Shown here: one piece after another, positions 1 through 64,000 of the stretch
Layout: every line of letters starts with the position of its first letter
How positions within the stretch are numbered: position 1 is the first letter of the stretch
From: Escherichia coli O127:H6 str. E2348/69
Lineage (GTDB): Bacteria; Pseudomonadota; Gammaproteobacteria; Enterobacterales; Enterobacteriaceae
Reading direction: 5' to 3' (one strand)
Assembly: GCF_000026545.1 (NCBI RefSeq)
Contig: NC_011601.1
Length of the DNA: 64,000 bases
The notes under the pieces: generated by a model
The model's database searches: none
The model's input: the letters and a program-made list of their open reading frames with translations, nothing else
Told to the model about the DNA's origin: nothing
Position numbers and translations under genes: made by a program

Positions 1-1300
1 ATTCAGCCTGGCCTGGCAGATTCTGTTTGCTATGGTGCTGGGCATTCTCCTGGGAAGCTACCTGCACTACCATAGCGACAGCCGCGACTGGCTGGTCGTC
101 AATTTGCTCTCTCCGGCGGGTGATATCTTCATCCATCTGATCAAAATGATTGTTGTGCCGATTGTGATCTCCACGCTGGTGGTGGGTATCGCGGGTGTTG
201 GTGATGCCAAACAGCTCGGGCGTATTGGTGCGAAAACCATTATCTACTTCGAGGTGATCACCACCGTCGCCATCATTTTGGGGATCACTCTGGCGAACGT
301 CTTCCAGCCTGGTGCCGGGGTGGATATGTCGCAGCTGGCGACCGTCGATATCTCGAAATATCAGAGCACTACGGAAGCGGTACAAAGCAGTTCCCACGGC
401 ATTATGGGCACGATTTTGTCGCTGGTGCCGACGAACATCGTGGCGTCGATGGCGAAAGGCGAAATGCTGCCGATCATCTTCTTCTCGGTGCTGTTTGGTC
501 TGGGGCTTTCATCCCTGCCCGCGACGCATCGTGAACCGCTGGTGACCGTTTTCCGCTCCATCTCTGAAACCATGTTTAAAGTGACTCACATGGTGATGCG
601 TTATGCGCCGGTGGGTGTGTTTGCGCTGATTGCGGTGACGGTGGCTAACTTTGGTTTCTCTTCTCTGTGGCCACTGGCGAAACTGGTGCTGTTGGTGCAT
701 TTCGCCATTCTGTTCTTCGCGCTGGTAGTGCTGGGAATTGTGGCGCGCCTGTGCGGGTTAAGTGTCTGGATCCTGATTCGTATTCTGAAAGATGAGCTGA
801 TTCTGGCGTACTCCACTGCCAGCTCTGAAAGCGTGCTGCCGCGAATTATTGAGAAGATGGAAGCCTACGGAGCACCGGCGTCGATCACCAGTTTCGTGGT
901 GCCGACCGGTTACTCTTTTAACCTTGATGGTTCGACGCTGTATCAAAGTATTGCCGCTATTTTCATCGCGCAGTTGTATGGCATTGACCTGTCCATCTGG
1001 CAGGAAATCATTCTGGTGCTGACGCTGATGGTGACCTCGAAAGGGATTGCTGGCGTGCCGGGCGTGTCGTTTGTGGTGTTGCTGGCAACGCTGGGCAGCG
1101 TAGGGATCCCGCTGGAAGGTCTGGCGTTTATTGCCGGTGTTGACCGTATCCTCGACATGGCGCGTACTGCGCTGAACGTGGTGGGTAATGCGCTGGCGGT
1201 GCTGGTGATTGCCAAGTGGGAACACAAATTTGACCGTAAGAAAGCGCTGGCTTATGAGCGTGAAGTGCTGGGCAAATTTGATAAAACTGCGGATCAGTAA
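1..1300 (+). CDS. gltP: glutamate/aspartate:proton symporter, 5' end truncated by window edge
   Basis: Reading frame open from position 2; translation matches the DAACS-family transporter GltP; track ORF 32..1300 is the internal part. Confidence 0.93.
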   Translation, partial: FSLAWQILFAMVLGILLGSYLHYHSDSRDWLVVNLLSPAGDIFIHLIKMIVVPIVISTLVVGIAGVGDAKQLGRIGAKTIIYFEVITTVAIILGITLANVFQPGAGVDMSQLATVDISKYQSTTEAVQSSSHGIMGTILSLVPTNIVASMAKGEMLPIIFFSVLFGLGLSSLPATHREPLVTVFRSISETMFKVTHMVMRYAPVGVFALIAVTVANFGFSSLWPLAKLVLLVHFAILFFALVVLGIVARLCGLSVWILIRILKDELILAYSTASSESVLPRIIEKMEAYGAPASITSFVVPTGYSFNLDGSTLYQSIAAIFIAQLYGIDLSIWQEIILVLTLMVTSKGIAGVPGVSFVVLLATLGSVGIPLEGLAFIAGVDRILDMARTALNVVGNALAVLVIAKWEHKFDRKKALAYEREVLGKFDKTADQ

Positions 1301-1309
1301 CTGAAGATT

Positions 1310-1328
1310 GCCGGGGTTATCCCCCGGC
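1310..1328 (+). terminator. GC-rich hairpin just after gltP stop (gccgggg-ttat-ccccggc), candidate terminator
   Basis: Inverted repeat read directly; the downstream T-tract is weak. Confidence 0.4.
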
Positions 1329-1337
1329 AATGTGTTG

Positions 1338-1376
1338 ATGCCTGATGCGACGCTTGCCGCGTTTTATCAGGCCTAC
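1338..1376. repeat. REP (repetitive extragenic palindrome) unit
   Basis: gcctgatgcgacgc...ttatcaggcctac motif typical of E. coli REP elements. Confidence 0.6.
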
Positions 1377-1377
1377 C

Positions 1378-2067
1378 TTAACCGTTAGTTAATTTTTCAA
1401 ACTCTTCACACCCGGTATCAAACCCTTCCATACAGCTCAGATTCAACCAGTGCAGCGCCTTTTGTTTGTTCTTCTCGATAAAACCCTCTTCACCGTTTAA
1501 GAACATCATTCCCGCCCAGTATTCGGAATAACCGGTTCGGGAAATCGCGGAGCTACGTTTGAAATACCAGGTTGCTTTGTCATCGTCGGCCTTAATGCCC
1601 ACGCCGTTGGCGTAAATCAAACCAAGCAGCATTTGGGCATCGACGGCAGAGTCGTTCTCCAGATCTTCCGAGGCGTTTTCTAACAGCGAAATCGCCTTTG
1701 GATAATCCGGTTTACCCGCTTGCGTATTTACCAGAATATGCGCCAGCGTTACTTCACCTTCTTTACTGCCCGCTTGCGCTGCTTTCTCGGCAAGCACTTT
1801 TGCTTGTGGATAGTCCAGACTGACCGGATTGGTGATTTTGATCTGCGCCAACAGCGCGCAGGCATCGGCATCACCGCTGTCGGCGGCTTTCTGTGCCCAA
1901 TATTCGGCTTTGCTCAAATCGCCGGAGCTAAACCAGCTGTCGGCAAGAAAATATTGTGCGCGTCGGTCTCCGGCCTCTGCTGCCTTTAAATACTGGCTGC
2001 CAGGCTCGGAGTCGTTCGCGTGGGCAAAGAATGTCAAAAATAACATCAAAGTGATAATTTTTTTCAT
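1378..2067 (-). CDS. yjcO: Sel1/TPR-like repeat protein with signal peptide
   Basis: Track ORF 1378..2121 begins at TTG; ATG at codon 19 (MKKIITLMLFLTFFAHA) gives a signal peptide followed by Sel1-like repeats. Confidence 0.85.
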   Translation of the reverse strand: MKKIITLMLFLTFFAHANDSEPGSQYLKAAEAGDRRAQYFLADSWFSSGDLSKAEYWAQKAADSGDADACALLAQIKITNPVSLDYPQAKVLAEKAAQAGSKEGEVTLAHILVNTQAGKPDYPKAISLLENASEDLENDSAVDAQMLLGLIYANGVGIKADDDKATWYFKRSSAISRTGYSEYWAGMMFLNGEEGFIEKNKQKALHWLNLSCMEGFDTGCEEFEKLTNG

Positions 2068-2177
2068 TTTGATAATGAAGTTTGGTAGGGGAGAGACAGT
2101 ATAAAGTGTTCGGGTGGACAAAAAAACAACTGTAAAAAGACCTGAAAGCAGAATGAATTAATGCAATGTCAGGTTTT

Positions 2178-2882
2178 TTAATCCATCCGATGTTCCCCCT
2201 TTTCCATGGCGTCGCGATCAAAAAATCGCTGAATTTTTCCCTCGGACATCAATGCCGCTCGATCAGACATATGCGCGATGACATCGGCATCGTGACTGAC
2301 CAGCAGATATGTCATTTGGTGTTCCAGCTTAAGTTGATTCAACAAATTAAGGATTTCCGCTTGTACCGACATATCCAACGCCGAGGTGGGTTCATCCAGC
2401 AGAAGAAGTTGTGGTCGTAACAACAGGGCGCGAGCAATAACCACACGTTGCCGTTGACCACCGGAAAGCTGGTGTGGGTAGCGACGAGCGGCGTCGAAAG
2501 GCAAGCCAACCTGTTCCAGTGCAGTCTGGACGCGTTTTTCTATTTCTCTTTCGCCACGAATTTTGAGTGGTTCAGCCAGCGTTCGCCACAGAGTATGATT
2601 GGGATGCAACGAGGCATAGGGATCCTGAAACACCATTTGCACATTGCGGCGGAGATCGCCCTGAAAACGCATTCCTGGTTTGATGGTGTGCCCAAACAGT
2701 GACACCTGACCGTGCCAGTCGCGCTGTAATCCAGCAATTACGCGCAAAATCGTGGATTTTCCGCAGCCTGATTCGCCAATTAAACTAAATGTCTCTCCGG
2801 CATTAACCGAAAAACTGGCGGCAGAAACTGCGGTTTTCTCAGCAAAAGTCACCTGTAAGTGATTAATTTCAACAATCGTCAT
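2178..2882 (-). CDS. ABC transporter ATP-binding protein (short NikE/DppF-like), last gene of accessory ABC operon
   Basis: Walker A GESGCGKST, signature LSGGQRQR, Walker B LLLLDEPTSALD; ATG start overlaps the upstream ATPase gene by 14 nt. Confidence 0.9.
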   Translation of the reverse strand: MTIVEINHLQVTFAEKTAVSAASFSVNAGETFSLIGESGCGKSTILRVIAGLQRDWHGQVSLFGHTIKPGMRFQGDLRRNVQMVFQDPYASLHPNHTLWRTLAEPLKIRGEREIEKRVQTALEQVGLPFDAARRYPHQLSGGQRQRVVIARALLLRPQLLLLDEPTSALDMSVQAEILNLLNQLKLEHQMTYLLVSHDADVIAHMSDRAALMSEGKIQRFFDRDAMEKGEHRMD

Positions 2883-3705
2883 GGTATTTCTCCGGCGTCA
2901 TTGCCGTCCTGTCCAGCGTCGGCAGCATCTGCCCGTAAGTTTGTGCATTTGGGCGGCAAGTCCACAGTGTGCGCGTGTAAGGATGCGTTGCTGTAGGTAG
3001 CGCAGCAGCGTGCATTTCATCCACCTTATTTCCCTGATACATCACCAGCACCCGATGGCAAAATTGGGCAACTAATGGCAGGTCGTGACTGATCAGCAAC
3101 ATTGCCATCTGACGTTGTTCACACTGGGTAACCAGCAGTTCCAGAATCTGATTACGCAGGCGCACATCCAGTGCTGATGTTGGCTCATCGGCAATCAATA
3201 CCCGGGGATCGTTGATGAGCGCAATTGCAATCATCACTCGCTGCCCCATGCCGCCAGAAAGTTCACGAGGATAGCTTTGCAGTACTCGCGTATTGAGGCC
3301 GACAGCCTGAATTGCGGTGTTTATTTTCTCTTCTTTCTCGCGGCGGTTCAGACGTTGATGGAGCGTAAGCGCCTCTTCCAGTTGCGCTTTTACTGTCTTT
3401 ACTGGATTAAGCGCGTAACGCGGATCTTGCAATACCATCGCGATATCGTTACCGCGCAACTGTTGCCATCCACGCGCGTTAAGGGTGAGTGCATCACGCC
3501 CCAGAATGTTAAGTGTGTCCGCGGTTACTACACCCGGTTTACGCACCAGCCCCATCAGGGCGCGGGCGGTCATGGACTTACCTGAACCCGACTCACCGAC
3601 CAGCGCCAGACGTTCATTGCCTAATGTAAAACTGACATTGTTGACGACCCGGGACTCCGGATAATCGACGCAGAGATTGTTGATACTAAGACGTGAGTCA
3701 GTCAT
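2869..3705 (-). CDS. ABC transporter ATP-binding protein (short NikD/DppD-like)
   Basis: Walker A GESGSGKS, signature LSGGMGQR, Walker B LIADEPTSALD; start taken at the internal ATG (MTDSRLSINNL), since the track's 20-codon upstream extension overlaps the permease gene. Confidence 0.85.
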   Translation of the reverse strand: MTDSRLSINNLCVDYPESRVVNNVSFTLGNERLALVGESGSGKSMTARALMGLVRKPGVVTADTLNILGRDALTLNARGWQQLRGNDIAMVLQDPRYALNPVKTVKAQLEEALTLHQRLNRREKEEKINTAIQAVGLNTRVLQSYPRELSGGMGQRVMIAIALINDPRVLIADEPTSALDVRLRNQILELLVTQCEQRQMAMLLISHDLPLVAQFCHRVLVMYQGNKVDEMHAAALPTATHPYTRTLWTCRPNAQTYGQMLPTLDRTAMTPEKYHDDC

Positions 3706-4531
3706 GTTGAGGCTCCAGAACATCGCGCAAGCCATCACCCAGCAGATTAAAGGCCAGACTGGCAATTAAGATAATTGCGCCGGGAGCGGCGGCAATCCAC
3801 CATTGATCAAAAATGACCTGCATACCGTCGGCGATCATGGCTCCCCATTCCGCCATTGGCGGGCGAGCACCAAGCCCAAGAAAACCCAGGCCAGCAGCCG
3901 CCAGAATGATACCCGCTAAATCCAGCGCCAGACGGACAATGGCAGATGGCAGGCACAATGGCAAAATATGACCAGCCAGCAGACGCCTGCCGCGGATGCC
4001 CATCATTTCTGCGGCGGCAAGATAATCACTGTGTCGCAGACGTTGGATCTCACTCCGTGCCTGACGCGCATAAGCAGGCCAGGTGGTTAATGCCAGCGCC
4101 AGTGCGCCGTTAACCAGCCCCGGCCCCAGCATGGCAACAAAAGCAAAAGCCAGAATTAAACGCGGCATTGACATTACTACGTCAGTAAAACGCATCAGCA
4201 CGCGTTCCAGCCAGCCGCCGTAGTACCCGGCTAAAATGCCAATCAGCAGACCGACCGGGAGTGTAATGATTGTCACCAATGCCACCAGCCCCAGTGCCGG
4301 GCGGCTGCCGTAGATTAAACGTGAAAGTAGGTCTCGCCCGTAACTGTCAGTGCCGAGCCAGTGCTGACGACTCGGTGCTTGTAACCGCGCCGCCGCATCC
4401 TGCCAGTTAGGATCGTGAGGTGCCAGCCACGGCGCGAAGAGCGCAATTAGCATCAATAACAGGATAATTATCAACCCGCAAAACGCGGCGGGTGAATGGC
4501 GTAAACGGCGTAAAAAGAGAAACATCGGCAT
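3698..4531 (-). CDS. ABC transporter permease (DppC/NikC-like)
   Basis: 277 aa hydrophobic multi-helix protein in operon position; ATG start. Confidence 0.88.
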   Translation of the reverse strand: MPMFLFLRRLRHSPAAFCGLIIILLLMLIALFAPWLAPHDPNWQDAAARLQAPSRQHWLGTDSYGRDLLSRLIYGSRPALGLVALVTIITLPVGLLIGILAGYYGGWLERVLMRFTDVVMSMPRLILAFAFVAMLGPGLVNGALALALTTWPAYARQARSEIQRLRHSDYLAAAEMMGIRGRRLLAGHILPLCLPSAIVRLALDLAGIILAAAGLGFLGLGARPPMAEWGAMIADGMQVIFDQWWIAAAPGAIILIASLAFNLLGDGLRDVLEPQHD

Positions 4532-5580
4532 CAGCGTAACCTCGGATCGGTCAGCCGGACCAGCAGGTCGGTTAAGTTATTTATCAACACAAAGCAGACG
4601 CCAATCAGCAGCGTTCCTCCCATGATTGCTGTGGTATCACCCGCGAAGAGCGCTGTAGTGAGGTAGCGCCCAATACCTGGCCATGAAAAGACGGTTTCTG
4701 TCAGTACCGCGCCTTCCAGCATTGATGTATAGGCGAGGGCGATAACGGTGAGTAAGGTGCCGCGAATGTTGGGTAAAACATGACGTAGCAAAATTGTCAT
4801 CTCGCTGGCCCCTTTGGCGCGCGCCAGCAGAATATATTCTTTATTCATTTCGCCAAGACAGACGGAACGAGTCAGGCGCGTAATACTGGCGAGCGAGAAG
4901 TACGCCAGTAATAAAACCGGAAGTATCAAATGGTTGATTGCATTGGTAAATGCCTCGCGATCGCCAGAAAGCCACGTATCAATCAGCGCAAATCCGCTGC
5001 GGGGTTCTATGGTGAATTGATAAATATCATCCAGCCTGCCCGGCCCGGCACTCCATTGCAGTCTGGCGTAGAACAGCGCCAGCATCAGCAGACCAAGCCA
5101 AAAAACAGGGACGGAATTTCCCAGTAGAGTTAATGTTCGCACGGTGAAATCCAGCGGAGAACCGACATAACGGGCGCAAAGTACACCCGCAATGACGCCG
5201 ACAACAGCACCGACAATAAGCGCCAACGTTGCCAGTTCAATGGTCGCCGGGAATGCTGATAGCAAGTCCTGGAGTACCGGTTGCCCGGTGGAGCTGGCGA
5301 TGCCCAGATCGCCGTGTGCCAGATTCATCAGGTAATGCCAGAACTGGACGGCTAACGGTTGATCCAATCCTAACTGGTGGCGTACCTGATCATAGGTGGA
5401 CTGGCTGGCGTGATCGCCAACGATTTGTAGTACGCGATCGACCGGTGAGAGAGCCGAAAGCGCAAAGGTAATCAGCAGCAGGCCGAGTAGCGTCAGAGCA
5501 ACGGTAAACAGCCCTTGCAACAGCGCGAGCAGAGGGCGTTTGCCTCGCCATCTCGCGCGAGTGGAAAAAACGACAGACAT
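4531..5580 (-). CDS. ABC transporter permease (DppB/NikB-like)
   Basis: Hydrophobic permease; start taken at ATG MSVVFSTRAR, as the track extends 31 codons upstream; stop overlaps the next gene's start. Confidence 0.85.
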   Translation of the reverse strand: MSVVFSTRARWRGKRPLLALLQGLFTVALTLLGLLLITFALSALSPVDRVLQIVGDHASQSTYDQVRHQLGLDQPLAVQFWHYLMNLAHGDLGIASSTGQPVLQDLLSAFPATIELATLALIVGAVVGVIAGVLCARYVGSPLDFTVRTLTLLGNSVPVFWLGLLMLALFYARLQWSAGPGRLDDIYQFTIEPRSGFALIDTWLSGDREAFTNAINHLILPVLLLAYFSLASITRLTRSVCLGEMNKEYILLARAKGASEMTILLRHVLPNIRGTLLTVIALAYTSMLEGAVLTETVFSWPGIGRYLTTALFAGDTTAIMGGTLLIGVCFVLINNLTDLLVRLTDPRLR

Positions 5581-5607
5581 GATCTTTCCATACAGTGATA
5601 AATCAGC

Positions 5608-5632
5608 GGCTGGCCTGCAATACAGGCCAGCC
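5608..5632 (-). other. Intercistronic stem-loop between binding-protein gene and first permease gene
   Basis: 10-bp inverted repeat ggctggcctg / caggccagcc with 5-nt loop, read directly. Confidence 0.5.
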
Positions 5633-5679
5633 CTGGTACCGCGCCCGGTAATATGGCTGGACGCGAGTTGCATACAGGG

Positions 5680-7248
5680 TTATTTGGTTACCTGATCAAA
5701 CCAGACCATATCGGCATTCAACCCTTGTTGATACCCCTGCACATTATCACGCATGACAATTTGCGTTTTGCCTTGATCAATAAAGACATACGGGGAACTA
5801 CGTTGTAGTTCTTGTTGCATTTTCTTATACAAATCAAGACGTTTAGCGCTATCAGGTTCAGCGATGGCCGCCAGCGTTTCTTTGTTCAGTTCCGGGATTT
5901 TCCAGCCGTTTAACCCGGCAACGGTGCTGGATTTGCCATCGTTATAGGCGAAAGAGCTGGCGTTGGAATGTGCGTCAAAATAATCAGGCAACCACATACG
6001 AATGGCCCCCTGATGCTGGTGGGCGCGAACGCGAGAGTAGACCTGACTCCCTGCGGCTGGCAGCAAATCAACTTTTACACCGCCCTGAGCAAAGCTGGCC
6101 TGAATTGACTGCGCGATGGTAATAAATGGCGGTTTATTTTCGACATCAAGCGTGAAGTGCGGGTCTTTGATTCCGGCTTTAGCGAGGATCTCTTTTGCTT
6201 TGGCTGGATTAAAGGTAAACGGTGTTTCTTCCAGTGCTCCAGGAAAGCCCACGGGCAGGAAACTTTGATGGGTAAAATATTGTCCTTTTAAGAGATTTTT
6301 GGTGATGCCGTCGTAATCGACCAACCAGCGAGCGGCCTCCCAGAACGCAGGATTACTCATCAGCGGGTTATCCTTGTTACCGGTATTGAAGGCCAGGTAG
6401 TTCTGTTCGGCGGAGGCAATGCTCATCACTTTTACGCCAGGTTTACCCTGTAATGCATCGATTTGATCGGCTCCCAGATCACGAGCCATATCAGCATCAC
6501 CTTGTTGGATCAGCAGGCGACGCGTTGCCGGATCGGGAACATTTTTGATGATGACGTTTTTCAGTTTCGGGGCGCCGGTTGGTGAGCTGGCGTTGGCTTC
6601 CATCACGATGGCCTGATGCGGTTGGTAAGTACGCATTTTAAACGCGCCGCTGCCAGCGGAATGCATCTTCAGCCATTCATTACCAAAGTCGTTATTTTTG
6701 GCGTTTGGCGCAACCAGCTTCTCGTCAACAATTGAGGCGATTGGTGTGGAGAGAATATTCAGTGCCAGCGCCGGGCTGACGTCGGCACTCCATTGCACCT
6801 GGACGGTATGGTCATCGATTTTCTTCAACTGGCTGGCGATATTTTCCGGCTGCCATCCCAGCACATTGAGAATAAACGCACCGGATTTATTCAGTGTGAC
6901 AGCCCGGACATAAGAGTAAATCACATCTTCCGGGCGTACCGGATTACCAGAGGCAAATTTCGCATCGCTTTTCAGTTTTATGGTTAGCGTTTTGGCTGCT
7001 GGGTCAGCCTGCCAACTTTCCGCCAGAATCGGAGTGATTTTCGTCGGATCATTACGGTCCGGTTGTACTACGCGTTGATACAGACTTGGTACAGTCTGAA
7101 TACTTGAGAGTTCATTAGCTTCTGCCGGGTCCAGACTCACAATATCATCCAGTCCCTGGGCTACAACCAACGTATTAGGCGGTGTAGCGGCAACGGTTGT
7201 GGCGGAAATTGTGCTTAAAACCAGTAAAGGTAATAGTTTTTTAATCAT
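5680..7248 (-). CDS. Periplasmic substrate-binding protein, family 5 (OppA/DppA/NikA-like)
   Basis: 522 aa with N-terminal signal peptide MIKKLLPLLVLSTISATTVAA; first gene of a five-gene ABC operon; ATG start. Confidence 0.9.
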   Translation of the reverse strand: MIKKLLPLLVLSTISATTVAATPPNTLVVAQGLDDIVSLDPAEANELSSIQTVPSLYQRVVQPDRNDPTKITPILAESWQADPAAKTLTIKLKSDAKFASGNPVRPEDVIYSYVRAVTLNKSGAFILNVLGWQPENIASQLKKIDDHTVQVQWSADVSPALALNILSTPIASIVDEKLVAPNAKNNDFGNEWLKMHSAGSGAFKMRTYQPHQAIVMEANASSPTGAPKLKNVIIKNVPDPATRRLLIQQGDADMARDLGADQIDALQGKPGVKVMSIASAEQNYLAFNTGNKDNPLMSNPAFWEAARWLVDYDGITKNLLKGQYFTHQSFLPVGFPGALEETPFTFNPAKAKEILAKAGIKDPHFTLDVENKPPFITIAQSIQASFAQGGVKVDLLPAAGSQVYSRVRAHQHQGAIRMWLPDYFDAHSNASSFAYNDGKSSTVAGLNGWKIPELNKETLAAIAEPDSAKRLDLYKKMQQELQRSSPYVFIDQGKTQIVMRDNVQGYQQGLNADMVWFDQVTK

Positions 7249-7422
7249 ATGCTTCCCAATCCCTAAAATTACTTTGAGGTTATTAATATGCTATCAGACG
7301 GGGGTTCGCTGCATTAATCGCGCCAGAATATCCCGTTAATAGAACGAGTTAAACGGTCGATGATTTCTCACCTTACCGAAATTTTGTTTATCAAATGTAA
7401 AGTATTATTACGTTAGGCCGCG

Positions 7423-7450
7423 ATGAGAATTGAGTAAAGATAATTCTCAT
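7423..7450. promoter_or_regulatory. Perfect 9-bp inverted repeat (atgagaatt N10 aattctcat) upstream of the ABC operon, candidate operator
   Basis: Palindrome read directly, about 175 bp upstream of the binding-protein start; no known regulator assigned. Confidence 0.3.
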
Positions 7451-7533
7451 TTGCAATCGTGACAGGAATAGAAGAACAACCGAGAAGACGTCGCTAATAA
7501 CCAGAATGGGCTGGTTTGACTGCGCAGGTATGT

Positions 7534-7570
7534 ATAAAAAAATCCGGAAACAGAGAGTCGTTTCCGGATT
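7534..7570 (-). terminator. Rho-independent terminator of fdhF
   Basis: Stem aatccggaaac / gtttccggatt followed by a T-run on the minus strand, ~50 nt after the fdhF stop. Confidence 0.8.
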
Positions 7571-7622
7571 GATACAAAGGCGTTGGGTAATATCGCCGCT
7601 TTTAACGTGAGTTTACGCGGTA

Positions 7623-9770
7623 TTACGCCAGTGCCGCTTCGCGCAGGCGAGTTTTCAACTTGTTGTACTCGTCAATCACGTACTGCTCGGCGGCGCGCTG
7701 ATCGGCGATCGGCTCGACGCGCACGGCGCAGTATTTGTATTCCGGCGTTTTCGTAATCGGGCTTAAGTTTTCGGTAACCAGCTCGTTACAGGCACCAATC
7801 CACCACTGGTAGGTCATGTAAATCGCCCCTTTGTTCGGACGATCGCTGACCTGCGCACGGGTGATAATTTTGCCTTTACGCGAGTGCACCCAAACCAATG
7901 CCTCATCTTCAATACCCAGACGTTTGGCGTCTTCGGTATTGATTTGTGCGTAGCCAGGTTCATCAGCCAGCGCCGCCAGTGCCGCACAGTTACCGGTCAT
8001 CGAACGGCAAGAGTAGTGACCAACTTCACGCACCGTTGACAGTACCATCGGGTACTCGTCGGTGAGTTTGTCGATTGGCGCGACCCAGTCGCAGGTGAAG
8101 AACTGCGCCAGACCGTTCGGGGTATCAAACTTCTCTTTAAACAGATAAGAAGTCCCCTGATCGGCATCTGAAGTATCCCGGCAAGGCCACTGAATGAAGC
8201 CCAGTTCGCCCATTTTTTCGTAAGTCGCACCGTAGAAATCCGGGCACAGATGACGCAACTCATCCCAGATCTCCTGGGTGTTGTTGTAGTGCATCGGATA
8301 ACCCATACGGGTGGCGATTTCACTGATAATCTGCCAGTCCGTTTTCAGATCCCATTTCGGTTCAACCGCTTTGAAGAAACGCTGGAAGCCACGGTCAGCC
8401 GCAGTAAACACGCCTTCATGCTCGCCCCACGACGTTGACGGTAAAATAACATCCGCCGCCGACGCGGTTTTGGTCATAAAGATGTCCTGAACGATGACCA
8501 GTTCCAGATCTTCAAAGGCTTTACGTACTGCCGACAGCTCCGCGTCAGTTTGCAGCGGATCTTCGCCCATAATGTACGCGGCACGCACTTCGCCATGCGC
8601 TGCGCGGTGCGGCAGCTCGCTGATGCGATAGCCGGTATGAGCAGGCAGGCTTTCCACGCCCCAGGCTTTGGCGAATTTCTCGCGGTTAGCCGGATCTTTC
8701 ACGTACTGGTATCCCGGATACGTATCCGGCAGCGCGCCCATATCGCAGGCACCCTGCACGTTGTTCTGACCACGAACCGGGTTTACACCCGCATGCGGCT
8801 TACCGAGGTTACCAGTCAGCATCGCGAGGCTGGTCAGAGAACGCACGGTTTCCACGCCCTGGTAGAACTGGGTTACACCCATGCCCCACAGGATGGCGGC
8901 GCTTTTCGCCTGGGCATACATCCGCGCCGCCTGACGAATCTCACTGGCGCTGACGCCGGTGATATCTTCAACCGACTCCGGCGTGTAGCCTTCAACGATT
9001 TTACGATACTCTTCAAAGCCTTCTGTACGGGAAGCGACGAAAGCTTTGTCGTACAGGTTTTCTTCAATAATGACATGGCCCATCGCATTCAACAGCGCGA
9101 TGTTCGAGCCGTTTTTCAGTGCAATGTGCATGTCAGCAATGCGCGCGGTTTCAATTTTGCGCGGATCGCAGACGATAATTTTCGCCCCGTTACGTTTAGC
9201 GTTAATTACGTGATTCGCCACGATTGGGTGGGAATCCGCCGGGTTGTACCCGAAAACGAACACTAAATCGGTATTATCAATTTCGTTAATAGCATTGCTC
9301 ATTGCGCCATTACCGACCGATTGGTGCAGACCTGCAACCGATGGGCCGTGTCAGACACGAGCGCAGCAGTCAACGTTATTGGTACCAATAACGGCGCGCG
9401 CAAATTTTTGCATTACATAGTTGGTTTCGTTACCCGTACCACGCGAGGAGCCGGTCGTCTGGATGGCATCCGGACCGTACTTCTCTTTGATGGCGCTCAG
9501 GCGCTCGGCAACGTAATTCAGTGCCTCATCCCAGGAAACAGGTTCGAGTTTGCCGCCACGCTGGCGACGGATCATGGGGGTTTTCAGGCGCGGGGTCAGG
9601 ATCTGGGTATCGTTAATGAAATCCCAGCCATAATAACCCTTCAGACACAGGGTACCCTGGTTGGTTTTCCCCTGCGCTGCCTCCGCCCGGACGATTTTGC
9701 CGTTATCGACGACCAGGTTGATTTTGCAACCTGATGCGCAATAGGGGCAAACCGTGACGACTTTTTTCAT
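7623..9770 (-). CDS. fdhF: Formate dehydrogenase H, selenocysteine-containing molybdoenzyme
   Basis: Track ORFs 9351..9770 and 7623..9302 are in the same frame across a single TGA; 716 codons total; N-terminal Cys cluster CPYCASGCK. Confidence 0.95.
9305..9353 (-). other. In-frame UGA selenocysteine codon (9351..9353) with downstream SECIS region
   Basis: TGA flanked by ...DCCARV and HGPSVAGLHQSVGNG...; bacterial SECIS elements lie immediately 3' of the UGA. Confidence 0.85.
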
Positions 9771-9810
9771 CGGTCTCGCTCCAGTTAATCAAATCACGCA
9801 TACGCGCTCT

Positions 9811-9827
9811 CGACTACAGTATGCATC
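9811..9827 (-). promoter_or_regulatory. Sigma-54 (-24/-12) promoter of fdhF
   Basis: Minus-strand TGGCAT-N5-ATGCA matches the TGGCAC-N5-TTGCA spacing, about 40-55 nt upstream of the fdhF start. Confidence 0.75.
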
Positions 9828-9899
9828 TTTTATGCCACATTTTATTTGGGGTCATTCCCTGATATTACGGGCACTATTTATTCAAAACTCTGACGAAAA

Positions 9900-9955
9900 A
9901 CAGGCTGTCGTCAGTTTTGACGTGACGAAACGAAATACCGCGTGACAGCCATCAC
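9900..9955 (-). promoter_or_regulatory. Putative enhancer (FhlA upstream activating sequence) for fdhF
   Basis: Inverted-repeat-rich segment (tgtcgtca / tgacgtgacg / cgtgacagcc) about 80-130 bp upstream of the sigma-54 element; assignment by position only. Confidence 0.4.
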
Positions 9956-9967
9956 GCGGCAGACATT

Positions 9968-11434
9968 TTATTTTTTCTCGACGACGGGAGCCGCCTGATA
10001 CCCGCCGCCCAGCGATTTCATCAACTGAATGCTTTGGATCACCCGGCGGCTGTCCAGCATCAGTAATGACATCTCTTCGGCAAGTACTGGCAACCGGGCT
10101 TCAGTGGCCTGTAAGCGGCTGGTTAAGCCGCGTTGATAGGCGGCCTCGGCAGCGCGCTGGGTGAAGCGCGTTGCTTCCACGCGTTCAGCCTGCATCTCTC
10201 GCTCGTCGTTGAGCGTTTGCAGACGCGTGCCGTTGACGGCAACGTCGCGCACCGCATTCAGCACTGACTGGTTGTAACGTTCAATCATCATGTTGCTGGC
10301 GGCGCGAATGCCTTCGAGATTGGCATTCAACCGTCCACCGTCAAACAGCGGCAATTTCAGACCCGGGATAAAGTTGAACTGGCGACTGGTTTTTTTGAAT
10401 AAGGTATCCAGGTGGATAGAATCCAGGCCGAAAAACGCTTTGATATCAAAGCTCGGGTAGAACAACGCCCGCGCGGAATCCACCTGATCTAATGACGCCT
10501 GAACATACCAGCGCATCGCTTGCAGATCCGGGCGTCTGGCGAGCAACTCATAAGAGAGTGTCGCCGGAATACCGGTCTGGACTCGTGGTAATGCCACCGG
10601 TTTGATCTCCGGCATATCGCTGGCTCCCGCGCCAATCAATGCGCGCAGAGATTCCCGCGTTTCAGTGATTTGCCCTTTGACGGCAGCAATTTGTTTATCG
10701 ACCGCCAGAATCTGTGCCCGCGCGCCGTGGAAAGGCACTTGCGCTTCCAGACCGTGCGCCACTTTACTCTGGTGCGCTTTCACCGCGTAATCAATCACAT
10801 CGCGAGTTTGTTCTAACAGATCGAGCATCTGATAGCTGGCCTGCATACTGTAATAAAGCTGCGCTACGCCCGTGGTCAGCGATAGCTCTACTGCTGCGGT
10901 TTCTGCCAGCGCGGCATTATGCGCGCCAATGGCGGCAGCAACCGCTGAGCGATGCACACCCCACAAATCGAGATCCAGTCCGGCAAACAAACCGACTGTG
11001 GCTTCCGTATAGTACGGCCCGTCCATCCCCAGTGCGGGCGCATCCATCGCATAAGGGCTTAAAAAGCCGTTCGCCGAGACACGTTGGCGGTTGAGCATCC
11101 CTAACGCTGCGACCTGTAATTGTGAACCGGCATCTAACAAATCGGCCTGCGACTGCGCTTTTTCTTCCCGCAGTTTCGCTTCGGCGAGGGTGTGTGAACC
11201 ACTTAGCGTCTGTTGGACCAGTGCATCCAACTGCGGGTCATTGAGTTGTTTCCACCACTGCGCCTGCGGCCAACCGGAGCTGGCAAGATGAATATCATCG
11301 GCCAGTTTGATTTGTTCCGGTTTGAGCTGTTGATGAGGCGCAGAATCCTTACGTACCAGGGCACAGCCGGAAATCAGCGTCGTGCTGCCGAGAATGCTGC
11401 ACAACAGCAGGCGTGAAAGTTGACGATTGATCAT
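9968..11434 (-). CDS. mdtP: Outer-membrane efflux channel (TolC/OprM family) of putative efflux pump
   Basis: 488 aa with lipoprotein-type signal (LISGCA); downstream of mdtO. Confidence 0.88.
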   Translation of the reverse strand: MINRQLSRLLLCSILGSTTLISGCALVRKDSAPHQQLKPEQIKLADDIHLASSGWPQAQWWKQLNDPQLDALVQQTLSGSHTLAEAKLREEKAQSQADLLDAGSQLQVAALGMLNRQRVSANGFLSPYAMDAPALGMDGPYYTEATVGLFAGLDLDLWGVHRSAVAAAIGAHNAALAETAAVELSLTTGVAQLYYSMQASYQMLDLLEQTRDVIDYAVKAHQSKVAHGLEAQVPFHGARAQILAVDKQIAAVKGQITETRESLRALIGAGASDMPEIKPVALPRVQTGIPATLSYELLARRPDLQAMRWYVQASLDQVDSARALFYPSFDIKAFFGLDSIHLDTLFKKTSRQFNFIPGLKLPLFDGGRLNANLEGIRAASNMMIERYNQSVLNAVRDVAVNGTRLQTLNDEREMQAERVEATRFTQRAAEAAYQRGLTSRLQATEARLPVLAEEMSLLMLDSRRVIQSIQLMKSLGGGYQAAPVVEKK

Positions 11435-13482
11435 TGCGTGGCTCCTTGTACCTGTTCCGTGGCGGGCGTTAATGCCGGGGCTGTCCAGTCTGGCAAGCGG
11501 GCGAAAAGCTGGCAGACGTGTTGCTCCTGTTTTAATAAGGTCGGCAGGATGGCCTGCGAGGCGGGTGTTTCTTCAAGCGTTATTTGAGGAGAACGGCTGA
11601 GTGCAGTTGCCAGACCGGCGGCGTATTTCTCCAGTGCGTCGGCAAACTGACCTGCTCTGTCCGGCTGTAGTGCGTTATCCAGAGCCTGCGCCGAGTTCCA
11701 GGTTGCATCCCAAGCGTGAAGAATATCGCGGCCCTGACGAATAACCGTTTGCGAACGTTCAATCAGTAAAGCGCGTTCTTCGCTGTCCAGTTGACGCTCC
11801 AGCGCCACGCGTTGGCACATCTCTTCACAGGCATTAAACGCCGCATGCAGACCTATGCGAATTTGCAGATAAGTGCGCAGAGCCGTGACTTCCTGCTGGC
11901 GTGGGATCCGCATTACTTTACTCAACATACCCAGCGCGCCAGCCAGTTTTTGCGGCAGCGTGCGCGCTTCACTTTCAGGCCAGACAAAGGTGTAAATCAC
12001 CGCGGACACCACGGTACCAATGATGATACCCAGGGCGCGATCGCGAATTTCCACCAGGTCGTACACCGGGCCAAAAACGTTTTCGAGCGTGGCGAGCGCG
12101 AAGGTGACCACCATCTGTGTGCCGATATAAGAAGAGCGTTCAGAGCTGGTGGCAATCCATGCGCCCAACAGGAAAATCGGTGCCAGCACAAACAGCAATT
12201 CGACAATATTGTCCAGCCAGGGCATGACCAGCAGCGTGAATAACAGCGCCAGAATTGCACCGCAGAAGGCACCGCCAAAACGCAGCGCCATTTTCTGATA
12301 CGACGAACCAACATTCGGGTTAGCGACGATCACGCAGGTCAGCATACAGGTGTGAATGCCTTCCCAGTCCACGCCGCTGTAGAAGGTGTAACAGATCAAA
12401 CAGGCGAGCAGCGTTTTTACCGCGTAGCGCATATAGTCTGGATTGGTAAAAGCGTCGGCGACCATTGATGGCGGTTTGGCGGCGGGCGTTGGCGGCGTAT
12501 TCGGGTCCATCTGACCCAGTTGCAATAACGTCTGGCAGATATTCTCCAGGTTACATTCCCGTGCCGCCATCGCTTCACTTTCACTGATCCGCCAGTCGCT
12601 TTGCCAGCACTGACCTTCGGTAATGGAATGCTGCAGCTTGTTGATTTCTGAAGCTAATTTTTGTCGGAATTCAATAATTGCCTGAGAATCAGCAAAAGAG
12701 GTGGGATCGTAGCGATTCAGCGTCGAGTAAATGTAGGTTACCGTTGTCACGCAGCTTTGCCACCATGCGCTCTGGGTTCGCCAGTTGGCATCGTCCGCGA
12801 GGCAAAAGACATTGAGTTTTTGCAGCGCCAGCGCCTCTCTTTCAATCCGCGTTTCGGGTAGCGGTGCGAGGCTGTCCGTCAGGTGGCTAATGGCATCATC
12901 AAGCCGATCATTAAGCGCCTGATGCATCTGCGTAATGGCACGACTGGGAAACCACAGCACGCCGATTAACGTCATCAGCAAGGTTGGATAGAGGCCAACA
13001 ACGATACACCAGAGCGTTAAGCGCACGACCACTTCCGGATAGTCGAGCATGGCGGGGAAGGTTTGCCCGTAAATAGCGACAATGGCGACGGCGAAAAAGA
13101 CCAGCCCCAACCGATGGGTGCGCATCAAAAACATACCGCCCATCAGGATCGGTCCGGCGATGATCAATCGGATCAACGGTTCGCCGTATGACCATTTGTA
13201 GATCAAAAACAGGCTGCCGATCTCCAGCATCGTGGCGACCACAAACAAGATCGCCACAAATTTGGTGTAAAACGCGTTGGACTGAATACCGTAAAACAGC
13301 ACTGCCAGCGATAACGCCACAAAAGGGATCTCAAAAGTCATCGAGATCAGAATCACCAGCAGGCAGCCTACCCAGAGTTGCATAGTCTGCGGCACGCGGC
13401 CTGGTCGCCGCTCGCTTAACTCTTCATGAAAGAACGCCAGCAGCCTGACCACCGGTAATGGCAGGGAGTTGAGCGCGCTCAT
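11431..13482 (-). CDS. mdtO: Inner-membrane efflux component (AaeB/fusaric-acid-resistance family)
   Basis: 683 aa polytopic membrane protein; 4-nt overlap with mdtP. Confidence 0.88.
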   Translation of the reverse strand: MSALNSLPLPVVRLLAFFHEELSERRPGRVPQTMQLWVGCLLVILISMTFEIPFVALSLAVLFYGIQSNAFYTKFVAILFVVATMLEIGSLFLIYKWSYGEPLIRLIIAGPILMGGMFLMRTHRLGLVFFAVAIVAIYGQTFPAMLDYPEVVVRLTLWCIVVGLYPTLLMTLIGVLWFPSRAITQMHQALNDRLDDAISHLTDSLAPLPETRIEREALALQKLNVFCLADDANWRTQSAWWQSCVTTVTYIYSTLNRYDPTSFADSQAIIEFRQKLASEINKLQHSITEGQCWQSDWRISESEAMAARECNLENICQTLLQLGQMDPNTPPTPAAKPPSMVADAFTNPDYMRYAVKTLLACLICYTFYSGVDWEGIHTCMLTCVIVANPNVGSSYQKMALRFGGAFCGAILALLFTLLVMPWLDNIVELLFVLAPIFLLGAWIATSSERSSYIGTQMVVTFALATLENVFGPVYDLVEIRDRALGIIIGTVVSAVIYTFVWPESEARTLPQKLAGALGMLSKVMRIPRQQEVTALRTYLQIRIGLHAAFNACEEMCQRVALERQLDSEERALLIERSQTVIRQGRDILHAWDATWNSAQALDNALQPDRAGQFADALEKYAAGLATALSRSPQITLEETPASQAILPTLLKQEQHVCQLFARLPDWTAPALTPATEQVQGATQ

Positions 13483-14513
13483 TATTGCGGCTCAAGATTA
13501 GCGACTGCCGAAGCGCCGATGCGGAACATTTCCGGGTCAGGTTTTTCAACCATGATTTTGACCGGAAAACGCTGGGCAACGCGGACCCAGTTAATAGAAC
13601 GAGACACTTTCGGCAGGCCGCCCAGCACCAGGCCGCCGTCATCCGGTAGCACGCCGTAGCCAATCGAATCCACTTTACCCTCGAAGGTTTTGCCGCTGTT
13701 GCTCATCAGGCGAATCGTTGCGGGTGTACCTGAGCGAATATTTTTCAGTTCGGTTTCGCGGAAGTTGGCAATCACGTACCAGTGACGAGTGTCGATTAGG
13801 GTGAAAATAGGGCGCATCGCAGATGCAAACTGCCCGACGGAGGTTTTGAGGGAAATGACCCGGCCATCAAACGGCGCGCGAACGGTCGCCATTTCCAGAT
13901 GCAGTTTGGTCAGGGCAATATCTGCTTCCACTGCCGCACGCTGGGCAACTAATGCATCCACGCCGCTAACGGCGCTGGCGGCTGACTGCGCTTGTAACAA
14001 TACGGCATTAAGGTCCGCTTCTGCCGCACGCTGTGCGGTTCTTGCACGGTCAACCTCTTCCGCAGAAACAAAACCTTCTCGCAGTAGCGGTTCGGTACGG
14101 CGTAACGTATCGCTGGCTTGTTTAGCGGCGGCACGGGCTTTTTCTACCGTGGCATTAACCGAGTCGGCACCAAACTGTTGTGCGTCAACGCTACGCTGGG
14201 TGAGCATAATTTGCTTATCCAGCGCTGCGAGGGAGGCTTCAGCTTTCGCCAGATTGGCTTCGTACGGGCGCGGATCAATGCGGAACAGCAAATCGCCCTG
14301 TTTCACCGCCTGGTTGTCGGTGACCGCCAGTTCTACAATGCGACCGCTGACTTCCGGCACCACATCAATGGTATCTGCTGACGCGTAAGCGTCATTAGTT
14401 GATGGCGCACTGTCTACGCGCCAGATAACGAAAACAAGGGCAACCAGCGCCAACGCAACCACTAACAGAGCAGGGAATTTACTGCGAGGAGCTTTTTTCG
14501 GCGTACTTTCCAT
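13482..14513 (-). CDS. mdtN: Membrane fusion (HlyD/EmrA-like) efflux component
   Basis: 343 aa with single N-terminal TM segment and coiled-coil region. Confidence 0.88.
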   Translation of the reverse strand: MESTPKKAPRSKFPALLVVALALVALVFVIWRVDSAPSTNDAYASADTIDVVPEVSGRIVELAVTDNQAVKQGDLLFRIDPRPYEANLAKAEASLAALDKQIMLTQRSVDAQQFGADSVNATVEKARAAAKQASDTLRRTEPLLREGFVSAEEVDRARTAQRAAEADLNAVLLQAQSAASAVSGVDALVAQRAAVEADIALTKLHLEMATVRAPFDGRVISLKTSVGQFASAMRPIFTLIDTRHWYVIANFRETELKNIRSGTPATIRLMSNSGKTFEGKVDSIGYGVLPDDGGLVLGGLPKVSRSINWVRVAQRFPVKIMVEKPDPEMFRIGASAVANLEPQ

Positions 14514-14531
14514 GAGCGCGTCTCAAATAGA

Positions 14532-14807
14532 TTAGAAAAATACCAGCCAGAACAGCATGGCGTAGAGAGCAAAAAGGGCGGTATAAATAATTCCGACAAA
14601 TGCCAGATTGATATTTGTCCGCTGAATAATTCGCCTCGTGATGAGCGTCAAAATAAGGCTGGCAATGGCGCAGAAAAACCAGCCGGGATAATAAGCGCCG
14701 ATCACCGGGATTGCCGGAGATAATGAGCATCCCGAAACCATGAAGACGGGAATTATCCAGGCTGTTTTTTTGAGTTGCATCGCCATGCGAGAGAGAACTG
14801 TTGGCAT
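14532..14807 (-). CDS. ytcA: Small lipoprotein upstream of mdtNOP
   Basis: Internal ATG MPTVLSRMAMQLKKTAWIIPVFMVSGC with lipobox; track ORF extends 16 codons upstream. Confidence 0.7.
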   Translation of the reverse strand: MPTVLSRMAMQLKKTAWIIPVFMVSGCSLSPAIPVIGAYYPGWFFCAIASLILTLITRRIIQRTNINLAFVGIIYTALFALYAMLFWLVFF

Positions 14808-14983
14808 ATTAAATACATCCTGTCTGCTGCGAACAATATCTGTAGTGAATATCAATATCCATTGAAGGCGTCAGTATGGCTATTTTCTCGATGAATAAAA
14901 ATAGCTTTATTCAGCCACCACATTCATAACTTATATATTTTATGTATTAATTTGCTGTATATATTTTTAAAATAAATGTTTTT

Positions 14984-15001
14984 GGGGGCTTCAGCGCCCC
15001 C
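14984..15001. terminator. GC hairpin (gggggc-ttcagc-gccccc) flanked by T/A runs, possible terminator after yjcS
   Basis: Read directly; U-tract geometry is imperfect. Confidence 0.35.
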
Positions 15002-15015
15002 AAAAGCGAGTGACA

Positions 15016-17001
15016 TTAATTTGGGGTTACGATATTCACCCACAAATCGAAATTATCCAGACAGGCGATAATTTCTTCCAGTTTCGCGCCATTGCCAATA
15101 ATTTTGGCTTTCTTCGCTTTCACCAGATCGGCCATTTTTGCCTGTCCGGTCAGCACGGCGTGCAGATCTTCACGGCTGATGTAGAAAGAGGCGTCAGCTT
15201 GCGGTTGCAGTGTTTTACGGTAGTTAAGCACGCTATTGTTGAGTGAGAGGTTCAGGTTATCGTTGTCAGAGAGATTGAAGTTCAGGCTGATGGATTTGCC
15301 CGCGGCTTTCTCACTGTCCAGACGAACAGCCATGTAATCAAACAGCATCTCGACAGTCATACTCTTGATAGTGTCAGGAGAGGCGGTGCTGGCGTGTTCG
15401 ATTTTCTTCACGCCCTCACGAAGTTCTTTCGCTCCCGTCAGGTAGAAGCCGCGCCAGGTCGCTGATTCGGCCTGATAACCCAGTTGTTCGAAGGTATCGG
15501 CCTGTAGGTTTTTCGCCACCTGGTCTCCCGGATTGGCAGCAATCACCTGTTTCAGCAGTTCAGAGGCCCAGCGGTAGTCGCCCTGGTTATAGGCTTCACG
15601 CGCCAGATTGATAGCATGTGCGGAACCTCCCAGCGCTTTGACATAACGTTTACCCATATCGACCTGGCCATACGGATTCAGGTTTGCTGGGTTACCGTCG
15701 TAGTAGCCGAGGTAAAAGTTATATACCGCGCGAGCGTTATGACTGACGGAGCCATAATAGCCATGGCTGGCCCAGTTTTTATCCAGCGTTTCCGGCAGAT
15801 GAATCATGTTGCCGATTTCATTCATGGTGTAACCCTGGTTCGCCAGGTGCAGGGTTTGGTCGTGAATATACCTGATGGTGTCGCGATATTTTCCAATATA
15901 ATCATTGATATGCTGATTACCCCAGACCGGCCAGGTGTGCGGCATAAACAGTACTTCTGCTTGTGATCCCCACTTATCCAGCGTTTCGTTTAGGTAATTG
16001 GTCCACTTCGCGGTATCGCGGGTTTTCGCGCCACGCAGGGTGTAGAAGTTATGCAGGGTATGGGTGCTGTTTTCCGCTGTGCACAGGGCTTTCAACGCCG
16101 GAATATAGAGGTGCATTTCAGACGGCGCTTCGCTGCCTGGAGCCATCAGGAATTCGAAATCCAGCCCGTCGATATTGAGTTTCTCACCTGTCTTGGTGAT
16201 AGATCGCGTCGGCGCGATAATTGTCGGGTCGCCGGTAGTAAGCGTAACACCCAGCCCGTTGCCGATATCTCCCTGTGCATTATGCGGGAGTAGCAGGCCG
16301 TAAGAGTAAAATGCACGGCGACTCATGATATTACCCGCCAGCACGTTTTCACTGATGGCTTCGTCCATAAAGCCTGCCGGGGCGATGATCTGCACTTTGC
16401 CTGCTTTTACATCGGCTTCTGAGATAATACCTTTTACGCCGCCATAGTGGTCAGTGTGGCTGTGGGTGTAGATAACGGCCACAATCGGTTTTTGTGGGCG
16501 GTGTTTGAAATAGAGATTAAGGCTGGCTTTTGCTGCATTTGGCGTCACCAGCGGGTCAATGACGATGATGCCCGTATCACCTTCAATGAAGGTGATGTTC
16601 GAGATATCCTGGCTGCGCACCTGATACATGCGGTCGGTGACTTTAAACAGACCGGAGATGCCGTTTATCTGCGACTGACGCCACAGGCTGGGGTTTACGG
16701 TTTCCGGCGCAGCGGCATTAATATCAAATTTGTAATCGTCCGCGCGGTAGTAAACTTTACCGTTCGCATCACGCAGAATACCTTCATCCAGCAGCGGAGC
16801 GATAAATCCACGCTGCGCATCGTCAAAATCCTGACGATCGCTAAACGGTAATGATTTGGCGTAATTCTGATTAACCTGTTGGGTATATTGAGTGGCGGCT
16901 TTCGCTTCATCTGTTGCGTAAGCGGTATTTATCATCATGCCGCTGGCGGCAGTGAACGCAATAACAATCCTGCTCAAACGGAATAACCGAGAGTTATTCA
17001 T
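15016..17001 (-). CDS. yjcS: Alkyl/aryl sulfatase-like metallo-beta-lactamase-fold protein
   Basis: Signal peptide plus HxHxDH motif ([11 protein letters not shown]); start chosen at MNNSRLF, 4 codons inside the track ORF. Confidence 0.85.
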
Positions 17002-17273
17002 ATAAATCTCCATTTATCATTTATGTCGTAAATATGTAATCCATGCAAAATACGTCATTTAAAGCTGGCGTTATCATAATTGGGAATTTGCGAATTTAAT
17101 AAGTGGAAGTGTGAGCGGAACGATCCATTTCATTAGGTATTTGTGCTGAAGAGGGAAAATTGCAGTAGAACTATCATTTCTGGGAATAATATGGGCTGTT
17201 TTATGTAACTATTATATATATTGTACCTGTCGTTGGCACCGCGAGACATTGCGCTACTGTGCCAACGCTTTAC

Positions 17274-18882
<1,609 letters not shown>

Positions 18883-18892
18883 GTTCAATTCC

Positions 18893-19873
18893 TTACTTAC
18901 TGATAAGACGGTCAAGGGCGACAGCCGCGATAATTAATCCGCCCATCACCACCAGTTGGTAATAGGTTTGTACCTGCAAAATATTCAGACCGTTGTTGAT
19001 GGTGCCGATGATCAACCCGCCAATCACCACAGAGAAAATGCGCCCCTTGCCGCCGAAGAAACTGGTGCCGCCAATGATGGCGCTGGCAATGGCATAGGTT
19101 TCAAAACCCATACCGGCAAGCGGTTCTGCGGCACCGAGTCGTGCAGTTGAGACGACGCCTGCCAGACCTGCACAAACACCGGAGATGATAAACACCACCA
19201 GAATGTGGAATTTCACGTCAATCCCGGAATAGAACGCCGAGTTTTTGTTGCCGCCCAGTGCGTAGATGTTGCGCCCGAGCCGCATACGCGTTGTCAGAAA
19301 CCAAAGGATGAGCGCGACAATTAGCGAGAAGATAACGGGGACAGGTATCCCAATTACGCTGGCGGCAAAGAAGTTCACGAAGTCAAATGAGAAGCCGTAT
19401 ACCGAGTTGGCATCGGAGATCACCAGCGTGATCCCACGGAAAATGGCGTTGGTACCAAGGGTGATAATAAATGGGTGTAGCCCCGTCCAGTTGACCAGGC
19501 AGCCGTTGATCGCCCCCAGTGCGCCGCCAACCAGTACACCGCCAATCAGCGCCGCGAGAAACGGGTCAACACCTGCCAACATCAGTTTGGCGGTCACCAT
19601 ACCGGAAAGCGCCAGAATCGCGCCAACCGAGAGGTCGATACCAGCGACCAGGATAGCGAAAAACTCGCCCATGCCGATCAATACCGTCACGGAGCTTTGC
19701 ACAAAAATCTGGGTAATATTATTGGTGGTCAGAAAATATTCTGGCGACAGCGAACCAAAAATGGCGACGATGATCGCCAGGATAAAAAAGGTGCCGTATT
19801 TATCCCAGAACAGCGCAAAGTTGAACGGTTTCTTCTCGCTCGCTTCGCTTTTTACTCGTGTGGTAAAGCCCAT
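18893..19873 (-). CDS. alsC: D-allose ABC transporter permease
   Basis: 326 aa ribose-type permease. Confidence 0.9.
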   Translation of the reverse strand: MGFTTRVKSEASEKKPFNFALFWDKYGTFFILAIIVAIFGSLSPEYFLTTNNITQIFVQSSVTVLIGMGEFFAILVAGIDLSVGAILALSGMVTAKLMLAGVDPFLAALIGGVLVGGALGAINGCLVNWTGLHPFIITLGTNAIFRGITLVISDANSVYGFSFDFVNFFAASVIGIPVPVIFSLIVALILWFLTTRMRLGRNIYALGGNKNSAFYSGIDVKFHILVVFIISGVCAGLAGVVSTARLGAAEPLAGMGFETYAIASAIIGGTSFFGGKGRIFSVVIGGLIIGTINNGLNILQVQTYYQLVVMGGLIIAAVALDRLISK

Positions 19874-21384
19874 GCCATAATCTCCTCTTCGCTCATGTCA
19901 TCGCGATTGGTCAGGATTTGCGTCAGTCGTCCTTCGCAGAACACGGCGATGCGGTCGCAGACGGTGATAATTTCAGGTAGTTCAGATGACACCATCAGGA
20001 TGACTTTTCCGTCGTCCGCCAGTTGGCGCATCACTTTGTAAATTTCGGCTTTCGCGCCAACGTCGATGCCACGGGTAGGTTCATCGAAAATGATCACTTC
20101 CGGGTGACAGCACAGCCATTTGGAGATCAGGACTTTCTGCTGATTCCCCCCGGAGAGTTCGGTGATATTCTGGTTTATCGAATGACATTTCAGCGCCAGC
20201 AGTTCGCGTTGATTTTCAGCGGTACGTTGCTCGTCAACTTCATGAAACAAGCCCATCGCGCCTTTATAGCCGCCGTCTTTCAGACTGCGGCTGATCGCCA
20301 TGTTCTGAGCGATGGAAAAGTTGGGGAAAAAACCGTTATCCCGGCGGCTTTCAGTGATGTAAGCCATCCCTTTTTTCACGGCATCCAGGGGTGAGCGTGG
20401 AGAGATATCTTTGTCATTAAGACGGATTTCTCCGCCAGCGCGTTTATCAACGCCAAACAGGCAGTTCATCAGTTCAGTACGTCCGGAACCGACCAGTCCG
20501 GCAAAGCCTAATATTTCTCCCCGGCAGACGCTAAATGAGATATCCCGGACCTTTTTTCTGTCACGGCTGGTGACGTTGCGCACCTCAAAAACCGTATCGT
20601 GCGCAAGGTTGCTGACATTCTCCTTCATCGCGTTAAAACGGTTTTGCAGTTCGCGGCCTACCATCAGACGGACGATATCGTCATTTGACACATCGCTCAC
20701 CATGCCGCTGCAAACGCTGCTGCCGTCTTTCATCACCGTATAGCGGTCGCAAATACGGCGAATTTCCGCCAACTTATGCGAGATATAGACGATGGCCGTA
20801 CCCTCTTTACGCAACTGATTCATGATCAGAAACAGATAGTCCACCTCTTTATTGGTGAGTGAGGAGGTGGGTTCATCCATGATGATGACTTTGGCGTCGA
20901 GCATCAGCGTTTTGGCAATTTCCAGCATCTGCTTGTGGCTGATAGATAAGTTCGCCACTTTCTCATCTAAATCAACTTTCAAGCCCACGCGTAATAACAT
21001 CATGGCGGCGCGGACACGCATTTCTCGCCAGTCGATAATATTGACGCCACAGATTTTTTTCGTCAGATGACGACCAATATATAAATTTTCCAGTACGGTT
21101 AATTCATCAATAACGCTGAGTTCCTGATAAATGATCCCGATACCGAGTTGTGTCGCTAATTTATGATCCAGCTTGTTATAGTTAATGTTATTAATGGTAA
21201 TGGTGCCTTTGGTTGGCTCATGTATTCCGGATAACACTTTCATTAGCGTGGATTTACCCGCGCCATTTTCTCCTAGTAATGCATGTATTTCACCAGGATA
21301 AACCGTTAAATTAACCGACTTTAATGCGTGAACCGGACCAAAGGACTTGCCGATCCCCGCCATCGATATATATGGCGTGGCCAT
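19852..21384 (-). CDS. alsA: D-allose ABC transporter ATPase (duplicated ATP-binding domains)
   Basis: 510 aa with two nucleotide-binding domains (GENGAGKST). Confidence 0.92.
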   Translation of the reverse strand: MATPYISMAGIGKSFGPVHALKSVNLTVYPGEIHALLGENGAGKSTLMKVLSGIHEPTKGTITINNINYNKLDHKLATQLGIGIIYQELSVIDELTVLENLYIGRHLTKKICGVNIIDWREMRVRAAMMLLRVGLKVDLDEKVANLSISHKQMLEIAKTLMLDAKVIIMDEPTSSLTNKEVDYLFLIMNQLRKEGTAIVYISHKLAEIRRICDRYTVMKDGSSVCSGMVSDVSNDDIVRLMVGRELQNRFNAMKENVSNLAHDTVFEVRNVTSRDRKKVRDISFSVCRGEILGFAGLVGSGRTELMNCLFGVDKRAGGEIRLNDKDISPRSPLDAVKKGMAYITESRRDNGFFPNFSIAQNMAISRSLKDGGYKGAMGLFHEVDEQRTAENQRELLALKCHSINQNITELSGGNQQKVLISKWLCCHPEVIIFDEPTRGIDVGAKAEIYKVMRQLADDGKVILMVSSELPEIITVCDRIAVFCEGRLTQILTNRDDMSEEEIMAWALPHE

Positions 21385-21511
21385 AAATAACCTCTCTGCA
21401 CGAAATATCGTATTATTGCCTGATGGGCTACACTTATCAGGTCTACGTTCAGGTTATTTTGTTGGCCGGATAAGACACTTCATTAGCATCACTATCCGGC
21501 ATCATTCAGTT

Positions 21512-22447
21512 TTATTGAGTGACCAGGATTGAATCGACCAGTTTAAATTCCGGTGCTTTATCCAGCGGGATAACCTTGCCGGATTTCTCAGCGTCAACCA
21601 TCAGCTTCAGACCCGTTGCACCGATATCCGCCGGGTTCTGGGCAACCGTCGCGGTCATTTGTCCGGCTTCCACCATTTTGCGGGCTTCCGGAATTCCATC
21701 TGTACCGACGACCAACACTTTGCCCGTTTTTCCAGCGTTTGCGACTGCCTGAGCAACACCCATTGCCATCGTGTCATTCGCGCAATAGATCGCTTTAATA
21801 TTCGGATTACGTTGCAACACGTTAGTGGCGACATCCAGTGCTTTAATGCGGTCCCAGTCGGCAGGCTGGCTGGCGACAAGCTTGATCTGGCTTGCTTTTT
21901 TGAAGGCTTCGGTGGCACCATTACGACGCGCTTCACCGGAGGCGTTACCGGCTTTACCCTCAATGATTGCGACTTCACCCCCTTCGGCACCCAGCTTGTC
22001 AATAATCAATGACGCGCCTTTCGCCCCGACGGCAACATTATCGGTGGTGACAAAACCTTCCACATTACCGCCTGCTTTTTTCAGATTATCCATGTCGATT
22101 TTTTCATCGAGATTGACCAGATAAATGCCTTTTTTCCATGCGCGGGCAACAGGCATGACCAGGTTCACTGAGGATAATGGTGCGAAGGCGATACCTTTGT
22201 AATTTTTATTACTGAGATCTTCAAATAACTGCAATTGAGATTGAAAATCGCCTTCTGAAGGAGAGGCAAAAATATCAACGCTGACGCCCAGCGTTTTTGC
22301 TTCATCTTCAATGCCTTTTTTCATATCTACCCAAAATGGATTGGAGAGTGTTTTCAATACGACGGCATATTCGGCGGCAGCAAAAGCGCTGGTTGACAAC
22401 ATTAAGCCCACGAGTGTGCCGCTGAAATATTTCAGATATTTATTCAT
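21512..22447 (-). CDS. alsB: D-allose periplasmic binding protein
   Basis: Signal peptide; ribose-binding-protein family; start at MNKYLKYF. Confidence 0.9.
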   Translation of the reverse strand: MNKYLKYFSGTLVGLMLSTSAFAAAEYAVVLKTLSNPFWVDMKKGIEDEAKTLGVSVDIFASPSEGDFQSQLQLFEDLSNKNYKGIAFAPLSSVNLVMPVARAWKKGIYLVNLDEKIDMDNLKKAGGNVEGFVTTDNVAVGAKGASLIIDKLGAEGGEVAIIEGKAGNASGEARRNGATEAFKKASQIKLVASQPADWDRIKALDVATNVLQRNPNIKAIYCANDTMAMGVAQAVANAGKTGKVLVVGTDGIPEARKMVEAGQMTATVAQNPADIGATGLKLMVDAEKSGKVIPLDKAPEFKLVDSILVTQ

Positions 22448-22505
22448 AATCATGTTCTCACGGTAAGGGGAGAGGTAACTCCGCGATGGCGGAATTACCT
22501 TTTTC

Positions 22506-23396
22506 TTATTTCAGCGCGCCTGGTGAGAAGAAATCAACAATTGCGCCGGTTTTTTGCATATTAATATTAGCTTGTTCAATGTTGAGCTGGGCGACAGAGA
22601 CAAAAAACGCGTCCAGCAAAGTCAGTTGTAATATTCTTGCCGAGGCATTACGACCTAATAACGGTGTTTCCGGGGCCGGTGAGCAAATAATATAATCGGC
22701 CAGCTTCGCTATTGGTGAATGATAGCTATGCGTTATACAAATAATCTTTGCCCCGTTCTTTTTTGCCAGTTCTACAGCCGCTTTTACATCACTGGTTCGC
22801 CCGGAATGGGTCACCACCAGCACCACATCTCCTTCCTGTAACAACGAAGCAGACATCATCATGATGTGAGCGTCCGGATAGGCCTGGCAGCGTACGCCAA
22901 TGCGCAAAAACTTGTGCTGTACATCAGCACAGATAGCATTTGATCCTCCGGCACCGTACAAATCCCGCTGTCTGGCCTGATAGAAAAAGCGGGCGGCACG
23001 GTGGATCTCATCAACGTTGACGATCGACTGACCTTCCATAATGGTGCGTAAAGTGATGTTAAATACCTTATTCACCACATCCTGCGGCGCTTCATCAAAA
23101 GCCAACTCGGAAGGCAATACTTGTTCTGACTGAGAAAAATAATCTTCCAGCGCACTGCGTAAGTTACGAAAGCCGCTAAACCCCAGCAGCTTTGATACCT
23201 TAACGATCATCGCTTCAGATACCGCCAGAGCTTCTGCGACATCTTTAATTGCGGGTGCACAACTCAGGTTACCGGGTTTGAGTAACCACTCCACGATGCG
23301 GCTTTCGTTTTCTGTCATTCCTTCCTGCTTCATTCGCAGGTAAGGCGCTAACCCGATACCGTTCGGAAGCGCTGAATCAAACTCTGACTGGCTCAT
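22506..23396 (-). CDS. rpiR: RpiR/AlsR transcriptional repressor (HTH plus SIS domain)
   Basis: Start at MSQSEFDSAL (track extends 11 codons); divergent from rpiB. Confidence 0.88.
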   Translation of the reverse strand: MSQSEFDSALPNGIGLAPYLRMKQEGMTENESRIVEWLLKPGNLSCAPAIKDVAEALAVSEAMIVKVSKLLGFSGFRNLRSALEDYFSQSEQVLPSELAFDEAPQDVVNKVFNITLRTIMEGQSIVNVDEIHRAARFFYQARQRDLYGAGGSNAICADVQHKFLRIGVRCQAYPDAHIMMMSASLLQEGDVVLVVTHSGRTSDVKAAVELAKKNGAKIICITHSYHSPIAKLADYIICSPAPETPLLGRNASARILQLTLLDAFFVSVAQLNIEQANINMQKTGAIVDFFSPGALK

Positions 23397-23749
23397 CACG
23401 TTCTCTTGTCCTTGAATTGAAGACGCCACTATATCACCACAGCAAGAACAGAAAAGATGCTGGCAACTTCACAAAAAAATAAAATTTATAAAGTTTGTTT
23501 TGTTGTGAATAATGGAGAGTGGCTTAAAATTTCATTTAATCACTTTAAAAACATGATGTTATTTGTTTTTCTGGTTTATTGGATGATAGATGTTGCTGGA
23601 TAGTGAGTGTCTTTAACGCTATTGCGCTGCCAGATGTAACTCTGTAAAACAGATCAGGAAGGCGGATTTCATCGATTTTGGGTGTTTTTAATTCATTTAC
23701 ATCACAAATGTTTTTTTATTGTGAAGTTTTGCGCGGGCGGGGAAGATGA

Positions 23750-24199
23750 ATGAAAAAGATTGCATTTGGCTGTGATCATGTCGGTTTCATTTTAAAACAT
23801 GAAATAGTGGCACATTTAGTTGAGCGTGGCGTTGAAGTGATTGATAAAGGAACCTGGTCGTCAGAGCGTACTGATTATCCGCATTACGCCAGTCAAGTCG
23901 CACTGGCCGTTGCTGGCGGAGAGGCTGATGGCGGGATTTTGATTTGTGGCACTGGCGTCGGTATTTCGATAGCGGCGAACAAGTTTGCCGGAATTCGCGC
24001 GGTCGTTTGTAGCGAACCTTATTCCGCGCAACTTTCGCGGCAGCATAACGACACCAACGTGCTGGCTTTTGGTTCAAGAGTGGTTGGCCTCGAACTGGCA
24101 AAAATGATTGTCGATGCGTGGCTGGGCGCACAGTACGAAGGCGGTCGTCATCAACAACGCGTGGAGGCGATTACGGCAATAGAGCAGCGGAGAAATTGA
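23750..24199 (+). CDS. rpiB: Ribose-5-phosphate isomerase B / allose-6-phosphate isomerase
   Basis: 149 aa RpiB/LacAB family. Confidence 0.92.
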   Translation: MKKIAFGCDHVGFILKHEIVAHLVERGVEVIDKGTWSSERTDYPHYASQVALAVAGGEADGGILICGTGVGISIAANKFAGIRAVVCSEPYSAQLSRQHNDTNVLAFGSRVVGLELAKMIVDAWLGAQYEGGRHQQRVEAITAIEQRRN

Positions 24200-24267
24200 G
24201 ATTCATCCACTACTTGCATGGATGAGTAATGACTAATGTGGATAGAGTTTCTTTTTGAGGTTGGCTA

Positions 24268-24597
24268 ATGAAACGCTTTCCGCTATTTCTTTTATTCACC
24301 CTGTTCACGCTGTCCACCGTTCCGGCCCAGGCCGATATTATCGATGACACCATTGGCAATATTCAGCAGGCGATTAACGACGCTTATAACCCTGACCGTG
24401 GGCGAGACTATGAAGATTCGCACGACGACGGCTGGCAGCGTGAAGTGAGCGACGATCGGCGCAGACAATATGACGACCGCCGCCGCCAGTTTGAAGATCG
24501 CCGCAGGCAGCTGGACGATCGCCAGCGCCAGCTGGATCAGGAGCGTCGGCAGCTAGAAGATGAAGAGCGGAGAATGGAAGATGAGTATGGGCGGTGA
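24268..24597 (+). CDS. yjdP: Small secreted, highly charged repeat protein
   Basis: Signal peptide MKRFPLFLLFTLFTLSTVPAQA followed by reiterated DDRRRQ-type repeats. Confidence 0.75.
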   Translation: MKRFPLFLLFTLFTLSTVPAQADIIDDTIGNIQQAINDAYNPDRGRDYEDSHDDGWQREVSDDRRRQYDDRRRQFEDRRRQLDDRQRQLDQERRQLEDEERRMEDEYGR

Positions 24598-24631
24598 TGT
24601 TGAGTTTAGAGCAGGCATCGCCCCTCACCCA

Positions 24632-25390
24632 TCACGCCACCCCAATCTCCATCCCATCAAACCCCGCCTCAAACCCCGACGGCAGTGCGTTTTCCATCAG
24701 CCACGCATCAAACTGGTGGTTGATATGGGTCAGAATCACCCGTGGCGAGCGGATAACCTGATTCAGCGCAAGCACGGTATTTAAATCACAGTGATTACGC
24801 GGTGCATCCTCGCGCGGCGGGTGGCTGCAATCAATCACCATTACCTGCGGCTGATTATTGCGTAAAAATTTCAGCGTTTTTTCCGGCAAGCCAGCGGTGT
24901 CAGACAGCCACGCCACCCGGCTGTGTGCCGTTTCCAGCAGATAACCGAAGGTCAGTTTTGAGTGGTTGAGCGGCAGGGGCGTGACCTGTAACCCCTGTAA
25001 ATCAAACACCACAAACGGTTCCATCGTGTGGCTGAAATCAAGCAGGCCCGGATGTTTAAACAGATCGTCGCAGCCCTGTTCATCCGGCGGGCCGTAGACC
25101 GGGATCTGATCGCCCACGCCCCAGCGCAGCGGAAACAGCCCCTGGACGTGATCCATATGATAATGCGTCAGCAAAAACTGCTGGAACGATCCGGGAGACC
25201 AGCGATCGGCGAGATCGTGCAGCCCGGCGTCGATCAGGGTGATCGCCCCGTTAAACTTCACTACGCCGCTGCACGGCTGGCGGCGATACTGCGGTGAGCG
25301 CAGCGCTCTGACGCAGGCTACGCACTCGCAGCCCCATGCCGGAACGCCCTGTGCGCCGCTGGTGCCGGTGAGCGTGAGGGTCAGGCTCAT
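24632..25390 (-). CDS. phnP: Phosphoribosyl 1,2-cyclic phosphate phosphodiesterase (metallo-beta-lactamase fold)
   Basis: Start at MSLTLTLTG (track extends 16 codons); HxHxDH motif (THYHMDH). Confidence 0.9.
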
Positions 25391-25391
25391 A

Positions 25392-25826
25392 TTACAGCGC
25401 CTTGGTGAAGCGGAAGTGGCTCTGCTCGTAGCCTTCACGCAGGTAAAAACGGTGCGCGTCGTGGCGCTTGACGTTGGTGGAAAGCTCGGTCATTTCGGCC
25501 CCAGCCTGGCGGGCTTCTTCTTCTGCCCATGCCAGTAATTTACTGCCGACGTTCAGACCGCGTGCCTGCGGCATCACCACCAGTTCCTGAATTTCGCCGA
25601 TCCAGTTGACATGATGCAGATGAAACTGCAAATGCAGGCCGATCATGCCGACAACCTCGCCATCCAACAGCGCCAGATGGTAGCGCATATTCGGGTCACG
25701 CAGGTTGGCGTTAAAGCCCACGCGAAACGCCTGGTGGTCAAACTCCGCTTGTTTTAGCTCACAAATCAGCGCGTAAACCGCGTCGGTGTCGTACTGCGTT
25801 GCCGGGCGAAGCTCACAAGCAGGCAT
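25392..25826 (-). CDS. phnO: Aminoalkylphosphonate N-acetyltransferase (GNAT)
   Basis: 144 aa GNAT fold in operon position. Confidence 0.9.
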
Positions 25827-26370
25827 GGTGTTTCTCCTTCTGATGAATCAGCGTCAGCAGCGTGTCGACCGACTGGCGCAGGCTGCCGTCATTATTGAGC
25901 GTAAGACAATCCTGAGGAGTATAGCGGGCAGCGCGCGCCAGCCGGGCGTTAATTTCACTGGCATTTTCACGACCACGGTTTTCCAGGCGCTGGCGCAGGA
26001 TCTCTGGCGAAACCTGTAAACAAACGGGCAGCAGCGCCGATTGATAGCGCGCCCGCGCCTGCGGCAGATGGGCGCGTGAGCCGTTGACCACCACGTCAAA
26101 TCCAGCGTGCAGCCAGAGGTCAATCTCGACGCCGACGCCATAATACAGACCGTTAGCGTGCCAGCTTAAGGCCAGAAGGTTCTGCCCCGCGCGGGTAAAA
26201 AACTCCTGCTCGCTCAGGGCGATATGGTTTTCACTTCCGGCGCTGGCGGCGCGCGTGATGTAGCGATGCGCTACCAGTAGCTGAGTTTGTTCCCGCTGGC
26301 GGAGTTCCGTCAACAGACTGTCTTTTCCGGAGCCAGAGGCCCCCATTAACCAAATCAGTTTTCCCGTCAT
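25813..26370 (-). CDS. phnN: Ribose 1,5-bisphosphate phosphokinase
   Basis: P-loop GASGSGKDS; 185 aa. Confidence 0.9.
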
Positions 26371-27506
26371 CAGAACACCCTTTTACCCTGACGCCAAACG
26401 TGGTCGATATGAATGTGGTTGCCCTTGCGATGCGCCAGCACCAGGTCGGCGCGTTTGCCCTCGCCAATCACCCCACGATCCTGGAGATTCAGTGCCTGGG
26501 CCGGGTTTTTGGTCACCAGCCTCACCGCCTGCGGCAGCGTAAAGCGGTTGCTCTGGTCATCGGCCACGCGAAACGCCGCATCCAGCAGGCTGGCGGGGTA
26601 GTAGTCGGAAGAGAGGATATCCAGCAGGCCAAGCTGCGCCAGTTCACTGGCCGCCACGTTGCCGGAGTGCGAACCGCCGCGCACGATATTCGGCGCGCCC
26701 ATCAGTACGTTCATGCCGTGCTTGCGCGAGGCTTCTGCCGCTTCGAATGTGGTAGGAAATTCGGCGATCACGCTGCCAAGCTGATGGGATTGGGCTACGT
26801 GGGCGTGCGTGGCGTCATCGTGGCTGGCGAGCGCAATGTGTCGCGCGCGGCACATTGCGGCGATGGATTCGCGATTCGGCTGTGACCAGCGTGCGGCGAG
26901 CGCCAGTTGCTCCTCTTCGTACTGTTGCATCTGCGCATCGGTGAGCGAGTATTTGCCCTGATAATATTCACGATATTTTTCGCGGTTGGCGAACTGGCGC
27001 TGGCCCGGTGAGTGATCCATCAGCGACACCAGCGTTACCGGTTCGCGCTGTACCAGTTTTTCAAACAGCGGCAGCGTGGTGTGATGCGGCAGTTCGCAGC
27101 GCAGGTGCAGACGGTGCTCGGCACGGTTGACGCCGCGTTTCTGCGTCTCTTCGATGGCGTTGATCATCTTCTCCAGATTCTCCAGCCGATCGCCGCCGTC
27201 GCGTACATCACCAATCGCCACGGCGTCCAGCACGGTGGTGATGCCGCTCGCCACCATCAGCGCGTCGTGGCTGCTCATCGCCGAGTGGGCAGGCCAGTCA
27301 ACTTTCGGGCGCGGGGTGAAGAATTTATCCAGATTATCGGTATGCAGCTCAATCAGCCCCGGTAGCAGCCAGCCGCCTTCGCCGTCCATTGCTTCTGACA
27401 GGTGACTCTGGCTTTCGGCAAAGGCGCGGATTTCGCCGTCCTGCATCTCCAGAGAACCGTGTACCACCTCGTTTTCCAGCACCAGTTTGACGTTATTGAT
27501 AATCAT
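26370..27506 (-). CDS. phnM: Amidohydrolase-family C-P lyase pathway enzyme
   Basis: 378 aa amidohydrolase-family protein. Confidence 0.9.
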
Positions 27507-28183
27507 GAAGAGACTCCCATTGGGTGCAGGCGGTCGGCGACTTGCTCGCGTACGGCTTCGTCATGGAAGATACCGACGATGGCCGCGCCGCGGGCTTTGG
27601 CTTTGCGGATCAGTTCCACTACGGCGGCGCTGTTTTTAGCGTCCAGCGAGGCGGTAGGTTCGTCGAGCAGCAGAATGGGGTAGTCGACGATAAAGCCGCG
27701 GGCGATGTTGACACGCTGTTGTTCGCCGCCGGAGAAGGTCGATGGTGCCAGGTGCCACAGACGTTCCGGCACGTTCAGGCGCGTGAGCAGACGCGCGGCT
27801 TTAGCGGCACAGGCTTCACGCGGTACGCCGGTATCGAGCAGCGGCTGCATCACCACTTCCAGTGCCGAAATACGCGGGATGACGCGCAGAAACTGGCTTA
27901 CCCAGCCGACAGTGGTTTTGCGGATCTCCACCACTTTGCGTGCTGGCGCGGTGACCAGGTCGACCCATTCATCACCGTGTTTGATCTGGATTTGCCCTTC
28001 GTCGGGTAGATAGTTGGCATACAGCGAGCGTAGCAAAGTTGATTTTCCACTGCCGGAATGGCCGTGGAGTACCACGCATTCGCCGGCGTTGACGGTGAGT
28101 GAGGCGCCTTGTAATACAGGCAGGCGCACGCCGTTTTGCTGGTGCAGGATAAAGGTTTTACTGACGTTTTGTACGTTAATCAT
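27503..28183 (-). CDS. phnL: C-P lyase system ATP-binding protein
   Basis: Start at MINVQNVSK (track extends 38 codons through the REP); Walker [10 protein letters not shown]. Confidence 0.88.
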
Positions 28184-28204
28184 TTTTCGCCTCGTGGTTC
28201 GGGT

Positions 28205-28289
28205 GTCGGATGCGACGCTGATGCGTCTTATCCGACCTACGGGGAGCGCATTTGTAGGCCGGATAAGGTGTTTACGCCGCATCCGGCAC
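28205..28289. repeat. Pair of REP units between phnL and phnK
   Basis: gtcggatgcgacgc...cttatccgacctac and gtaggccggataagg...gcatccggca motifs. Confidence 0.7.
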
Positions 28290-28293
28290 CGGC

Positions 28294-29052
28294 TCAATTC
28301 TGCAAAACCGATGACACCAGCAACTGGGTATACGGATGGTGTGGGTCGTCGAGCACGCGGTCAGTTAACCCACTCTCCACCACTTTCCCTTGCTTCATTA
28401 CCAGCAAACGGTCCGCCAGCAGACGGGCGACGCCTAAATCGTGGGTGACAATCACTACCGCCAGGTTAAGCTCCATCACCAGACCGCGGAGCAGGTCCAG
28501 CAGGCGCGCCTGTACCGACACATCCAGCCCGCCAGTGGGTTCATCCATAAACACCAGCTTCGGATGCGTCACCAGGTTGCGGGCAATCTGCAAACGTTGC
28601 TGCATGCCGCCGGAAAAGGTGGTCGGCAGGTCGTCGATACGGTTAGCGGGAATCTCCACCTCTTCCAGCCACTTCTGCGCGGTGGCGCGAATATCGCCGT
28701 AATGACGCGCTCCGGTTGCCATCAACCGTTCGCCGATATTGCCGCCTGCCGACACCTGGCGGCGCAGGCCGTCAAGCGGATGCTGATGTACCACACCCCA
28801 TTCGGTGCGCAGCAGGCGACGGCGGTCGGCCTCGCTCATCGCATACAGCGAACGGTTCTCGTAGCGAATTTCCCCTTGCTGTGGCGTCAGGCGGGCGGAA
28901 ATTGATTTCAGTAGCGTGGTCTTCCCGGAACCGGACTCCCCAACAATGCCCAGAACTTCTCCCGGCCATAAATCAAAAGAGACATCGCTGAAACCTTTGC
29001 CCGGGGCATAAAGGTGGGTCAGGTTATTGACCGAAAGTAACGGTTGATTCAT
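28294..29052 (-). CDS. phnK: C-P lyase system ATP-binding protein
   Basis: Start at [11 protein letters not shown]; Walker [10 protein letters not shown]. Confidence 0.9.
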
Positions 29053-29894
29053 TGGCTTTTGGCCTCGCTCTGTTGGCGGCAATAATCGGTATCGGAGCAG
29101 ACAAACATGCGGTTTCCGGCGTCATCCAGCACCACTTCATCAAGATAGCTGTGGGTCGATCCGCAGATGGCGCATGGTTCATCCCACTGCTGGACGGTGA
29201 ACGGATGATCATCGAAATCGAGGCTTTCCACGCGGGTAAACGGTGGCACGGCATAGATGCGCTTCTCGCGCCCCGCGCCAAACAGTTGCAGGGCGGGCAT
29301 CATGTCCATTTTCGGGTTATCGAATTTCGGGATCGGCGACGGGTCCATTACGTAGCGCCCGTTCACCTTCACCGGATAGGCGTAGGTGGTGGCGATATGA
29401 CCGAAGCGGGCGATATCTTCATACAGTTTCACCTGCATCACGCCGTACTCCTCCAGCGCGTGCATGGTGCGCGTTTCCGTCTCTCGCGGCTCAATAAAGC
29501 GCAGCGGTTCGGGGATCGGCACCTGGAAGATAACTATCTGATCTTCGGTCAGCGGCGTTTCGGGTATGCGGTGACGCGTCTGGATAAGTGTCGCATCGTC
29601 CGTGCGCTCGGTGGTGTTCACCCCGGTCACGCGCTTAAAGAAGTTACGAATCGACACGGCGTTGGTGGTGTCGTCTGCGCCCTGGTCAATCACCTTCAAC
29701 ACGTCGCTTTCGCCAATCACGCTGGCGGTGAGCTGAATGCCGCCGGTTCCCCAGCCGTAGGGCATCGGCATCTCGCGTCCGCCAAACGGCACCTGATAAC
29801 CGGGGATTGCCACCGCTTTTAAGATAGCGCGGCGGATCATGCGTTTGGTCTGCTCGTCGAGGTAAGCAAAGTTGTAGCCGCTCAGATTAGCCAT
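29049..29894 (-). CDS. phnJ: Radical-SAM C-P lyase catalytic subunit
   Basis: Start at MANLSGYNFAYLDEQTKRMIRR, 63 codons inside the track ORF; conserved C-terminal cysteine cluster. Confidence 0.9.
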   Translation of the reverse strand: MANLSGYNFAYLDEQTKRMIRRAILKAVAIPGYQVPFGGREMPMPYGWGTGGIQLTASVIGESDVLKVIDQGADDTTNAVSIRNFFKRVTGVNTTERTDDATLIQTRHRIPETPLTEDQIVIFQVPIPEPLRFIEPRETETRTMHALEEYGVMQVKLYEDIARFGHIATTYAYPVKVNGRYVMDPSPIPKFDNPKMDMMPALQLFGAGREKRIYAVPPFTRVESLDFDDHPFTVQQWDEPCAICGSTHSYLDEVVLDDAGNRMFVCSDTDYCRQQSEAKSQ

Positions 29895-30951
29895 GGTTCT
29901 GCTCCTGTTGCAGACGTTTGAGTAGCTCCAGTTCGGCCTGGAAATCGACGTAGTGCGGGAGTTTGAGATGCGAAACAAAGCCTGCGGCTTCGACGTTGTC
30001 GGCATGGGCCAGCACGAACTCTTCATCCTGTGCCGGACCTGTTGCGTACTCGCCGTATTCCGGTGCCTGCAACGCACGGTCAACCAGCGCCATCGCCATT
30101 GCTTTGCGCTCGCTCATGCCGAACACCAGCCCATAGCCGCGTGTAAAATGCGGTGGTTCATCCGGCGGGTCGATAAAACCGTTGACCATTTCACACTCGG
30201 TCATCAACAATTCGCCGACGTTCACCGCAAATCCCAGCTCTTCCGGCACAATAAATATATCGATATAGCCACTGCGAATTTCGCCTGCGAACGGGTGATT
30301 GCGCCCGTAACCGCGTTGGGTGGAGTAGGCCAGCGCCAACAAATAGCCTTCGTCACCGCGCATTAATTGTTGTAGACGGGAAGAACGCGAACAGGGATAA
30401 ACCGGCGGCGTGCGGGTGATGTCGTCCGGTTGTGCGCCGCTATCTTCTTCAAACTTCGCCAGCCCCTGACGCGCCAGCAGGCTGAAGACGTGTGGCGACG
30501 GTTGCTGTTCGCTGTCAGCGGTGGTCAGCGTTGGCGTTTCGCCGTTTGCCAGCAGGGTGAAATCGAGCAGGCGATGGGTGTAGTCGTAGGTGGGGCCAAG
30601 CAGTTGGCCGCCGGGAATGTCTTTATAAATTGCTGAAATACGCCGTTCTAGACGCATCCCGGTGGTGTCGAGCGGCTCACTGACCGCCAGCTTCGCCAGC
30701 GTGGTGCGGTAGGCGCGCAACAGGAAAATCGCTTCGACGTTATCGCCGCTGGCCTGTTTCAGCGCCAGCGCGGCCAGCTCGCGGTCGGCAATACCGCCTT
30801 CGGTCATCACGCGATCTACCGCGAGGTTAAGCTGCTGTTCAATCTGGGCGACGCTCAGTTCAGGCAAATCAGTATCGCCCCGGCGTCGGCTCTCTTGCAG
30901 GGCGTGGGCGGCGTCGATCGCCTTTTCGCCCCCTTTCACGGCAACGTACAT
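29887..30951 (-). CDS. phnI: C-P lyase core complex subunit
   Basis: Start at [10 protein letters not shown] (track begins at an upstream GTG); 8-nt overlap with phnJ. Confidence 0.9.
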   Translation of the reverse strand: MYVAVKGGEKAIDAAHALQESRRRGDTDLPELSVAQIEQQLNLAVDRVMTEGGIADRELAALALKQASGDNVEAIFLLRAYRTTLAKLAVSEPLDTTGMRLERRISAIYKDIPGGQLLGPTYDYTHRLLDFTLLANGETPTLTTADSEQQPSPHVFSLLARQGLAKFEEDSGAQPDDITRTPPVYPCSRSSRLQQLMRGDEGYLLALAYSTQRGYGRNHPFAGEIRSGYIDIFIVPEELGFAVNVGELLMTECEMVNGFIDPPDEPPHFTRGYGLVFGMSERKAMAMALVDRALQAPEYGEYATGPAQDEEFVLAHADNVEAAGFVSHLKLPHYVDFQAELELLKRLQQEQNHG

Positions 30952-31535
30952 CAGCACACCTCCACATGAGTGGTTCGCGGAATAGCCAGCAGGCGCTCGC
31001 CGCAGGTCAGGATCAGGTCGATGCCGAGCGGGAACGGGTGCGGGCGCTCGGTAAGTTCATGAAGAATGCACTTTGGCAGTTGCGGGGCGATCATCCGTTC
31101 TTCGGCAATACCTGCGCCGGTGAGGCGCAACATACGCCCACCGCTCAGGCTGGTGACCTGTAAAATCAGCGTTGCGCCCGCTTCTGGTGCAACGGCAGTG
31201 CCGGTGGAAAGGGCGTTGAGCTGCTCGCTGGAGATCGCCTCATCTGTTACCGCGAAGGTCGCCTGTTTCGGCTGATTAACCAGCGGCGCGTTGGTATGAA
31301 AACGCAGGCTCTGATTGACGATATCGTTGCTCAATGGTGCGGCAAGCCACACCGGCGTGTCGTTATCGGCCAGCGTCAGCAGCACGCTGGTGGTGGCGAT
31401 ATTCAGCGGCTGCCAGCCGCGCTTGAGCTGATGCAGGGCGACAATCACGCCCGGCTCGCTCATGGCCTTTAACAGGCGACGAAAACTGTGCTGGGCATCC
31501 TGCACGGGAAGCATAAAAGCGGTTTCCAGGGTCAT
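30951..31535 (-). CDS. phnH: C-P lyase core complex subunit
   Basis: 194 aa; overlaps phnI start and phnG stop. Confidence 0.9.
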
Positions 31536-31984
31536 GCGTTGTCTCCGCGAACCATCGTAAAGAAGTCGACCCGGCTGGCGTTCACTTCGGCCTGACGCGC
31601 GGCAATGCGTGCCATACGGTTAGCGTCCAGCGGGGCAATAAGGGTTTCTGATAAGTTTTGAAAATGGCGGGTTTGCTGCATCAGCGCGTCAATCAGCGCG
31701 CAGCGTTCGGCGTGCTGTTTGTCGCGCCCCAGTACCCAGCTATAGCCGAGTGTGCCGTCAGTCAGACGCACGGCGGCGCGGGTGAGCGTGGCGTCGCCAG
31801 CAAAAAAGCGTTCGCCGGTGCCGCCCATTCGCGCCTGAATCTGCACCAGGCCAGTTTCAGCGGCGCGGATCACCTCATAATCGGCGTTGATGTTCAGCGC
31901 CTTCAGGCGGGCTGCCAGTTCAGCCGGTTGGCTGTGCGCCAGCACGGACATCCAGTGCTGGCGGGTCGCGGTATCTGCGTGCAT
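31532..31984 (-). CDS. phnG: C-P lyase core complex subunit
   Basis: 150 aa; 4-nt start/stop overlap with phnH. Confidence 0.9.
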
Positions 31985-32710
31985 TCAGTGCTCCATAGTG
32001 AATTCAATCATGTCGGCGCGCGTCAGGCTGACGGAGTACTCCGCCGGGCTGCTTTCACCGTCACGGTGGTTAAGGGTGCGCACGCACAGCAGCGGCGACA
32101 GATTCGGGATTTCAAGACGCTGGCACTCTTTGGCCTGGGCGCGGCGGGCGCTGATCCGCGTCTGGCTGCGTCGTAGCGTAATCCCCGTTTGCTCGCGCAG
32201 AAAATCGTGCAGCGAACCGCTGTCGAAACGTTGCAGCGTCGGCCAGAGGGTGAGGTCCGCAAAGTAGTGGTCGATTAAACAGAGCGCGACGCCGTTGACC
32301 CGACGCAGGGTGCGCAGGTGGATGACGTTCTCCCCCTCGGTTATCCCCAGCGCGTCAGCGACGTGACCGGAGGCGGGGCGCAGCACTGATAGCAATTTTT
32401 CGCTGGTGGGATGGCTGCCCTGGTCCAGCAGGTTCTGGCTAAAACGCGCCTGGGCGTTGAGCGGGTAATCGAACGGGCGCATCAGCACCAGTACGCCGAC
32501 GCCCTGACGGCGCTGTACCCAGCCTTTTTCCACCAGTTGGTCGATGGCGCGGCGCAGGGTGTGGCGGTTCACCTCAAAGCGTGCCGCCAGTTGCTGCTCG
32601 GCGGGAAGATAGTCGCCGCAGCGGTAGTGTTGACGAAGCTCCTGCTCAAGTTTTGCGGCTATCTCCTGATAGCGTGTTGGGTAGCTGGTCGGATGTGTAG
32701 ACAAGTGCAT
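31985..32710 (-). CDS. phnF: GntR-family repressor of the phn operon
   Basis: HTH N-terminus and UTRA-like C-terminal domain; start at MHLSTHPTSY. Confidence 0.88.
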   Translation of the reverse strand: MHLSTHPTSYPTRYQEIAAKLEQELRQHYRCGDYLPAEQQLAARFEVNRHTLRRAIDQLVEKGWVQRRQGVGVLVLMRPFDYPLNAQARFSQNLLDQGSHPTSEKLLSVLRPASGHVADALGITEGENVIHLRTLRRVNGVALCLIDHYFADLTLWPTLQRFDSGSLHDFLREQTGITLRRSQTRISARRAQAKECQRLEIPNLSPLLCVRTLNHRDGESSPAEYSVSLTRADMIEFTMEH

Positions 32711-32730
32711 AGATATCAATGCCTCGCTTA

Positions 32731-33510
32731 TCAGATAAAGTGCTTACGCAACCGTTGAGAGAGGAAATCCAGCAGGCTGACCGTGACGATGATGAGCACC
32801 ATCAGGGCGCAGGTTTGCTGGAACTGGAAACCGCGAATCGCTTCCCACAGCGTGACGCCAATTCCGCCCGCACCAACCATACCGACGACGGTCGCCGAGC
32901 GGACGTTGGATTCGAAGCGATAGAGAGAGTAGGAGATCAGCAGCGGCATGACCTGCGGTAGTACGCCGTAAAGGATCTCTTCCAGCTTGTTGGCACCGGT
33001 GGCGCAAATGCCCTCCACCGGGCCGGGTTCAATCGCTTCTACCGCTTCGGAAAGCAGTTTGGAAAGTACGCCGGTGGTGTGGATAAACAGCGCCAGCACG
33101 CCAGCGAACGGGCCGAGGCCGACGGCGACCACGAACAGCATGGCGAAGACCATTTCGTTAATGGCGCGGCAGGCGTCCATCAGGCGGCGTACAGGTTGGT
33201 AGACCCACCACGGTACCAGGTTTTCAGCGCTCATCAGGCCGAAGGGGATGGAGAGAACCACCGCCAGCGCGGTGCCCCAGACGGCGATTTGCAGCGTGAC
33301 GGCCATTTCGGTGAGGTAATCCTGCCACTGGCTGAAATCGGGCGGGAAGAAGTCGGCGGCGAACGTCGCCATGTTGCCGCCATCTTTAATCAGCGTAAGC
33401 GGTGCCATTTCCGCGCCCTGCCACGAGACGACCAGCACGGCGATAACAACGGCCCAGCTCAGAAGCGAGAACCAGCTGCGCTTGGGTGGGGCGATGGTGA
33501 TGGTTTGCAT
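32731..33510 (-). CDS. phnE: Phosphonate ABC transporter permease, intact frame
   Basis: Uninterrupted ORF; start at [17 protein letters not shown]; the track's upstream extension ([13 protein letters not shown]) is REP-derived. Confidence 0.85.
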
Positions 33511-33526
33511 GTTTGGCTCCGGTCTG

Positions 33527-33614
33527 TAGGCCGGATAAGGTGCTTGCACCGCATCCGGCATCAACGTCTGCACATTGTCGGATGCGACGCCGGGGCGTCT
33601 TATCCGACCTACGA
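33527..33614. repeat. Pair of REP units between phnD and phnE
   Basis: gtaggccggataagg...gcatccggca and gtcggatgcgacgcc...ttatccgacctac. Confidence 0.7.
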
Positions 33615-33615
33615 T

Positions 33616-34632
33616 TTACTGCACCGCTTTACTCACCGAACTCATTGCGCTTAACGCGTTGTTCAGGCGGTCCAAATCATCCAGTTGCGCCTGAATGGCG
33701 GTGGTTTTTGCCAGCTTGTCCTGTTCGTTCAGCCCTTTGTTGTCCTTCACGCTTTGCATCTCTTTAAACAGTGCGAGCTGGCGAATCGGCACCAGTTGCA
33801 AGTCGCTGGAGGCGCGGAACGGCGCCCAGCCCAGGCGCTCCAGCACCGCTTTCTCTTCCGGCGTTTTGCCGTAATTCATAAAGAAGTCGTAGATCTTGTC
33901 TTTAGTGGTTTCGGACAGATTTTTGCGCCAGACGATCGGATCGCCTGGGATCAGCGGCGATTTCCAGATCACTTTCAGCTCTTTGAGCTTCTCCGGCGCG
34001 GAGGTTTTCAGCTTGTCGAGGTTTTCGGTGTTGTTGGTGGCGACATCCACTTGCTTGTTAGCGACGGCGAGGGCGTTGGTTTCATGCCCGGCGTTGACGG
34101 TGCGCTTAAAGTCGCTGGCGGAGATATTGTTTTTAGCGAAGACGTAGTAGCCGGGGACGAGGAAGCCGGAGGTAGAGTTAGGATCGCCATTGCCGAAGGT
34201 GAGATCTTTCCGCTTCGCCAGCAGATCGTTCAGGTTGTTGATCGGACTATCTTTGTTGACGATCAACACGCTCCAGTAACCCGGCGATCCATCCGCCGCG
34301 ACCGTCTGGGCGAAGACCTGGCCGTTGGCGCGATCCACCGCTTCCATCGCCGACAGGTTGCCGTACCAGGCGATATCCACTTTATTGAAGCGCATCCCCT
34401 GGATAATGCCCGCGTAGTCCGGGGCAAAGAAGGCGTTTACCTTTACGCCCAGCTTCTTCTCCATATCCTGTAAGAACGGCGTCCATTGCGGTTTCAGGTT
34501 TTGCTGTGATTCCGTTGAAATAATGCCGAAATTCAGCGCCTTTTCCTGCTCTTCGGCGTATGCCGGATTTAACAGGGTGCTGAGGCTGAACATGCTGGTG
34601 AAGGCCAGCGAGGCAATTATCTTAGCGTTCAT
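33616..34632 (-). CDS. phnD: Phosphonate periplasmic binding protein
   Basis: 338 aa with signal peptide. Confidence 0.92.
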   Translation of the reverse strand: MNAKIIASLAFTSMFSLSTLLNPAYAEEQEKALNFGIISTESQQNLKPQWTPFLQDMEKKLGVKVNAFFAPDYAGIIQGMRFNKVDIAWYGNLSAMEAVDRANGQVFAQTVAADGSPGYWSVLIVNKDSPINNLNDLLAKRKDLTFGNGDPNSTSGFLVPGYYVFAKNNISASDFKRTVNAGHETNALAVANKQVDVATNNTENLDKLKTSAPEKLKELKVIWKSPLIPGDPIVWRKNLSETTKDKIYDFFMNYGKTPEEKAVLERLGWAPFRASSDLQLVPIRQLALFKEMQSVKDNKGLNEQDKLAKTTAIQAQLDDLDRLNNALSAMSSVSKAVQ

Positions 34633-34656
34633 TCGTTTTCCTCAATGATGGGGATG

Positions 34657-35445
34657 TCAGGCAGCTTTCGCGTTCTCTTCGACGCGGTTAATGCTGCGGT
34701 AGAGATGGTCAAAACGTTCGTTATCAAACTGTTGGCTGCAGCCGTCGTAGAAGACGTGCCCCTGGCGCAGGGCGACGATGCGTTCGCAGTAGCGCAGGGC
34801 GTAATCCACCTGATGCAGCGTGACGACCACGGTAATGCCGTCGTTCTGGTTGATGTCGCGCAGGGTGTCCATCACGATGCGTGCCGATTCCGGGTCCAGC
34901 GAGGCGATGGGTTCGTCAGCGAGAATGACCTTCGCCTGCTGCATCAGCGCGCGGGCAATCGCCACACGCTGTTGCTGGCCGCCGGAGAGTGTGGAAACGC
35001 GTTGATGGGCAAAGTGCACCATGCCAACGCGGGTCAGCGCCTGTAACGCGCGCTGTTTCTGCTCGCGGGTGAAGTAGCTAAAACAGGTTCGCCAGAATGG
35101 CGTGCTGCCGAGCGCGCCAATCAGCACGTTCTCCAGTACGCTCAGGCGATTCACCAGGTTGAATTGTTGAAAGATGTAGCCGGTATGGGCGCGGCTTTTG
35201 CGGATATCGCGGGCCAGACGGCCTTCGCGCTGGACAGTGCGGCCCAGCAGCTCGATATGGCTACCGACAGATTTATCGCCGGTAATCAAACCGCTTAAGT
35301 GACGTAAAAGGGTGGATTTTCCGGAACCCGACGGCCCAAGCAGAGCCACCATTTCACCATGATGAATGTTCAGATCAACCGCGTGCAGCGCCTGATGCTG
35401 ATTGAAGGTTTTGGCGAGCTTCTCGACACGGATAATCGTTTGCAT
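34657..35445 (-). CDS. phnC: Phosphonate ABC transporter ATPase
   Basis: Walker [10 protein letters not shown], signature LSGGQQQR. Confidence 0.92.
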
Positions 35446-35577
35446 GATGCAGCCTCCCTAAAAAAGTGGCTCCATCGTGGCGGATTATTGTGACGATTTG
35501 GTTAATTAAAAGTGACTAACAGATGAAGAGTTAACGGGAATTCGATGACAGTGCGGGAGGGCGGGCCTCCCGGCGGG

Positions 35578-36021
35578 TTATTGCGTTGGCTGTTGTTTGA
35601 TGACATTAATCATCCACGGTACGCCAAATTTATCGGTGACTTTGCCAAAGCCATGCGCCCAGAACGTTCCCTGCCAGGCCATTTCGATTTTTCCGTTGGC
35701 GGCAAGGTTATCAAACCAGCGTTTTCCTTCTTCCACCTGTTGCGAATCGAGCACCAGCGTAAAGCCGGAGTAGCTGGCTTTTCCTGACGGCATGGCATCG
35801 CTCATCATGATGTCGCTTCCGGCAATGCGCACGTTGGCATGCGCGATGGCGGTATCGGGAAATTGCATTCCGGAAGGGCAGTTTTCGGCGCTGTCCTGCG
35901 CTGATTTCGGCATTTCGCCGAAGCTGATTTTATAGAGCAGTTCCGCGCCCAACGTACGTTGATAATAGGCAATCGCGTCGGAACAGTTACCGGCAAAAGA
36001 GAGGTAGGGACTTAACGGCAT
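35578..36021 (-). CDS. yjdN: VOC/glyoxalase-family protein (PhnB-like)
   Basis: 147 aa. Confidence 0.8.
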   Translation of the reverse strand: MPLSPYLSFAGNCSDAIAYYQRTLGAELLYKISFGEMPKSAQDSAENCPSGMQFPDTAIAHANVRIAGSDIMMSDAMPSGKASYSGFTLVLDSQQVEEGKRWFDNLAANGKIEMAWQGTFWAHGFGKVTDKFGVPWMINVIKQQPTQ

Positions 36022-36085
36022 GATGGTGACCTCAGTTAAGAGAAGCCCGTTAAGTGTAGTTCGAAATTTATACAGATGAGAGGGA

Positions 36086-36165
36086 AGCCTGATAAGACGC
36101 GGTCAGCGTCGCATCAGGCAGTCGCCACCGTTGCCGGATGCGGCGCGAGCGCCTTATCCGGCCTA
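36086..36165. repeat. Pair of REP units between yjdN and yjdM
   Basis: gcctgataagacgc...gcatcaggc and gccggatgcggcgc...ccttatccggcctac. Confidence 0.7.
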
Positions 36166-36180
36166 CCGATCACAATACAA

Positions 36181-36516
36181 TCAGTTCTTTTTCACAAACT
36201 CAGACTTCAGTTTCATCGGACCAAAACCGTCGATTTTGCAATCGATGTTATGGTCGCCTTCAACCAGGCGGATGTTTTTCACTTTGGTGCCAATTTTCAG
36301 CATCGAAGAGCTACCTTTCACTTTCAGATCTTTAATGATGGTCACGCTGTCGCCGTCAGCCAGCAGATTGCCGTTAGCATCTTTAACGATCAGCTCGTCG
36401 CTTTCCTGTGCAGGTTCTGCGTCGTTCCATTCGTAGGCACATTCCGGGCAGATGTACATGCCGTTATCTTCGTAGGTGTATTCGGAGTTGCATTTTGGGC
36501 AGTGTGGTAATGACAT
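36181..36516 (-). CDS. yjdM: Zinc-ribbon protein YjdM (PhnA-like)
   Basis: Start at [26 protein letters not shown] with CxxC...CxxC; track ORF extends 49 codons upstream into the REP. Confidence 0.88.
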
Positions 36517-36918
36517 GTGGATTTCCTCAAAAGTCAGCAGGGCAAAAGCGCCAAAAAACGGCAGATTGCCGAAAAAGGCCGCAATTATACACAAAATCCC
36601 TGAGTTTGTCGGGGGTACTGCTGATTTTAGACGACGATCGTTTTCATTTGAAAGGAAACGCAAAAAGAAAATAATCTTTTTGCCTCCATTTATTATTTAA
36701 GATAAGGTTAATGCTCTACATGTTCTTTTTTTAATTCAAATGATGTTTTTTATCTTTCTGACGTTTTAAACGTATCGGAAGACGTTATTTATTCTAATAA
36801 AAAACAACACTCTAAATATAAAATTATTTCTTGCAGTAATTATAAAAGCCGAAAACAGAACTCAAAAACAATCTGGCTAAATAAAAGTAATAAAATTTGC
36901 TTTAAGGAAAAATTTTCT

Positions 36919-39147
36919 ATGTACACACAGACCCTGTATGAGTTAAGTCAGGAGGCTGAACGCCTGTTACAGCTTTCTCGCCAACAGTTGCAGTTACTGG
37001 AAAAAATGCCTCTCTCTGTACCCGGAGACGATGCGCCACAACTGGCTTTACCCTGGAGTCAGCCTAATATCGCCGAACGTCACGCGATGCTGAATAATGA
37101 GTTGCGTAAAATTTCCCGACTGGAAATGGTGCTGGCGATTGTCGGTACTATGAAAGCAGGGAAATCAACCACCATTAATGCCATTGTTGGTACGGAGGTT
37201 CTGCCTAATCGCAATCGCCCAATGACTGCGCTGCCGACGCTTATTCGCCATACGCCCGGGCAAAAAGAACCGGTACTGCATTTTTCACATGTCGCGCCAA
37301 TCGATTGTTTAATTCAAAAATTACAACAGCGCCTGCGTGATTGCGATATTAAGCATCTGACCGATGTGCTGGAAATAGATAAAGATATGCGTGCGCTTAT
37401 GCAGCGGATCGAAAATGGCGTCGCTTTCGAAAAATATTATCTGGGTGCCCAGCCTATTTTTCATTGTCTGAAAAGTTTGAATGATTTGGTGCGACTGGCG
37501 AAGGCGCTGGACGTCGATTTTCCTTTTTCTGCTTACGCCGCCATTGAGCATATTCCCGTGATTGAAGTGGAGTTTGTCCATCTGGCGGGGCTGGAGAGTT
37601 ATCCCGGTCAATTGACGTTACTGGATACCCCCGGGCCAAATGAAGCCGGGCAACCGCATCTGCAAAAAATGCTTAACCAGCAGCTGGCACGCGCCTCGGC
37701 GGTACTGGCGGTGCTGGATTATACGCAACTGAAATCGATCTCCGATGAAGAGGTCCGTGAGGCGATTTTGGCGGTGGGGCAATCGGTGCCGCTGTATGTG
37801 CTGGTCAATAAGTTCGATCAACAGGATCGTAACAGTGACGACGCCGACCAGGTGCGGGCACTGATTTCCGGAACGCTGATGAAAGGCTGTATTACGCCAC
37901 AGCAGATATTTCCGGTGTCGTCGATGTGGGGCTACCTGGCGAATCGGGCGCGCCATGAGTTAGCCAACAACGGTAAGTTACCCGCGCCAGAGCAACAACG
38001 CTGGGTGGAAGATTTTGCCCATGCCGCGCTCGGCAGGCGCTGGCGTCATGCCGATCTGGCGGACCTCGAACATATTCGCCATGCTGCCGATCAGTTGTGG
38101 GAGGATTCGCTGTTCGCCCAGCCAATTCAGGCGTTGCTTCATGCCGCTTACGCTAACGCCTCGTTGTATGCTCTGCGATCTGCCGCGCATAAACTGTTGA
38201 ATTACGCGCAGCAGGCGCGGGAATACCTGGATTTTCGTGCGCACGGGTTAAACGTCGCTTGTGAACAATTGCAGCAAAATATCCATCAGGTCGAAGAAAT
38301 TTTGCAGCTATTGCAACTCAATCAGGCGCAGGTGAGCGGCGAGATTAAACATGAAATCGAGTTGGCCCTGACCTCCACCAACCACTTTCTGCGTCAACAG
38401 CAAGATGCGGTGAATGCGCAGTTAGCCGCGTTGTTTCAGGATGATTCGGAGTCGTTAAGTGAGATGCGTACCCGCTGTGAGACACTGTTACAGACGGCGC
38501 AGAACACCATCAGTCGCGACTTTACGCTGCGCTTTGCCGAGCTTGAGTCCACCCTTTGCCGGGTGTTAACCGATGTTATTCGCCCCATTGAGCAACAAGT
38601 CAAAATGGAATTGAGCGAGTCAGGGTTTCGTCCTGGGTTTCATTTTCCTGTTTTTCACGGCGTAGTTCCCCACTTCAACACTCGCCAGCTGTTCAGTGAA
38701 GTCATTTCGCGCCAGGAAGCAACGGACGAGCAGAGCACGCGTTTAGGCGTTGTGCGTGAGACTTTTTCGCGCTGGTTGAATCAGCCCGACTGGGGACGGG
38801 GAAATGAGAAATCCCCGACAGAGACGGTTGATTACAGTGTGTTGCAACGAGCATTAAGCGCAGAAGTCGATCTTTATTGCCAACAAATGGCTAAAGTTCT
38901 GGCAGAGCAGGTCGATGAATCTGTTACGGCAGGCATGAATACTTTTTTCGCTGAGTTCGCTTCATGTTTGACGGAATTACAGACGCGTTTACGCGAAAGT
39001 ATGGCTCTGCGTCAACAAAATGAATCGGTGGTCAGGCTGATGCAACAGCAATTGCAGCAGACTGTGATGACTCACGGCTGGATTTACACCGACGCTCAGC
39101 TGTTACGCGATGATATTCAAACACTTTTCACGGCAGAACGATATTGA
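36919..39147 (+). CDS. crfC: Dynamin-like GTPase (clamp-binding sister replication fork colocalization protein)
   Basis: 742 aa; P-loop GTMKAGKST near the N-terminus; long coiled-coil C-terminal region. Confidence 0.88.
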   Translation: MYTQTLYELSQEAERLLQLSRQQLQLLEKMPLSVPGDDAPQLALPWSQPNIAERHAMLNNELRKISRLEMVLAIVGTMKAGKSTTINAIVGTEVLPNRNRPMTALPTLIRHTPGQKEPVLHFSHVAPIDCLIQKLQQRLRDCDIKHLTDVLEIDKDMRALMQRIENGVAFEKYYLGAQPIFHCLKSLNDLVRLAKALDVDFPFSAYAAIEHIPVIEVEFVHLAGLESYPGQLTLLDTPGPNEAGQPHLQKMLNQQLARASAVLAVLDYTQLKSISDEEVREAILAVGQSVPLYVLVNKFDQQDRNSDDADQVRALISGTLMKGCITPQQIFPVSSMWGYLANRARHELANNGKLPAPEQQRWVEDFAHAALGRRWRHADLADLEHIRHAADQLWEDSLFAQPIQALLHAAYANASLYALRSAAHKLLNYAQQAREYLDFRAHGLNVACEQLQQNIHQVEEILQLLQLNQAQVSGEIKHEIELALTSTNHFLRQQQDAVNAQLAALFQDDSESLSEMRTRCETLLQTAQNTISRDFTLRFAELESTLCRVLTDVIRPIEQQVKMELSESGFRPGFHFPVFHGVVPHFNTRQLFSEVISRQEATDEQSTRLGVVRETFSRWLNQPDWGRGNEKSPTETVDYSVLQRALSAEVDLYCQQMAKVLAEQVDESVTAGMNTFFAEFASCLTELQTRLRESMALRQQNESVVRLMQQQLQQTVMTHGWIYTDAQLLRDDIQTLFTAERY

Positions 39148-40022
39148 CCAAGACGTTACTGGACGGCCCCGGTCGCGTGCTGGAGTCGGTTCATCCGCGC
39201 TTTTTAGTAGATCTGGCGCAGGGCGATGATGCCCGCCTTCCACAAGCCCATCAGCAGCAGTTTCGTGAACGACTGATGCAGGAACTTCTTGCGCGCGTGC
39301 AGCTTCAGACATGGACGAACGGCGGCATGTTAAATGCGCCGCTTAGTCTGCGTCTGACATTGGTGGAGAAACTGGCGTCGATGCTGGATCCCGGTCATCT
39401 GGCGCTGACGCAGATCGCGCAGCATCTGGCGCTGCTGCAAAAAATGGATCACCGCCAGCACTCTGCTTTCCCGGAGCTCCCCCAGCAAATTGTCGCCTTG
39501 TATGAGTGGTTTTCAGCCCGTTGTCGCTGGAAGGAAAAGGCGTTAACGCAACGAGGCCTATTGGTGCAGGCGGGTGAACAGAGCGAGCAAATTTTTACCC
39601 GCTGGCGTGCTGGGGCGTATAACGCCTGGTCGTTGCCTGGGCGCTGTTTTATCGTTCTGGAGGAGTTGCGCTGGGGTGCATTTGGCGATGCCTGCCGTCT
39701 GGGAAGCCCGCAAGCGGTGGCGTTGTTGCTGGGTGATTTGCGCGTGAAAGCGACACAACATTTGGCAGAGAGTATCAATGCGGCCCCGACCACGCGTCAC
39801 TATTACCATCAGTGGTTTGCCTCTTCGACCGTTTCGACGGGCGGGGATCATGCTGATTTTTTAAGTTGGCTGGGAAAGTGGTCTACGGCAGATAAACAAC
39901 CTGTTTGCTGGTCAGTGACCCAACGCTGGCGAACTGTCGCACTGGGGATGCCACGACTCTGTTCAGCGCAGCGTCTGGCGGGGGCAATGGTCGAGGAAAT
40001 CTTCTCTGTAAATTTGGTGTAA
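39144..40022 (+). CDS. yjcZ: Uncharacterized protein co-transcribed with crfC
   Basis: 292 aa ORF starting at TTG and overlapping the crfC stop by 4 nt. Confidence 0.75.
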   Translation: MTKTLLDGPGRVLESVHPRFLVDLAQGDDARLPQAHQQQFRERLMQELLARVQLQTWTNGGMLNAPLSLRLTLVEKLASMLDPGHLALTQIAQHLALLQKMDHRQHSAFPELPQQIVALYEWFSARCRWKEKALTQRGLLVQAGEQSEQIFTRWRAGAYNAWSLPGRCFIVLEELRWGAFGDACRLGSPQAVALLLGDLRVKATQHLAESINAAPTTRHYYHQWFASSTVSTGGDHADFLSWLGKWSTADKQPVCWSVTQRWRTVALGMPRLCSAQRLAGAMVEEIFSVNLV

Positions 40023-40061
40023 ATAATCAGTTACACTAATGAGTCCTAAACGAAATACATG

Positions 40062-40077
40062 TGTGAAGTTGATCACA
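40062..40077. promoter_or_regulatory. CRP binding site in proP promoter region
   Basis: TGTGA-N6-TCACA perfect core (tgtgaagttgatcaca), ~210 bp upstream of proP ATG. Confidence 0.7.
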
Positions 40078-40285
40078 AATTTAAACACTGGTAGGGTAAA
40101 AAGGTCATTAACTGCCCAATTCAGGCGTCAACTGGTTTGATTGTACATTCCTTAACCGGAGGGTGTAAGCAAACCCGCTACGCTTGTTACAGAGATTGCA
40201 TCCTGCAATTCCCGCTCCCCTTTTGCGGCCGTCGCGCTGATTTTTCTGGCGTTTGCGGAAATGGGCCAACTCTGCGAGGAAAGCT

Positions 40286-41788
40286 ATGCTGAAAAGGAAA
40301 AAAGTAAAACCGATTACCCTTCGTGATGTCACCATTATTGATGATGGTAAACTGCGTAAAGCCATTACCGCAGCATCACTGGGTAATGCAATGGAATGGT
40401 TCGATTTTGGTGTTTATGGTTTTGTTGCTTACGCATTAGGTAAAGTTTTTTTCCCGGGGGCTGACCCCAGCGTGCAGATGGTTGCTGCACTCGCCACTTT
40501 CTCCGTTCCCTTTCTGATTCGACCGCTTGGCGGGCTCTTCTTTGGTATGTTGGGCGATAAATATGGTCGCCAGAAGATCCTCGCTATCACTATTGTGATT
40601 ATGTCGATCAGTACGTTCTGTATTGGCTTAATACCGTCCTACGACACGATTGGTATTTGGGCACCGATTCTGCTGTTGATCTGTAAGATGGCACAAGGTT
40701 TCTCGGTCGGCGGTGAATATACCGGGGCGTCAATATTTGTTGCGGAATACTCCCCTGACCGTAAACGTGGCTTTATGGGCAGCTGGCTGGACTTTGGTTC
40801 TATTGCCGGGTTTGTGCTGGGTGCTGGCGTAGTGGTGTTAATTTCGACCATTGTCGGCGAAGCGAACTTCCTCGATTGGGGCTGGCGTATTCCGTTCTTT
40901 ATCGCTCTGCCGTTAGGGATTATCGGGCTTTACCTGCGCCATGCGCTGGAAGAGACTCCGGCGTTCCAGCAGCATGTCGATAAACTGGAACAGGGCGACC
41001 GCGAAGGTTTGCAGGATGGCCCGAAAGTCTCGTTTAAAGAGATTGCCACCAAACACTGGCGCAGCCTGTTGACATGTATTGGTCTGGTAATTGCCACCAA
41101 CGTGACTTACTACATGTTGCTGACCTATATGCCGAGTTATTTGTCGCATAACCTGCATTACTCCGAAGACCACGGGGTGCTGATTATTATCGCCATTATG
41201 ATCGGTATGCTGTTTGTTCAACCGGTGATGGGCTTGCTGAGTGACCGTTTTGGCCGTCGTCCGTTTGTGCTTCTTGGTAGTGTTGCACTGTTTGTGTTGG
41301 CGATCCCGGCGTTTATTCTGATTAACAGTAACGTCATCGGCCTGATTTTTGCCGGCTTATTGATGCTGGCGGTGATCCTTAACTGCTTTACGGGCGTTAT
41401 GGCTTCTACCTTGCCAGCGATGTTCCCGACGCATATCCGTTACAGCGCGCTGGCGGCGGCATTTAATATTTCGGTGCTGGTTGCCGGTCTGACGCCAACG
41501 CTGGCGGCCTGGCTGGTCGAAAGCTCGCAGAATCTGATGATGCCTGCCTATTACCTGATGGTAGTGGCGGTGGTTGGTTTAATCACCGGCGTAACCATGA
41601 AAGAGACGGCGAATCGACCGTTGAAAGGTGCGACACCAGCGGCGTCAGATATACAGGAAGCGAAGGAAATTCTCGTCGAGCATTACGATAATATCGAGCA
41701 GAAAATCGATGATATTGACCACGAGATTGCCGATTTGCAGGCGAAACGTACCCGCCTGGTGCAGCAACATCCGCGAATTGATGAATAA
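40286..41788 (+). CDS. proP: Proline/glycine-betaine:proton symporter (MFS osmosensor)
   Basis: Start at ATG MLKRKKVKPITLRDV (track begins at upstream TTG); C-terminal coiled-coil. Confidence 0.93.
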   Translation: MLKRKKVKPITLRDVTIIDDGKLRKAITAASLGNAMEWFDFGVYGFVAYALGKVFFPGADPSVQMVAALATFSVPFLIRPLGGLFFGMLGDKYGRQKILAITIVIMSISTFCIGLIPSYDTIGIWAPILLLICKMAQGFSVGGEYTGASIFVAEYSPDRKRGFMGSWLDFGSIAGFVLGAGVVVLISTIVGEANFLDWGWRIPFFIALPLGIIGLYLRHALEETPAFQQHVDKLEQGDREGLQDGPKVSFKEIATKHWRSLLTCIGLVIATNVTYYMLLTYMPSYLSHNLHYSEDHGVLIIIAIMIGMLFVQPVMGLLSDRFGRRPFVLLGSVALFVLAIPAFILINSNVIGLIFAGLLMLAVILNCFTGVMASTLPAMFPTHIRYSALAAAFNISVLVAGLTPTLAAWLVESSQNLMMPAYYLMVVAVVGLITGVTMKETANRPLKGATPAASDIQEAKEILVEHYDNIEQKIDDIDHEIADLQAKRTRLVQQHPRIDE

Positions 41789-41802
41789 GCTGAAACGGAT
41801 GG

Positions 41803-41828
41803 CCTGATGTGACGCTGTCTTATCAGGT
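41803..41828 (+). terminator. Hairpin after proP stop (cctgat...atcagg), possible terminator/REP-like
   Basis: Inverted repeat read directly. Confidence 0.35.
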
Positions 41829-41838
41829 CAATTGAACT

Positions 41839-41855
41839 CTTAAGGTTCACTTAAT
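41839..41855 (+). promoter_or_regulatory. PmrA (BasR) box upstream of pmrR
   Basis: CTTAAG-N5-CTTAAT direct repeat, ~45 bp upstream of pmrR ATG. Confidence 0.65.
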
Positions 41856-41899
41856 CTCTGACGCGCATACTCTCCTCCAGGTTAACGGAGGAGAGTGCA

Positions 41900-41989
41900 A
41901 TGAAAAACCGTGTTTATGAAAGTTTAACTACCGTGTTCAGCGTGCTGGTGGTCAGCAGCTTTCTTTATATCTGGTTTGCCACGTACTGA
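41900..41989 (+). CDS. pmrR: Small membrane peptide PmrR (29 aa)
   Basis: ATG preceded by GGAGGAG; MKNRVYESLTTVFSVLVVSSFLYIWFATY is a single TM helix; not in the ORF track (<60 aa). Confidence 0.75.
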   Translation: MKNRVYESLTTVFSVLVVSSFLYIWFATY

Positions 41990-43056
41990 TCTTTTTTCAG
42001 CCGTATACAGGCCCGCGTGCCGGAAGTCTCTTGCCGGTTTTGCAGGAAAAAATGCCCGTGATGCAACTGTGTAATGCGGCTGACAATACTTAACCCCAGA
42101 CCAATCCCGCCATAACGGCTGTCCATTCGTACAAACGCTTTACTCAACTCCCCGCATTTACTCTCATCAATACCCGGTCCTTCATCTTCAACGGCCATGA
42201 CCGCTCCGCCATCTTCTTGCAGCTTAATCATAATGTTGCTGCCTTGTGGGCTATAACGATGGGCGTTTTCTACCAGGTTTCGCAATAACATCCGCAGCAG
42301 GGTTGCATCACCCTGAACGGTGATGTCGGCGGCGCTCTCTGGCAATAGCAGGGTTTGCTGGCGCTGGTCGAGCATGGTACTAAGTTCGTCATACGAGGGG
42401 AGAATGACATCTTCCAGCAGTTTTACATGTTGATAATTACCGGAAGAAAATGACTGTCCGGCACGCGCCAGTTGCAGCAGCTGGGAGACGCTCTCCATCA
42501 TCTGATCAAGTCGTGCCACTAACGGTGCTACATCAATGTGATGCGTTTTCGCCAGCAGTTCCAGATGCAAACGCACCCCCGCCAGTGGCGTTCGCAGTTC
42601 GTGCGCGACGTCAGCGGTAAACAACCTTTCGTTATCCAGCGTGCTGGTCAGGCGACTGACCAGATCGTTTAACGCCGAAACCACCGCATCGATTTCGAGG
42701 GTGGCGCTATGAATGGCAATGGGCGTTAAGTTGTCGGCGGTGCGCGCTTCCAGCTCTTTTTGCAGCTCCGCCAGCGGTCGGGTGATGCGGCGTACCGCCT
42801 GATAGCAGATAAATAGCGTCAGGCTAACCATAAAGACGCCGGGGACAATCAGGCTGGCGACCGCCTCGCGGATCTCACGCATGATGTGGCGATCGTTGTT
42901 GCGATTGTCGCGTAACGCCTGCTCAAACAGCTGAATCTGCTCGGTACTTTCATGCCATAGCCAGAAGACGCTGATCAGCTCGAATACCAGCAGAATAGCC
43001 CCAATGGTCAATATCAGCCGTTGACGTAGTGATATTGGTTGGCGTAAAAAGCGCAT
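41965..43056 (-). CDS. basS: Sensor histidine kinase BasS/PmrB
   Basis: HAMP, HisKA (H-box AHELRTP) and ATPase domains; start taken 3 codons inside the track ORF. Confidence 0.9.
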   Translation of the reverse strand: MRFLRQPISLRQRLILTIGAILLVFELISVFWLWHESTEQIQLFEQALRDNRNNDRHIMREIREAVASLIVPGVFMVSLTLFICYQAVRRITRPLAELQKELEARTADNLTPIAIHSATLEIDAVVSALNDLVSRLTSTLDNERLFTADVAHELRTPLAGVRLHLELLAKTHHIDVAPLVARLDQMMESVSQLLQLARAGQSFSSGNYQHVKLLEDVILPSYDELSTMLDQRQQTLLLPESAADITVQGDATLLRMLLRNLVENAHRYSPQGSNIMIKLQEDGGAVMAVEDEGPGIDESKCGELSKAFVRMDSRYGGIGLGLSIVSRITQLHHGHFFLQNRQETSGTRACIRLKKDQYVANQI

Positions 43057-43065
43057 CAGATTCAA

Positions 43066-43734
43066 TTAGTTTTCCTCATTTGCGACCAGCATATAGCCAA
43101 ATCCGCGCACGGTGCGGATACGGGCTTTGCCCACTTTGTCGCGCAGGTTATGGATATGCACTTCCAGGGTGTTGGTCGAGGGCTCGTTGTCCCAGTTGTA
43201 GATATCGTTGTAGAGAATTTCCCGATGCACCGGGCTGCCTGCTTTAAGCATCAGGCGCGACAGCAGAGCATATTCTTTGGGCGTCAGAATCAGTTCTTCT
43301 CCGCTCATCCATACCTGGCGGCGACCCATATTCAGCGTCAGGTTGCCAACGTTCAGCTCACTTTCGCCCTGATTATTATGGCGTCGTAGCAGGGCGCGGA
43401 TACGGGCGTGCAACTCTTCCAGCGCAAAAGGCTTCACCAGATAATCGTCGGCCCCGACATCCAGCCCGGCGATTTTGTCGGTAAGGGTATCGCGGGCGGT
43501 GAGAATTAACACCGGCAGAGTGTATTTTTTCTGCCGGATACGGGCAAGAAAATGCAGCCCATCTTCATCGGGTAAGCCTAAATCCAGTACCACCAGGCTG
43601 TAATGACCGGCCTCAAGGCTTTGTTCCGCCATCCGCGCGGTGCTCACGCCATCGCACGCGTAGCCTTCGGTTTGCGCCGCCAGAATCAATCCCTGCAATA
43701 ACAGCGTATCGTCTTCAACAATCAGAATTTTCAT
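43066..43734 (-). CDS. basR: Response regulator BasR/PmrA (OmpR family)
   Basis: 222 aa receiver plus winged-helix domain. Confidence 0.93.
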
Positions 43735-45374
43735 TCACTCACTCTCCTGCAAGTTTGCAGAATATCATCCGCAGCCTGGTAATACTTCGTCTCAACGCCA
43801 GTCAGGCCCAATAAGGTTGAGAATAAATTGTCTTGTGAATAGTGTTGCGTTTGCGCCTGTTTTTGCAGGCAGTTCTGGTCAACCTGATACCGTTTTTGAT
43901 AATCCTCCGATAGCCACAGCAGCATCGGTACCTGTTTTTGGCTATCCGGGGCGATGGCATAAGGCAGACCGTGCAGATAGATGCCATTTTCACCTAACGA
44001 TTCACCGTGGTCAGAAAGATAAACCAGGCTGGTGGTAAATTTATCCTGATGTTCTTTCAGCAGATTAATCGCTTTATCAACAATATAGTCGACGTAAACC
44101 AGCGTGTTGTCGTAAGTGTTCACCAGTTGCTCTTGGGTACAGGTCTGGATCTCGTTAGTGTCGCAGGTTGGGGTAAATTTCCTGAACTGCGGCGGATAGC
44201 GGTTGTAATAGGTCGGGCCGTGGCTGCCGATGGTGTGTAAGACAATCACGCCATCACCCTGCAGGTTATTGATGTAATCTTCCAGCCCGTGGAACAGCAC
44301 TTCATCATAGCATTCGCCGTTGATGCACTGACCAGGCAGGTTCAGCGCGGTGACGTTCTGGTGAGGTACGCGATCGCAAACGCCTTTACAGCCGCCATCG
44401 TTGTCATTCCACAGCACGTTGATGCCCGCTCGCTGAATGATATCCAGCACGCCTTCCTGGTGCTGTGCCAGCTCTTCTTTGTAGTGCTCACGCGGCATAT
44501 CCGAGAACATGCACGGCACTGAGACGGCTGTTGCTGTGCCACAAGATGCGGTATTAGGGAAATAGACCACGTTATCTTTTGCCAGGCGAGGATTGGTTTC
44601 GCGTGGATAACCATTCAGCGAGAAATTCTCTGCGCGCGACGTTTCTCCGACGATCAAAATGGTCAGGTTTTTGCGTTTCCCATTTTGCATTAATGGGTTG
44701 CGGTGAGCATCTTCACCAATGCGTATCAGTGGCAGGTTGGCTGACCGCTGGTGAGAGTACCACGACCAGCTAGCAACAATGCTGTTGGACGGGCTTAAGG
44801 ATTTCACCAGTTCTTTGTTGTTGCGAAACAGCGAGGCATAGTCTTTGTAGAACAGTGCGGCAACCAGCAGAATCAGCAGTACAGAAATCAGGATGTTGGC
44901 CCCGCGGAAAAGAACGCTGCGCAGGCGTGAGGTGGTGGATTTGATTTTGATCCAGCAGGCAATAATCGCGGCCAACACGCCACTTAACCCCAGCGTTAAT
45001 AACATTCGTGGCGTCATCAACGCATAACTTTCCGCCGGCGTAGTATCAATGATATTGGTGATCATTGAACGGTCGATGACGATGCCATAGGTCATGATGA
45101 AATATTGTGCAGCCGCACCGACCAGAATAAACAGGCAGGCGAGTGGACGATTAAGCCATAAGAAAGAGCCTAGTGTCAGGACAATATTAATCACGCTGAA
45201 TGCGACGACCGGCATCGACAAGAAAACCAGCACGTTATGCAGTGAATCCAGCGGTAACACCTGTAGCACCTGTTTAAAAAAGGCGATATTCAGGCAGACT
45301 GAGATATAAAAAGTAGCAAGTAATAACCAGGAGAATAAATTTAAAGAGGGTCTTTTTAGTAGGCGCTTCAACAT
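43731..45374 (-). CDS. eptA: Lipid A phosphoethanolamine transferase
   Basis: Start at [10 protein letters not shown] (track extends 15 codons); N-terminal TM helices plus sulfatase-like domain. Confidence 0.9.
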
Positions 45375-45420
45375 CACGGTGTTTCCATCGAACAAAGTGC
45401 GCATATGCTCGCAAAGCAAA

Positions 45421-45437
45421 ATTAAGCCAACCTTAAG
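45421..45437 (-). promoter_or_regulatory. PmrA (BasR) box of the eptA-basRS promoter
   Basis: Minus-strand CTTAAGGTTGGCTTAAT, ~47 nt upstream of the chosen eptA ATG. Confidence 0.7.
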
Positions 45438-45477
45438 TTCTTAAGGTTGGCTTTTATGTTTGCTTGATTAAGGGGAA

Positions 45478-46815
45478 TTAATCTTTGCTTATTGGTGCAT
45501 CTAAGGGATACGGGTTTTTATGCAGCCGGTTGTAATTCAGCGCATACATGGCGGTGATTACCATCAGAGTGACAAATGACCACATAACCTCTTTCGCGCC
45601 GGACCCTACTACGGCCCAGATGCAGTAGAGGAAGGCAATGGTAGTAACTGCCAGGTATGCCGGGCGTGCTTTACCAAAGTGACCGTGGCCGAGCAGCAGT
45701 AACGCCGCACAGGTGTAAAGATATGGCACCAGTGTAAAGATGACCGACACGGAAGAAACCAGACCGAATTCTTTGGTCGCGTTTGGCGAAATGCTACTGA
45801 GCTGGAAGATGGTCATCAAAATACCGACGATAATCAGCCCCGCCACTGGCGTGCCCGCTTTATTTACACGGGCAAAAATCGGTGGGAACAGTCCGTCATC
45901 GGCAGCGGCTTTCGCCGTTTGACCCGCCAGCAACGTCCAGCCGCCCAGTGAACCTAAGCAACCCGCAGCTGCGCAGAAGGAAACAATGGCCCCGGCGGTG
46001 TCACCCAACGCCATCCGTGCGGCATCACCGAATGGCGAAGCAGAAACGCGCAGTGCGGCATTAGGGATCATCCCCATAATCGCGGTGGTAGAAAGTACAT
46101 AGCAAACGGCAGCAATCAATACCCCGCCAATGGTGGCGATAGGGACGTTGCGTTTCGGGTTTTTCACCACACCTGCGGCAACGGAGGCACTTTCCACACC
46201 GATGAACGACCACAGCGTAACGTTAAGGGTACTTTGAATCGCACCGAAGGTGCCCAGACCGCTGACGTTCCATGCCGCCATATAGGTTTCACCACGGAAC
46301 CAGAACCAGCCAAATACGGCAATCCCGACGATGGGGATCAGCGCCAGCACGGTAGCAACGGCCTGTACGCGGGTGATCATTTTCGGACCGACAATGTTCA
46401 GCAGGACGAAGATCCACAGCACCACGACGCAGGTGATGGTTAATACCAATGGGTCTTTCAGAATCGGGAAGAAGTAACTTAAATATCCTACGCCAATGAC
46501 CACCATGGCGATATTGCCGATCCAGCAGGCCAGCCAGTAGAGGACGTTGGTTTGATAACCGAGAAACGGGCCAAAGCAGCGGCAGGCGTAAGCGTAAGAA
46601 CCACCAGGACTTGGGTCGAGGAACGACATTTTGGCGTATACCATCGAGAGCCCCAGCGCACCGATAATCGTCACCAACCATCCATAAATGGCAATCCCGC
46701 CAGTGGAGGCCAGGTTTGCAGGTAACAGAAAAACACCTGACCCCATAATATTCCCCGACACCATCAGGGTGACGGGGATTAAGCCCACTTTGTGAGCATC
46801 AGCATCCGAAGACAT
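45478..46815 (-). CDS. adiC: Arginine:agmatine antiporter
   Basis: 445 aa APC-family transporter. Confidence 0.93.
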
Positions 46816-46951
46816 AATTAAACTCCTGCGAAGGCGAGCTTCGTGACAATAAATTACGTCGTATCATACGCCTGCATTCGATAGTTGAATTATTATCGGC
46901 CGGGTTATCGCTGATGCCGTTATTAATATAGCTCTTCGTTAAGGTTAAAAA

Positions 46952-47713
46952 TCAGGCGACAGTGCGTTCTCTGTGCTGACTAACATAATGCAGCGGCGTC
47001 ATACCGTAGAAGTCTTTAAAGACAGAAATAAAGTACGACGTACTGTTGTAGCCGCAGGACTGTGATACCTGAGAGATATTTTTACCGTCCATCATTAATT
47101 CATTTACGGCATAACGCATGCGGCAGGTGGTGATTATTTGGCTATAACTGGTGTTTTCGCTTTTCAGCTTTTTCTTTAACAGACTTGGGCTAAGACATAA
47201 ACAACTGGCTACCATACTAAGATTCCAGTCTTTGTGGATATCGCTTTCAATAATTTGATAAACGCTGTCACTTACACAATTACGTAACATATACATCATT
47301 AGTGAAAGGAATTTTTTACTGTCGAGAAAACGGGATAGCACAGTGAATAATAATGCACGTGTTCGTTCCTTTTCTGACTCAGTTTCAGCGGGCATCATGC
47401 TATGTTGCGCGGCAACGCGAAAGACGTCTGGCGTCAGGCATGGCAGGGTGAGGATGGGCGTAGCGCTACGTTGCCATACTGGTATTTGCGAGAGATCTTT
47501 ATTCAGAAACCGGAGGTAATCTTTGATGATGTCGTGACTAATATGAGCAACCAAAGTGTTATTAAGAGAGGAGACGTCGATAATATTATTTTCACAATTT
47601 AATAACGCCATGTGGTTAGCTTTAAGGCTAATAGGTTCTTTCCCATTCACCCTTATCCAGACATCTTTTTCAGTCAATAAAACAATACAAGGTTGGTCGC
47701 TGCAAATCCTCAT
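46952..47713 (-). CDS. adiY: AraC-family regulator of the adi system
   Basis: 253 aa with C-terminal AraC-type HTH. Confidence 0.9.
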   Translation of the reverse strand: MRICSDQPCIVLLTEKDVWIRVNGKEPISLKANHMALLNCENNIIDVSSLNNTLVAHISHDIIKDYLRFLNKDLSQIPVWQRSATPILTLPCLTPDVFRVAAQHSMMPAETESEKERTRALLFTVLSRFLDSKKFLSLMMYMLRNCVSDSVYQIIESDIHKDWNLSMVASCLCLSPSLLKKKLKSENTSYSQIITTCRMRYAVNELMMDGKNISQVSQSCGYNSTSYFISVFKDFYGMTPLHYVSQHRERTVA

Positions 47714-48036
47714 ACATGTACTCCTGAGTGCGAATAAAAGACCAGTTCTCGCTAAAGCAAAGCGATACCGGGAAATGGTTATATAATTGTATGATGAATA
47801 TAAACATGCATAAAAATAACGAGTTTTACTAATATTACAAATTTTTATAGTAATTTCTCATGTACATATTTTTTTACAGGGTAAATAACAGGCAAAAAAA
47901 GCGCGGGGTGGGACCGCGCAAAAAGCATGACATTTTTTGTTTGCAGCAATTTTTATGAAAACGTTGCCATACTTAAAAGGCCTCAAGCCATGCGGCGTAA
48001 TGTTATTTAACAATTACGCCTTCAGCGGAATAGTGG

Positions 48037-50307
48037 TTACGCTTTCACACACATAACGTGGTAAATACCGTCAATAATTTCTGTCCCTTCTGTTTCGTGT
48101 TCAAATCCAGGGAAATGATGGTCCCAGGATTGCAGCGAGCGTAAATAACTTACTTGCGGACTGTTTTTATCGCCGAAGTTTTCACCAGACAGCAGCATCG
48201 GGATTCCTGGCGGATACGGGATAACTGAGTTTGCCGCGATACGTCCTGGCAGATTTTCAATGGATACCAGTTCGACATTGTTGTCGACAATCGCGTTGTA
48301 CGCTTCACGCGGGGTGATTTCCGCCACCGGCAGGCCGGAATAGGCTTCATTCAACCGTGCGCCAGGGTTGTTTTCTTTCAGCCAGGCAAACATGGTGTCA
48401 CCCAGATCGTGAATCCCCATGTTCGCGTAAGTGTCAGGATATTGTTCAACAAGTTCCGGCATCACCTGCGCCAGCGGTGTGTTGGCATCATAGTGGCGTT
48501 TGAAGGAGCAAAGGGTGTTAACCAGAGTTCCCCATTTCCCACGGGTCACGCCCATAGAGAACAGGAACATAATCTGGAAGTCAGTGGTACGGGTAGGCAC
48601 AATGCCGTGGCGACCAAGCCAGGCTGTGACCAGCGCCGCCGGAACACCGGTTTCTTCCAGTTCACCATCTTCACCCATTCCCGGAGCAAGGATGCTGACT
48701 TTAATCGGGTCGAGCATACTCCAGTTATCCGGAATATCTTTGAAGCCGTGCCAGCTTTCGCCCGGATGCATGACCCAGCAGTCCTGAACGGTGGTCAGCA
48801 GTTTGGTTGGTGCGTCAGCAAAGTCATAGGTTTTGCCGGTTTGTGGGTCGGTGACGACTTCTTTGTTCCACGGTTTGAAGAACCAGCTACCGTCAGCGGT
48901 GAACTCTTTATACAGCCGCGCCATCGCCTGACGGAAATCAACCGCTTCGTCGATCACTTCCTGAGTCAGTGACAGGCCGCTGTTGCCGTCCATCATCGAC
49001 ACCGCCACGTCGTTGGATGCGCAGATGGCATACAGCGGGGAGGTGGTGGCATGCATCATGTAGGCCTGGTTGAAGCGGGAGAAGTTAATCGCCCCACGAC
49101 CTTCACGTACATGAATATAAGAGGCCTGTGACAGCGCATTCAGCAGTTTGTGGGTGGAGTGGGTGGCGAAAACGGTAGGGCCGTTGTGATCGCCAGGTTC
49201 GCCGCGCATGGCATAGTGATCGGCATAGATCGGGTTGAAACGTGCATAGCCGTACCAGGCTTCGTCAAAGTGCAGACGATCGGAGGTTTTTTCCAGCAGA
49301 TCCTGCGCTTCTTTAGCGTTATAACACACGCCGTCATAGGTGCAGTTGGTCACCACGCAGTAAGACGGTTTTTGCCCGGCTTTGTCTTTAGTCAGCGGGC
49401 TTTCATTGATTTTCTTCTGCAAGGTTTCAGGTTGCATTTCCTGCGGATAGATTGGCCCGATAATGCCGTAGCGGTTGCGGCTTGGCACCATGTAGACCGG
49501 TTTCGCGCCGGTCAGCATCAAGCCTTGTTCGATGGATTTATGGCAGTTACGGTCAACGACCACGACATCGTTATCGGTCATGCAAGCCTGCATGATGGTG
49601 CGGTTAGAGCCGGAAGTACCGACGACTACCGACCAGGAGCGATCGGCACCAAATACGCGTGCGGCATATTTTTCGCTTTCGCCAAATGCGCCAGTATGGT
49701 CAAGCAAAGAACCGAGGGAAGTGCGTTCGATGCCCATGTCGGTGCGGAACAGATTTTCACCATAATAGTCATGGTAGAAACGTCCGGCGGGTGTTTTGGT
49801 AAAACCAACGCCGCCCTGGTGGCCTGGCGCTGCCCAGGAATATTCATGGATGTCGCTATATTTCATCAGCGCGCTGAACAGTGGCGGCAACAGCTGCTGG
49901 CGGTAGCGGGTCATCGCGGCAACGGCGCGTCCGGCGATAAAGTCGGCGGTATCTTCCAGAATCCAGGCGAATTCATCGACAAGCTCCAGCAGATCCCGGT
50001 CCATTGCGGCGAGGGCTTTTTCCCGATCGCCCAACAGGAAGACCGGCACGTTTTGTTGGCGCTCATGAAGCTTACCGATCAATTGTCTGACGTTTTGATG
50101 TTCGTCCGGATGTTCCATTTGATAGCTGAACATCAGGCAGTCAATGGCTTCGTTTGAAGAGAGAATGGCAAAACCATCATCAAAGGAGGTGGATTTAATC
50201 ACGGTAACATTTTGCTGGCTTAAAGCATCTGCCAGACGCTCAACGGCGTTACCGACCCAGGTGTCTTGATGGAGAAACTCGCTTTCAACAATTAATACTT
50301 TCATCAT
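48037..50307 (-). CDS. adiA: Biodegradative (acid-inducible) arginine decarboxylase
   Basis: PLP-dependent Orn/Lys/Arg decarboxylase; track start MMKV, true start may be the second Met (50304). Confidence 0.93.
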   Translation of the reverse strand: MMKVLIVESEFLHQDTWVGNAVERLADALSQQNVTVIKSTSFDDGFAILSSNEAIDCLMFSYQMEHPDEHQNVRQLIGKLHERQQNVPVFLLGDREKALAAMDRDLLELVDEFAWILEDTADFIAGRAVAAMTRYRQQLLPPLFSALMKYSDIHEYSWAAPGHQGGVGFTKTPAGRFYHDYYGENLFRTDMGIERTSLGSLLDHTGAFGESEKYAARVFGADRSWSVVVGTSGSNRTIMQACMTDNDVVVVDRNCHKSIEQGLMLTGAKPVYMVPSRNRYGIIGPIYPQEMQPETLQKKINESPLTKDKAGQKPSYCVVTNCTYDGVCYNAKEAQDLLEKTSDRLHFDEAWYGYARFNPIYADHYAMRGEPGDHNGPTVFATHSTHKLLNALSQASYIHVREGRGAINFSRFNQAYMMHATTSPLYAICASNDVAVSMMDGNSGLSLTQEVIDEAVDFRQAMARLYKEFTADGSWFFKPWNKEVVTDPQTGKTYDFADAPTKLLTTVQDCWVMHPGESWHGFKDIPDNWSMLDPIKVSILAPGMGEDGELEETGVPAALVTAWLGRHGIVPTRTTDFQIMFLFSMGVTRGKWGTLVNTLCSFKRHYDANTPLAQVMPELVEQYPDTYANMGIHDLGDTMFAWLKENNPGARLNEAYSGLPVAEITPREAYNAIVDNNVELVSIENLPGRIAANSVIPYPPGIPMLLSGENFGDKNSPQVSYLRSLQSWDHHFPGFEHETEGTEIIDGIYHVMCVKA

Positions 50308-50502
50308 TGCTTACCCGGTTATGAAGGAATCTTCGTTGCGGGCAAGTATCTTCCGGCCTTTTCGGGCTGTAAAGGGCGTGAAAAACAAACATTTTTTGGA
50401 TATTTATTTTTATAAACAATACGTTATGTGATTATTTTAAATTATTTTCACTGCTTATTATCGACGGCTAAACTATTTTTTTGGCTGATACTGATATCGT
50501 CT

Positions 50503-51411
50503 TTAGCCGGGAAACGTCTGGCGGCGCTGTTGGCTAAGTTTGCGGTATTGTTGCGGCGACATGCCGACATATTTGCCGAACGTGCTGTAAAAACGGCTAC
50601 TCGAACGAAAGCCTGCCGTCAGGGCAATATCGAGAATACTTTTATCGGTATCGCTCAGTAACGCGCGAACGTGGTTGATGCGCATCGCGGTAATGTACTG
50701 TTTCATCGTCAATTGCATGACCCGCTGGAATATCCCCATTGCATAGTTGGCGTTAAGTTTGACGTGCTCAGCCACATCGTTGATGGTCAGCGCCTGATCA
50801 TAGTTTTCGGCAATAAAGCCCAGCATCTGGCTGACATAAAATTGCGCATGGCGCGAGACGCTGTTTTTGTGTGTGCGCGAGGTTTTGTTGACCAGAATCG
50901 GTTCCCAGCCAGAGAGGCTAAATCGCTTGAGCATCAGGCCAATTTCATCAATGGCGAGCTGGCGAATTTGCTCGTTCGGACTGTTTAATTCCTGCTGCCA
51001 GCGGCGCACTTCAAACGGGCTAAGTTGCTGTGTCGCCAGTGATTTGATCACCATGCCGTGAGTGACGTGGTTAATCAGGTCTTTATCCAGCGGCCAGGAG
51101 AGAAACAGATGCATCGGCAGATTAAAAATCGCCATGCTCTGACAGGTTCCGGTATCTGTTAGTTGGTGCGGTGTACAGGCCCAGAACAGCGTGATATGAC
51201 CCTGATTGATATTCACTTTTTCATTGTTGATCAGGTATTCCACATCGCCATCGAAAGGCACATTCACTTCGACCTGACCATGCCAGTGGCTGGTGGGCAT
51301 GATATGCGGTGCGCGAAACTCAATTTCCATCCGCTGGTATTCTGAATACAGCGACAGTGGGCTACGGGTCTGCTTTTCGTCGCTGCTGCACATAAACGTA
51401 TCTGTATTCAT
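50503..51411 (-). CDS. melR: Melibiose operon activator (AraC family)
   Basis: 302 aa; divergent from melA. Confidence 0.92.
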   Translation of the reverse strand: MNTDTFMCSSDEKQTRSPLSLYSEYQRMEIEFRAPHIMPTSHWHGQVEVNVPFDGDVEYLINNEKVNINQGHITLFWACTPHQLTDTGTCQSMAIFNLPMHLFLSWPLDKDLINHVTHGMVIKSLATQQLSPFEVRRWQQELNSPNEQIRQLAIDEIGLMLKRFSLSGWEPILVNKTSRTHKNSVSRHAQFYVSQMLGFIAENYDQALTINDVAEHVKLNANYAMGIFQRVMQLTMKQYITAMRINHVRALLSDTDKSILDIALTAGFRSSSRFYSTFGKYVGMSPQQYRKLSQQRRQTFPG

Positions 51412-51561
51412 GGATGACTCTCTTTCCTGGAATATCAGAATTATGGCAGGAGTGAGGGAGGATGACTGCGAGTGGGAACACGCTTTTCACCCTCTTCCCA
51501 CAGCGGAGAGGGGAGCGTCCGAGCATCATGAGGCCGAAAACTCTGCTTTTCAGGTAACTTA

Positions 51562-51615
51562 TTCCCATAAACTCAGATTTACTGCTGCTTCACGCAGGAT
51601 CTGAGTTTATGGGAA
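51562..51615. promoter_or_regulatory. Inverted pair of MelR-type operator sites in the melR/melA divergent promoter
   Basis: ttcccataaactcagat ... atctgagtttatgggaa, inverted copies with centers ~37 bp apart; assignment to MelR by position and known architecture. Confidence 0.55.
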
Positions 51616-51693
51616 TGCTCAACCTGGAAGCCGGAGGTTTTCTGCAGATTCGCCTGCCATGATGAAGTTATTCAAGCAAGCCAGGAGATCTGC

Positions 51694-53049
51694 ATGATGT
51701 CTGCACCCAAAATTACATTTATCGGCGCTGGTTCGACGATTTTCGTTAAAAATATTCTTGGTGATGTGTTCCATCGTGAGGCGCTGAAAACGGCGCATAT
51801 TGCCCTGATGGATATCGATCCCACCCGCCTGGAAGAGTCGCACATTGTGGTGCGTAAGCTGATGGATTCAGCAGGGGCCAGCGGCAAAATCACCTGCCAC
51901 ACCCAACAGAAAGAAGCCTTACAGGATGCCGATTTTGTGGTGGTGGCATTTCAGATTGGCGGTTATGAACCTTGCACGGTGACTGATTTCAAGGTCTGTA
52001 AGCGGCATGGTCTGGAACAAACCATTGCCGATACGCTGGGGCCGGGCGGCATTATGCGTGCGCTACGTACCATTCCGCACCTGTGGCAGATTTGCGAGGA
52101 CATGACGGAAGTCTGCCCCGATGCCACCATGCTCAACTATGTTAACCCAATGGCGATGAATACCTGGGCGATGTATGCACGCTATCCGCATATCAAGCAG
52201 GTAGGGCTGTGCCATTCGGTGCAGGGAACGGCGGAAGAGCTGGCGCGTGACCTCAATATCGATCCGGCTACGCTGCGTTACCGTTGCGCAGGTATCAACC
52301 ATATGGCGTTTTACCTGGAACTGGAGCGTAAAACCGCAGACGGTAGCTACGTGAATCTCTATCCTGAATTGCTGGCGGCTTATGAAGCAGGGCAGGCACC
52401 GAAGCCAAATATTCATGGTAATACTCGCTGCCAGAATATTGTGCGTTACGAAATGTTCAAAAAGCTGGGCTACTTCGTCACAGAATCGTCAGAACATTTT
52501 GCTGAGTACACACCGTGGTTTATTAAGCCAGGTCGTGAGGATTTGATTGAGCGTTATAAAGTACCGCTGGATGAGTACCCGAAACGCTGCGTCGAGCAGC
52601 TGGCGAACTGGCATAAAGAGCTGGAGGAGTATAAAAACGCCTCCCGGATTGATATTAAACCGTCACGGGAATATGCCAGCACAATCATGAACGCTATCTG
52701 GACTGGCGAGCCGAGTGTGATTTATGGCAATGTCCGTAACGATGGCTTGATTGATAACCTGCCACAAGGATGTTGCGTGGAAGTGGCCTGTCTGGTTGAT
52801 GCTAATGGCATTCAGCCGACCAAAGCCGGTACGCTACCTTCGCATCTGGCCGCCCTGATGCAAACCAACATCAACGTACAGACGCTGCTGACAGAAGCTA
52901 TTCTTACGGAAAATCGCGACCGTGTTTACCACGCCGCGATGATGGACCCGCATACTGCCGCCGTGCTGGGCATTGACGAAATATATGCTCTTGTTGACGA
53001 CCTGATTGCCGCCCACGGCGACTGGCTGCCAGGCTGGTTGCACCGTTAA
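51694..53049 (+). CDS. melA: Alpha-galactosidase (GH4, NAD/Mn-dependent)
   Basis: 451 aa; N-terminal Rossmann motif KITFIGAGS. Confidence 0.93.
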   Translation: MMSAPKITFIGAGSTIFVKNILGDVFHREALKTAHIALMDIDPTRLEESHIVVRKLMDSAGASGKITCHTQQKEALQDADFVVVAFQIGGYEPCTVTDFKVCKRHGLEQTIADTLGPGGIMRALRTIPHLWQICEDMTEVCPDATMLNYVNPMAMNTWAMYARYPHIKQVGLCHSVQGTAEELARDLNIDPATLRYRCAGINHMAFYLELERKTADGSYVNLYPELLAAYEAGQAPKPNIHGNTRCQNIVRYEMFKKLGYFVTESSEHFAEYTPWFIKPGREDLIERYKVPLDEYPKRCVEQLANWHKELEEYKNASRIDIKPSREYASTIMNAIWTGEPSVIYGNVRNDGLIDNLPQGCCVEVACLVDANGIQPTKAGTLPSHLAALMQTNINVQTLLTEAILTENRDRVYHAAMMDPHTAAVLGIDEIYALVDDLIAAHGDWLPGWLHR

Positions 53050-53696
53050 GGGGTAATCGCTTCCGGCGCTCTGGTGATTAAGCCAAAGCGCCGTAGCTGG
53101 CGGCAATGAAAGCGGGCGAGGAATATCACCGTCGTTAATGCGCCCAGTAGTGCGCAGAACATATCGGATTGCGTATCCCACGGGTCGCCTTGAGTACCGA
53201 GAAAATCATCTGCGCCCTGGCCCATTGCCAGCGCTGCCCACCACTCGATTAACTCATACATCGCGCTTATCGCCAGCGCGACACAACAGACCAAAAACGC
53301 CACCATTTTACGCCCGCGAACGTACATCCCGCGTACAAGGATCTCTCGTGCCACCAGTGCAGGCACCAGCCCCTGGAAAAAATGCCCCAGTTTGTCATAC
53401 GGATTACGGCTCAACCCCAGCCATTCCTGTACCTCAAAACCAACGGGGACTTTCGCGTAGGTGTATTGCCCGCCGACCATCAGGATGATGGCGTGAAAGA
53501 AAATGAGCGTATAGAGCAGCGGCGTTAACGGATAACGTTTAGCGGTGGCAAGCAGTAGCGGCACGACAATAATCACCGGTGTCACTTCCATCAGCCAGGT
53601 GAGTTTGTCATGGGCCGAAATGCCGGTATAAATCAGGATTAACGTTAGCGCCAGTGCGCCGGTGTTAAGAATTAACGGCTTGAGTGTGCGGGTCAT
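53046..53696 (-). CDS. yjdF: Inner membrane protein YjdF
   Basis: 216 aa polytopic membrane protein; stop codon overlaps the melA stop convergently; C-terminal tail may be junction-derived. Confidence 0.8.
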   Translation of the reverse strand: MTRTLKPLILNTGALALTLILIYTGISAHDKLTWLMEVTPVIIVVPLLLATAKRYPLTPLLYTLIFFHAIILMVGGQYTYAKVPVGFEVQEWLGLSRNPYDKLGHFFQGLVPALVAREILVRGMYVRGRKMVAFLVCCVALAISAMYELIEWWAALAMGQGADDFLGTQGDPWDTQSDMFCALLGALTTVIFLARFHCRQLRRFGLITRAPEAITP

Positions 53697-53818
53697 GGTG
53701 AGTTCGCAAGTCAGGGAAAATACTGACTATTGACCAGTAAGCGTGAAATTACAATCGCAAAAGAGGTGGCCCAGGGGGATCACCTGGCAGCATGCTGCCA
53801 GGCGCTGGGCCGAAGAGG

Positions 53819-55465
53819 TTACTTAGTGCAGTTCGCGCACTGTTTGTTGACGATCTGCTGGAAGAAGTCGTTACCTTTGTCATCGACCAGGATAAACGCC
53901 GGGAAATCTTCTACTTCGATTTTCCAGATAGCTTCCATACCCAGCTCCGGATAAGCGACGCATTCCAGATGCTTGATGCTCTGCTGCGCCAGTACCGCCG
54001 CCGGACCGCCGATACTACCGAGGTAGAAGCCGCCGTGTTTATGGCACGCGTCGGTAACCTGCTGACTGCGATTACCTTTCGCCAGCATGATCATGCTGCC
54101 GCCGTGGGATTGCAGCAGATCCACGTAGGAGTCCATACGACCTGCGGTGGTTGGGCCAAGTGAACCTGATGGATAACCGGCAGGCGTTTTCGCCGGACCC
54201 GCGTAGTAGATCGGGTGATCTTTGATGTACTGCGGCAGTTCTTTACCGGCGTCAATCAGCTCTTTCAGCTTGGCGTGTGCAATATCGCGACCCACGATAA
54301 TGGTGCCGGTGAGCGACAAGCGGGTGGATACCGGGTATTGCGAAAGCTGGGCAAGGATCTCTTTCATCGGGCGGTTAAGGTCGACTTTCACTGCTTCGCC
54401 TTCACCTGCCTGACGCAGTTCTTCTGGAATGTACTGGCCTGGATTGTGTTCCAGTTTTTCGATCCAGATACCTTCGCGGTTGATTTTCGCTTTAATGTTA
54501 CGGTCAGCGGAGCAGGAGACTCCCATGCCTACCGGGCAGGATGCGCCGTGACGTGGCAGACGGATAACGCGGATGTCGTGCGCGAAGTATTTACCGCCAA
54601 ACTGCGCGCCAAGACCGAGTTTCTGGGCCTCTTCCAGCAGTTCCTGTTCCAGCTGGATATCGCGGAACGCCTGACCATGTTCGTTCCCTTCCGTCGGCAG
54701 TTCATCGTAATAGTGAGCGCTTGCTAACTTGACGGTTTTCAGGTTGGTTTCCGCAGACGTACCGCCAATCACAAACGCGATATGGTACGGCGGGCAGGCT
54801 GCAGTACCGAGGGTACGCATTTTCTCGACGAGGAAGTTTTTCAGTTTGCCGGGCGTCAGCAGGGCTTTGGTTTCCTGGTAGAGATACGTTTTGTTGGCAG
54901 AGCCGCCGCCTTTAGCGACACAGAGGAATTTGTACTCATCGCCATCTACCGCGTACAGGTCGATTTGCGCAGGCAGGTTCGTGCCGGTGTTGACCTCTTT
55001 ATACATGTCCAGCGGCGCGTTCTGTGAATAGCGCAGGTTATCTTCGATATAGGTGTTATAGACGCCTTTCGACAGCGCTTCTTCATCACCGCCCCCGGTC
55101 CACACGCGCTGACCTTTTTTACCGACGATGATCGCGGTGCCGGTATCCTGGCAGGTCGGCAGCACGCCTTTGGCGGCGATTTCGGAGTTTCTTAAGAATT
55201 GCAGCGCCACGTACTTGTCGTTTTCGCTGGCTTCTGGATCGTGAAGAATAGCCGCAACCTGTTTCTGGTGTGCCGGGCGGAGCATGAAAGAAGCGTCGTG
55301 AAAGGCTTGCTGCGCCAGCAGGGTCAGGGCTTCTGGTTCCACTTTCAGGACGGTTTCGCCGTCGAAGTCGGCAACGCTAACGTAATCGGAAGTGAGTAGA
55401 TAGTATTCGGTATTGTCTTTCCCCATCGGGAAAGGTGCCTGGTAGATAAAGGGTTTGTTTGACAT
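53819..55465 (-). CDS. fumB: Class I (Fe-S) fumarate hydratase, anaerobic
   Basis: 548 aa. Confidence 0.95.
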
Positions 55466-55542
55466 AGCTTCCAGCCTGTAACTCTGTATTTGTTATTTGA
55501 AAATGGCGTGCCGCGTAGTTACGGGCGGCACGCAAAGTGCAT

Positions 55543-56883
55543 TTATAAGAATCCGTACATCGCGGCGAAGATCCAGCCGAAGACGCACGATACGCTCACA
55601 CCAATCAACCCCGGCAGAATAAAGCTGTGGTTGATGACGAAGCGACCGATGTGGGTGGTGCCGGAACGGTCAAACTGAATCGCTGCCAGATCGCTCGGAT
55701 AAGTCGGCAGGATGTAATAACCGTAGCAAGCCGGTGCTGAAGCCACGATGTATGCCGGATCAACGCCGATCGCCAGCGCGACCGGAACAATCGCCGCCAG
55801 CGCTGCAGCCTGAGAGTTTACAAACTTTGAAACCAGCAGCAGAACAATGGCATAGGCCCACGGATACTCTTTCACCATTTCACCCAGCACGCCCTGAATT
55901 TCAGACATATGCGCACCGAACATGGTTTCAGCCATCCATGCGATACCGTACACCGCCACGATGGCGATCATACCGGAACGGAAAACTTCGTTTTTTGAGA
56001 TAGACGCGGGATTGGTTTTGGTCAGGATAATAATCAGCGCCCCGGTCAGCAGCATAAACATCTGAATAACCAGTACCATCGACAGCGGTTTGCCGCCGAA
56101 GGATGGACGCAGGTCCGAATCAGCACCAAGAAGGGCGACTACAGCGATTGCCCCGAGGAAGATCCACATTGCCAGCCAGTTGCTTTTCGGCAGTTTTTTA
56201 TCGAGCAGCGTCGCGGTATCACCGTAAACATACTCACGGTTTTCCGGTACGGAGATGAATTTCTGGAACTCTTCGTCTTTATCCAGATCTTTACCGCGGA
56301 ACCAGCTGAAGATACCGATCGCCAGGATACCGATTAACGTCGATGGAATGGTGATTGCCAGCAGGTCGAGGAACTCAAGATGGCGACCATCAAAGGTGAC
56401 ATTACCCAGCATCGCAACCAAAGATACGACCGCAACCGACACCGGACTGGCGATAATCCCCATCTGTGCACCAATAGAACTTGCCGCCATCGGACGTTCC
56501 GGACGGATGTTGTTCTTAATAGCAACGTCGTAGATGATCGGCAGAATGGTGTAAACCACATGACCCGTACCGCAAAGAATGGTCAGCGTACAGGTCACAA
56601 ACGGCGCGACAATTGAGACATATTTCGGGTTGCGGCGCAGCAGCTTCTCGGCAATTTGCAGCATGACATCAAGACCGCCCGAAGCTTGCAAGGTCGCCGA
56701 TGCTGCCACCACCGCAATGATAACCAGCATGACATCAACCGGTGGTTTACCTGGCTGAAGGTGGAAGACGAAGACCAGAATGACCAGACCGATACCGCCT
56801 AATAAACCCAGCGCGATACCCCCCTTTCTGGCACCATAAAACAGACATATCAGTATTATGATAAGTTGGATAGTAAATAACAT
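55543..56883 (-). CDS. dcuB: Anaerobic C4-dicarboxylate antiporter
   Basis: 446 aa polytopic transporter. Confidence 0.95.
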
Positions 56884-57453
56884 GTGTGAACCCTCGCGAT
56901 AATCCTATTTAAATTTTTGCTGAATAGATCACAGTCACGTTCTGTTTTGTATGAACTGTTTTCAGAGCCTGACTAAATATCCGTTTGGTCGTTACCGGCT
57001 TGAGCAAATACCTCACAGTGAATATTGGCTGATTAAAGCAGCGGCAAATTTATGCACTGTGATAAGCGGCTTTTTCAGAGAGAAAGACTCTCTGGCGATG
57101 GGTTTATAGTTTGTACAGCGCAGATGTTAATGTTTTGTTTGCTGTTATCTTATTGATATTTATCGGTCTGTTTTTTGTTCTCAGGGCAGGTATCATTAGG
57201 TTTATAGATTAATCTGATCTACCCATTTGTGGGTAAAAATACACATAATGTGGGTGACATAATAGTTAATTAACTTTTGTTAGCGTTTTGAAATTAAAAA
57301 CACCGTTCATCTGAAGAGGTATTAATTTTTAGCGATGATGGAGGGATAATTATATTTGATCTGGCACAAGTTTTACTGATGAACGATGTAACTTGTGCCA
57401 GGGGTATTTTGCATTACGGTAATAATTATTACTTACAGATAACCAGCGATCCG

Positions 57454-58173
57454 TTATTGGCAATATTGTTTCAGTAGTGAGTAGTGTTCTGCCTGAATAC
57501 GGTAACGGTAAACCGGACGCCCCGTGACGCCATAATGGATACTGGTGAACAAGATGTGGCAGTTGACTAGCCAGATAAGGTATTTACGGCAGGAAACACG
57601 CGAGATGTTAACCTCGTTAGCCAGCTCGTCGGTTGAAAACTCATAGTCCTGATGCGCGTCAATCCACTGGCACAGCGTGCGTAACGTCTGCGGCGTTAAG
57701 CCTTTTGGCAAGCGACGAGGATCCTGCTCGTTGGAGCTGCTGCCGTGGATTAGCTGATCAAGCTCGGCCTGGTCATAATACTGATGTTTTTCCAGCGCCA
57801 TTTTCTTTTGCCGCCAGCCGGTGAGCGCCTCTTCAAAGCGGGAAGCCTGGAAGGGTTTGATCAGGTAATCCACAACACCGTAATGCAGCGAATCTTTGAT
57901 GGTTGCTGCATCGGCAGCGGAGGAGATGACAATCACATCACTTTTGCAACGCGCGTTATGCAGGACAGGCAGTAAATCGAGCCCGTTCTCTTTTTGCATA
58001 TAGATATCTAGCAATATCAGGTCGATAGGCGTATCGCTATTGAAGATAATCTCTTTGGCTTTCTCCAGCGTCGAAGCCGTTCCACAGCATTGAAAGCCCG
58101 GGATTTGTGCCACGTATCGGCGATTCAGCTCCGCGACCATTGCGTCGTCATCGATAATTAATACATTGATCAT
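57454..58173 (-). CDS. dcuR: C4-dicarboxylate response regulator
   Basis: 239 aa receiver plus HTH; 4-nt overlap with dcuS. Confidence 0.93.
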   Translation of the reverse strand: MINVLIIDDDAMVAELNRRYVAQIPGFQCCGTASTLEKAKEIIFNSDTPIDLILLDIYMQKENGLDLLPVLHNARCKSDVIVISSAADAATIKDSLHYGVVDYLIKPFQASRFEEALTGWRQKKMALEKHQYYDQAELDQLIHGSSSNEQDPRRLPKGLTPQTLRTLCQWIDAHQDYEFSTDELANEVNISRVSCRKYLIWLVNCHILFTSIHYGVTGRPVYRYRIQAEHYSLLKQYCQ

Positions 58174-59801
58174 CTGTTCGACCTCTCCCCGTCCCAGGGT
58201 ATCTGGACAAAAAATTGTGTGAAAATCCCGGGTTCCGATTCCACGGCGATGCTGCCGCCGAGATTTTCTACCTGTTGTTTGACAAGTGCTAAACCGACGC
58301 CTCGCTCGCTTCCTTTTGTCGAGACACCTTTGTCAAAAATGTGATCGATTTTGTCGGGTGCGATCCCCGGTCCATCATCGTTAACTTCGCAGTGCAGCCA
58401 GCCGTGACGGTAGTGCAATGTTACGCTAATTTCGCCACCGGGTTCCGGTCCTAATGCCTCCAGCGCGTTTTCTATCAGATTTCCCAACGTGGTAATCAGC
58501 GTCGCGACCTGATCCTCACTACCGCTGTCTGGCAGCTGGCTTTCACTGTTTAAAATTAGCGTATGGCCTAAATCGGTCGCGCGGTTAATCTTGCTGATTA
58601 AAAAACCAGCGATAACCGGAGATTTGATCTTACCCAGCAGAGAGCCAATCTCTTCCTGATAGTTATTGGCTGTTTTGAGAATGTAATCTTCCAACTGCTT
58701 ATAACTCTTCAGATGCAATAATCCGAGAATCACATGCAATTTATTCATAAATTCGTGGGATCGTTCACGAAGTGCGTCAGCATAGTTGACCAGACCGTCG
58801 AGTCGCTGCATCAGTTTACGTACTTCAGTTTTGTCCCTGAAGGTTGAAATGGCACCGATGATAACGCCATTACTGCGCACCGGAACGGTGTTGATCAGTA
58901 ATAGTCGGTCCTTAATCGTAATCTCTTCGTCGCGGCGTGGGGTTCCGTCGCGTAACACTTCCGAGACATCTACCACCTGTGACCACGAGTGGCTTAGCGT
59001 CGACAGTTTCTCATCGTCCTGCGACTTACGGTAATTCAGCAATTCTTGTGCGGCATCGTTGATCAGCGTGACCTCGCCGCGATCGTCCACGGCAACGACG
59101 CCTTCTTTGATGGACTGCAACATGGCCTGGCGTTGCTCAAACAGTGTGGAGATTTCGTAGGGTTCCAGGCCGAAAAGGATTTTTTTCAGTACGTTAACCA
59201 GAATGCAGGTGCCGATCAGTCCGACCAGCATGCCAAATAGTACCGACCAGATAATGCTCCAGCGACTGTCATTGATCTGTTGGGTCACGCGGCTTAACTC
59301 AAGGCCGATCGCCACCACGCCAATTTGTTTATGATTTTCATCGTAGATGGGGGTAAATACGCGTAAAGCCTGCGCCAGAAAACCGCGATTGATAGCGACA
59401 TTTTCTTCGCCATTCAGCGCTTTAAGGATGTCATCACCTTTAAATGGCTGACCAATACGCTGGGCTTCAGGATGCGAGTAGCGAAGACTGTGCATATCGG
59501 TAACGACAATAAACAGCAGATCGCTGCGTTTGCGCACGGCTTCCGCGATGGCCTGGATTCCACTCTCCTGCGGTTTTTTCTGCAAGCCCTGACGGATTTC
59601 TGGCGAGTCGGCGAGGGTACGCGCTACTGCCAGAGCCTTGTTAGCTAGCCCGTCTCGCGTCATGTCACTGATTTGCGAGAAGTAAATCAGATGCACCACC
59701 AATAGTACCGAGAACAGTACCGCGCTGACCATTAAGATCACAGTGGTACTCAATTTCATCGGACGTTTGCGTAACATACGGTAGGGCAATGAATGTCTCA
59801 T
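58170..59801 (-). CDS. dcuS: C4-dicarboxylate sensor histidine kinase
   Basis: 543 aa with periplasmic PAS, cytoplasmic PAS and kinase domains. Confidence 0.93.
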   Translation of the reverse strand: MRHSLPYRMLRKRPMKLSTTVILMVSAVLFSVLLVVHLIYFSQISDMTRDGLANKALAVARTLADSPEIRQGLQKKPQESGIQAIAEAVRKRSDLLFIVVTDMHSLRYSHPEAQRIGQPFKGDDILKALNGEENVAINRGFLAQALRVFTPIYDENHKQIGVVAIGLELSRVTQQINDSRWSIIWSVLFGMLVGLIGTCILVNVLKKILFGLEPYEISTLFEQRQAMLQSIKEGVVAVDDRGEVTLINDAAQELLNYRKSQDDEKLSTLSHSWSQVVDVSEVLRDGTPRRDEEITIKDRLLLINTVPVRSNGVIIGAISTFRDKTEVRKLMQRLDGLVNYADALRERSHEFMNKLHVILGLLHLKSYKQLEDYILKTANNYQEEIGSLLGKIKSPVIAGFLISKINRATDLGHTLILNSESQLPDSGSEDQVATLITTLGNLIENALEALGPEPGGEISVTLHYRHGWLHCEVNDDGPGIAPDKIDHIFDKGVSTKGSERGVGLALVKQQVENLGGSIAVESEPGIFTQFFVQIPWDGERSNR

Positions 59802-59981
59802 CAGCTTCCTTGTGTGACAAATTTCTTAAGCATTATCTCTGATGAGGCGGGTAATTCAAAGGGAGTAAGAATGATTGGCTATATAGGGGAGGAGACTCTG
59901 GCAACGGAAACTGCCAGTGCTGTATGAAGATTCCGGGGCTATGCTTATAGTGAAAACCATACTGATGAGAGAGGGAAGGTC

Positions 59982-60212
59982 ATGGATCAGGCGCTACTGG
60001 ACGGGGGTTATCGCTGTTATACCGGCGAAAAGATCGATGTCTATTTCAACACTGCGATATGTCAGCATTCTGGCAATTGCGTACGTGGCAACGGCAAGTT
60101 ATTTAATCTCAAACGAAAGCCGTGGATCATGCCGGATGAAGTCGACGTCGCCACTGTGGTTAAAGTGATTAATACGTGCCCGAGCGTCGCGCTGAAATAC
60201 CGTCATAAATAA
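59982..60212 (+). CDS. yjdI: Small cysteine-rich protein
   Basis: 76 aa, four Cys. Confidence 0.8.
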
Positions 60213-60223
60213 GCGAGGGTAAA

Positions 60224-60496
60224 ATGGAAATACGCGAAGGCCACAATAAATTTTACATTAATGACGAACAGGGCAAGCAAATCGCTGAAATTGTCTTTGT
60301 GCCGACCGGAGAGAATTTAGCGATTATCGAACATACCGATGTCGATGAAAGCCTGAAAGGGCAGGGGATTGGTAAACAGCTGGTTGCGAAAGTCGTGGAA
60401 AAAATGCGTCGGGAAAAACGAAAAATTATCCCACTATGCCCATTTGCGAAACACGAATTTGATAAAACACGGGAGTATGATGATATTCGCAGTTGA
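60224..60496 (+). CDS. yjdJ: Small GNAT-like acetyltransferase-fold protein
   Basis: 90 aa. Confidence 0.8.
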
Positions 60497-60723
60497 TGGG
60501 AGAGTACAGAGTCGCGATATTTTTCATGCTCTCCGCGGTGTGATGCAGGAGAGCATCTGAAGGGTAGGGGATGCACAAAGAATGGTCAGAGAGAGCGTTT
60601 TTTTGTCCCAAGTCATCCCCTTTACTGAGCAAAAAAAAAAGAATATCTCCTATATGAGAATCATCATTCGGGGTTAATAAGTTTTGCGTCCCCAGAGCGT
60701 TCAATATTGATAGGAGTCATATT

Positions 60724-61020
60724 ATGGAAGGTAAAAACAAGTTCAATACTTATGTTGTTTCTTTTGATTATCCATCATCTTATTCCTCAGTGTTCTTAAG
60801 GTTAAGATCATTGATGTATGATATGAATTTCTCCTCTATCGTGGCTGATGAATATGGGATACCACGACAATTGAATGAAAACTCCTTCGCAATAACGACA
60901 TCGTTAGCCGCAAGTGAAATCGAAGATTTAATCAGGCTTAAATGCTTAGACTTACCGGATATTGACTTTGACCTCAACATTATGACCGTTGATGACTATT
61001 TCCGTCAGTTTTACAAGTAG
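60724..61020 (+). CDS. ghoS: Type V antitoxin, RNA endonuclease GhoS
   Basis: 98 aa ORF immediately upstream of the ghoT small ORF. Confidence 0.85.
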   Translation: MEGKNKFNTYVVSFDYPSSYSSVFLRLRSLMYDMNFSSIVADEYGIPRQLNENSFAITTSLAASEIEDLIRLKCLDLPDIDFDLNIMTVDDYFRQFYK

Positions 61021-61047
61021 CCAGGAAGGATAAGAAGAACATAAAAA

Positions 61048-61221
61048 ATGGCACTATTCTCTAAAATATTAATTTTTTATGTGATTGGTGTGAACATATC
61101 CTTTGTCATTATCTGGTTTATCTCACATGAGAAAACACATATTCGTTTACTTAGTGCATTCCTGGTCGGAATAACCTGGCCAATGAGTTTACCTGTGGCA
61201 TTACTTTTTTCTCTCTTTTAG
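61048..61221 (+). CDS. ghoT: Small membrane toxin GhoT (57 aa)
   Basis: Hand-translated ORF MALFSKILIFYVIGVNISFVIIWFISHEKTHIRLLSAFLVGITWPMSLPVALLFSLF; two predicted TM helices; below the track's size cutoff. Confidence 0.8.
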   Translation: MALFSKILIFYVIGVNISFVIIWFISHEKTHIRLLSAFLVGITWPMSLPVALLFSLF

Positions 61222-61296
61222 GAGTTGTAGTTGAGTGGACCCGCTGGTTATCGTGAAACGAAGCGTCTCTCCTCAAAACTGGATTTGCGGAACGAC

Positions 61297-61326
61297 GAAC
61301 GAAGCAGCCGCCTGACTGCTTCGTTC
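61297..61326. terminator. 11-bp stem hairpin between convergent ghoT and lysU, candidate bidirectional terminator
   Basis: gaacgaagcag ... ctgcttcgttc, followed by a moderately U-rich tract on the plus strand. Confidence 0.5.
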
Positions 61327-61339
61327 ATTTAAGTGAAAT

Positions 61340-62857
61340 TTATTTCTGTGGGCGCATCGCCGGGAAGAGAATAACGTCGCGAATAGTATGGCTGTTAGTA
61401 AACAGCATAATCATTCGGTCGATACCAATACCCAGACCAGCGGTTGGCGGCAGACCATATTCCAGCGCAGTCACGTAATCTTCGTCATAGAACATGGCTT
61501 CGTCGTCACCTGCAGCTTTAGCGTTAACCTGTTCCTGGAAACGTTCAGCCTGATCTTCTGCATCGTTTAATTCGCTAAAACCATTACCGATTTCACGACC
61601 ACCGATGAAGAATTCAAAACGGTCGGTGATTTCCGGGTTAACATCATTACGGCGCGCCAGCGGGGACACTTCTGCTGGATATTCCGTAATAAAGGTTGGC
61701 TGAATCAGATGTGCTTCTGCCACTTCATCAAAGATCTCCGTGACAATACGTCCCAGCCCCCAGCTTTTCTCTACCATAATACCAATAGATTCAGCTAATG
61801 CTTTAGCGGCATCAAAATTATCCAGATCCGCCATATCGGTTTCTGGACGATATTTTTTGATTGCTTCGCGCATGGTGAGTTTTTCAAACGGTTTGCCGAA
61901 ATCAAACACATGCTCGCCATAAGTGACTTTAGTGGTACCAAGAACCTCTTGTGCCAGGGTGCGGAACAGGGACTCCGTCAGTTCAATCAAATCGTGGTAA
62001 TCCGCATACGCCATGTAGAGTTCCATCATTGTGAACTCAGGATTATGGCGAACAGAAATACCTTCATTACGGAAGTTACGGTTGATTTCGAATACCCGTT
62101 CAAAACCGCCTACAACCAGACGTTTCAGATACAGCTCCGGCGCGATACGCAGGTACATATCTAAATCCAGAGCGTTATGATGGGTTATAAACGGGCGAGC
62201 AGATGCCCCACCTGGAATTACCTGCATCATCGGGGTTTCTACTTCCATAAAGCCGCGCGCGACCATGAACTGGCGGATAGCGGCCAGAATTTTTGAACGG
62301 ACAACAAACGTTTGACGGGATTTATCGTTAGCGATGAGGTCCAGATAACGTTGACGATAACGGACTTCCTGATCCTGCAGACCATGGAATTTATCTGGTA
62401 AAGGACGTAGTGCTTTAGTCAGCAGGCGCAGCTCAGTACAGTGAATGGAAAGCGCACCCGTTTGCGTCTTAAACAGCGTACCGCGGGCACCGATAATGTC
62501 ACCCAGATCCCATTTTTTAAACTGATCGTTATAAACACCTTCTGGCAGGCTATCTCTTGCAACGTACAGTTGAATACGGCCACCGACATCCTGCAACGTT
62601 ACAAAGGAGGCTTTCCCCATAATACGACGGGTCATCATTCGGCCAGCAACCGAGACTTCAATGTTTAAGGATTCCAGTTCCTGGTTATCCTTCGCATCAA
62701 ACTCTTCGTGCAACTGGTCAGAGGTATGGTCGCGGCGAAAATCATTGGGAAACGCCACACCTTGCTGACGTAGTGCCGCCAGTTTTTCGCGGCGATTTCT
62801 CAGTTCATCGTTAAAATCAATAGCCTCATTGGCTCCCCGTGTTTCTCGTTCAGACAT
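61340..62857 (-). CDS. lysU: Lysyl-tRNA synthetase, inducible isoform
   Basis: Start at [13 protein letters not shown] (track extends 9 codons); class II aaRS. Confidence 0.93.
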
Positions 62858-63093
62858 TTTGGTTCCTCTAAATCCAGCTTTCAATTTAGCGTAGATAAAG
62901 AGACAGATCGGTACACTGTATTATCTGCCTCGACTATTAATAACTCAGTTTATCTTATCGAAACTAACGCTTACCTCAAGTTGATATCACTAATAAATAA
63001 CCATCAAAATGGTTTAAATGACTTATTAATCTCGATTTACTAGTGTGATAAACTGAAAGTTAATTTATTCATAACCAATTGTTTTTAAGACAG

Positions 63094-64000
63094 TTAATCG
63101 TTGCTCTCCTGTATCATATTCGTCGGCGTGCTAAACAGAAAACGGGTAGCAAAGGCCAATACCACGATGATCGCGACACAAGCCAACGTCCACTCTCCCA
63201 TCTGAGAAAAGAATCGCTGGTAAGCGGCAATTGCCATACCGCTAATTTGCGACTCTGTCGTCTGCTGTGCCACGACGCCTGCCAGCCAGTTGGCGACCGC
63301 GCCTGTTGCCAGCATATAAATACCGGTTAATACGCCAGACATTTTCAGACGCGTGATTTGCGCAATCGCCACCGGGTCAATAAAGAGTTCAGCAAAGCCC
63401 ATTAGCGCCAGCCCGGATATCATCACGCCCATTGACGCTTGACCGCCAGCCGCTGCATGTCGGGCATCAAATGCCAGCAACATAAAGCCACAAGCCATCA
63501 GCAGTAAGCCAAAGGCAAACTTCAGCCAGACGCGCAATGCTGAATTGCCGCGGCTTTCTGGCGACGCCAGCCAGGCCAGAACAACCCCAGCGAGCATCAC
63601 CGCAATGGCATTCACCGACTGGAATAGTGCTGTAGGTACTTCAATATTGAATGCCTGACGATTCACAAAGCGATCGATAAACAAGCTGATGGTACTGCCG
63701 CCCTGTTGTGCCAGTACCCAGAACAACGTCCCGACAAACATCAACAATACAATTTGCCAAAGAGCACGGCGGTGTTCGGGGAATTTGATCATCATGCGGG
63801 CAATGATTTGTGCGGCAATGAGGCAAACGATCGCCAGCAAATATCCGGACCAGTCGTTCTCCAGCAGCAGGGTAAAAAATACTGGGGCTAAACAGAGCAT
63901 CACCACTAACCAGCTCCATACTGGTAAGGCAAATTTGACGCTTGTGAGCGCTTTTTTATCCATACTACGCGTGGACTGGAAATGACGATGACCACTTAAG
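63094..64000 (-). CDS. dtpC: Dipeptide/tripeptide:proton symporter (POT family), 5' end beyond window edge
   Basis: Reading frame open to the window end; the track ORF starts at an internal Met. Confidence 0.88.
   Translation of the reverse strand, partial: LSGHRHFQSTRSMDKKALTSVKFALPVWSWLVVMLCLAPVFFTLLLENDWSGYLLAIVCLIAAQIIARMMIKFPEHRRALWQIVLLMFVGTLFWVLAQQGGSTISLFIDRFVNRQAFNIEVPTALFQSVNAIAVMLAGVVLAWLASPESRGNSALRVWLKFAFGLLLMACGFMLLAFDARHAAAGGQASMGVMISGLALMGFAELFIDPVAIAQITRLKMSGVLTGIYMLATGAVANWLAGVVAQQTTESQISGMAIAAYQRFFSQMGEWTLACVAIIVVLAFATRFLFSTPTNMIQESND

Follow-up and report, generated by a model that had tools for sequence, protein, structure and literature searches.

The crfC–yjcZ (rdcA–rdcB) pair of Escherichia coli E2348/69: a conserved four-nucleotide overlap with an Escherichia-specific TTG start codon and an internal sigma-28 promoter

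Two adjacent genes were analysed in the window, i.e., the whole stretch of 64,000 nucleotides from E. coli O127:H6 str. E2348/69 (NC_011601.1), and both lie on the plus strand. The first one, crfC (also yjdA or rdcA), extends from its ATG start at 36919 to 39147 and encodes a dynamin-like GTPase of 742 amino acids, as seen in the open reading frame and its translation and in agreement with PGAP. The name CrfC is reportedly the alternative one used for the RdcA GTPase by Ozaki et al. in 2013. The product matched the CrfC equivalog model of NCBIfam (NF007368) with 1592.3 bits (cutoff 1146) over residues 1–742, and Pfam Dynamin_N with 67.2 bits (cutoff 27). The P-loop GTMKAGKS occupies residues 76–83 (37144–37167), DTPG and NKFD are also present in the translation, and the G1 (GxxxxGKS/T), G3 (DxxG), and G4 (N/TKxD) motifs of a dynamin-type G domain were all found. 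The second gene, yjcZ (also rdcB), extends from 39144 to 40022 and encodes an all-alpha accessory protein of the GTPase with 292 amino acids, according to Pfam, PGAP (which names it rdcB), and AlphaFold. It matched Pfam PF13990 (YjcZ) with 476.7 bits (cutoff 27) over residues 21–287, and its AlphaFold model was all helical with a mean pLDDT of 91 and a pTM of 0.91. These matches and the PGAP name confirm the identities crfC and yjcZ given in an earlier note on this DNA. No GTPase domain was found in YjcZ by Pfam and NCBIfam profile searches. The possibility that YjcZ represents a split-off dynamin stalk or the fold of a known GTPase regulator was rejected because its PDB fold matches were only generic helical ones and none was dynamin-like. 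Assignment of the pair to a known anti-phage system was also rejected, as PADLOC gave 0 matches for YjcZ and, for CrfC, no more than a weak one to LeoBC.

That the two proteins are partners has been published before. It was reported for E. coli K-12 that RdcA binds RdcB tightly in the two-hybrid system, that the rdcA and rdcB knockouts each phenocopy dgcE, and that the diguanylate cyclase DgcE is activated by the RdcA/RdcB complex, which docks on its MASE1 domain (Pfiffer, Sarenko, Possling, and Hengge, 2019; PMC6510439). In the same work, RdcA was shown to dimerise and its T103D catalytic mutant was inactive, the two genes were called the rdcA-rdcB operon, and complementation was performed with this operon intact. 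Both genes were recovered again in a transposon screen from 2026 (PMC13031359). YjcZ is thus a partner, or accessory subunit, of the CrfC GTPase. The earlier note had proposed such a role for YjcZ, and the proposal holds, but it had been published beforehand and hence does not count as a prediction.

The genes meet in the sequence TTGA (39144–39147, plus strand), in which the yjcZ start codon TTG (39144–39146) overlaps the crfC stop codon TGA (39145–39147). The junction reads ...GAA CGA TAT TGA in the crfC frame and TTG ACC AAG in the yjcZ frame, with four shared bases, and the PGAP/RefSeq annotation of E2348/69 contains the same two coding sequences, the TTG start, and the 4-nt overlap. The yjcZ frame is closed upstream by a TGA at 39111–39113 (plus strand, read from the sequence), and no ATG, GTG, or TTG was found in this frame between that stop and position 39144, so the TTG is the first canonical start of the yjcZ open reading frame. 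It is also the only start in the yjcZ frame which touches the crfC stop; on this point the open reading frame list, the raw sequence, and PGAP all bear out what the earlier note had stated. The junction is TTGA in K-12 BW25113 too. Of 5426 complete E. coli genomes, 5125 contained the exact 30-mer centred on TTGA and 0 its ATGA version, so the TTG counts as fixed in this species; the identity of the 3.55-kb crfC–yjcZ region across E. coli was 97.7–100%.

The junction was compared across 80 species-level genomes with one crfC–yjcZ locus each. As in the window, crfC was followed by yjcZ, adjacent and on the same strand, in all 80 loci, and the crfC stop and the yjcZ start were never more than 5 nt apart. 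A 4-nt overlap was present in 75 loci, a 1-nt overlap in one, and a 2-nt spacer in the remaining four; the TGA bases were invariant wherever the overlap was 4 nt. The codon homologous to the TTG at 39144 was ATG in 77 of the 80 loci and TTG in three, all of them Escherichia. Because TTG is confined to Escherichia among these genomes, a derived change from ATG to TTG follows, and the TTG is best read from the alignment as an Escherichia-specific substitution of an ancestral ATG, not as an ancestral design feature of the pair. That it has lasted throughout Escherichia may reflect neutrality and not selection. Among 21 aligned YjcZ orthologues, the first residue was placed identically, and L5, L6, G8, P9, R11, L13, and E14 were conserved, in line with the conservation of residues 5–14 across genera. 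Up to the junction, the per-site entropy of 69 distinct junction sequences followed the third codon positions of crfC, and from yjcZ codon 5 onward it followed those of yjcZ. Within Escherichia (five sequences), yjcZ codons 2–12 contained 5 synonymous and 0 non-synonymous differing sites. The conservation pattern places the TTG at 39144 in the true, ancestral start position of yjcZ. In distant relatives with 20–30% identity, the GTPase–YjcZ junction had GTGA overlaps or a 1-nt gap, and the GTPase gene directly preceded the YjcZ gene wherever the upstream sequence was informative. The retention of the NTGA overlap in 75 of the 80 species and in relatives with fully diverged nucleotides argues for selection on the overlap itself. 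The crfC–yjcZ arrangement is real and conserved and did not arise as a chance feature, but it is ordinary. As a separate observation, distant YjcZ homologues also occurred in three-gene clusters of dynamin, YjcZ, and patatin; no paper on operons of dynamin and patatin was found in the literature collection searched, and such clusters may give a clue to what the uncharacterised YjcZ family did ancestrally.

The pair lies within the geometry expected of translationally coupled genes (4-nt or 1-nt overlap, or a gap of a few nucleotides), and E. coli genes with 4-nt overlaps were reported to be mostly strictly coupled and enriched in heteromeric complexes (PMC6728339, PMC10666635). No Shine-Dalgarno sequence was found at the yjcZ TTG, as the best anti-SD pairing of −2.8 kcal/mol corresponds to the 46th percentile of positions inside crfC, and none was found at the yjcZ start across genera, where the mean of −2.5 kcal/mol was at background level. 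Since the SD is missing in every genus, termination-reinitiation would be the most likely way of translating yjcZ from the bicistronic mRNA. Coupling of yjcZ to crfC, which the earlier note had read from the overlap, is plausible given the conserved 4-nt overlap, the missing SD, and the weak start codon. It still has to be inferred because such overlaps are usually, not always, coupled: bioBF has a 4-nt overlap with a weak SD, yet is uncoupled (PMC6728339). No hairpin sequestering the start was found at the junction (MFE of −31 kcal/mol compared with a shuffle mean of −30.9, z = −0.05), and the lack of any special mRNA structure, together with the missing SD, is compatible with termination-reinitiation; on the other hand, an upstream ribosome would have no occluding structure to melt, which counts against coupling. 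A literature search, which included initiation-site and N-terminomics data, returned no published experiment on the crfC–yjcZ junction.

In addition to the presumed bicistronic mRNA, a second source of yjcZ transcript lies inside crfC. The intragenic sigma-28 (FliA) promoter TAAAGTTCTGGCAGAGCAGGTCGATGAA at 38892–38919 (plus strand), in the 3' end of crfC, is an exact match to the published (yjdA)yjcZ motif and is located 225–252 nt upstream of the yjcZ TTG. Based on typical sigma-28 spacing, transcription is predicted to start at about 38926, approximately 218 nt upstream of the TTG. The motif TAAAGCTT-N11-GTCGATGT/AT was kept in most Citrobacter, Enterobacter, and Kosakonia loci and in others. 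Consequently, the idea that the TTG change arose together with this promoter to compensate for the extra mRNA was rejected, as most genera with an ATG start have the promoter motif as well. When fliA was deleted, the value for yjcZ fell from 52 to 1, whereas that for yjdA stayed at 11 (Fitzgerald et al., 2014; PMC4183435), and FliA-dependent activity of the intragenic promoter was later confirmed (bioRxiv 10.1101/188474). In a hypermotile strain, yjcZ was listed as 22.8-fold up, and crfC is not named in the main text of that study. The values of 1 for yjcZ and 11 for yjdA suggest that, under the conditions of the fliA study, read-through from crfC contributed little yjcZ and the sigma-28 transcript made up most of the yjcZ mRNA; this transcript dominates yjcZ RNA in motile cells. 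The sigma-28 mRNA does not allow translation of full-length crfC; coupling to CrfC synthesis can therefore not be the only basis of yjcZ translation. The low independent initiation of yjcZ proposed in the earlier note thus has to be qualified and fails at the transcript level, where the promoter in crfC gives a separate yjcZ mRNA (PMC4183435). Scanning for sigma-70 promoters and terminators gave uninformative counts, at the level of shuffled sequence, and none stood out between crfC and yjcZ.

We hypothesize, with fairly good confidence, that the locus is the rdcA–rdcB pair with a TTG start at the ancestral position, a likely termination-reinitiation at the overlap, and an additional yjcZ-only mRNA from sigma-28. 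In the Escherichia lineage, an A-to-T change would have turned ATGA into TTGA, which has persisted since. On the bicistronic mRNA, ribosomes ending CrfC synthesis at the TGA would restart one base upstream at the TTG. Such reinitiation would link the output of RdcB to that of CrfC, and the TTG would presumably lower the restart yield relative to ATG. The conserved sigma-28 promoter in crfC, as published, yields yjcZ-only mRNA while the flagellar regulon is active; thus, the supply of RdcB is not exclusively coupled to CrfC synthesis.

The strongest rival is independent translation, in which the overlap is only compact packing, RdcB comes mainly from the sigma-28 mRNA by de novo, SD-independent initiation at the TTG, and ribosomes terminating on crfC add little. 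The fliA-dependent drop of yjcZ with yjdA left in place, the increase of yjcZ in the hypermotile strain, whose study does not name crfC in its main text, the conservation of the sigma-28 motif across genera, the precedent of the uncoupled bioBF overlap (PMC6728339), and the open yjcZ start without stable occluding structure all agree with it. On the other hand, the anti-SD calculation and general knowledge predict that a TTG with no SD initiates poorly alone, the NTGA overlap is kept in 75/80 species and in relatives at 20–30% identity, and Pfiffer et al. complemented with the intact rdcA-rdcB operon. Independent translation is thus possible but not the probable account of the locus. In another alternative, ribosomes on the sigma-28 mRNA would enter at a crfC-frame AUG at 38935–38937 (plus strand; the Met of ...TAGMNTFF...), read the last 70 crfC codons, stop at the TGA, and reinitiate at the TTG, so that RdcB would always be made by reinitiation, also where full-length CrfC is missing. 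This hypothetical entry site is about 9 nt downstream of the predicted TSS, 70 crfC codons remain from it to the TTGA, and G-rich bases just upstream pair with the anti-SD at −5.7 kcal/mol. Most genera, including most of those keeping the promoter motif, have this Met codon, and a non-start Leu codon replaces it in locus L005. However, the SD-like bases lie 1–2 nt from the AUG, too close for canonical use, conservation of the CrfC protein explains the Met equally well, and the scheme depends on a predicted TSS and a putative 70-aa C-terminal peptide of CrfC, so we consider it improbable. Another crfC-frame ATG at 39040, with an SD of −5.8 kcal/mol, was rejected as the start of a conserved coupling ORF because that Met is specific to Escherichia.

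A mis-annotated start, by which RdcB would begin at GTG codon 12 (39177–39179) or at the first in-frame ATG, codon 45 (39276–39278; both plus strand), and the TTG overlap would be irrelevant, can be set aside as highly improbable: ATG is the generally preferred start codon and the GTG has a better anti-SD match than the TTG (−5.5 kcal/mol), but residues 5–11 of YjcZ are kept across genera while their codons vary synonymously at the third position, 77 other species have ATG exactly where Escherichia has TTG, and the frame switch in codon-position variability together with conserved residues 5–14 rules out both downstream codons. The GTG was rejected as residue 12 varies across genera (T, M, V, S, or P), the codon is GTA in Escherichia sp. 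E1V33 (L003), and the conserved L5, L6, G8, P9, and R11 lie upstream of it. A start at ATG codon 45, where no SD was found (+0.3 kcal/mol anti-SD pairing), would remove 44 residues, including 11 invariant ones (G8, R11, L13, E14, F20, V22, L24, Q37, R41, R43, and L44), and the first 24 positions of the Pfam domain.

The preferred reading, a coupled rdcA–rdcB pair with an additional sigma-28 mRNA, is built largely of known parts, since the genes, the annotated TTG start, the operon, the internal sigma-28 promoter, and the protein partnership have all been described. The comparison adds a small point, namely that at this strongly conserved overlap a single lineage has the weak TTG in place of ATG. 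This makes the junction a clean natural test case for how start-codon strength, reinitiation, and an internal promoter jointly determine the amount of an accessory subunit relative to its GTPase, here in the DgcE/c-di-GMP biofilm switch. A broader scheme, which we regard as doubtful, would take the enterobacterial pair as a trimmed module of a CrfC-like dynamin GTPase, YjcZ, and a patatin-like phospholipase with overlapping or near-abutting genes. YjcZ would then be an adaptor between the GTPase and an effector (the phospholipase elsewhere, DgcE in enterics), the Escherichia TTG and the sigma-28 promoter would tune the adaptor:GTPase ratio, and RdcB from the sigma-28 mRNA might be made by reinitiation after the 70-codon ORF.

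Paired bacterial dynamin-like proteins include the two-in-one DynA of B. subtilis, LeoA/LeoBC of ETEC, and DLP1/DLP2 of Campylobacter. As in crfC–yjcZ, the GTPase gene in these systems adjoins the gene of a working partner, whose co-transcription is presumed in the case of yjcZ, and CrfC gave a weak LeoBC match (E = 3e-6, PADLOC) and a DynA match. However, their partner is itself a dynamin-like GTPase or a helical domain derived from dynamin, whereas YjcZ has neither a GTPase domain nor a dynamin-like fold match. With the coupled ATGA pairs of Huber et al. (2019, PMC6728339; 2023, PMC10666635), crfC–yjcZ shares the −4 overlap, the weak or absent SD, the encoding of a heteromeric complex, and the conservation of the overlap through evolution. 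Those pairs start with ATG or GTG, whereas yjcZ of Escherichia starts with TTG and its coupling is putative; unlike them, yjcZ can also be transcribed from a promoter of its own within the gene that precedes it. The (yjdA)yjcZ promoter is one of the three listed intragenic sigma-28 promoters, alongside (flhC)motAB-cheAW and (yafY)ykfB, and its motif in the window is identical to the published one (Fitzgerald et al., 2014; PMC4183435). It differs from the other intragenic sigma-28 cases in that the yjcZ start overlaps the upstream stop, so the promoter gives an mRNA without the full coupling partner. The closest known system is RdcA/RdcB of K-12 (PMC6510439), which represents the same genes at an orthologous locus, with yjdM upstream and proP downstream in both strains. 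The differences from it are only strain-level substitutions, e.g., the synonymous CTG/CTT at yjcZ codon 6 and Met/Leu at one CrfC residue.

The crfC-yjcZ locus is an already known and annotated gene pair, to which this analysis makes two modest additions: the ATG start of yjcZ in a conserved ATGA junction has changed to TTG only in Escherichia, and a gene for a patatin-like phospholipase comes third in deeper relatives of the family. Within the window, crfC (742 codons) lies at 36919-39147 and yjcZ (292 codons) at 39144-40022, both on the plus strand, according to the ORF list and raw sequence. The raw sequence joins them in a TTGA junction, also on the plus strand, in which the yjcZ TTG (39144-39146) shares bases with the crfC TGA (39145-39147); the crfC frame reads GAA CGA TAT TGA and the yjcZ frame TTG ACC AAG. 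The yjcZ frame opens after a TGA at 39111-39113 (plus strand), and reading the sequence from there to 39144 revealed no in-frame ATG, GTG, or TTG. RefSeq/PGAP annotates the same two CDSs (crfC and rdcB) with an identical 4-nt overlap, so the overlapping TTG start proposed in the earlier note is right to the base; the interpretation offered there is supported in part. The first protein scores 1592 bits against the CrfC equivalog profile (cutoff 1146) and has a Dynamin_N domain, with the G1, G3, and G4 motifs visible in its translation, and YjcZ matches PF13990 over its full length (476.7 bits). The 3.55-kb crfC-yjcZ region is 100% identical in E2348/69 and 97.7-99% identical in practically all of the remaining complete E. 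coli genomes, and at least 80% of it is covered in 5401 of 5426 such genomes. Five of the 5422 places matching the region in complete E. coli assemblies lie on records labelled plasmid; either true transfers or errors in replicon assignment may account for these. Disrupted alleles also occur in E. coli, including a locus interrupted by IS1, an rdcB pseudogene that directly follows the crfC stop and is missing its N-terminus, and proteins of 438-442 aa with both Dynamin_N and YjcZ Pfam matches, one cluster of which has 40 member sequences (sources NZ_CP025869.1 (H9), NZ_CP032789.1 (L083:1539-2015), and the fetched proteins P0018, P0019, and P0022).

The start of yjcZ was assessed by aligning orthologues from Escherichia, Citrobacter, Kosakonia, Enterobacter, Phytobacter, Huaxiibacter, and Superficieibacter and by comparing 80 species-level genomic loci. 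The start position is identical in all aligned orthologues, and residues L5, L6, G8, P9, R11, L13, and E14 vary little or not at all. The codon homologous to the TTG is ATG in 77 of the 80 loci; the other three, all Escherichia (an E. coli-named clade genome, Escherichia sp. E1V33, and E. whittamii), have TTG. Across 69 distinct junction sequences, the entropy at each site showed variability only at crfC-frame third positions before the junction and only at yjcZ-frame third positions from codon 5 on, with zero variation in the TGA bases. Among five Escherichia sequences compared, yjcZ codons 2-12 differ only synonymously, at five sites, one of them being GTG to GTA at codon 12. The exact 30-mer spanning TTGA was found in 5125 of 5426 E. 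coli genomes, and its ATGA version in none of the 5426. By these sequence comparisons TTG is the genuine start, and it arose from the ancestral ATG through an A-to-T change that has become fixed. Initiation at ATG codon 45, the downstream start that would speak against the earlier note, was rejected as it would remove 11 invariant residues and 24 Pfam-domain positions. A start at GTG codon 12 was dismissed because this codon is variable in other genera.

The overlap itself is conserved: it measures 4 nt in 75 of the 80 species and 1 nt in one, with a 2-nt spacer in four, and relatives at 20-30% identity retain GTGA overlaps or a 1-nt gap. The yjcZ start has no Shine-Dalgarno sequence, its best anti-SD pairing of -2.8 kcal/mol ranking at the 46th percentile among positions taken arbitrarily within crfC; across genera the mean is -2.5, and crfC's own start reaches -6.1. 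No unusual mRNA structure was seen at the junction (z = -0.05). Only about 3% of E. coli genes start with TTG, which is several-fold weaker than ATG, so without a Shine-Dalgarno sequence it should start translation poorly alone. Reporter work showed that 4-nt overlaps in E. coli are usually strictly coupled via termination-reinitiation, that this coupling breaks down when the spacer is about 20 nt long, and that genes for subunits of heteromeric complexes show these overlaps more often than expected; bioBF, one of five pairs tested, was uncoupled (PMC6728339, PMC10666635). Published profiling and N-terminomics studies were searched and yielded neither an initiation site nor an N-terminus for yjcZ. 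Translational coupling of crfC and yjcZ is plausible, and the evidence for it is circumstantial but coherent.

The low independent initiation of yjcZ that the earlier note derived from the overlap is complicated by a known sigma-28 promoter inside crfC, and the step from the overlap to low independent expression is unsafe at the transcript level. A FliA binding site and promoter driving yjcZ were mapped inside yjdA (crfC), and RNA-seq values fell in a fliA deletion from 52 to 1 for yjcZ and from 111 to 11 for yjdA (Fitzgerald et al., 2014, PMC4183435). FliA-dependent activity was confirmed in a follow-up study (bioRxiv 10.1101/188474), and yjcZ was 22.8-fold up in the 2024 transcriptome of a hypermotile strain. 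In the window, the 28-nt motif at 38892-38919 (plus strand), 225-252 nt upstream of the TTG, matches the published motif with zero mismatches. A recognisable TAAAGCTT-N11-GTCGATGT/AT motif is kept in most Citrobacter, Enterobacter, Kosakonia, Lelliottia, and Leclercia loci and is degraded in Trabulsiella, Superficieibacter, Atlantibacter, and Franconibacter. Its synonymous positions are also conserved in most enterobacterial genera (-252 to -225 from the yjcZ start, relatives' loci L004-L081), and this nucleotide-level conservation points to selection acting on the promoter within the coding region. A joint origin of promoter and TTG was rejected, since the promoter predates the TTG change. 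As full-length CrfC cannot be made from the sigma-28 transcript, RdcB would arise from it by one of two routes: de novo initiation at the TTG lacking a Shine-Dalgarno sequence or, speculatively, a restart by ribosomes that had entered at the 5'-proximal AUG (38935) and finished a short crfC-frame ORF. A separate allelic difference lies at 39001-39003, ATG (Met, ...RESMALR) in E2348/69 versus CTG (Leu, ...RESLALR) in K-12, so that in E2348/69 the crfC frame holds one further ATG downstream of the promoter, without a Shine-Dalgarno sequence (-0.4 kcal/mol).

The partner role proposed for YjcZ is correct and already published, and an absence of interaction with CrfC is contradicted by the same work. 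The names rdcA and rdcB were given by Pfiffer et al. (2019, PMC6510439), who showed that each deletion phenocopies dgcE in matrix production, CsgD level, csgB::lacZ, and c-di-GMP, and that DgcE activation requires the GTPase activity of RdcA. As cited there, an independent study found the same interactions, and the original suppressor genetics date from 2007. A 2026 FRET-to-sort transposon screen again identified both genes as positive regulators of c-di-GMP, and in it the sigma-28 target ynjH 'exhibits strong association' with the RdcA/RdcB system (PMC13031359); ynjH lies at another place in the genome and is a possible third component. An alternative role of CrfC in clamp binding and chromosome partitioning is attributed by a citing paper to Ozaki et al. 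(2013).

Among 1.84 billion representative proteins, a profile search recovered only 261 relatives of YjcZ. In all seven contexts sampled for distant relatives at 20-30% identity, a patatin-like phospholipase gene directly follows the YjcZ gene with a 4-10 nt overlap. Wherever the contig reaches, a full-length CrfC-like dynamin gene lies upstream, with one exception (L087:6001-8630), a DUF3944–YjcZ fusion plus patatin without dynamin. The trio of dynamin GTPase, YjcZ, and patatin, in this order and with stops and starts overlapping or abutting, was located in the fetched loci L084:112-4485, L086:2-2714, L090:3579-8152, L092:1-3849, L093:86-4389, and L094:3-2679. Enterobacteriaceae have only its first two genes, and enterobacterial relatives at 36-44% identity adjoining yjdM likewise show only the two-gene form. 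The trio went unrecognised by PADLOC, and no paper uniting bacterial dynamin-like proteins, patatin-like phospholipases, and operons turned up in a text search.

The AlphaFold model of YjcZ, built from a 79-sequence alignment, is of high confidence (mean pLDDT 91, pTM 0.91), with residues 1-10 scoring lower, and entirely helical, and Foldseek against the PDB gave no match (best E = 2). YjcZ was rejected both as a GTPase and as a dynamin-stalk-like protein. DynA, LeoA/LeoBC, and DLP1/DLP2 represent a two-dynamin class, and the crfC-yjcZ pair resembles them in combining a dynamin-like GTPase with a co-encoded partner. However, the pair falls outside this class, because YjcZ is no GTPase and has no resemblance to a dynamin stalk.

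Follow-up and report, generated by a model that had tools for sequence, protein, structure and literature searches.

The 64-kb window analysed here, meaning the whole stretch of DNA that was studied, is 100% identical to Escherichia coli E2348/69, and within it the end of proP and the convergent eptA-basRS operon flank a very short gene, pmrR. A 701-nt query around pmrR was found in 5412 of 5426 complete E. coli genomes. The genes of the locus, together with a palindrome whose 14-nt arms (41800-41813 and 41817-41830) are 79% complementary, lie as follows.

Ending at 41788, plus strand: proP (RefSeq).
41800-41830, both strands: imperfect palindrome resembling a REP element, in the interval from the proP stop (41788) to the PmrA box (inverted-repeat search).
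41900-41989, plus strand: pmrR coding sequence, 'LpxT activity modulator PmrR', a 29-amino-acid membrane peptide (open reading frame list, RefSeq, profile match, UniProt).
41965-41989, both strands: 25-nt overlap of the pmrR and basS coding sequences (open reading frame list and RefSeq).
41965-43065, minus strand: basS/pmrB sensor kinase coding sequence, the last gene of eptA-basRS (open reading frame list and RefSeq).
43066-43734, minus strand: basR (RefSeq).
From 43731, minus strand: eptA (RefSeq).

The initial annotation had named the small open reading frame (ORF) pmrR and described it as 29 codons long, with one membrane segment and a strong Shine-Dalgarno (SD) sequence, and all of this is borne out. 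The ORF starts with ATG and its 29 codons specify MKNRVYESLTTVFSVLVVSSFLYIWFATY, a 29-amino-acid product whose hydrophobic run, LTTVFSVLVVSSFLYIWFA, makes one membrane segment. The name is right: the peptide matches the NCBIfam model NF033224 over its full length (1-29) with 74.2 bits against a cut-off of 30 (E = 5e-21), and both RefSeq and UniProt (entry PMRR_ECOLI) call it PmrR, while Pfam holds no family for it. The gene stands tail-to-tail with basS, in a position convergent to and abutting the pmrB 3' end, and its overlap with the 3' end of minus-strand basS, put earlier at about 25 nt, is exactly 25 nt. Kato et al. reportedly described PmrR of Salmonella and E. coli in 2012 as a PmrA-activated inhibitor of LpxT, and their work is said to be the source of the LpxT biochemistry. 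We find no difference between that known system and the E. coli gene here, which is the same gene: a 29-amino-acid membrane peptide with a PmrA-box promoter, encoded convergently to pmrB beside proP.

Upstream of the ORF, and partly within it, lies a compact set of regulatory elements, listed here with the corresponding element of the neighbouring operon.

41831-41996, plus strand: match to Rfam RF02052 'STnc630 sRNA', covering the pmrR promoter and gene (182 bits, gathering score 55, model positions 1-166 of 166).
41839-41855, plus strand: PmrA (BasR) box CTTAAG-GTTCA-CTTAAT of the pmrR promoter (pattern search, conservation, published deletion in PMC8129183).
41866-41871, plus strand: pmrR -10 element CATACT, 10 nt downstream of the box (alignment).
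41869-41896, both strands: hairpin ACTCTCCTCC-N8-GGAGGAGAGT (inverted repeat, folding, covariation, Rfam STnc630 structure).
41878-41880, plus strand: predicted PmrA-dependent transcription start, 7 nt downstream of the -10 element, at the first bases of the hairpin loop.
41887-41893, plus strand: pmrR SD sequence GGAGGAG, 6 nt before the ATG, its GG invariant across genera (sequence).
45421-45437, minus strand: second PmrA box, upstream of eptA, in promoter P1 of eptA-basRS (pattern search; operon promoters in PMC8129183).

The CTTAAG-N5-CTTAAT PmrA box that had been proposed ahead of the ORF is present at 41839-41855, and it has been deleted experimentally (PMC8129183). The pattern YTTAAK-N5-YTTAAK matches twice in the 64-kb window, at pmrR and at eptA, against 0.07 matches expected by chance, and the box occurs in all 55 pmrR loci compared below, with 61-66 nt from its start to the ATG. 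Across an alignment of 51 sequences (columns 29-34) the hexamer that follows reads nAnACT: T6 never varies, and A2, A4 and C5 each reach at least 90% conservation. A2 and A4 persist even in sequences whose hairpin does not pair them, which points to a role as a -10 element. Downstream of the eptA box the spacing is again 10 nt, to GAGCAT. A promoter scan found neither a -35 element nor a canonical sigma-70 promoter at pmrR, as expected of an activator-dependent promoter. In promoters of the PhoB/OmpR family the pho box lies 10 bp upstream of the -10 element. Such promoters, like those of pmrR and eptA here, replace the -35 element by a direct-repeat box that ends 10 nt before the -10 element; no difference was found, and the pmrR promoter is ordinary for its family. 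Judged from this spacing, pmrR transcription is predicted to start at about 41879, a position that coincides with the +86 boundary of Xu et al. 2021 (41879).

Much of this has experimental precedent. A 2021 Frontiers in Microbiology paper draws both the PmrA-box promoter and the overlap and describes the operon promoters (PMC8129183). Its authors deleted only the PmrA box, sparing the operon, and a pmrA-constitutive strain thereby became polymyxin-susceptible and deoxycholate-resistant; polymyxin resistance was restored by deleting lpxT or by supplying pmrR ectopically, and the box deletion abolishes PmrR function (PMC8129183). The peptide and LpxT together explain that phenotype in full. In a preprint on small proteins under Mg2+ starvation, E. 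coli PmrR is translated, PmrR-6xHis is found in the membrane fraction, and a plasmid with a start-codon mutation fails to complement (PMC11429745). The growth defect of the pmrR deletion is LpxT-independent (PMC11429745), so LpxT inhibition may not be the whole of the peptide's function. Xu et al. 2021, for their part, mention the 25-bp overlap. The pmrR gene, its PmrA-box promoter and its overlap with basS are therefore already published and are not new here.

To place the locus in its family, we used a BasS-based scan with one genome per species, which returned 80 loci; Salmonella is not among them, and the Rfam consensus serves as a Salmonella-like stand-in. An ORF of 26-33 codons that fits the PmrR pattern (a hydrophobic core, F21 and W25 without exception, and [TS][YF] at the C terminus) runs convergent to the basS 3' end in 55 of the 80. 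These come from Escherichia, Citrobacter amalonaticus, Klebsiella, Raoultella, Kluyvera, Kosakonia, Phytobacter, Pseudocitrobacter, Trabulsiella and Yokenella, and from several Enterobacter-like isolates, a Pantoea and an Erwinia metagenome-assembled genome (MAG), and no such ORF was found in the Pectobacterium, Rahnella, Rouxiella and other more distant loci of the scan. The recurrence of ORF, box and spacing in 55 loci from many enterobacterial genera puts the arrangement far beyond chance. Because proP neighbours pmrR only in Escherichia and C. amalonaticus among these loci, pmrR travels with pmrB and not with proP. The syntenic 30-amino-acid ORFs of Klebsiella, Raoultella, Kluyvera, Kosakonia and Phytobacter (MQKINFREYLAVATALVIIVAFFHQWVLTF in K. 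pneumoniae) share the promoter architecture and the F..W motif with PmrR; they score below the NCBIfam model and appear as 'hypothetical protein' in all sources.

The overlap itself is far less constant than the arrangement that contains it. Between the two coding sequences it ranges from -8 to +57 nt over the 55 loci. It is longest in Pseudocitrobacter (57 nt), followed by some Kosakonia (42), Escherichia (25), Klebsiella (22), and C. amalonaticus and Raoultella (4 each); in the remaining loci it is 0 to -8. The BasS tail past the conserved ...RAWV+F motif varies in both length and sequence, and its Escherichia form, ...DQYVANQI*, is simply what pmrR ...IWFATY* yields when read in reverse. 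Nor do the last 42 basS codons of six Escherichia show added constraint at synonymous sites: 14 of 42 codons vary, against 0.41 overall. On these comparisons the 25-nt coding overlap is a by-product of a drifting basS stop codon and not a conserved functional unit; what is conserved is the way in which pmrR and its promoter sit tightly nested within the 3' region of pmrB. In some genera, as in K. pneumoniae, Pseudocitrobacter and Kosakonia, the PmrA box is directly bordered on its far side by a canonical terminator in the pmrB orientation, so that there the whole of pmrR and its promoter lies inside the pmrB 3' untranslated region (UTR). A strict terminator scan gives about 9 loci with a terminator abutting the box, and 11 of 55 with a match in the pmrB direction anywhere in the 120 nt scanned. 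Several more pmrB-oriented terminators with long loops are visible by eye and are excluded from this count.

Between the PmrA box and the ORF lies a perfect 10-bp inverted repeat, with arms at 41869-41878 and 41887-41896, which folds at about -20 kcal/mol on either strand and belongs to the Rfam STnc630 consensus structure. Its 5' arm consists of the 3' part of the -10 element and an anti-SD sequence, and its 3' arm is the SD sequence. In 51 distinct sequences 82% of cells are paired, versus 74% in shuffles and at most 50% when the arms are slid, and the covariation score was exceeded by none of 500 shuffles. Covariation is seen at 3-4 pairs, the covarying columns being 35-56 (AU 17, CG 15, GC 6, GU 6), 36-55 and 29-62, and almost all loci keep the stem with differing sequences (CTCTCC/GGAGAG, CTATCC/GGATAG, CTGTCC/GGACAG, CTGCCC/GGGCAG). 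As a candidate intrinsic terminator the hairpin was set aside: it has the stem but no U-tract, the stem being followed by GCAATGAAAAA on the plus and by ATGCGCGTCAG on the minus strand, and the terminator scan does not report it. Folding predicts different fates for different transcripts. In a fragment representing the predicted own mRNA of pmrR (minimum free energy, MFE, -16.7 kcal/mol) the left arm is absent, no such stem forms and the SD sequence is free, whereas in a longer read-through RNA (MFE -36.1 kcal/mol) the perfect stem forms.

The contrast between these two folds recalls the insertion sequences IS10 and IS50, in which fold-back inhibition is said, in work credited to Davis, Simons and Kleckner in 1985 and to Krebs, Schulz and Reznikoff, to protect the element from outside transcription. 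In both IS10/IS50 and pmrR the ribosome-binding site can pair, through an inverted repeat, with bases just upstream of the transcription start, which for pmrR is a predicted one. In the insertion sequences only transcripts from the native promoter are translated and read-through is silent, which for pmrR is a proposal by analogy; the gene protected there is a transposase, whereas pmrR is a chromosomal regulon member. Fold-back insulation of this kind is our preferred reading of the hairpin; we infer the insulating role, and the start site on which it depends is predicted. A start upstream of 41869 would place the hairpin inside the pmrR leader itself. The reading fits the cost of untimely PmrR: the peptide slows growth when expressed without stress (PMC11429745), and LpxT inhibition costs deoxycholate resistance (PMC8129183). 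The hairpin also persists in the genera where a terminator abuts the box and read-through should be scarce, an observation that counts against insulation.

We therefore regard the locus, with high though not complete confidence, as the known gene pmrR, whose short-leader mRNA, driven by PmrA, makes the LpxT-inhibiting peptide and whose hairpin blocks translation of read-through RNA. Phosphorylated PmrA (BasR) binds CTTAAG-N5-CTTAAT, which stands in for the -35 element 10 nt upstream of CATACT. Starting near 41879, transcription would yield a leader of about 21 nt with the strong SD sequence exposed, and the 29-amino-acid LpxT inhibitor would be made; this peptide accounts for the known phenotypes. 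RNA initiated by PmrA would lack the 5' arm of the hairpin and be translatable. Read-through RNA, coming from proP in E. coli, would contain both arms, so that its ribosome-binding site would be buried, and in E. coli it ends 5 nt past the stem. The hairpin, which probably silences read-through transcripts, would thus keep PmrR off unless PmrA is active, and we infer no significant antisense effect on basS.

Mapped RNA ends bear on this account and on its alternatives. They were transferred from MG1655, where pmrR occupies 4332116-4332205 and the window coordinate equals the MG1655 coordinate minus 4290216.

41896-41904, plus strand: mapped RNA 3' terminus, dominant position 41901 (TRS 'Internal pmrR' peak 4332112-4332120, dominant 4332117; PMC10687069).
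41990-42089, plus strand: 3' UTR of the pmrR strand, antisense to the basS 3' coding region (TRS Supplementary Data 4, 'primary' terminus 4332305).
42090-42190, plus strand: C-rich, G-poor stretch (39% C, 10% G), a possible Rho utilisation region.

The first of these ends, which lies 5 nt past the hairpin, has been attributed, citing SEnd-seq, to an upstream-gene (proP) transcript that ends inside pmrR (PMC10687069). The primary pmrR terminus corresponds to window position 42089, which lies 125 nt inside basS and about 100 nt downstream of the pmrR stop, with a 3' UTR listed as 101 (PMC10687069), and the Rfam STnc630 model ends at 41996, in a T-run after the pmrR stop and 32 nt into basS. Both positions lie beyond 41965, so the earlier suggestion that RNA from the pmrR strand runs antisense to basS finds support. 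The TRS 3' ends were mapped in LB cultures; under those conditions the PmrA promoter is probably quiet and the plus-strand RNA is probably mostly proP read-through. By terminator scan and composition, no intrinsic terminator accounts for the end at 41996 or the one at 42089; speculatively, on composition, the C-rich stretch at 42090-42190 may be a Rho utilisation region. A weak terminator-like site of 6 pairs within the ORF (41943-41957, plus strand) was rejected, no mapped 3' end supporting it.

A further set of data comes from the pmrB constructs of Xu et al. 2021, whose end points, counted from the pmrB stop, can be placed on the pmrR promoter: +86 falls at 41879, the predicted start, and leaves no promoter; +103 falls at 41862 and includes the -10 element without the box; and +126 falls at 41839, the first base of the box. 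The conversion is validated by +176, which corresponds to the whole 176-bp intergenic region here. With colistin, +86 was susceptible, being the longest construct without resistance, while +103 gave 4 ug/mL and +126 gave 16 ug/mL (Xu et al. 2021). The pmrB mRNA of +126 was about 315-fold above that of +86 in a host that keeps its chromosomal pmrR; the half-life of that mRNA was equal in +86 and +126, and the construct with the ORF only had the most mRNA (Xu et al. 2021). The coincidence of the end points with pmrR promoter elements suggests a simple re-interpretation of that work. Since the chromosomal pmrR was present, the change of about 315-fold is hard to accommodate in a purely peptide-based view. 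The +86 end point also halves the hairpin stem, which +103 restores.

An alternative to fold-back insulation is that the hairpin serves chiefly as an RNA 3'-end or stability element, protecting the end of proP mRNA in Escherichia and forming a structured element in the eptA-basRS 3' UTR everywhere; its overlap with the -10 element and the SD sequence would then be incidental, a consequence of the very short leader. The mapped end just past the stem, with its attribution to the upstream gene, is what such an element would leave, and the lowest pmrB mRNA with the halved stem (+86) and the partial resistance once it is restored (+103) agree with it. The stem has the same stability on either strand, and its G-U wobble pairs show no strand bias (48 in the pmrR sense versus 53 antisense), so that it might act just as well for the basS 3' UTR, or for both strands at once. 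Against this, the missing U-tract on either side means that it is not an intrinsic terminator, the mRNA half-life was unchanged in the Xu constructs, and the stem is found in all genera although proP adjoins it only in Escherichia and Citrobacter amalonaticus. The stem always pairs the SD sequence exactly with the bases before the predicted start, a register that end protection does not need. We treat this explanation as a tentative one that falls short of probable.

A second alternative, close to the feedback layer that the initial annotation had raised, is that PmrA-driven transcription of pmrR acts in cis on basS, through an RNA duplex (RNase III processing or protection) or polymerase collision, giving feedback that does not depend on the peptide. 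With pmrR and its promoter nested in the 3' region of eptA-basRS the transcripts necessarily overlap, as the positions 41996 and 42089 illustrate, and the tight convergent nesting in 55 loci leaves no room for a terminator between the genes. ExcludonFinder (NAR 2025, PMC12288877) lists pmrR-basS among 165 convergent transcript-overlap pairs of MG1655, counting those whose overlap shows in half or more of 58 RNA-seq samples from that strain. The match of the Xu end points to promoter elements, the minimal inhibitory concentration (MIC) rising in step and the roughly 315-fold change in pmrB mRNA also point this way. Several results do not. After the box deletion arnT mRNA was still induced about 50-fold, as before, and the phenotype was rescued in trans (PMC8129183); that strain is pmrA-constitutive, a setting where the BasS level barely matters, which limits the argument. 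The equal half-lives and the high mRNA of the ORF-only construct in Xu et al. 2021 also speak against action on basS, as do the unconserved overlap length and the unconstrained basS 3' codons, and the mapped ends come from LB, with the PmrA promoter probably quiet.

Comparison with the convergent excludons of Listeria, and with GadY/gadX in E. coli, leads the same way. These resemble pmrR-basS in having convergent genes with transcripts that overlap at their 3' ends, but excludons are defined by mutually exclusive expression, whereas pmrR and basS are both activated by PmrA (through the boxes at 41839 and 45421) and induced together: in E. coli adapted to iron, eptA, basR and pmrR all go up. 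This joint induction, unlike that of a classical excludon, argues against the cis-acting explanation, and a literature search found no published RNase III dependence or partner effect for pmrR-basS. On balance we think such an effect on basS unlikely. A broader proposal, in which the pmrR peptide, a cis action on the basS mRNA 3' end and a translation-gating hairpin would form one dual-function module throughout the Enterobacteriaceae, Klebsiella included, strikes us as rather improbable.

There remains the question of what the Rfam family represents. The RF02052 consensus itself holds the PmrA box, SD sequence, ATG and whole ORF, which means that STnc630 is pmrR with its promoter, entered under a different name. 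It resembles the locus in matching it end to end (41831-41996) and in a consensus structure that includes the -10/SD hairpin; it is typed as an sRNA, whereas the locus consists of a promoter and a conserved translated ORF and so is not non-coding. That a non-coding small RNA, STnc630, is encoded here instead of, or besides, a protein-coding mRNA is thus very hard to credit despite the full-length, 182-bit match, given the coding signals within the consensus, the conservation of the peptide across genera with F21 and W25 invariant, the published translation and peptide-dependent complementation (PMC11429745), and a literature search for STnc630 that gave no paper.

The preferred account, a PmrA-driven peptide gene shielded by a fold-back hairpin, matters because PmrAB controls lipid A remodelling and polymyxin/colistin resistance. 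PmrR decides the fate of lipid A position 1, between diphosphorylation by LpxT and phosphoethanolamine from EptA, and this choice trades polymyxin resistance against bile resistance. Three results seem worth keeping: the remapping of the Xu boundaries, the anti-SD/SD hairpin embedded in the promoter, and the unannotated PmrR-like ORFs of Klebsiella and its relatives, which have the same arrangement of promoter and hairpin and belong to the bacteria in which colistin resistance is of greatest concern. If the nested arrangement tunes BasS levels, it would add feedback at the RNA level to a clinically important two-component system, and such tuning, if true, would explain the puzzling need for the region downstream of pmrB in BL21-derived colistin resistance. 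Were the dual-function module real, a hard-wired device for RNA-level feedback and insulation would be attached to PmrAB across the Enterobacteriaceae, including Klebsiella.

The pmrR gene is represented in Rfam under another description. A full-length match (182 bits) to RF02052, 'Enterobacterial sRNA STnc630', spans 41831-41996 (+), and because the consensus of this family takes in the PmrA box, the hairpin between the -10 and the Shine-Dalgarno sequence, the ATG and all of the pmrR ORF, the family is the pmrR gene together with its promoter, apparently mistyped as an sRNA. Among complete E. coli genomes, this 166-nt core reaches at least 99% identity in 5233 of 5409 records, while the surrounding 701 nt (41600-42300) reach 99% identity in only 486 of 5413; the flanking ends of proP and basS (pmrB) are thus less conserved than the core.

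Syntenic 30-aa ORFs, such as MQKINFREYLAVATALVIIVAFFHQWVLTF, are found on the opposite strand just downstream of basS in other genera, among the basS loci (L001-L081) of a BasS-based scan of one genome per species. They occur in K. pneumoniae (L019), the K. oxytoca group (L025, L026, L031), Raoultella (L012, L015), Kluyvera (L043, L045, L053), Kosakonia (L041, L062) and Phytobacter (L030, L032). These ORFs have in common a PmrA box, a -10, the hairpin and an F..W..[TS][YF] motif, fall short of the threshold of the NCBIfam PmrR model, and carry the label 'hypothetical protein' in all sources; they are therefore probably unrecognised PmrR orthologues.

Canonical terminators oriented with pmrB, each a hairpin followed by a T-run, directly adjoin the PmrA box on its distal side in L019, L011, L013, L018, L046, L048, L052 and L024, which places the entire pmrR gene and its promoter within the pmrB 3' UTR at these loci. 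In K. pneumoniae (L019), T-rich bases of the PmrA box also give the terminator hairpin a tail in the opposite direction. In E. coli, the pmrB subclones of Xu et al. 2021 end 126, 103 and 86 nt past the pmrB stop, that is, exactly where the PmrA box begins (41839), 4 nt upstream of the pmrR -10 (41862) and at the predicted pmrR start (41879). The completeness of the pmrR promoter parallels the graded colistin MICs reported for these subclones (16 at +126, 4 at +103, susceptible at +86).

Beyond the conserved ...RAWV+F motif, BasS C-termini across L001-L081 differ among genera in length and sequence. The last residues of Escherichia BasS, DQYVANQI, are the pmrR C-terminus read on the reverse strand (41965-41995, -), and the pmrR/basS overlap in Escherichia is a product of stop-codon drift. 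Antisense to basS, 42090-42190 (+) is 39% C and 10% G and lies directly 3' of the mapped plus-strand end at 42089; by composition it looks like a candidate Rho utilisation region.

Two further features:

41800-41830: imperfect REP-like palindrome GGCCTGATGTGAC...GTCTTATCAGGTC, in the interval from the proP stop to the PmrA box
45395-45437 (-): region of the eptA promoter, with PmrA box CTTAAGGTTGGCTTAAT

Variants of the palindrome are present in related Escherichia loci. The eptA box is separated from a -10-like GAGCAT by 10 nt, a spacer equal to that of pmrR. The TTG at 45419, given as the eptA start in an ORF listing, abuts the PmrA box, so the true start is the downstream ATG, as in RefSeq.

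Neither the impaired growth of E. coli lacking pmrR under low Mg2+ nor the toxic effect of overexpressed PmrR is reported to depend on LpxT (PMC11429745), which hints that the PmrR peptide has a second target.

What the first reader, a model, noticed from the sequence alone, without database searches (positions are those of the whole stretch)
45405..45450. PmrA box for eptA is embedded in a perfect palindrome that also follows adiC
The sequence ccaaccttaag-tt-cttaaggttgg is a perfect inverted repeat just downstream of the adiC stop, and it contains the CTTAAG half-sites of the PmrA box of the eptA-basRS promoter. The same element may therefore act as an adiC terminator hairpin and as a PmrA binding site, coupling acid-resistance read-through to lipid A modification.
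Basis: seen in the sequence. Interest (0 to 1): 0.3.

Follow-up and report, generated by a model that had tools for sequence, protein, structure and literature searches.

The report
eptA PmrA box overlapping adiC hairpin
The palindrome is real: its downstream half is the already known PmrA/BasR activator site of the E. coli eptA promoter, and the whole of it probably also folds as the terminator hairpin of the upstream adiC transcript, which is ordinary sharing of sequence in a short gap between genes, with no evidence of a regulatory coupling.

Summary
The window is E. coli, with adiC, eptA, basR and basS all on the minus strand. A perfect inverted repeat (14-nt arms, 2-nt gap) lies at 45424-45453, 24 nt after the adiC stop. 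It is the longest short-loop palindrome in the 64 kb; no simulation reached 14 nt.

The canonical PmrA box is not the two mirrored CTTAAGs. It is the direct repeat CTTAAG-N5-CTTAAT (45437-45421, minus strand). That is the 3' arm plus 3 nt, at about -39 to -23 from a TSS predicted from a conserved -10.

The 5'-arm CTTAAG is a third hexamer. Its TTAA core is invariant in 25 Enterobacteriaceae, including those where ybhK, not adiC, lies upstream. So the palindrome core belongs to the eptA promoter.

The outer arms are lineage-specific. They are strongest where no other hairpin follows adiC (Escherichia, C. amalonaticus) and weak where a REP-like hairpin does (Salmonella, C. freundii group).

On adiC RNA the palindrome gives a 13-bp hairpin (-18.8 kcal/mol) with a U-rich tail, a plausible intrinsic terminator. 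I found no 3'-end data and no significant covariation.

Dual use is plausible; regulated read-through from adiC into eptA has no support. Interest is low.

The parts
45478..46815 (-). adiC (arginine/agmatine antiporter) coding sequence; stop codon TAA at 45480-45478
   Evidence: ORF list. NCBIfam equivalog NF007929, 888.5 bits against a cut-off of 574. RefSeq annotation under the match.
45424..45453 (-). Perfect 30-bp palindrome, AAGCCAACCTTAAG-AA-CTTAAGGTTGGCTT. On adiC RNA it forms a 13-bp stem (45453-45441 paired with 45436-45424) with a GAAC loop (45440-45437).
   Evidence: inverted repeat; longest in the window; 0 of 200 simulations; hairpin -18.8 kcal/mol; 76-nt context -23.8 kcal/mol, z = -4.7.
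45412..45423 (-). U-rich tail after the stem (AAUUUUGCUUUG). Counted from the last G-C pair it reads UUAAUUUUGCUUUGC. 3' ends of adiC transcripts are inferred here, inside the eptA promoter spacer.
   Evidence: Terminator-like site reported on both strands. TransTermHP-style tail score -3.79. No experimental 3' ends found.
45459..45465 (-). A-rich tract (AAGCAAA) that can pair with the U-tract segment 45420-45414. This gives the element the symmetry of a bidirectional terminator.
   Evidence: Outer helix in the minimum-free-energy structure. On the + strand the hairpin is followed by UUUUAUGUUUGCUU.
45421..45437 (-). Canonical PmrA/BasR box, CTTAAG-GTTGG-CTTAAT: half-site 1 at 45437-45432, half-site 2 at 45426-45421. 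This is about -39 to -23 from the predicted TSS.
   Evidence: Pattern match. Definition of the box from PMC3973317 and PMC10570014. Nearly invariant in 52 loci. E. coli eptA promoter is PmrA-dependent (PMC2904496). EMSA with an eptA motif (PMC12774351).
45440..45445 (-). Third hexamer CTTAAG (about -47 to -42), starting 8 bp upstream of half-site 1. It is not part of the canonical box. Its TTAA core is invariant across Enterobacteriaceae.
   Evidence: Columns 28-31 invariant in alignments A2 and A3. Absent or shifted in Pantoea and Tatumella. Absent at the pmrR box of 9 species.
45405..45410 (-). Predicted -10 hexamer GAGCAT of the eptA-basRS promoter. The predicted TSS is near 45398.
   Evidence: Inference. 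A, A and T at hexamer positions 2, 5 and 6 are invariant in all aligned species, 10 nt after the box (columns 63, 66, 67). No TSS was mapped here.
43731..45374 (-). eptA (phosphoethanolamine transferase), first gene of eptA-basRS
   Evidence: NCBIfam NF008619, 1075.8 bits against a cut-off of 660. RefSeq annotation.

Best explanation
This is a composite element made by packing two ordinary signals into a 103-nt gap between genes.

(a) DNA level. The 3' arm plus 3 nt is the PmrA/BasR box (CTTAAG-N5-CTTAAT). It takes the place of the -35 element of the eptA-basRS promoter. A phosphorylated PmrA dimer binds it head-to-tail and activates transcription from about 45398.

(b) RNA level. In Escherichia the sequence 5' of the box mirrors it. 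RNA polymerase arriving from adiC therefore transcribes a 13-bp hairpin followed by UUAAUUUUGCUUU. This most likely terminates, and stabilises the 3' end of, adiC mRNA within the eptA promoter spacer.

The two functions act in different molecules and need no cross-talk. The inner part of the 5' arm (the third TTAA hexamer) is a conserved feature of the eptA promoter itself; its role is unknown. Only the outer part (AAGCCAA / TTGGCTT) looks like the terminator-specific addition.

Shown: the sequence features, their conservation, and PmrA dependence of the promoter (from the literature). Inferred: termination, the TSS, and the role of the third hexamer.
For: Box:
- An exact match to the published definition.
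- The 3' arm and half-site 2 are almost invariant in 27 adiC-linked sequences and, in a second alignment, in 25 sequences of which 21 lack adiC upstream.
- A conserved nAnnAT lies 10 nt downstream.
- The E. coli eptA promoter is induced sevenfold by Fe3+, and this is lost in a pmrA deletion. PmrA shifts an eptA promoter motif in EMSA.

Hairpin and terminator:
- Hairpin energy -18.8 kcal/mol; 76-nt context z = -4.7.
- It meets the terminator-like criteria of the scan. Tail score -3.79.
- It is the only hairpin between adiC and eptA in Escherichia and C. amalonaticus.
- Its strength falls where a separate REP-like hairpin lies between adiC and the box: rho = -0.78 over 27 sequences. Across 8 clades rho = -0.71, exact one-sided p = 0.029.
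- Within the genus Escherichia, 9 of 18 columns vary in the 5' flank but only 1 of 14 in the 5' arm.
- It is single-copy. A match to the 54-mer spanning it is found in 5406 of 5426 E. coli genomes, at 99% identity or more in 4811.
- Several 5'-arm changes in Citrobacter are C to U, which keeps G-U pairing on the gene-strand RNA.
Against: - No measured adiC 3' end. adiC and eptA are absent from the Term-seq supplements I could read.
- The covariation test is not significant: 1 pair shows a change on both sides, and the shuffles do as well.
- The U-tract on the gene strand is interrupted (UUAAUUUU). It is cleaner on the opposite strand, where no gene converges.
- Kluyvera tolerates an upstream gene that ends 5 nt before the element, with only a weak hairpin.
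- Extended palindromes also occur where a separate hairpin exists (C. gillenii, C. sedlakii, L030, L046). The link to a need for a terminator is therefore loose.
- The clade-level test uses clades that I defined by eye.
Confidence: 0.6

Rival explanations
1. The palindrome is purely a DNA-level feature of the eptA promoter. The third hexamer and the mirrored 5' arm form a second, inverted PmrA (or QseB) site, so that extra protomers or a second dimer bind. The RNA hairpin is incidental, and adiC ends by other means, for example Rho.
For: - The TTAA of the third hexamer is invariant in all 25 aligned Enterobacteriaceae, whatever the upstream gene.
- It is specific to eptA: it is absent at the pmrR box in 9 species.
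- In C. amalonaticus S646 and C. gillenii the bottom strand reads a full box, CTTAAT-GTTGG-CTTAAT and CTTAAG-ATTGG-CTTAAT (sequences).
- TTAA is self-complementary, so a DNA-binding domain could dock in either orientation (inference).
Against: - In E. coli the mirrored second half-site is degenerate (CTTTTA).
- The two Salmonella subspecies sampled and the C. freundii group lack the outer mirror yet keep the box.
- An 8-bp offset is out of phase with the 11-bp tandem geometry seen in structures.
- No -10-like hexamer lies on the opposite side for a divergent promoter (read).
- The strength of the outer arm tracks the absence of REP hairpins, which a pure protein site would not predict.
Confidence: 0.15
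2. The perfection of the palindrome is a neutral mutational by-product. The self-complementary core (CCTTAAG..CTTAAGG) seeds intrastrand template switching during replication, which copies the constrained box arm onto the other arm. The outer arms have no function.
For: - The 4-nt loop occurs only as GAAC or its reverse complement GTTC among the 23 adiC-linked sequences whose 5'-arm hexamer ends in G. There are no intermediates. This is the signature of a hairpin-mediated loop inversion.
- The only double, compensatory change is C:G to A:U in three near-identical Citrobacter sequences.
- Variation is confined to the 5' arm, while the 3' arm is fixed by the box.
- Extended palindromes also appear in ybhK-context lineages that already have a separate hairpin (L030, L046).
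Against: - The 5' arm is as invariant as the box across six Escherichia lineages, while its flank varies.
- Hairpin strength anticorrelates with REP hairpins.
- Template switching explains the origin of the palindrome, but not its maintenance against decay.
Confidence: 0.15
3. One reading: the element is a regulated valve. Under acid plus arginine, adiC transcription reads through the hairpin into eptA-basRS, possibly modulated by bound PmrA. This would couple arginine-dependent acid resistance to lipid A modification.
For: - The genes are co-directional and 103 nt apart.
- The gene-strand U-tract is imperfect, so some read-through is likely.
- adiC-eptA adjacency is conserved in Escherichia, Salmonella and most Citrobacter.
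Against: - No data of any kind: no paper in the library links the two genes.
- Acid activation of PmrA-dependent genes is already attributed to the PmrA/PmrB system itself (PMC1804205 abstract; review PMC8147483).
- Many lineages insert an additional REP-like hairpin between the genes, which argues for insulation, not coupling.
- eptA-pmrAB works in a ybhK context in Klebsiella, Raoultella and Kluyvera.
Confidence: 0.07

Closest known systems
pmra-box (PmrA/BasR box) of the pmrCAB, pbgP/arn and ugd promoters in Salmonella, E. coli and Klebsiella
   Same: Two hexamers (CTTAAG and xTTAAT) 5 bp apart, in direct repeat, overlapping the -35 region. They lie upstream of the phosphoethanolamine transferase gene and are bound head-to-tail by a PmrA dimer.
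   Different: Nothing differs in the box itself. The eptA version carries an extra conserved TTAA hexamer 8 bp upstream. That hexamer is not part of the published definition and is missing at pmrR.
Rho-independent (intrinsic) terminator, bidirectional type
   Same: A 13-bp stem and 4-nt loop, -18.8 kcal/mol, 24 nt after a stop codon. It has a U-rich 3' tail and an A-rich 5' tract that mirrors it.
   Different: The stem is AU-rich (5 G-C pairs of 13). The gene-strand U-tract is broken by AA. No gene converges to justify bidirectionality. Termination has not been measured.
REP-like extragenic hairpins between adiC and the box in Salmonella and the C. freundii group (and after proP in this window)
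   Same: They occupy the same place (3' of the upstream gene, 5' of a PmrA box). They seem to substitute for the box hairpin.
   Different: The E. coli palindrome is single-copy per genome and has no REP sequence. It is not a REP element.
PhoB pho box / class II-like activation by OmpR/PhoB-family regulators
   Same: The activator site replaces the -35 element, and tandem DNA-binding domains contact sigma region 4 and RNA polymerase.
   Different: The recognition sequence is different. In the cryo-EM complex PmrA is reported to shift about 3 bp upstream.
Quasipalindrome template-switch mutagenesis and hairpin loop inversion (from my own knowledge of E. coli mutagenesis; not checked with the tools)
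   Same: GAAC/GTTC loop flips and concerted arms.
   Different: It is a mutational process, not a functional class. It may explain the origin of the palindrome, not its role.

Membership tests
PmrA/BasR box (pmra-box) | Two hexamers, CTTAAG-like and xTTAAT-like, in direct orientation, separated by 5 bp | tested here: met
   CTTAAG-GTTGG-CTTAAT at 45437-45421 on the minus strand. Definition taken.
PmrA/BasR box (pmra-box) | Overlaps the -35 region of a sigma-70 promoter | tested here: inconclusive
   A conserved nAnnAT (GAGCAT) lies 10 nt downstream, which places the box at about -39 to -23. This is close to the position implied for pbgP. The TSS was not mapped.
PmrA/BasR box (pmra-box) | Lies upstream of a gene activated by PmrA | tested here: met
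   The downstream gene is eptA, followed by pmrA and pmrB. The E. coli eptA promoter is PmrA-dependent (PMC2904496).
PmrA/BasR box (pmra-box) | Conserved in orthologous promoters | tested here: met
   Columns 36-43 and 46-50 are invariant across Escherichia, Salmonella, Citrobacter, Klebsiella, Raoultella and Kluyvera.
PmrA/BasR box (pmra-box) | Physically bound by PmrA at this sequence | not testable with these tools
   Only the literature: an EMSA with an eptA promoter motif. The footprinting papers are not held.
Intrinsic (Rho-independent) terminator | Stable stem-loop containing G-C pairs | tested here: met
   13 pairs, 5 of them G-C, 4-nt loop, -18.8 kcal/mol; z = -4.7 in context.
Intrinsic (Rho-independent) terminator | U-tract directly after the stem | tested here: met
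   UUAAUUUUGCUUUGC. It meets the scan's rule of at least 5 T in 8. Tail score -3.79. It is interrupted by AA, so efficiency is uncertain.
Intrinsic (Rho-independent) terminator | Located shortly after the stop codon of a gene on the same strand | tested here: met
   24 nt after the adiC TAA.
Intrinsic (Rho-independent) terminator | RNA 3' ends map to the U-tract | not testable with these tools
   No adiC or eptA entries in the Term-seq supplements that are held. Other supplements are not held.
Intrinsic (Rho-independent) terminator | Pairing maintained in evolution (covariation) | tested here: inconclusive
   88% of cells are paired, but only 1 pair has a change on both sides and the result is no better than the shuffles. 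The 3' arm is frozen by the box.
REP / BIME repeated extragenic palindrome | Many dispersed copies per genome with a REP consensus | tested here: not met
   Median of one place per genome in 5406 genomes. The sequence is unlike the GCC(G/T)GATG-type hairpins seen in Salmonella and Citrobacter.
Known RNA family (Rfam) | Match at the gathering score | tested here: not met
   Best hits are 22 bits against a threshold of 50, E = 0.08 or worse.

The most novel reading that the evidence does not exclude
The eptA-pmrAB promoter, alone among PmrA targets, may carry a functional third PmrA (or QseB) contact. This would be an invariant TTAA hexamer 8 bp upstream of the box, expanded in some lineages into a complete back-to-back inverted box. 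Occupancy of this symmetric site would then both tune autoregulation of the two-component system and act as a roadblock at the co-encoded adiC terminator hairpin, setting how much adiC transcription leaks into eptA-basRS.
Probability: 0.1. Interest if true: 0.45.

Novelty: already known. Interest (0 to 1): 0.18.

Why it matters
eptA and basRS control phosphoethanolamine modification of lipid A, and with it polymyxin/colistin resistance. Knowing exactly which bases make up the promoter helps in reading resistance-associated promoter variants.

The practical points are three:
- The PmrA box is the direct repeat at 45437-45421, not the mirrored pair.
- The same DNA probably ends adiC transcripts.
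- An unexplained third TTAA hexamer is conserved with the promoter.

None of this changes the current picture of PmrA regulation. If the third hexamer proved to be a real PmrA contact, it would be a modest refinement of how the system autoregulates.

Tried and rejected
- Published 3'-end maps. adiC and eptA are absent from the supplements of PMC7815308 and PMC12207403. No supplements are held for PMC9023263, PMC6061677 or PMC4161252. adiC is probably silent in the conditions used (my inference).
- Covariation support for the stem: not significant.
- Rfam: nothing near threshold.
- REP membership: rejected, because the element is single-copy.
- A divergent, PmrA-driven antisense promoter on the mirrored side: rejected, because no nAnnAT hexamer sits at the matching distance on the + strand in E. 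coli or C. amalonaticus (read).
- The third hexamer as a generic PmrA-box feature: rejected, because it is absent at pmrR in 9 species.
- Marchal et al. 2004 (PMC395753), for the Salmonella yjdB site: not held.
- Literature linking adiC and eptA: only incidental co-mentions.
- My first guess for the -10 (CATATG, 13 nt after the box): dropped in favour of GAGCAT, whose A, A and T are invariant across all species.

Full report
WHAT IS THERE. The window matches E. coli; bases 45300-45600 are 100% identical to strain Nissle 1917. The relevant genes are all on the minus strand. They are adiC (45478-46815), eptA (43731-45374), basR/pmrA (43066-43734) and basS/pmrB (41965-43065). Each scores above NCBI's curated equivalog cut-off. 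The gap between adiC and eptA is 103 nt.

On the gene strand the gap reads: TAA (adiC stop), 24 nt, AAGCCAACCTTAAG-AA-CTTAAGGTTGGCTT, then AATTTTGCTTTGCGAGCATATGCGCAC, and 24 nt later the eptA ATG.

OBSERVATION. The inverted repeat is real and slightly larger than reported: 14-nt arms at 45424-45437 and 45440-45453, perfectly complementary, 2 nt apart. It is the longest perfect short-loop inverted repeat in the 64 kb. None of 200 first-order Markov simulations produced a 14-nt arm. It is single-copy. A match to the 54-mer spanning it is found in 5406 of 5426 complete E. coli genomes, at 99% identity or more in 4811. The palindrome itself was identical in the four intact E. coli strains I aligned.

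WHERE THE PmrA BOX REALLY IS. Published work defines the box as two hexamers, CTTAAG and xTTAAT. They are 5 bp apart and are bound head-to-tail by a PmrA dimer (PMC3973317). [quoted passage not shown]

The window has an exact match, CTTAAG-GTTGG-CTTAAT, at 45437-45421 on the minus strand; 0.07 matches are expected by chance. So half-site 1 is the CTTAAG of the 3' arm. Half-site 2 (CTTAAT) straddles the end of the stem. The CTTAAG in the 5' arm is not a canonical half-site.

Ten nt after the box lies GAGCAT (45410-45405). Its A, A and T (hexamer positions 2, 5 and 6) are invariant in every species aligned (columns 63, 66, 67). I take this as the -10, which predicts a TSS near 45398 and puts the box at about -39 to -23. 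This is inference; no TSS was mapped. The E. coli eptA promoter is induced sevenfold by Fe3+ in a pmrA-dependent way (PMC2904496). PmrA shifts an eptA promoter motif in EMSA (PMC12774351).

THE NATURAL EXPERIMENT. A scan of one genome per species with EptA returned 60 loci. adiC lies directly upstream only in Escherichia, Salmonella and most Citrobacter. In K. pneumoniae the upstream gene is a 301-aa co-directional ORF next to a divergent moaA-like gene. I identify it from its sequence, from my own knowledge, as ybhK. The other Klebsiella, Raoultella and Kluyvera loci share its C-terminal coding sequence.

Three findings follow.

First, the box, the GTT after half-site 1 and the -10 positions are invariant in both gene contexts.

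Second, the TTAA core of the extra hexamer, starting 8 bp upstream of half-site 1, is also invariant in all 25 Enterobacteriaceae aligned. An example is K. pneumoniae, CACCTTAAAATCTTAAGGTTGTCTTAAAAT. The core of the palindrome (CCTTAA-N4-TTAAGG) therefore belongs to the eptA promoter, not to adiC. This hexamer is missing or shifted in Pantoea and Tatumella. It is absent at the second PmrA box of the window, the pmrR promoter, in 9 species. It is thus specific to eptA, and I cannot explain it.

Third, the outer arms (AAGCCAA / TTGGCTT) are lineage-specific:
- Escherichia: perfect or near-perfect, -17.4 to -19.9 kcal/mol.
- C. amalonaticus: -13.7 to -20.2 kcal/mol.
- Salmonella: degenerate, -1.6 and -3.1 kcal/mol.
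- Much of the C. freundii group: degenerate, -3.3 to -12 kcal/mol.

IS IT A TERMINATOR? As RNA from the adiC strand, the element folds into a 13-bp stem with a GAAC loop (-18.8 kcal/mol). In its 76-nt context the energy is -23.8 kcal/mol, z = -4.7 against shuffles. The tail, UUAAUUUUGCUUUGC, satisfies the scan's terminator rule and scores -3.79 on a TransTermHP-style tail measure.

In Escherichia and C. amalonaticus it is the only hairpin between adiC and eptA. In Salmonella and most other Citrobacter a separate GC-rich, REP-like hairpin lies between the adiC stop and the box. Hairpin strength at the box is inversely related to the strength of that upstream hairpin: rho = -0.78 over 27 sequences. 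Across 8 clades that I delimited myself, rho = -0.71 with an exact one-sided p of 0.029.

Within the genus Escherichia, the 18 nt 5' of the palindrome vary at 9 columns, while the 14-nt 5' arm varies only at its outermost base. These patterns fit a role that another RNA hairpin can replace, namely termination or 3'-end protection of adiC mRNA.

Against this:
- The formal covariation test is uninformative, because the 3' arm is frozen by the box. One pair has a change on both sides, no better than the shuffles.
- Some lineages have both a separate hairpin and an extended palindrome.
- Kluyvera has neither.
- The cleaner U-tract (UUUUAUGUUUGCUU) is on the opposite strand, where no gene converges.
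- No 3'-end data for adiC could be found.

A MUTATIONAL SIGNATURE. Among the 23 adiC-linked sequences whose 5'-arm hexamer ends in G, the 4-nt loop is either GAAC or its reverse complement GTTC, with no intermediates. This is what a hairpin-mediated loop inversion produces. The one compensatory double change (C:G to A:U in three near-identical Citrobacter sequences) could have the same origin. Template switching may therefore have helped to build and perfect the palindrome. That weakens any argument from its perfection alone.

MECHANISM, AND HOW SURE.
- Best explanation (0.6): two ordinary signals share sequence in a short gap. They are the known PmrA box, acting as duplex DNA, and an adiC terminator hairpin, acting as nascent RNA. 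The predicted 3' ends fall in the eptA promoter spacer. No regulatory coupling is implied.
- Rival (0.15): a purely DNA-level symmetric PmrA or QseB site.
- Rival (0.15): a neutral by-product of template switching.
It has no supporting data. Acid activation of PmrA-dependent genes is already attributed to the PmrA/PmrB system itself (PMC1804205 abstract; review PMC8147483). Many lineages add a further hairpin between the genes, which points to insulation rather than coupling.

COMPARISON WITH WHAT IS KNOWN, AND NOVELTY. The box meets every sequence-level criterion of the pmra-box family, and the pmrCAB/eptA instance is already in the literature. The hairpin meets the sequence criteria of an intrinsic terminator, bidirectional in form, but is unverified. 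It is not a REP element and not a known Rfam family.

Overlap of a terminator with the next promoter's activator site is an expected result of compaction. I therefore rate the finding as already known and ordinary. The small new points are the eptA-specific invariant third TTAA hexamer, the trade-off with REP-like hairpins, and the loop flips.

Noticed in passing
window 41839-41855 (+), with the ORF at 41900-41989 (+): A second perfect PmrA box, CTTAAGGTTCACTTAAT, identical to the box of the Salmonella diarizonae eptA locus (L010). It lies 10 nt upstream of CATACT and 44 nt upstream of a 29-aa ORF that matches the PmrR equivalog (74 bits against a cut-off of 30). The ORF overlaps the 3' end of basS on the opposite strand. 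The box is conserved in 9 species but has no upstream TTAA hexamer.
   Followed up: partly
window 41869-41896 (+): A perfect 10-bp inverted repeat, ACTCTCCTCC-N8-GGAGGAGAGT, ending 3 nt before the pmrR ATG. Its 3' arm contains the GGAGG Shine-Dalgarno sequence, so the leader could hide the ribosome binding site.
   Followed up: no
window 41789-41838 (+): A REP-like hairpin (GCCTGATGTGACGCTGTCTTATCAGGTC) lies between the proP stop (41788) and the pmrR PmrA box. This is the same order (gene, REP, PmrA box) as adiC, REP, box in Salmonella and Citrobacter.
   Followed up: partly
L004 (E. coli GN04171, NZ_CP095520.1), locus positions 1650-2420: In this blood isolate an IS1 element is inserted inside the 5' arm of the palindrome (after AAAAGCC). 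The sequence then jumps to a truncated alsA, so eptA-basRS and neighbouring genes appear to be deleted.
   Followed up: partly
L064 (Methylobacterium frigidaeris, 230-nt contig); also L063 (Comamonadaceae, 250 nt) and L030 ('Chryseobacterium sp. 18061'): L064 reads as the E. coli adiC-eptA junction, palindrome included. L063 encodes an EptA fragment 93% identical to E. coli EptA. L030 carries an Enterobacteriaceae-type ybhK-eptA locus. All three look like contamination or mislabelling of the assemblies.
   Followed up: partly
L045 (Pantoea sp. RIT-PI-b) and L049 (Tatumella saanichensis), about 60-80 nt upstream of eptA: These Erwiniaceae lack the 8-bp-offset hexamer but have differently centred palindromes around half-site 1: CCTTAATTAAGG, and AAACCTTA-CT-TAAGGTTT. 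Palindromes around this box therefore recur with different geometry.
   Followed up: no
E. coli genome searches: Three of the matching places for the adiC-eptA junction are on records labelled as plasmids rather than chromosomes.
   Followed up: no

Follow-up and report, generated by a model that had tools for sequence, protein, structure and literature searches.

What has become of melB in the EPEC strain Escherichia coli O127:H6 str. E2348/69, and is its absence the mark of a natural allele, of a laboratory construct, or of a fault in assembly? In the K-12 reference, melB, which encodes the melibiose permease, sits between melA and yjdF. In the window, by which we mean the whole 64,000-nucleotide stretch of the E2348/69 chromosome that was analysed, melA and yjdF run directly into one another. 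The loss at the level of the gene is already published; it is genuine, and nothing out of the ordinary. Touchon et al. (2009, PLoS Genet, Table 5), whose analysis included E2348/69 and placed it in phylogenetic group B2, give melB as specifically absent in B2, along with cynRTSX, hcaREFCB, puu and others (PMC2617782). A later study found the melibiose degradation genes to be negatively associated with B2 (Touchon et al. 2020, PMC7314097). A second B2 hallmark is seen in E2348/69 as well, as cynRTSX is missing beside lacA.

Our observation and that of the 2009 paper are the same gene-level fact, and they differ in scope and detail. The group-specific absences in Table 5 come from presence/absence scoring over 20 genomes and present the loss as B2-specific, whereas the junction described here also occurs outside the B2 archetypes and in other species. 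The junction itself, the hairpin relic and the YjdF extension, all described below, lie outside what a tabulation of that kind reports. A literature search combining melB with phylogroup B2, and E2348 with melibiose, yielded nothing that deals with the junction or with the melibiose phenotype of E2348/69.

The convergent junction of melA and yjdF

The features of the locus, in order along the window, are the following.

50503..51411, minus strand: melR, encoding the AraC-family activator of the mel promoter; an intact ORF of 302 aa, 100% identical to K-12 MelR
51412..51693: the divergent melR-melA regulatory region, 282 bp, the K-12 length
51564-51578 and 51599-51613: the inverted repeat CCCATAAACTCAGAT / ATCTGAGTTTATGGG, a putative MelR operator pair
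51694-53049, plus strand: melA, encoding alpha-galactosidase; an intact ORF of 451 aa, with its TAA stop at 53047-53049
53046-53696, minus strand: yjdF, encoding a DUF2238 inner-membrane protein; an ORF of 216 aa with a C-terminal extension derived from the junction
53046-53049, both strands: a TTAA palindrome that holds the TAA of melA (plus) and the TAA of yjdF (minus), as read from the sequence
53050-53069: the 20-bp filler GGGGTAATCGCTTCCGGCGC, a remnant of the melA-melB intergenic hairpin, from its loop and right arm; on the minus strand it encodes APEAITP of YjdF
53064-53093: a junction-made hairpin of 30 nt, CGGCGCTCTGG...CCAAAGCGCCG, from RNA folds of both strands

The bases at 53040-53059 are gcaccgTTAAggggtaatcg, and the minus-strand yjdF stop, TAA, is the reverse complement of the TTA at 53046-53048. 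The PGAP annotation of the identical E2348/69 record likewise has melA and yjdF with a 4-nt overlap. No MelB-coding sequence was found anywhere in the 64-kb window, either by tblastn with K-12 MelB or by blastn with the interval that K-12 has and the window lacks, the latter search giving only REP-like matches of 35-41 nt. The absence of melB and the overlap of the two stop codons, both proposed in a sequence-only reading of this DNA, are thus borne out by the sequence, by the list of ORFs and by the searches of the window.

How does the locus differ from that of K-12? The gene order, adiA-melR-melA ... yjdF-fumB-dcuB, is shared, and the promoter-proximal regulatory sequence is identical. Homology to K-12 in blastn alignments extends through the melA stop, to window position 53049 inclusive, at 98.2% identity, and picks up again at 53070, in the last sense codons of K-12 yjdF, at 94.0% identity. 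Between these points K-12 has 1,665 bp and the window 20 bp (53050-53069). Missing relative to K-12 are the 102-bp melA-melB spacer, melB, the 138-bp spacer that follows it with its REP elements, and the yjdF stop codon. Of a canonical melR-melAB locus the window has the divergent melR, the repeat-bearing regulatory region and an intact melA, and it lacks the downstream melB. Unlike the melAB operon of K-12, melA here is monocistronic and converges straight on yjdF, whose product is seven residues longer.

The origin of the 20-bp filler bears on the direction of the change. Fourteen of its 20 bases, including the exact 9-mer TTCCGGCGC, match positions 24-43 of the K-12 melA-melB intergenic region, where the hairpin lies (shuffle p about 0.003-0.004), and no comparable match was found in the other K-12 spacer or on the other strand. 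The filler is what remains of that hairpin, and the melB-less state is therefore derived by deletion from a melAB ancestor. Such a derivation agrees with the melA-melB order seen in the sequences of Citrobacter, Salmonella, Kluyvera, Vibrio and Photobacterium. A further 23 bp immediately after the melA stop is gone relative to K-12, so that either the event was complex, or a second small deletion came later.

A likely course of events is that an ancestral Escherichia had the order melR, melA, melB, yjdF, and that about 1.65 kb was lost in a single event. The loss would have taken melB whole, the greater part of the spacer before it and, on the other side, the REP-bearing spacer together with the yjdF stop, and would have left 20 bp of the spacer hairpin behind. 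The yjdF reading frame would then run across the relic and end in the TTAA that it has in common with the melA stop. By inspection, no microhomology or repeat was found at the breakpoints that would explain how the deletion arose. K-12 has a TTAT(T)CCGG repeat, which was considered as a deletion substrate and set aside, as the observed junction bypasses it.

The consequence for YjdF is plain. The K-12 protein is 209 aa long and ends ...GLITG*, and that of the window is 216 aa long and ends ...GLITRAPEAITP*. Because the yjdF stop has been removed, the frame continues across the 20-bp relic as far as the TTAA and gains seven residues, which upholds the earlier suggestion that the tail RAPEAITP was made by the junction. 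All seven carriers of the junction that were examined have a yjdF of 651 bp, with the tail RAPEAITP, RAPEAITS or RAPEATTP. For annotators, then, a 216-aa YjdF together with a melA/yjdF overlap is a genuine allele, and not an error.

The junction has also made a new secondary structure. The relic arm CCGGCGC pairs with GCGCCG within the 3' end of yjdF to give the 30-nt hairpin at 53064-53093, the stem of which is found in the minimum-free-energy and centroid folds of both strands, with a z of about -2.5. No T-run follows this hairpin on either strand, and a promoter and terminator scan of the junction gave no convincing or canonical intrinsic terminator between the convergent genes. The sequence-only reading, which saw no terminator here, was right as regards a canonical intrinsic one, though a hairpin does form. 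From the modelled folds, this hairpin might have some role in ending or stabilising transcripts. Induced melA transcription could conceivably run on convergently into yjdF, though this is speculation. An Rfam scan of positions 50000-56000 gave only two matches, to plant miRNAs, both sub-threshold and both on the MelR-site palindrome, and we take these to be due to chance.

Distribution and descent of the deletion allele

Is the junction peculiar to this one record? It is tight and looks designed, with its 4-nt stop overlap and neither spacer nor terminator, and one might suspect a scarless engineered deletion, or an assembly collapse specific to the window sequence. Either is barely credible in view of the distribution of the junction. 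Three independent E2348/69 assemblies match the window at 100% identity, and the junction occurs unbroken in 1,263-1,264 of 5,426 complete E. coli genomes (about 23%). The roughly 1,260 other genomes that carry it come from humans, dogs, koala, possum, armadillo, chicken, pigs and wastewater in many countries, and do not stem from one laboratory construct. Other Escherichia species have the same junction with accumulated substitutions, and the absence of melB was listed as a B2 trait in Table 5 of the 2009 paper (PMC2617782). The sequence-only reading had left the choice between a natural and an engineered origin undecided and had called for a check of the assembly; the answer from these genomes is that the junction is natural, old and widespread.

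Of the 5,426 complete E. coli genomes, 4,137 contain the K-12 melB interval. Together with the 1,263 that have the junction, this accounts for 5,400 of the 5,426, and the near-complementarity of the two counts argues against a copy of melB elsewhere in the E2348/69 chromosome. Identity at the junction among carriers is 95.7-100%. The carriers include 536, NC101, NGF1 and ST131, and also 042, an ST648 strain, O139:H1 pig strains and the EC17GD31 group. We take 042 to belong to phylogroup D and ST648 to phylogroup F, and the O139:H1 pig strains and the EC17GD31 group presumably also belong to D or F. The allele is accordingly spread over B2, over parts of D and F on these presumed assignments, and over several other Escherichia species. 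Its exact junction sequence is a possible lineage marker.

A species scan that used one genome per species found this filler, this right breakpoint and this YjdF tail in three more records, namely in E. whittamii (L003), in a species representative labelled E. coli SCPM-O-B-8794 (L004), and in Escherichia sp. E1V33 (L080). In melA, yjdF and fumB these three are 3-11% different from E2348/69, the figure of about 3% applying only to fumB of E1V33. A consensus of the allele consists of the melA stop, the filler GGkGTArTyGCTTCCGGCGC, and then yjdF, TCTGGTGAT..., and the window fits it. The filler of the window is that of ST131 and ETEC6334, and is 1-3 nt different from those of EC17GD31, E1V33, SCPM-O-B-8794 and E. 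whittamii. Across all seven melB-less Escherichia sequences examined, the filler is kept with 1-3 substitutions, and the three species representatives other than E2348/69 have 1-2. Genes this diverged, flanking a filler this well kept, argue for what would be one old event, as opposed to a recent transfer or a recurrence.

Losses confined to melB are also seen in Citrobacter, where they take another form. In C. youngae CCUG 30791 and Citrobacter sp. MGH106, melR and melA are kept and yjdF lies next to melA, as in the window; the breakpoints are different, however, a REP-like hairpin remains as a spacer of 40-70 bp, the stop codons stand apart and YjdF has no extension. Two types of melB-only junction occur in this genus with melR and melA retained, one in L011 and L021 and the other in L025, L026 and L070. 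To judge from the compared sequences, the Citrobacter losses are independent of the Escherichia deletion. Within E. coli, one genome has an IS1B-mediated deletion that runs from pmrR to melB, and several have IS insertions inside melB. In Raoultella and the Klebsiella oxytoca group, loci with melR-melA lack a melB within 6 kb.

Might the Escherichia deletion, then, have occurred several times at one site, by some site-specific mechanism involving the hairpin or the REP elements? The breakpoints do adjoin hairpin-forming sequences, and the Citrobacter junctions, the IS1-mediated deletion and the IS insertions indicate that melB alone has been lost repeatedly. But the 20-bp filler, the right breakpoint and the additional loss of 23 bp are common to all Escherichia carriers, whereas the independent Citrobacter events, with their clearly different junctions, illustrate what recurrence looks like. 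We consider a recurrent origin very unlikely. We infer instead that the deletion had a single origin and is of great age. The deletion allele would have persisted beside the melB-containing allele and would have moved between lineages by homologous recombination. The window contains the E2348/69 copy of it. The best explanation of the locus, to which we assign a probability of about 0.9, is a natural, old deletion allele of mel in which MelR and MelA are retained and the substrate enters through LacY.

The sequences that flank the junction carry little trace of this history. Among E. coli genomes, allele-linked SNPs reach no further than about 10 nt rightwards of the junction, so that recombination has uncoupled the indel from its flanks, and for the same reason the phylogeny of the flanks cannot distinguish an ancestral polymorphism from a cross-species transfer of short tracts. 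The lower identity to K-12 of yjdF (94%) than of melA (98%) had suggested a deeply diverged deletion haplotype. That idea was dropped: yjdF is hypervariable across E. coli, with differences of 3-7% between any two lineages, and the divergent stretch belongs to the E2348/69-type yjdF allele and not to the deletion. A comparison of melB-less EC17GD31 with melB-positive 48956, which have the same MelA protein accession, did not define a clean recombination tract, as many synonymous differences lie on both sides of the junction.

MelR and MelA in the absence of MelB

Does a mel locus that has lost its permease gene still function? The sequence-only reading described melR, the MelR operator pair and melA as intact, and the comparison with K-12 confirms it. 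The regulatory region has 11 substitutions relative to K-12, all at positions 6-147 counted from the melR side, and everything from the inverted repeat through the melA ATG is identical. We take the repeat to be the pair of MelR sites from what is known of the melAB promoter, and its designation here is putative. MelA has four substitutions relative to K-12 and no stop, and is 99% identical.

Among melB-less lineages the dN/dS of melA is 0.014-0.03, at a dS of 0.2-0.43, and that of melR is 0.013-0.045, the same as in melB-positive pairs. Both genes are under strong purifying selection without melB, at a dN/dS of about 0.02. The maintenance of MelR and MelA by selection in lineages lacking melB implies that the substrate has another route of entry.

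What is this route? The literature points to LacY. In E2348/69 the lacI-lacZYA operon is intact, and at least 5,278 of the 5,426 complete E. coli genomes have lacY. Melibiose is also a classical cross-inducer of the lac operon. Transport of melibiose by either MelB or LacY is documented (PMC4308713). The B2 strains CFT073 and UTI89 appear as D-melibiose false negatives in metabolic models, that is, both grow (PMC3229490), and growth of UTI89 on melibiose requires a functional lacY (bioRxiv 10.64898/2025.12.03.691977). LacY-dependent uptake, the classical melB-independent route, would be the functional analogue for the melB-less locus, and E2348/69 shares with it an intact lacY. In E2348/69, MelR and MelA would form a working, selected and inducible alpha-galactosidase module, and, following the route in the literature, melibiose would probably enter by LacY in place of MelB.

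The prediction that the strain has an inducible alpha-galactosidase without its cognate permease therefore stands as a statement of gene content. Of course one might read it to mean that the strain is melibiose-negative, and that reading is not warranted, because LacY carries melibiose. The same substitution of LacY for the absent permease gene explains why genome-scale models mispredict the growth of B2 strains on melibiose. The practical value of these findings is limited, and no new kind of biology is involved.

Low diversity of melB and its possible histories

In melB-positive genomes, the melB gene is less diverse than the genes around it. Among six melB-positive sequences, for which sliding windows were also run, mean dS is 0.023 for melB, 0.084 for melA, 0.125 for yjdF and 0.107 for fumB, so that the synonymous diversity of melB is about four-fold under that of its neighbours. 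The larger set of genomes gives a similar picture: 4,126 of the 4,137 melB intervals are at least 99% identical to K-12, as against 2,926 genomes for melA and 2,919 for fumB. In MOD1-EC7003, a divergent strain, the flanks have a dS of 0.13-0.18, yet melB has a dS of 0.009-0.021 and is nearly identical to that of K-12. It is suggestive, in a dS sample of six sequences, that the melB segment coalesces later than its flanks. The low diversity may fit a sweep within the melB-positive class of alleles, or a re-spread of melB by recombination, and here too the figures are suggestive only.

What history might lie behind this pattern? Tentatively, the presence and absence of melB may be a very old polymorphism that runs across Escherichia species, and not a peculiarity of B2. 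The melB-less arrangement, with MelR and MelA served by LacY, would then be a stable and selected state that predates E. coli, and melB would be a mobile cassette that homologous recombination recently swept, or brought back, through the melB-positive lineages. A recent sweep or re-introduction of that sort would account for the four-fold lower synonymous diversity.

A different possibility, and a doubtful one, is that the melB-less state is ancestral for E. coli, and was already that of the ancestor which it shares with its sister species. The K-12 type would then be derived, melB having been regained by homologous recombination from a lineage that kept it and later carried into A, B1, C, E and parts of D and F. 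The low dS of melB, its near identity to K-12 in almost all genomes that have it, and the case of MOD1-EC7003 would all be expected from such a regain, as would the finding of one junction both in early-branching groups of E. coli and in three further representatives of Escherichia species. The 20-bp relic, however, shows that the melB-less state comes ultimately from a melB-positive one, and melAB is the order in the five other genera named above. The sequence on either side of K-12-type melB is of E. coli character as far as the junction, with no divergent donor visible. An insert of low diversity is also expected if the melB-positive class was small or was recently swept, and the dS values come from just six melB-positive sequences. 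An old deletion allele that derives from a melAB ancestor and coexists with the melB-containing one remains our preferred account of the melB-less locus.

An old deletion allele shared across species, a trough of diversity at melB and the repeated loss of melB alone are of modest interest for the study of gene-level sweeps and of redundancy between pathways. The repeated losses in Citrobacter, in which melR and melA again survive, would on the reading of an old polymorphism suggest that MelB carries a general cost, or that it is redundant with LacY-type permeases.

Sequence diversity around melB

Among melB-positive strains (K-12, L002:4370-5791, compared with the mel loci L005, L083, L084, L085 and L090), mean dS in melB is 0.023, roughly four-fold below the synonymous diversity of its neighbours melA (0.084), yjdF (0.125) and fumB (0.107). 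Of the 4,137 complete E. coli genomes that have the melB interval, 4,126 match K-12 over it at 99% identity or more; for melA and fumB only about 2,920 genomes reach that identity.

Two stretches of the window stand out for their variation:
51478-51520, substitution cluster, melR-proximal part of the melR-melA intergenic region
53070-53696, polymorphic yjdF

Within E. coli, yjdF is unusually variable, almost any pair of lineages differing at 3-7% of nucleotides, with the peak of variation in the 3' half of the gene, and its alleles look mosaic. Despite the melB deletion in both, yjdF of the E2348/69 type differs from the ST131 allele by 3.5%. The melR-melA intergenic region carries 11 substitutions relative to K-12, most of them grouped at intergenic positions 67-113. 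This substitution-rich stretch, which lies upstream of the conserved MelR-site repeat, is G+C-rich and looks self-complementary (CACCCTCTTCCCACAGCGGAGAGGGGAGCG).

Other loci without melB

Coordinates are internal to each extracted locus:
L011, L021, L025, L026 and L070, ~7353-7425 in each, Citrobacter melB-only deletions
L089, 4288-5094, IS1B-bounded deletion, E. coli PI7 (NZ_CP074033.1)
L039-L044, ~7350-10500, region 3' of melA, Raoultella / Klebsiella oxytoca group

The Citrobacter deletions are independent of the Escherichia one, and their junctions differ from it; a REP-like hairpin is kept at these junctions, and melR and melA are still present. In E. coli PI7, a separate IS1B-bounded deletion has removed the entire adi and mel region, fusing pmrR directly to the melB-yjdF spacer. 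No MelB homologue was found within 6 kb in L039-L044, though melR-melA is present; the ORFs that come after melA in Raoultella ornithinolytica are a DnaJ-like one (cbpA-type) and then one for a TerC-like membrane protein.

The lac region of E2348/69

L092, 4515-6530, codA-lacA neighbourhood, E2348/69 (NZ_LT827011.1)

Here codA adjoins lacA directly, and cynRTSX is therefore absent, which Touchon 2009 (PMC2617782) also gives as a B2-specific absence. The annotation of the same genome treats both ehaB and yaiW as pseudogenes with frameshifts.

Follow-up and report, generated by a model that had tools for sequence, protein, structure and literature searches.

The long intergenic region between dcuR and dcuB of Escherichia coli: a probable cis-regulatory region that combines a distal promoter with a leader predicted to mask the ribosome-binding site

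Why does such a long AT-rich non-coding region separate dcuB from dcuR in Escherichia coli? The window considered here is a stretch of 64,000 nucleotides from E. coli O127:H6 str. E2348/69. On its minus strand, the genes follow each other in the order dcuS (58170–59801), dcuR (57454–58173), the gap, dcuB (55543–56883) and fumB (53819–55465). The whole dcuR-dcuB intergenic region (56884–57453, minus strand) is 570 bp long and has a GC content of about 35%, as delimited by both the open reading frame list and the RefSeq annotation. In 200-bp windows, its GC content is 31–39% versus about 50–55% in the flanking genes. It ranks first in size among the intergenic gaps of the window in the RefSeq annotation of E2348/69, the runners-up being crfC-yjdM (402 bp), fdhF-ABC transporter (374 bp) and rpiB-alsR (353 bp). 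The original prediction, made from this DNA alone, had described a 570-bp AT-rich region at 56884–57453 as the largest gap of the window, and its coordinates, length, GC content and size rank all agree with these data. It had also proposed that the gap holds a complex regulatory region and might hide a small gene. Taken as a whole, the data make it quite probable that the gap serves the dcuB-fumB operon as cis-regulatory region, that it contains no separate gene and that it associates a distal promoter with a leader that would mask the ribosome-binding site. Below, "up N" stands for the minus-strand position N nt 5' of the dcuB ATG, which is 56883 + N in window coordinates.

E. coli E2348/69 gives a match to the gap with 100% identity. 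The equivalent gap of K-12 MG1655 is also 570 bp long (NC_000913.3, 4348745–4349314) and differs from that of the window at 9 positions, and the region was found in 5411 of 5426 complete E. coli genomes. In E. coli S7 (NZ_CP107128.1; locus L086, 2266–2800), the gap is interrupted at about 270 nt 5' of dcuB, where it joins a truncated lambdoid gpFI gene; this junction points to a prophage-associated rearrangement that splits dcuR and the promoter from dcuB. The nearby mel region also has its own organization: melB is missing here, melA (51694–53049, plus strand) overlapping the end of yjdF (53046–53696, minus strand). In K-12, melB is located between melA and yjdF, and the annotated yjdF has 7 aa less.

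One genome per species was scanned with DcuB, which gave 80 loci. The order dcuS-dcuR-gap-dcuB-fumB is retained in five genera, with gap lengths of 570 bp in Escherichia, 717–729 bp in Salmonella, 552–754 bp in Citrobacter, 630–633 bp in Trabulsiella and 910 bp in Intestinirhabdus. The GC content of the gap is 31–39% in four genera, Intestinirhabdus being the exception with 45%. The long gap is a conserved trait wherever the dcuS-dcuR-dcuB-fumB synteny persists. An alignment of 26 gaps displays six conserved blocks (A to F) separated by fast-evolving sequence. Block A (up 558–520; 57403–57441, minus strand) is found in the five genera and holds a perfect palindrome, GTAATAATTATTAC, at 57419–57432. 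Block B (up 486–473, minus strand) is the FNR site TTGTGCCAGATCAA. Block C (up 420–375, minus strand), with 46 nearly invariant bases, exceeds all other parts of the gap in conservation. Block D (up 362–336, minus strand) contains TACCCACAAATGGGTA. Block E (up 222–190, minus strand) consists of CCCATCGCC followed by a hairpin, and block F (up 70–1, minus strand) ends in the Shine-Dalgarno sequence GCGAGGG. Block C (the probable DcuR site) and the box and hairpin of block E are absent at DcuB orthologs without upstream dcuSR (Klebsiella, Raoultella, Proteus, Serratia, Pectobacterium, Dickeya and others), which restricts these elements to the dcuSR-dcuB-fumB arrangement.

Two other features lie at the dcuR end of the gap. 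Block A starts 12 nt past the dcuR stop codon and carries GTTAT/GTAAY repeats located 11 bp apart, an ArcA-like spacing. A perfect 12-bp inverted repeat, CTGGCACAAGTT / AACTTGTGCCAG, is found at 57361–57372 and 57390–57401, with 17 nt between its arms, one of which overlaps the FNR site. This repeat occurs in Escherichia only, and its role as a canonical dcuR terminator is ruled out, as no U-run follows it.

The upper part of the gap (about 223 bp) is a distal promoter under multiple controls. Its FNR site, TTGTGCCAGATCAA (57356–57369, minus strand), has the same sequence in K-12 and is kept across genera. A dcuB FNR ChIP-seq peak with the motif TTGATCTGGCACAA was reported at 4347240 in old K-12 coordinates (Myers 2013, PMC3688515); this motif maps to up 473–486. 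The frequency of the FNR motif in a motif scan is not above chance, so that the assignment is based on ChIP-seq together with conservation. The centre of the site is given as -132.5 from the transcription start (PMC3688515). As this centre lies 479.5 nt upstream of the ATG, the start would be located at up 347, i.e. at an A (57230, minus strand) 347 nt upstream of the ATG. An anaerobic sigma70 ChIP peak lies at about 4347120, i.e. about 353 nt upstream of the ATG (PMC3688515). The position -132.5 matches neither class II (near -41.5) nor class I (-61.5 and similar) promoters and is thus atypical for FNR activation. A class II FNR promoter starting about 436–438 nt upstream of the ATG was considered and rejected, as no conserved -10 element was found there. 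A second FNR-like motif, TTGATATTTATCGG (two mismatches), is located further downstream at 57153–57166, within the leader; it is poorly conserved and within chance expectation.

A weak -10 element, TATTTT (57236–57241, minus strand), lies 5 nt upstream of the putative +1. The distal promoter has no -35 element; instead, it carries block C, which ends 28 bp before the start. A consensus scan of the gap detected no sigma70 consensus promoter, as would be expected where promoters depend on activators; this result is therefore no argument against the mapped starts. Block C (57258–57303, minus strand), an AT-rich sequence of 46 bp that covers -28 to -73 of the distal promoter, is a probable DcuR binding site, as judged from its position and motif. 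Abo-Amer in 2004 reportedly found a new dcuB promoter together with a DcuR site located 27 bp 5' of it, and Janausch in 2004 is said to have described a DcuR footprint from -359 to -400 relative to the older dcuB start. Counted from the -20 start, the latter interval corresponds to up 379–420 and therefore to block C, which presumably is the footprinted sequence. The inverted heptamers TACCCACAAATGGGTA (57220–57235, minus strand), arranged as a NarL-type 7-2-7 element, span -5 to +11 of the distal promoter and differ by one mismatch from the NarL 7-2-7 consensus TACYYMT-NN-AKRRGTA. The pattern TACYYMTNNAKRRGTA, with at most one mismatch, has 2 matches in the 64 kb versus 0.16 expected. Both position and motif thus make TACCCACAAATGGGTA a candidate NarL operator.

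Evolution experiments in the mouse gut yielded recurrent mutations upstream of dcuB (PMC5094792). One of these gut-adaptive mutations, an A>T substitution at -354 (PMC5094792 supplement), changes the distal -10 element from TATTTT to TATTAT. The gut-selected insertions comprise IS2 at -359 and -338 and IS5 at -123 (PMC5094792); the two IS2 insertions flank the -10 element and cut the NarL site. These mutations fall precisely on the promoter elements described above and lend them independent genetic support. Anaerobic dcuB mRNA was assayed in a single clone, 22YFP, which has the IS2 insertion at -338, and was raised there (PMC5094792).

At the other end of the gap, a CRP-like site, TGTGATCTATTCAGCA (56918–56933, minus strand), is included in the proximal block F and is found across genera as TGTGATCCATTTATCA; it is a candidate by its resemblance to TGTGA-N6-TCACA. 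The ChIP-backed FNR site, block C, the NarL 7-2-7 element and this CRP-like site bear out the proposal of a complex region through which dcuB is controlled by anaerobiosis and C4-dicarboxylates. The scan for sites of the four regulators that had been suggested with this proposal recovered the motifs of FNR and NarL; it gave a CRP site by resemblance and a DcuR candidate by position.

With a regulated start at up 347, the 5' leader of the dcuB mRNA (56884–57230, minus strand; 347 nt) would take up about 61% of the gap. The counterpart leaders of other genera would have 309–574 nt. The unusual length of the gap would therefore reflect a distal promoter followed by a long leader, and not protein-binding DNA alone. 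This leader carries a putative anti-Shine-Dalgarno box, AA-CCCAUCGC (57095–57104, minus strand), whose core CCCAUCGC (57095–57102) is nearly invariant. Directly 3' of the box lies a 7-bp hairpin, CAGAGAG-UCUUU-CUCUCUG (57076–57094, minus strand). The distance from the hairpin to the ATG is 171–330 nt, mostly 204–218 nt. The Shine-Dalgarno sequence GCGAGGG followed by UU (56889–56897, minus strand) would be the 3' strand of a long-range helix with the box. It is invariant in the 26 sequences except for a C-to-U change in two Escherichia, in which a G-U pair is kept.

Pairing within the hairpin is kept despite sequence change: substitutions are compensatory in five of the seven pairs, and 91% of the cells of the alignment are paired. 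RNAalifold, applied with no constraint to the aligned sequences that extend from block E as far as the start codon, gave a consensus with three helices only, namely the hairpin, CCC-A-UCGC : GCGAGGG and one 3-bp helix. In the helix between the box and the Shine-Dalgarno sequence, 91.8% of the cells are paired, versus 30–61% when the partner columns are slid. Its 7-bp core is invariant and five of its nine pairs are without any change, so that these positions give no covariation signal. Of the two flanking pairs, one reads U-A in 18 sequences, with A-U instead in the 6 Escherichia; for the second, G-U occurs in 7 sequences, A-U in 4 and C-G in 2, the remaining 13 being unpaired. The covariation of the helix thus concerns only two flanking positions and few evolutionary events. 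In 17 of the 26 sequences, no other part of the leader complements the Shine-Dalgarno region as well as the box does.

Partition-function folds of full-length leaders (26 examined, from five genera) give the helix a probability of 0.50–1.00 in 24 species, although the approximately 190 nt that separate the two strands are divergent. The exceptions are two Citrobacter species (NCU1 and Awk4) with a weakened box. In silico mutation of the box raises the predicted probability that GAGGG is unpaired from a median of 0.03 to 0.40. Most likely, the leader forms a long-range anti-Shine-Dalgarno helix stacked on the hairpin, although a thermodynamic prediction over a range of 200 nt falls short of proof in vivo. 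As far as computation can tell, this helix would hold down translation from the long transcript. The literature searched contains no description of the box, of the hairpin or of their complementarity to the Shine-Dalgarno sequence.

The invariant box might just as well be bound, as DNA, by a protein. Regulation might then operate at the DNA level only, the box, the palindrome that forms the hairpin and the proximal 70-bp block all being sites for transcription factors or nucleoid proteins that act on the promoters, and the leader RNA being devoid of regulatory structure. The invariance of the box core is what a protein site would show, the region is AT-rich and dense with known regulator sites, and the proximal block carries a CRP-like motif. 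Such an organization is nevertheless rather unlikely, as compensatory changes in five of the seven pairs of the hairpin are atypical for a protein operator and as the complementarity between the box and the Shine-Dalgarno sequence is found in every genus, with clade-specific compensatory flanks. Furthermore, the element lies inside the transcript, well downstream of the distal start. The reading retained here is that of a leader whose RNA structure would mask the ribosome-binding site.

A second 5' end is located close to dcuB. A transcription start was known at -20 (Golby 1998) and was re-mapped at -19 (Mendoza-Vargas 2009, PMC2760140 table). This proximal 5' end (dcuBp1, -20/-19; 56902–56903, minus strand) might be a primary start or a processing site. 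It lies just 5' of the Shine-Dalgarno strand, so that in both cases the resulting mRNA would lack the inhibitory partner. It could be supposed that this end is the main promoter, that the FNR and DcuR sites act from 360–460 bp away by looping and that the gap is mostly untranscribed spacer. The older literature reportedly numbered the DcuR site from the -20 start, which would agree with such a scheme. This end was moreover mapped by two methods (PMC2760140). The scheme is nonetheless improbable in view of the anaerobic sigma70 peak about 353 nt upstream of the ATG and of the FNR position at -132.5 from the start (PMC3688515). In addition, the gut-selected point mutation improves the distal -10 element (PMC5094792) and the NarL 7-2-7 element overlaps the distal start. 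The proximal -10 and -35 elements are themselves poor and are not conserved outside Escherichia, including in Salmonella and Citrobacter. These data favour a regulated start at the distal promoter, with the proximal end as a possible source of short-leader mRNA.

The possibility of a hidden gene was examined by several approaches. A search of the whole window against Rfam 15 at the gathering score gave no match in the gap. At E<=10, the 56700–57650 interval gave only three spurious eukaryotic or viral matches (E 1.6–8.8), and no cis-regulatory family, riboswitches included, matched this interval. The other Rfam matches in the window are the STnc630 sRNA (41831–41996), two REP-derived naRNA4 (36086–36163 and 33529–33609) and the fdhF SECIS element (9304–9358). 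A terminator scan of 56884–57453 found no intrinsic terminator. Fifteen open reading frames of at least 12 aa were compared. None of those of the sense strand is intact in any of the 20 non-Escherichia sequences, those of 30–52 aa are intact in only 0–2 of the 5 other Escherichia, and no Shine-Dalgarno-like sequence precedes any of these. The gap is devoid of annotation in K-12, in E2348/69 and in 60 further E. coli records sampled down the full ranking of 5415 matching E. coli records. Term-seq tables, which cover aerobic cultures only, contain no entries for dcuB or dcuR (PMC7815308). Despite the length of the gap and the presence of several open reading frames of 13–52 aa on both strands, an independent small RNA or small protein gene, as considered in the original prediction, is thus highly improbable, since no Rfam family, intrinsic terminator, annotation or aerobic Term-seq entry (PMC7815308) points to one and the reading frames, without good Shine-Dalgarno sequences, are broken outside Escherichia and, for the long ones, also within this genus.

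The expression of dcuB from a distal promoter and a self-masking leader can be pictured as follows. An activator-dependent sigma70 promoter would start at 57230 and would be served by the approximately 223 bp located upstream, the DcuR site over -28 to -73 taking the place of a -35 element. Together, the FNR, DcuR, -10 and NarL elements would lead to anaerobic and C4-dicarboxylate induction and to nitrate repression. In the full-length transcript, the box would pair across about 200 nt with the Shine-Dalgarno sequence and would thereby keep the ribosome-binding site closed. Translation would then require that the helix be opened or removed. Relief might come from a shorter transcript or from processing at the -20 end, or from a trans-acting RNA. 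Gene order, conservation, the FNR ChIP site, the sigma70 peak, the -20 end and the adaptive mutations come from data or from the literature; the RNA-level part of this scheme we infer in its entirety from conservation and predicted folding.

One candidate for such a trans-acting RNA is the sRNA FnrS. Its nt 21–28, located in the loop of the first stem-loop, are a perfect 8-nt complement of CCCAUCGC, i.e. their sequence GCGAUGGG is the reverse complement of the box. In the Rfam consensus of FnrS, AAGCGAUG is highly conserved. The chance that a 122-nt RNA contains a perfect complement to a given 8-mer is about 0.2%, or about 1–2% after allowing for a handful of candidate sRNAs. An 8-mer match to FnrS anywhere in the leader has an expectation of about 0.6 and would be unsurprising. 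The comparison with FnrS was limited to exact k-mer complementarity; an RNAduplex comparison of the whole FnrS with the whole leader was discarded as uninformative, as shuffled FnrS scores equally well. A second match, AAAAAGCCG (57067–57075), lies directly 3' of the hairpin and is complementary over all its 9 nt to FnrS nt 111–119 (3' arm of the terminator and U-tail). It was judged to be due to chance, because it is of low complexity, buried in the terminator and unconserved.

The published mutants of FnrS alter nt 4–5, 47–49 and 57–59, and a single positive target, rseA, has been reported (PMC8595263). The loop that matches dcuB (nt 17–28) lies outside these mutated regions. No connection between FnrS and dcuB was found in the literature searched. 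RIL-seq of EPEC contains no chimeras in the dcuB leader, the only ones at dcuB being 24 RaiZ::dcuB-CDS chimeras, and a TRIC-seq preprint does not mention dcuB. For another sRNA, SdhX, a pairing with the dcuB-fumB spacer of Salmonella is predicted (this spacer is located here at 55466–55542). That FNR-induced FnrS would open the self-closing dcuB leader through its loop nt 21–28 is a speculative proposal with little chance of being right, drawn from base complementarity. If true, FNR and dcuB would form a coherent feed-forward loop, FNR acting directly at the promoter and through an sRNA that activates translation.

In anaerobic fumarate respiration, the main fumarate/succinate antiporter is DcuB, which also acts together with DcuS as a co-sensor. 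Its transcriptional inputs (FNR, DcuR, NarL and CRP) have been studied for 25 years, and no post-transcriptional control of dcuB is described in the literature searched. Its upstream region is repeatedly mutated when E. coli colonises the mouse gut (PMC5094792). As such, the region is ordinary and already explained; the leader element matches no Rfam family. If the leader masks the ribosome-binding site, this would account for the conservation of a long leader between Escherichia and Citrobacter and would add a checkpoint between transcription and the synthesis of a membrane protein that acts as both transporter and sensor. It may also explain why IS5, when inserted between the box and the Shine-Dalgarno sequence, is selected in the gut.

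The closest known counterpart is the rpoS leader, a long self-inhibitory 5' UTR that is opened by DsrA, RprA or ArcZ. Like that of rpoS, the dcuB leader would have several hundred nt, an upstream segment predicted to pair at a distance with the ribosome-binding site and a candidate Hfq-type sRNA for the upstream strand. Unlike that of rpoS, the dcuB helix is short (7–9 bp with one bulge) and comes from computation only, the sRNA candidate FnrS is suggested by an 8-nt match only, and there is a second 5' end with a short leader. The proposal for dcuB also resembles shiA/RyhB and rseA/RyhB-FnrS, in which an sRNA of the same regulon activates its target by disrupting a structure of the 5' UTR. 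Unlike the published work on FnrS, the match to dcuB involves the loop nt 17–28, outside the mutated regions. As for dcuB itself, Golby in 1998, Abo-Amer in 2004, Janausch in 2004 and Myers in 2013 reportedly placed the gene under activation by FNR and DcuR, repression by NarL and control by CRP, with two 5' ends. The sites mapped here agree in place with this published architecture, in which the region appears to be treated as promoter DNA. The promoter level of dcuB control is thus already known, and the predicted leader element is the new part.
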